A DNA stretch of 12,690 bases from Myxococcota bacterium (lineage in GTDB: Bacteria > Myxococcota > JACRCW01). The position numbers and the translations under genes were made by a program. The notes under the pieces are model-generated. The model searched no databases. It saw only the letters and a program-made list of their open reading frames with translations, and was not told where the DNA came from. The stretch covers positions 1 to 12,690 of the forward strand of contig JBFMGU010000293.1 of assembly GCA_040752415.1 (NCBI GenBank), given 5' to 3'. Shown here piece after piece: positions 1 through 12,690 of the stretch (its first letter is position 1; each line of letters begins with the position of its first letter).

Positions 1-141
1 GCCAAGGCCAAGGCGAAGGCTGACACCAAGGCCCCCGCCCAGGAAAAGGAGAAACCGAAAAAGGCGGCTGCCAAGACGTCGGCTGCCAAGCCCGCGGCGA
101 AGAAGGCTGCGCCCAAGAAGGGTGCCGCCAGGAAGAAGTAG
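1..141 (+). CDS. 3' end of a CDS with a Lys/Ala-rich, histone H1-like C-terminal tail (partial; parent protein unidentifiable)
   Basis: Frame 1 reads AKAKAKADTKAPAQEKEKPKKAAAKTSAAKPAAKKAAPKKGAARKK, then TAG at 139-141. Codon usage is host-like (AAG, GCC, GCG). Not in the ORF track because the start lies outside the window. Confidence 0.8.
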   Translation, partial: AKAKAKADTKAPAQEKEKPKKAAAKTSAAKPAAKKAAPKKGAARKK

Positions 142-165
142 GGCCGGGCTGGGAGAGGTGCGTTG

Positions 166-1293
166 ATGAAGGTGGTGGCAGCGCTCAGCGGTGGAGTGGA
201 CAGCAGCGTTGCCGCTGGGCTGTTGCTGGAGGCCGGGCACGAGGTCCTCGGCATGACGTTGAAGCTGGCCCCGGACCGCGACGGCGCCCCGGCCAGCCAG
301 CGGTGCTGCAGTGTGGATGACGCCATGGACGCGCGTGCCGTCTGCGCCCGCCTGGGCATCCCGTTCTATGTGCTGAACGCGCAGGACCTCTTTGCGGAAA
401 AGGTCATCGACACCTTCGCCAGCGCCTACCGCGCCGGTCTCACGCCGGTCCCGTGTCTGGCCTGCAACGTGGACCTGAAGTTCGGGCACCTGTTGCAGCG
501 CGCCCGCGCCATGGACGCCCGCCTGGCCACCGGGCATTACGCGCGCATTGTCCGCGGCGCCCATGGGCCAGAGCTCCACACCCCGGTCGACGCGGAGAAG
601 GACCAGACATATTTTCTTTATGGAATCGGTCTAAACGCCCTGGAATACGTGGATTTTCCCGTTGGCGGAATGTCCAAGCGGGAGGTCCGGGAGCACGCTT
701 CCCGGCTCGGGTTGCCCGTTTTCGACAAGCCGGATAGCCAGGAAATCTGCTTCGTCCCGGACGACGGACACGCGCGCTTCGTGGAGCGCTGGGATGGCCT
801 GGGGGAGCGACCGGGCCGGTTCGTGGGCACGGAAGGCCAGGTCCTGGGCCAGCACCGGGGGGTGCACACGCTGACCGTGGGACAGCGCAAGGGGCTGGGA
901 ATCGCTGCAGGGTCGCGGCTTTACGTGCTCTCGGTGGATGCCAGCTCGGGCGACGCGGTGGTCGGCGGCCCGGAGCACCTGGAGGCCACCGGCCTCGTGG
1001 CGGACGACGCGGTCTGGCTCATGGCCCCCGCCGAGCGACAGGAGTTGGGGAACTGGGACGTCCAGGTCCGAATCCGGGCGCGCCACACGCCGGCCGCGGC
1101 GCGGGTGGAGGTCCTGGGCGATGGGACCGGCTTCCGGGTGCGATTCCGCGAGCCGCAGCGGTCCATTGCGCCAGGCCAAAGCGCGGTGGTGTACCGGGGC
1201 ACACGGTGCCTGGGCGGGGGCATCATCCGCGGGCGGCTGGAGTCCGGGACCAGCGTTGCTCCACAGGTCGAAACGCATCAAACAGTCACTTGA
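166..1293 (+). CDS. mnmA: tRNA 2-thiouridine(34) synthase MnmA
   Basis: PP-loop SGGVDS, plus PCLACN, ATGHY, KDQTYFL, DSQEICF, GQRKGLG and APGQ motifs. GGGAGAGG SD-like sequence at 151-158. Start is ATG 166 or TTG 163. Confidence 0.96.
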   Translation: MKVVAALSGGVDSSVAAGLLLEAGHEVLGMTLKLAPDRDGAPASQRCCSVDDAMDARAVCARLGIPFYVLNAQDLFAEKVIDTFASAYRAGLTPVPCLACNVDLKFGHLLQRARAMDARLATGHYARIVRGAHGPELHTPVDAEKDQTYFLYGIGLNALEYVDFPVGGMSKREVREHASRLGLPVFDKPDSQEICFVPDDGHARFVERWDGLGERPGRFVGTEGQVLGQHRGVHTLTVGQRKGLGIAAGSRLYVLSVDASSGDAVVGGPEHLEATGLVADDAVWLMAPAERQELGNWDVQVRIRARHTPAAARVEVLGDGTGFRVRFREPQRSIAPGQSAVVYRGTRCLGGGIIRGRLESGTSVAPQVETHQTVT

Positions 1294-1304
1294 ATCATTT
1301 CAAG
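1289..1304. promoter_or_regulatory. Palindrome CTTGAA-N4-TTCAAG, resembling an FNR/CRP-family box
   Basis: Perfect 6-bp inverted repeat with a 4-bp spacer. One mismatch per half-site versus FNR TTGAT-N4-ATCAA. Overlaps the mnmA stop and lies upstream of the cytochrome gene. Confidence 0.35.
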
Positions 1305-1371
1305 CAAAAGCCTGATTTTAAGACGTTTTGCGCAAGGCAACCGGAACCTGAAATGCGCCCGACGGCCAGGT

Positions 1372-1499
1372 TTGTCCCCAACGTTTTCCACAGCCCGTGG
1401 GCGCCTGGGGGAAAGCCAAAACCCCCTGGGGCATCAAGCGTCTATCCGGGTCCAAACAGAACCGCCCAGACCGAGATGCCTCGGGATGCCTGGGGAAAA
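1372..1499. promoter_or_regulatory. Cluster of DnaA-box-like 9-mers
   Basis: TTTTCCACA at 1384-1392 is a perfect TTWTNCACA. Also TTGTCCCCA 1372-1380 (+, 2 mismatches), TTTCCCCCA 1406-1414 (-, 2 mismatches) and TTTTCCCCA 1491-1499 (-, 1 mismatch). Confidence 0.45.
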
Positions 1500-1519
1500 C
1501 TCACGAGGCCGCGTCATCC

Positions 1520-1888
1520 ATGACCGACACCACCGATTCGCCACCGCCAAGCACGCCACCAGCCGCGGGCCGCCAGAAGAAGACCGTCGTGTTTGCGGCA
1601 GGCCTCCTGGCCGTGTTGGCCGTCTTCATCGTCCTTTCCATGCTTGGCGGCCCGCCGGCGATGCCCCGGAATGACATCCACAAGGCCCTGAAGACCGACA
1701 CCTCCTGCCTGGCTTGCCACAACTGGCCGGACCACCTGGGACCCGGTGAAAGCGTGGTGAAGCCCCTGGGCGCCAACCATCCGCCGCCGCGCCCGAAGAA
1801 GAAGCGGCCCGGCACGGACGTGGACGCCGGAGCTGGGGTGGTTGCGCCGATGGAATTCGAGTGCATCAAGTGCCACGCGCCGCGGTGA
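1520..1888 (+). CDS. Small membrane-anchored or exported diheme c-type cytochrome, NapB-like layout
   Basis: Hydrophobic helix VVFAAGLLAVLAVFIVLSML, two CXXCH motifs (CLACH, CIKCH) and candidate distal His residues in PPAMPRNDIH and ANHPP. ATG 1520 with upstream GAGG preferred over the track start at 1397. Confidence 0.8.
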   Translation: MTDTTDSPPPSTPPAAGRQKKTVVFAAGLLAVLAVFIVLSMLGGPPAMPRNDIHKALKTDTSCLACHNWPDHLGPGESVVKPLGANHPPPRPKKKRPGTDVDAGAGVVAPMEFECIKCHAPR

Positions 1889-1916
1889 GGAAGCCGCCTT
1901 TGGCGACGCCGGGAGC

Positions 1917-1924
1917 GGGCAGGG
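1917..1924 (+). other. KOPS motif GGGCAGGG oriented toward dif
   Basis: Matches GGGNAGGG on the + strand, 28 bp before the dif site. Confidence 0.55.
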
Positions 1925-1952
1925 TCCACCCCCTTTTCCCGCACCTCCGTAA

Positions 1953-1980
1953 AGTTTACATAACGTATATTATCGGACGT
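1953..1980 (-). other. dif: dif site (XerC/XerD chromosome dimer resolution site)
   Basis: Minus strand reads ACGTCCGATAA-TATACG-TTATGTAAACT, an 11-6-11 layout with inner ATAA/TTAT. The XerD arm matches E. coli TTATGTTAAAT at 9/11. It is intergenic and AT-rich, and KOPS motifs converge on it. Confidence 0.9.
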
Positions 1981-1983
1981 TGA

Positions 1984-2541
1984 ATGGAACGGAAATACCC
2001 GAGGTTGTTGGGCTTTTTTGGGTCGGCCTGCGTCGGCCTGGTGATTCTGGGACCGGGCTGCAAGCGGCACGCGGAAGCGCTGGATGCCGGCTCCAAGGCT
2101 GCGGTCGTGGATGCCGCGGCGCCGGCCGCGCCACCGGACGCTGGACCACGGTGGCGGGCCTGGGTGGTCTGGGACGGAGGCTCGGCGCCGCTGGCCGATC
2201 TGGCGGAAGTTCCCCAGGTGCCGCCGGTCACCGTCCGCGCGTGGCTTCCTGGCGTGCGCGCCGGTTCCATCCGCGCACGCGCCGCGATGGAATCCTCCGA
2301 GTCCTCCCTGGCCCTGGATTCCGCCGCCGCCGACGTGGATGGCGGCACGCTGGCCACGGTCACCGTCCTGGAATCCCGGGTCTCTGGGCCGGCGGTCGTC
2401 CGCTGGGAGCGTTCCGTGGGCGGTGGCCAGCCCGAGTTGGTGGCGGCCGCGCCCTTGACCCTCCAGCTCCCGCCAGCCCCGGATGCCGGCCCCACCAAGG
2501 CCAAAGTGACCGGAAAGACTCGGAAAAAGCGTCGTCGCTAG
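1984..2541 (+). CDS. Hypothetical secreted protein or lipoprotein with DAG/DGG low-complexity motifs and a basic C-tail
   Basis: Basic N-terminus, hydrophobic stretch and possible lipobox Cys (VGLVILGPGC). Contains LDAG, PPDAG, VDGG, APDAG and ends KTRKKRRR. Stop overlaps the convergent gene's stop (CTAG). No clear SD. Confidence 0.6.
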   Translation: MERKYPRLLGFFGSACVGLVILGPGCKRHAEALDAGSKAAVVDAAAPAAPPDAGPRWRAWVVWDGGSAPLADLAEVPQVPPVTVRAWLPGVRAGSIRARAAMESSESSLALDSAAADVDGGTLATVTVLESRVSGPAVVRWERSVGGGQPELVAAAPLTLQLPPAPDAGPTKAKVTGKTRKKRRR

Positions 2542-3449
2542 GTCTGGGGCGTGGTTTCCGCGGCCGCGCGGATGGCGGCCAGGGTTGCTTTCAGCATCAT
2601 GGGCCCCCCCTCAGCGCGCTCCTGCCACGCCTCGCACGCAGGCAACGTCTCCGGGAGCCCACCTACCGCGGCCCGGATTCGGCCAACCAGGCTGTCGTGC
2701 ACCCAGGCGGCAAGCCGAGGCAGGCTCCAGACGTCTTCCATGGCGTATTCACAAAGCAATTCCAGGGCTTGGCGGTCCCGCTCCAGGGTCCACCTCTGCC
2801 ACAGCGGAATGGCGTCGGGGCCGCGGAGCGCCCGGACGTGTTCCGCCCGGGTCCAACCCATCTGGGCCTCCACCACCTTCAGCCCGCCGTGGACGCCCAG
2901 CTGTCGCACCACCGCTGCCACGTCCACGTGGAGCGTGGGCATTTGCAGCTGCGGCCAGGCCGCCTTCAACAACGGAAGGTCCAGTTGCGCCCCCGCAAAG
3001 GTCACCACCGCCGACGCGCTCTCCACCAGCTGCAACGCCGGGGTCGGGTCCTGGCCGCGAACCCAGCATGCCGCCCGGTCCCGGGTGCGAACGGAGAGCA
3101 CGGTCATGGCGTTGGGCGTCCGGCCTCCGTCGGTTTCCACGTCAATGAACACGGCGTGGTCCAGCAGGACCGGGATCATGCGCCAGCGTTGTCGGACCGG
3201 GAGCAGCGACCACAGCCCATGCACGTCCCGCGCGGCCAGGTGCACGTCAAACCGCCCCACGTGCTCCTGCACCTTCACGGCGCGCACGCCGCGGAACCCG
3301 GCATCCTCCAGCGCCCGCCCCAGCTGGTCCCGGGCCCACCCCCCCGCCAACCAGAGGCGTCGCTCCGTTCCAGGTCCAACTCCAGGCGCTCCCACCAGGG
3401 ACCATCCCAGGATTCCCGTGTGCCGACCTGCTGCTGAGCCAGGGTCCAT
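2538..3449 (-). CDS. RNase H-like domain 3'-5' exonuclease, YprB/COG3359-like (DEDD), with an N-terminal HhH-like motif
   Basis: PGVGPGTERRLW (HhH-like), FIDVETDG (Exo I), VTFAGAQLDLP (Exo II), HVD, GGLKVVE...G..R, DAIPLW and LLCEYAMEDV (Exo III). Exact start uncertain. Confidence 0.8.
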   Translation of the reverse strand: MDPGSAAGRHTGILGWSLVGAPGVGPGTERRLWLAGGWARDQLGRALEDAGFRGVRAVKVQEHVGRFDVHLAARDVHGLWSLLPVRQRWRMIPVLLDHAVFIDVETDGGRTPNAMTVLSVRTRDRAACWVRGQDPTPALQLVESASAVVTFAGAQLDLPLLKAAWPQLQMPTLHVDVAAVVRQLGVHGGLKVVEAQMGWTRAEHVRALRGPDAIPLWQRWTLERDRQALELLCEYAMEDVWSLPRLAAWVHDSLVGRIRAAVGGLPETLPACEAWQERAEGGPMMLKATLAAIRAAAETTPQT

Positions 3450-3461
3450 TGGAACTCAGTG

Positions 3462-3489
3462 AGTTGACATAATCCCGATTCTGTCAACT
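3462..3489. other. Symmetric dif-like site with two XerD-like arms (alternatively a transcription factor operator)
   Basis: AGTTGACATAA-TCCCGA-TTCTGTCAACT. The left arm matches the local dif XerD arm (AGTTTACATAA) at 10/11 and the right arm matches TTATGTAAACT at 9/11. Same 11-6-11 spacing. Confidence 0.6.
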
Positions 3490-3561
3490 CGGAGCAAGCG
3501 CGTCGGGAACCCAGCGACACCGCCACCCGGAGGGTCCGAGCAGAGGCGCTGTGGCTCTTAG

Positions 3562-3969
3562 CTACGCTCCGGCGTCACTCTTGTCGGTGTTGTTGGTCAC
3601 GGGCGTGGCGCCAGGGATCCCGTTGCCGCCGTCAGCGCTGCTGCTGGCATCGTGGGCGGCGCCGGCGTCCAGCGCCCCTCCGTCACGACGAGCGCCTTCC
3701 TCCAGGGCCGGCTCCAGGATGTCAAAGCCCAGGATGTAGGCGGCTGTGGTGCGCCAGACGTTGTCTTTCCAGGGCCCCGCGTCGGCTGCGCGGAAGCCCT
3801 GCTCGTAGCGCACCACCGCTTTCTGGGGCGACCCGGCGTCCCTCCCGGCCACGGCCTCGGGTGCCCACGCCGGAACGCCCTGCCCCGCCGCGGGCGGAAG
3901 CTGCCACGCCAGCGTCGTCAGGAGCGTTGCCAGGGCGGCCAGGGCCGGCCCTCGCCAGGAACGGAACAT
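3562..3969 (-). CDS. Hypothetical exported protein with DAG/DGG motifs
   Basis: Signal-peptide-like N-terminus (MFRSWRGPALAALATLLTTLAW). Contains RDAG, ADAG, RDGG, LDAG, ADGG, SDAG. Starts 14 bp after the mdh stop on the same strand. Confidence 0.6.
   Translation of the reverse strand: MFRSWRGPALAALATLLTTLAWQLPPAAGQGVPAWAPEAVAGRDAGSPQKAVVRYEQGFRAADAGPWKDNVWRTTAAYILGFDILEPALEEGARRDGGALDAGAAHDASSSADGGNGIPGATPVTNNTDKSDAGA
3878..3885 (-). other. KOPS motif GGGCAGGG oriented toward dif
   Basis: CCCTGCCC on the + strand. Confidence 0.45.
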
Positions 3970-3983
3970 GGGTCGGTGGCCTC

Positions 3984-5872
<1,889 letters not shown>

Positions 5873-5916
5873 GACGGGTTCAGGATAACGCGCGGAGCGC
5901 GGATTGCCCGACACAC

Positions 5917-7191
5917 TCAGCCCATATGCTGCACAACGGCCTTGCCGAACTCGCTGCACTTCACCTCGCGCGCGCCGGGCATCAGGCGGGCGAAGTCATA
6001 GGTCACCGTCTTGGCCTTGATGGCGCCTTCCATGCCCTTGATCACCAGGTCCGCGGCCTCCGTCCAGCCCATGTGGCGCAGCATCATCTCGCCACTGAGG
6101 ATCACGGAGCCCGGGTTCACCTTGTCCTGGCCGGCGTACTTGGGCGCGGTGCCATGCGTGGCCTCGAAGACCGCCGCCTTGTCACCAATGTTGCCACCCG
6201 GGGCAATGCCCAGGCCACCCACCTGCGCCGCGGCGGCGTCGGAGAAGTAGTCACCGTTGAGGTTGGGCGTGGCCACCACGGAGTACTCGTCGGGGCGGAG
6301 CAGGATCTGCTGGAACATGCTGTCGGCAATGCGGTCCTTCAGCACCACCACCCCCTTGGGGATGCCCGTGTCCTTGTGCTTGGCCACGTCGTCCTCGGTG
6401 ATCACCAGGCCGGGGAACTCCTCCTCCGCCAGCTGGTAGCCCCACTCGCGGAACGCGCCCTCGGTGAACTTCATGATGTTGCCCTTGTGCATCAGCGTCA
6501 CGGAGGGCAGCTGGTTCTCCAGCGCGTGCTTGATGGCCCGACGGATGAGGCGCTTGCAGCCGAACTCGCTCATGGGCTTGACGCCAATGGCGCTGTTCTC
6601 CCGCAGTCCCGCCTTGCCGGCCTTCTCACGCCACTTGTTGATGGTGTCCAGGAGCTTGTTGGCCTCCTTGCTGCCCGCCGGGTACTCGACGCCCGCGTAC
6701 ACGTCCTCGGTGTTCTCGCGGAAGATGGTGATGTTCACCTTGCCCGGCTCCTTGACGGGGCTGGGGACGCCCTCAAACCAGCGCACGGGGCGGACGCACG
6801 CGTAGAGATCCATCTCCTGGCGCAGCGCCACGTTGATGGAGCGGAAGCCGCCGCCCACCGGCGTGGTCAGCGGGCCCTTGATGGCCACGATGAATTCCTT
6901 GATGGCCTTGAGCGTGTCGTCGGGGAGCCAGATCTCCTTCTCATAGACCTTGTTGGCCTTCTCTCCGGCGTAGACCTCCATCCAGACGATCTGGCGCTTG
7001 CCGCCGTAGGCCTTCTGCACCGCGCCATCCAGCACGTGCTGGCTGGCACGCCAGATGTCAGGGCCGGTCCCGTCACCCTCGATGAATGGGATGATGGGCC
7101 GGTCCGGCACGGTCATCTTGGTGGTCTTCTTGTCGACGGTGATGGGGTCGCCGTTGGTGGGGACGGTGACGCGCTTGGAGTACTTGGCCAT
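5917..7191 (-). CDS. icd: Isocitrate dehydrogenase, NADP-dependent, E. coli-type dimeric
   Basis: [82 protein letters not shown]. Confidence 0.97.
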
Positions 7192-7440
7192 GGCGGAATC
7201 CTGGGGGTGGGAAAGCGTGCCGCGGGGGGCGTTGGGCCCACGCCCGTGGCAAAGCCATTTTGTGTGGCCGCGCTTCTACTGCCCCCTCCCGGGGCGGGAC
7301 AACCACCCGGTCCACGTCTTCGGTCTCGCCGGCGAATCTTGCCGTTTGGGCGGCTCGCCCCTAGCTTGCTGCGCCCCCGTGTGGCAGGCGCGGCGCCTGC
7401 ACGCGGCGCGGGCAACCGGAAGAATCAGGTCGGATGACGT

Positions 7441-7458
7441 CGGCAGGAGCGGCAGGAG
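7441..7458 (+). repeat. Tandem 9-bp duplication CGGCAGGAG x2 containing the dnaJ ribosome-binding site
   Basis: cggcaggag cggcaggag, 5 bp before ATG 7464. Confidence 0.6.
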
Positions 7459-7463
7459 CAGAC

Positions 7464-8606
7464 ATGAGCCAGCAGAAGCGGGACTACTACGAGGTGCTGG
7501 GCGTCTCCCGCGACGCGGATGAGAAGACGCTGAAGAGCGCCTACCGCAAGCTGGCGCACAAGTTCCACCCGGACAAGAACCCCGGCGACAAGGCCGCCGA
7601 GGAGTCCTTCAAGGAAGCCTCCGAGGCCTACGCGGTGCTGTCCGACCCGGACAAACGGGCCGCCTACAACCGCTACGGCCACCAGGCCGTGGGCGGGGCT
7701 GGCGCGGATCCGTTCGCGGGCTTTGGCTTTGGCCCCGGCGGCCCCTCCATCCAGGACATCTTCGGCGACATCTTCGGCGACTTCTTTGGCGGTCGCGGCG
7801 CGCGTCGTGGCGGCGGGGAGCGGGGCAGCGACCTCCGCTACAACCTGGAAATCACCTTCGAGCAGGCGGCCTTTGGCCACGAGACGGAGATCATCATCCC
7901 CAAGCTGGGCCCGTGCGAGACCTGCTCCGGCACCGGCGCCAAGGCGGGCTCCCGTCCCCGCCCGTGCAGCACCTGCGGCGGCATGGGTGAGGTGCGCGTC
8001 ACCCAGGGCTTCTTTGCCATCAGCCGCAGCTGTCCCACGTGCTCCGGCACCGGCGTCGTCGTCGACAATCCCTGCACGGCCTGCACCGGCACCGGCCGCT
8101 CCGAGACGGAGAAGACGCTGAAGGTGAAGATCCCCGGCGGCGTCTCCGACGGGACCAAGCTGCGCATGGTGGGTGAAGGCGAAGGCGGCGCGCGCGGTGG
8201 TCCCTCCGGAGACCTTTACGTGGTGCTGCACGTCAAGGAGCACCCGTTCTTCACGCGCGAGGGTCAGGACGTGGTCTGTGAGGTGCCCGTCAGCTTCCCG
8301 CAGGCCGCGCTGGGCTGCACGCTGGATGTGCCCACGCTCGACGGACGGGTGAACATGAAGGTCCCGGAGGGCACGCAGACCGGGCGCATCTTCCGGCTCA
8401 AGGGCAAGGGCATCCCGCACCTGCGCACGCACGGCGACGGTCCCGCGCCGCGCGGTGATCAGCTGGTGCGCGTGGTGGTGGAGACGCCCACGGATCTCAA
8501 CACCGAGCAGCGGGCGCTGCTGGAGCGTTTTGCTGCCATCAGCGGCGACAACGTCAGCCCGCGCACCAAGGGCTTCTTTGACAAGGTCAAGGAGCTGTTC
8601 GGCTAA
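7464..8606 (+). CDS. dnaJ: Class A molecular chaperone DnaJ
   Basis: [11 protein letters not shown]-domain with HPD, G/F region with DIF repeats, four CxxCxGxG motifs ([32 protein letters not shown]), C-terminal domain ending [11 protein letters not shown]. Confidence 0.97.
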
Positions 8607-8610
8607 CACG

Positions 8611-10527
8611 TCACTTGCCGGGGCCGGACTCCAGCGCCTTGGCCGCAATCTCCGCCTCCGGCGAGCCGGGGTGCAGGAACGCCACGCACTGCCAGTGGGC
8701 GCGGGCCTTGTCCGCCAACCCGGAGCGGTCCATCCCACGTGCAAGCCCCAGGTGCGCCTCCCACGACGTGGGATCGGCCTTCACCGCCTTCTCGTAGCCA
8801 GGCAGCGCGTCCTTGTGCTTGCCCTTCTTCTCCAGCGCGGCCGCCTTCTCCAGCAGTGCCCTGGCTTCCTTGGCATTGGCGTTTGACGACGTCACGCACG
8901 CCGCGGGCGGCGCTGGTGCCGGTGCGGGCGCGGGGGTGGCCGCGGGCGCGGGGGTCGGCGTGTCCGTGGCGGCCGCGGCCGGGGGACGGGAACGCACCAA
9001 CGCCACCGCCAGCGTCACGCTGACCAGCACCACGCCCAGGGACACCGCCGCCGCCTGCTGCGCGCGGGGTAGCGTGAGGAACGCCTCCGCGCCCTGCTGC
9101 AGCGCGGAGAGGATGCGCGCGGCAACGGGTGTCGTCGTCGTGTTTGGGGCGGGGGCGTGCCTGGGCGAGGAAGCAGCCTCCGGCACCGCGGTGGAAGGTG
9201 GCGTCCGCGAGCGAACCGGGGCGGCCTTGGCGTCGGACGTGGGGCCCGTGGGTGCGGCGGGATTGCCCACCTGCGTGGCCTGATCCTCGATGGCGGGATT
9301 GGGCGCACGACGAGGGTTCGACGTCTCCAGCTCCCGCGTCTTCCGACCGCTGCTTTCCGAGACGGGACGCGGGATGGCCACCGGCGTGTTGGCCGCGGGT
9401 GTCAACGCGGGACGGATGCCGTCACTCTCATTGACGACGTCAGGCAGCACCTCCGAGCCCGGGTCCGACTGGATCTCCGTGGGCATGGGCCGGTCATCCA
9501 CCGCGGTATCCCCGCCCACCACCGCCGCGGTCTGGGTGGGCATGGACGGCCCGCCGTCGACGGAGTTGGTGCCCGCGTCGGTGAACGCGCTGGAGTGCGT
9601 GTTTCCCGTGAGCGCGGGACGGGCGGCTGCGGCCACGGGAGCCTCCGGTCCCTCAAAGGGCTCCGGCACGCGGCCGCAGAACGGCTCCAGCGCCTCCGCC
9701 AGCGCTGTCCCGTCGGCGTAGCGGTCGACCGGGTCGCGGGAGAGCGCCTTGGCGATGATCTCCGGCAGCCCGGCGGGGACGTTGCGGATGGCGCGCGCGC
9801 GGTTGGCGGCGTCGTCGGTGGCGGCCAGCCGGGAGAGACCGGCGCGGTCCAGCTGCGGACGCAGCGCGCTGTTGGTGATGAGCACGTACAGGAGCGCGCC
9901 CAGGGCGAACACGTCGGTGCGCGCGTCGACGGGGAGGCCGAGGATCTGCTCGGGCGCCAGGTAGCTGGGCGTGCCCACCATCTGGTCCTTGCGCGTGATC
10001 TCCATCCCGCCTTCGATCTTGCAGACGCCAAAATCCGCCACCACCACGCGCCCTCGTCGGGCGATGAAGATGTTGGCCGGCTTGACGTCGCGGTGGACGA
10101 TGCCGCGCTCATGCGCGCTCCCCAGCGCCTCCCCACACTTGGCGACGATGGACGCCGCCGCGCCGGGGTCCATGGCGCCGCAGCGGATGAGCCGCTCACT
10201 GAGGGTCTCTCCCTCGATGAGCTCCATGGCGTAGTAGAGCACCCAGCCCACCACGGGGTCGTCGGCTTCGCCCGCGTCGTAGATGTGCAGGATGCCGGCG
10301 TGGTCCAGCTGGCTGAGGGCTTTGACCTCGCGCTGGAAGCGCAGCATGCGGGCTTCACGGTCCCGGCCCAGGAGGCCCGCGGAGAGCGTCTTCACCGCCA
10401 CCCGACGGGAAAGCGGCTCATCCATGCAGGCGTAGACCACCCCCATGCCGCCGCGCCCGAGCTCCGACTCGACGCGGTAGCGCCCCAGCATCACGCCGGT
10501 GGCGGGGGTTGGTGTCTCCTTGGTCAC
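8611..10527 (-). CDS. Hanks-type Ser/Thr protein kinase with Pro/Ala/Thr linker, TM helix and C-terminal TPR region
   Basis: [69 protein letters not shown]-like [27 protein letters not shown] 10527 with upstream GGAGG preferred over 10632. Confidence 0.93.
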
Positions 10528-10691
10528 GCCACCTCCACCCTGCTTGTGGGTCCCCCGAGACCAGCGCCCCGGCCAACCCTGGACGCGACGCATCTCTATA
10601 GCCCCACCTCGGTTTTTTTGGGGCCTTTCCAACCGGCCCCCACGGCGGGGAAGGAAGCCCGCTGGCCGGCCCTCTGGTAGATCCCCGGGGC

Positions 10692-11168
10692 ATGAACGCC
10701 TCGCCGTTGCTCCGGGTGGAGCCCCTGCTGCCCACGGACATGCGCGCCTGCGCCGCCATCATGGCCGGGAGCGACCCCTGGAGGACCCTGGGCGTCACGC
10801 TGGACACCGCGCTGCACCGCTTCATGGCCGACCCCTGCCCCACCGTGGTGGCCCGCCCCCCGGACCACGACGAGCCCCTGGGCTTCATCCGCTACAGGCC
10901 CCAGGGCTTCATCGACCGGTTTGCGTACATCCACATCGTGGCGGTGTCGGAGGCGGCGCGCGGCCAACGCGTGGGTGAGGCGCTGATGGCGCGGGTGGAG
11001 GAGGTCTGCTTTGCCACCACGCCGCACCTGTTCCTGTTCTGCTCCAGCTTCAACGAGGGCGCGCAGCGCTTCTACCGTCGGCTGGGCTACCGCCAGGTGG
11101 GCGACGTCCCGCAGCTCATCCACCCCGAGCACGGCGAGCTGCTCTTCATGAAGTCCCGCCCCGCATGA
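10692..11168 (+). CDS. GNAT-family N-acetyltransferase
   Basis: Motif A YIHIVAVSEAARGQRVGEALM and motif B FNEGAQRFYRRLGY. Confidence 0.9.
   Translation: MNASPLLRVEPLLPTDMRACAAIMAGSDPWRTLGVTLDTALHRFMADPCPTVVARPPDHDEPLGFIRYRPQGFIDRFAYIHIVAVSEAARGQRVGEALMARVEEVCFATTPHLFLFCSSFNEGAQRFYRRLGYRQVGDVPQLIHPEHGELLFMKSRPA
10833..10840 (-). other. KOPS motif GGGCAGGG oriented toward dif
   Basis: CCCTGCCC on the + strand. Confidence 0.4.
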
Positions 11169-12085
11169 GCGCCCGACACTTCGTGGCGCTGGGCACGCAG
11201 AGCCAGGTGCCCACCAAGCAACGCAATCACCACGGCGGACTGTTGCGCTGGGATGAGCTGGGCATCCTCTTCGACCCGGGTGAAGGCACGCAGCGCCAGC
11301 TCGCGCACGCCGGCATCAACGCCAACAGCATCACGCACATCTGCATCACCCACTTCCACGGCGACCACTGTCTGGGCCTGGCGGGAATCGTGCAGCGTCT
11401 GTCCATGGACCACTGCCCGCACCCGGTGCGCGTCTACTACCCGGCCAGCGGACAGCGGTTCTTCGAGCGGTTGCGCTACGCCTCCATCTTTGCCGAGCAC
11501 GCGCGCATCCTGCCCTGCCCCATTGACGACGAGGGACCGCTGGAGCTGGGGGAGACGTACACGCTGAGCGCGCGTCGCCTGGATCACCGGGTGGAGGCGT
11601 TTGGCTACCGGCTGCAGGAGAAGGACGCGGTGACGTTTGACCGCGCGTTGCTCGTCGCGGCGGGGGTGCGCGGGCCGGATGTGGGGAGGCTCTCCGTCGA
11701 GAAGGAGATCACGGTGGGGGGACGCACGGTGCGCATCGAGGACGTCTCACACCCGCGCCCGGGCCAGGTGTTCGCCTTTGTGATGGACACGCGTCCCTGT
11801 CACAACGCGGTGGAGCTGGCGCGCCACGCCGACCTGCTGGTCATGGAGGCCACGTTCTCGTCGGCGCACGAGCATGAGGCGCGGGAGTACGCGCACTGCA
11901 CCTCGACGCAGACGGCCCACGTGGCCAGGGAAGCGGGAGTGAAGCGGTTGGTGCTGACGCACTTCAGTCAGCGCTACGAGGACACCACGCCGCTGCTGGA
12001 GGAAGCGCGCGCCATCCACCCGGACACGGTGGCGGCCATGGACCTCGACGTCATTGAGGTGCCACGGCGCGTGCGCGGCGCGTGA
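11165..12085 (+). CDS. rnz: Ribonuclease Z (tRNase Z / RNase BN)
   Basis: LGTQSQVPT, FDPGEGTQRQ, THFHGDH metal motif, LDH, exosite GVRGPDVGRL, DT, EATF, AHCT, LTHFSQRY. ATGA overlap with the GNAT stop. Confidence 0.93.
   Translation: MSARHFVALGTQSQVPTKQRNHHGGLLRWDELGILFDPGEGTQRQLAHAGINANSITHICITHFHGDHCLGLAGIVQRLSMDHCPHPVRVYYPASGQRFFERLRYASIFAEHARILPCPIDDEGPLELGETYTLSARRLDHRVEAFGYRLQEKDAVTFDRALLVAAGVRGPDVGRLSVEKEITVGGRTVRIEDVSHPRPGQVFAFVMDTRPCHNAVELARHADLLVMEATFSSAHEHEAREYAHCTSTQTAHVAREAGVKRLVLTHFSQRYEDTTPLLEEARAIHPDTVAAMDLDVIEVPRRVRGA
11513..11520 (-). other. KOPS motif GGGCAGGG oriented toward dif
   Basis: CCCTGCCC on the + strand. Confidence 0.4.
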
Positions 12086-12690
12086 TCACTGCGAGGCAAT
12101 GCTGGTGACGAACGTGGCCTTCCCGTCCTGGATCTTCAGGATCACGGCAGGCTTGTTGGCATTGCGGTTGGCATCCATGGTGATGGTGCCGCTCACGCCC
12201 TTGTAGTCCCTGGTCTTGGCCAGCTCGTCGCGGATGGCGGAGCGGTCCAGCTTGCCAGCGCGCTTGATGGCGTCGGCGGCGAGCATGGCGGAGTCGTAGC
12301 CCAGGACCGCCAGGCTGTCGGGCGCCTCACCCCACTGCTGCTTGTACTTGGCAATGAACTGCTGCAGCTCCGGACGGGGATCCTCGTTGCTGGTGTGGTT
12401 GGAGAAGTAGCAGCCATCCAGCGCCTTCCCGCCGATCTCGAAGAGCTTGCTGCTCTCCCAGCCGTCGCCACCGAGGAGGGGCACGTCGATCTTCAACTCA
12501 CGCGCCTGGCGCGCAATCAACGCCACCTGCGTGTAGTAGCCCGGCACGAAGATGGCCTCCGGCTTCTTGCCCTTCATGCTGGTGAGCTGCGCCTTGAAGT
12601 CCGTGTCGGCGGAGTTGTACGCCTCGTCGGCGACGATCTTCCCGCCCTTGGCCTCGAACGCCTTCTGGAAATAGTCGGCCAGGCCCATGG
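12086..12690 (-). CDS. Branched-chain amino acid ABC transporter substrate-binding protein, LivJ/LivK family (C-terminal part; 5' end outside the window)
   Basis: GLADYFQKAF..KGGKIV, DTDFKAQLT, PEAIFVPGYY, LLGGDGW, LGYD, YKGVSGTITMD are typical of type I periplasmic binding proteins. Confidence 0.88.
   Translation of the reverse strand, partial: MGLADYFQKAFEAKGGKIVADEAYNSADTDFKAQLTSMKGKKPEAIFVPGYYTQVALIARQARELKIDVPLLGGDGWESSKLFEIGGKALDGCYFSNHTSNEDPRPELQQFIAKYKQQWGEAPDSLAVLGYDSAMLAADAIKRAGKLDRSAIRDELAKTRDYKGVSGTITMDANRNANKPAVILKIQDGKATFVTSIASQ

Follow-up and report, generated by a model that had tools for sequence, protein, structure and literature searches.

Our analysis suggests that a 30-base palindrome lying beside dif in a draft Myxococcota genome is an accessory site of the dif region that would be read by XerD without XerC and that comes nearest to the XerD-binding sites (XDS) of Bacillus subtilis, a reading to which we give a probability of about 60%. 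The window, by which we mean the whole stretch of DNA analysed, is an entire contig (C216) of 12,690 bases from a draft genome of 11.0 Mb in 520 contigs with 69% G+C, and the palindrome is called here a DD site, for a double-XerD-arm site in which both arms are of the XerD type. A XerD-only terminus site was the first of two readings offered by the original prediction, which had been made from the letters of the window, and it is supported by arms that equal the XerD arms of dif and co-vary with them, by the clustering of such sites at dif in three families and by conservation in a sister genus.

Sequence and geometry of the site

The palindrome occupies positions 3461-3490 of the window (GAGTTGACATAATCCCGATTCTGTCAACTC), where an inverted-repeat search resolves two 14-nt arms that are 93% complementary with 2 nt between them, and its core (3462-3489) parses as 11-6-11 into AGTTGACATAA / TCCCGA / TTCTGTCAACT. 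The left arm (3462..3472, + strand) is a perfect XerD consensus, matching 9/9 positions of AGTTNNCATAA, and has the inner ATAA. The right arm (3479..3489), which reads AGTTGACAGAA on the - strand, scores 8/9, its outer 8 nt being perfect and one inner position degenerate (TTCT for TTAT). Compared with the XerD arm of the dif in the window (AGTTTACATAA), the left arm agrees at 10/11 positions and the right arm, once reverse-complemented, at 9/11, and on the XerC-arm positions the two arms score 5 and 4 of 9, so neither is XerC-like and the site is without the one-XerC-plus-one-XerD composition of a dimer-resolution dif. Its six-base centre (3473..3478) is also unlike the CGTATA of dif. Re-reading the sequence thus bore out the first description in full, that is, the near-perfect 30-bp palindrome, its 11-6-11 geometry, the two arm scores, the lack of a XerC-like arm, the differing spacers and the occurrence of ACATAA only twice on the + strand of the window, in dif (position 1958) and in the DD site (position 3467). 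The hexamer TTATGT has no occurrence on that strand.

The site is also singular within its genome. When the full pattern put forward by the original prediction, AGTTKACAKAA-N6-TTMTGTMAACT, was scanned across the whole draft it matched the DD site alone, and the half pattern AGTTKACAKAA returned only dif and both DD arms. No second copy of the 30-mer was present in the 11.0-Mb draft, even allowing 7 mismatches, and the 9/9 matches to AGTTNNCATAA were two in number, dif and the DD site, with 60 matches at 8/9 or better. A double-XerD-arm scan of the same genome gave 2 matches against 0 in the reversed genome; the other match (C294:4829) lies in a divergent promoter and was rejected as a tandem operator of unrelated type, ACATAC-N6-GTATGT. 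Around it (C294:4700-5000), the interval between the two divergent genes contains TTCACATAC-N6-GTATGTCAA palindromes, three in tandem, and looks like a repressor operator array.

dif in the window and across the phylum

In the window, dif lies at 1953..1980 (+ strand), 1.5 kb from the DD site, and consists of the XerD arm, the centre CGTATA and the XerC arm TTATCGGACGT, as read on the + strand. A search for AGTTNACATAA-N6-TTATCGGAC with up to 2 mismatches matched 330 of 401 Myxococcota genomes (a tally that takes in the unpublished G195), nearly always once per genome, with 2 matches in the reversed control. The matches in two large families are identical to the published dif of Myxococcus xanthus and Anaeromyxobacter dehalogenans as given in an excerpt of Carnoy and Roten (2009; PMC2731167), which identifies the conserved XerD arm as TTATGTNAACT and the XerC arm as ACGTCCGATAA. 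The left DD arm, AGTTGACATAA, is the exact dif XerD arm in many genomes of the phylum.

Several genomes carry more than one dif-like sequence. In the 2.5-Mb genome G041 (family f10), eight near-identical 28-nt dif-like copies are scattered over contig C1 from 361684 to 2497795, and these may represent a repeated mobile element carrying or targeting a Xer-type site. Sets of dif-like sites having both a XerC and a XerD arm were seen in G191 (three in 1 kb, C155:2586-3560), G301 (C435 and C475), G032 (four across 5 Mb, C5), G099 and G098 (5-6 matches), and these sites could be integrated Xer-exploiting elements or plasmid sites. At G034:C4:189843-189966 a pair of GTTCACATA-N8-TATGTGAAC palindromes, 96 bp apart, has a dif-like outline but looks more like an operator pair.

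Conservation in a sister genus

The family of the window is represented by two genomes, the source draft (G000) and G001, which belongs to another genus. In G001, dif reads AGTTAACATAA CGTTGA TTATCGGAC, and a DD site of sequence AGTTGACATAA CTCAGG TACTGTCAACT lies 1.57 kb from it, again just upstream of the RNase_H_2 gene. The left arm and the outer 8 nt of the right arm (read as AGTTGACAGTA) are identical to those of the window, all six centre bases are changed, and the inner end of the right arm is TACT where the window has TTCT. The two loci are syntenic, with DNA that is alignable in the coding parts alone (64-69% identity), and the genes between dif and the DD site keep their order across the genera with a protein identity of 49%. 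The palindrome, on whose conservation the original prediction had staked itself, is hence kept at the same place in the only same-family relative. A metagenome scan with the exonuclease protein found no relative, and a scan with the DD pattern gave 9 loci, all from lower-G+C organisms without a phylum-type dif nearby, which did not extend the family of the window.

Clustering of DD sites at dif

Whole genomes (n=401) were searched for AGTTNNCATAA-N6-TTATGNNAACT with up to 2 mismatches, a search in which many matches are dif itself. True DD sites numbered 23, in families f1, f2 and f4, all with the 11-6-11 spacing. Seventeen of them lie on the dif contig, at 0.04-4.9 kb from dif, and none of the 23 was located more than 5 kb from dif on a dif contig; for a random site, the chance of falling within 5 kb of dif is about 1 in 600 in genomes of 5-7 Mb. 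The remaining 6 belong to contigs other than that of dif or to a genome without a dif match. Among the genomes with these 6 sites, G005, G031, G091 and G086 also have a DD site beside dif, and the dif contig ends less than 3 kb from dif in G005, G031 and G091. The original prediction had named a genome-wide spread without terminus bias as evidence against itself; what was found is a single site in the genome of the window and clustering at dif in three families, together with a variant in family f18.

Twenty dif regions were retrieved, chosen mainly for their DD-search matches, and with the window and G001 they form a biased set of 22, of which 16 contain at least one DD site, a looser score adding G101, and 6 have none found near dif. 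There is one site per genome in the draft of the window and there are one or two in f4. The site is on the XerC-arm side of dif in the window, G001, G071, G066, G101, G015 and G096, on the XerD-arm side in G002, G091, G086, G076 and G005, and one stands on each side in G051 and G024. An outer-arm-only scan of the dif regions that have no DD site found none (control 0). DD sites were likewise not found in any of 67 f15 genomes or in 5 closed Myxococcus-type (g81) genomes, and from these absences, together with the 6 of 22 regions, they are therefore dispensable in much of the phylum.

The f18 variant keeps the outer 8 nt only (AGTTGACA-N12-TGTCAACT), both arms being without the inner TTAT; this outer-arm pattern matched 9 of 401 genomes versus 2 in the reversed control. 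Genomes of f18 have 2-3 such sites each, in intergenic gaps of diverse gene context (sucC; DnaJ-TPR/kinase); for the two on a contig with dif the distance is 3.5 kb (G132) and 19 kb (G119), and the remainder are on short, unplaceable contigs. When the same outer-arm pattern was scanned over wider genome contigs, at least 119 loci were returned and set aside as mostly chance palindromes, hairpins and a TTGACA triple repeat of Sphingomonadales, with two Myxococcota matches among the matches listed. The Sphingomonadales element, AAGTTGACA-AAG-TTGACA-CCG-TGTCAACTT with three TTGACA units, is recurrent (L033, L037, L040, L043, L045, L049, L071, L087, L095 and others), with several per genome in Novosphingobium, Porphyrobacter, Erythrobacter and relatives.

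Gene surroundings of the DD sites

The genes of the window run from mnmA (163..1293, + strand), a conserved neighbour of dif, through a CXXCH protein gene (1397-1888, +), dif, a hypothetical 185-aa gene that lies between dif and the exonuclease gene (1984..2541, +) and an RNase_H_2 (PF13482; E 3.3e-20) exonuclease-like gene (2538..3449, -) to the palindrome and a hypothetical 135-aa gene (3562..3969, -), the end of which is 71 nt from the DD site; beyond these come mdh, a hypothetical gene, icd, dnaJ and a Ser/Thr kinase gene. The 185-aa and 135-aa genes are open reading frames with no match in Pfam or NCBIfam, and NCBIfam gave no name to the exonuclease or to the hypothetical neighbours of the DD site. 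A hairpin or terminator reading of the palindrome was rejected, there being no T-run, an empty terminator scan at the site, an RNA fold z of -0.42 and non-palindromic centres in related sites. The arms contain TTGACA, and a promoter reading was also rejected, with no sigma-70-like -10 element at the proper spacing and no sigma-70-like promoter at 3300-3700.

In the relatives, DD sites have three gene contexts. The first, with the order NUDIX, DD site, RNase_H_2 exonuclease and dif, is shared by the f4 genomes G024, G091 and G086. In G024, 34 nt separate the DD site from the ATG of the exonuclease gene, whose stop codon overlaps dif. The RNase_H_2 gene is in this way bracketed exactly by DD and dif in L151 (1413-2340, from G024), L195 and L196, and the nuclease may be functionally linked to Xer/dif. 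In the second context the site separates a radical-SAM gene from its radical-SAM paralogue at 1-3 kb from dif (G015, G071, G066, G101, G051, G031, G024 and G076). At these f4 loci (L194 at 5152-5179, L198, L199, L206, L191, L193, L200 and L197) the site is wedged between the tandem paralogues, which are HxsC-like by NCBIfam but below the cut-off, and its arms directly adjoin the stop codon of the first gene and the ATG of the second, with no space for a ribosome-binding site. The third context is that of G002, in which a DD site 2.1 kb from dif fills the entire gap between mnmA and the gene for the CCA-adding enzyme (cca), its ends being overlapped by the stop codon before it and the ATG after it. 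Because the adjacent genes vary between lineages in this manner, the DD sites go with dif rather than with a gene.

The regular abutment of DD sites on the next start codon would also fit a regulatory role, in which a XerD roadblock, or an unrelated dimeric factor, controls the following gene, here the RNase_H_2 exonuclease, whose ATG is 11 nt from the end of the DD site. The sites of relatives abut or overlap the start codon of the following gene as well, and the order of DD site then exonuclease recurs in f1 and in three f4 genomes. The downstream genes are, however, mutually unrelated (exonuclease, radical SAM, CCA-adding enzyme), and 14 of 17 loci of exonuclease homologues are away from dif and without a DD site. 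In a tree of these 17 homologues the dif-linked genes of f1 belong to a different clade from those of f4, and the f1 branch is very long. The co-variation of the arms with the dif XerD arm, the lack of a sigma-70-like promoter in the interval noted above, the lack of a regulator gene adjoining the site (by Pfam/NCBIfam of the window genes) and the single genome copy also speak against an operator, which we consider quite unlikely. A motif preceding functionally linked genes, the pattern expected of an operator in the original prediction, was accordingly not what the genomes presented.

The conservation of the sites was most readily seen at the orthologous radical-SAM site of eight genomes, where the arms hold 1.66 and 1.62 bits/position compared with 0.71 for the centre and about 0.5 for the flanks; judged by these values, selection is acting on the DD arms across the eight genomes. 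This bears on a further reading, in which the palindrome is the scar or boundary of a Xer-mobilized module of the IMEX or pdif type and the DNA between it and dif is a former insert. Two Xer-type sites do enclose 1.5 kb in the window and precisely one gene in each of G024, G091 and G086, and Acinetobacter plasmids are known to carry cassettes bracketed by Xer sites, according to an excerpt of PMC11705084. Yet the bracketed genes are syntenic across genera at the protein identity given above, the G+C between dif and the DD site in the window is ordinary, and the arms facing inward differ in type, the XerC arm of dif facing the insert in the window and the XerD arm in G024. There are also DD sites that lie among housekeeping genes and lack a dif partner on that side, and a former module boundary is very unlikely given arms that are under selection.

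The protein that reads the arms

By their sequence the DD arms are XerD arms. Arm positions 5-6 are freely variable (GA, TA, AA, AC) in dif and DD sites alike, with a nearly invariant G at position 2. Two genomes, G096 (f4) and G002 (f2), have a dif XerD arm that begins ATTT instead of AGTT (ATTTTACATAA), and the four DD arms they contain are all ATTTTACATAA as well. Such co-variation, seen twice independently, implicates the protein that recognizes the XerD arm of dif, and it is likely that XerD binds the DD site. Above the NCBIfam cut-offs, the genome of the window encodes a single XerD (C506:4722-5588, 359.7 bits) and a single XerC (C21:30985-31851, 344.4 bits); it also encodes an SMC (1072 bits) and an FtsK with a gamma domain.

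The second reading of the original prediction, that the palindrome is the target of a different tyrosine recombinase, has some footing in a third Xer-like gene of the same genome (C420, 160 bits to the XerD model) and in further integrase-like matches. Close orthologues of C420 (>200 bits) were nonetheless found in G001 and G031 only, among 40 relatives, so this gene does not follow the DD sites, and the DD-bearing genomes G005, G015, G024 and G038 gave only XerC/XerD-level matches in the C420 search, making a dedicated extra recombinase unlikely. With a single XerD and a single XerC in the genome, and with arms that equal the dif XerD arm and change with it, recognition by another recombinase is disfavoured and appears highly improbable.

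Proposed role of the DD sites

Under the preferred reading, a XerD-only accessory site, two XerD monomers would read the DD site without XerC, and XerD held there would act on traffic converging on dif. The most likely action would be that Smc-ScpAB is unloaded or stopped before it crosses dif, as at the XDS of B. subtilis; alternatively, a local pool of XerD might be held at the site or FtsK might be halted. By this analogy we infer that DD sites just outside dif, ancestrally on both sides, fit an SMC-unloading role, and an SMC role for the DD site specifically is put forward tentatively. It is possible, if doubtful, that in several Myxococcota families dif sits in a capsule of a few kb bounded by XerD-only sites, ancestrally one per side, at which XerD homodimers would stop or unload Smc-ScpAB, and perhaps FtsK, on each replichore.

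The inner positions bear on whether the sites would only bind XerD or also recombine. We know of no natural XerD-only recombination, and a literature search on XerD homodimers, XerD-XerD sites and XerD-only sites found nothing relevant. The centres of the DD site and dif differ and one arm in the family of the window has lost its inner TTAT, so the palindrome is better explained as a binding site than as a recombination partner of dif, and in both genomes of this family the DD site is, as far as its sequence tells, probably binding-only. The inner ATAA/TTAT is, on the other hand, intact on both arms in most f4 and f2 sites, whereas the window and G001 keep one, and the many intact f4 and f2 sites could therefore be recombination-competent and not pure binding sites.

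Recombination at DD sites would require four XerD monomers to synapse sister copies and exchange strands, serving as back-up dimer resolution or as an inversion/deletion partner. The full 11-6-11 geometry, the conservation in most f4 and f2 sites of the inner motifs that flank the cleavage points, the encoded FtsK with its gamma domain and a centre that varies freely between genomes, as sister-sister exchange would allow, are all in keeping with such a reaction. So is a rearrangement seen in G076, in which dif and an adjacent gene of about 700 aa are inverted relative to the radical-SAM/DD/radical-SAM unit when compared with G051. At the level of the loci (L197 against L191), this is a small inversion that includes dif. 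Set against these points are the loss of the inner TTAT in one arm of the window (TTCT) and of G001 (TACT) and in both arms in f18, and a canonical XerC/XerD dif 1.5 kb away, and XerD-only recombination seems to us unlikely as the function of the site.

The removal of SMC by XerD is experimentally known from one organism, and conserved dif-hugging sites in a second phylum suggest that it is general. If dif does lie within a XerD-bounded capsule, a non-recombinase role of XerD at the terminus would be ancient and widespread and not a peculiarity of Bacillus, and the minimal architecture of one or two sites would be cleanly dissectable. The DD sites offer exact sequences for functional tests in a layout of one or two sites within 3 kb, which is far simpler than the multi-site terminus of Bacillus. 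They are also a caution for dif-prediction pipelines, which may pick the wrong one of two Xer-like terminus sites.

Comparison with known systems

The XDS of B. subtilis number about eight and are distributed across the terminus region; they were reportedly the subject of work by Karaboja and colleagues in Mol Cell in 2021. The DD sites differ from them in belonging to another phylum and in numbering one or two at 0.04-5 kb from dif, in contrast to several XDS across the terminus, and the f18 relatives, with 2-3 variant sites per genome, similarly differ from a host with several XDS. In excerpts of papers that describe the system, XerD at the dif-like XDS of the B. subtilis terminus unloads Smc-ScpAB before dif (PMC11840125, PMC10945525, PMC11894783); an excerpt of PMC12322038 also cites the work on XDS. 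The DD sites are alike in being dif-like, in the terminus region, separate from dif and predicted to be read by XerD outside dimer resolution, a likeness drawn from such citing descriptions, and their host, like B. subtilis, encodes both Smc and XerD. Literature returned for XerD, dif or the terminus of Myxococcus, as far as its excerpts go, held no description of extra XerD sites in Myxococcota. Our comparison, made with papers that cite the XDS work, suggests that the DD sites are an apparently undescribed variant of extra XerD-type terminus sites.

With the dif/XerCD system of Myxococcales, as it appears in the excerpt of Carnoy and Roten (2009; PMC2731167), the DD sites share the 11-6-11 layout, the same XerD arm, a low G+C and an intergenic position at the terminus, but they have no XerC arm and an unrelated centre, and occur mainly in f1, f2 and f4 in contrast to dif, which 330 of the 401 genomes possess. 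A single type of recombinase for both arms, which is predicted for the DD site, is also a feature of difH/XerH, difSL/XerS and the archaeal dif/XerA in the portions of PMC2731167 and PMC5357621 concerned. The organisms with those single-recombinase systems are, in these portions, without XerC/XerD and have one dif only, whereas the DD site coexists with a canonical XerC, XerD and dif. The pdif/xrs sites of Acinetobacter plasmids are, in the excerpt of PMC11705084, likewise extra and rather palindromic Xer-type sites that bracket one or a few genes; they are plasmid-borne, with XerC and XerD arms to which both proteins bind cooperatively (PMC11705084), unlike the DD sites, which are chromosomal, conserved in position and made up of XerD arms only.

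A functional analogy can further be proposed with the archaeal dif-associated boundary of an SMC domain (excerpt of PMC11840125) and with MatP/matS of Escherichia coli (excerpt of PMC10945525), since in each case SMC would be kept from crossing the dif region, although the proteins and sites of both differ from those of the DD system. For other bacteria, an excerpt of a 2026 Hi-C survey (PMC13342612) argues that arm juxtaposition has an end point which tracks dif.
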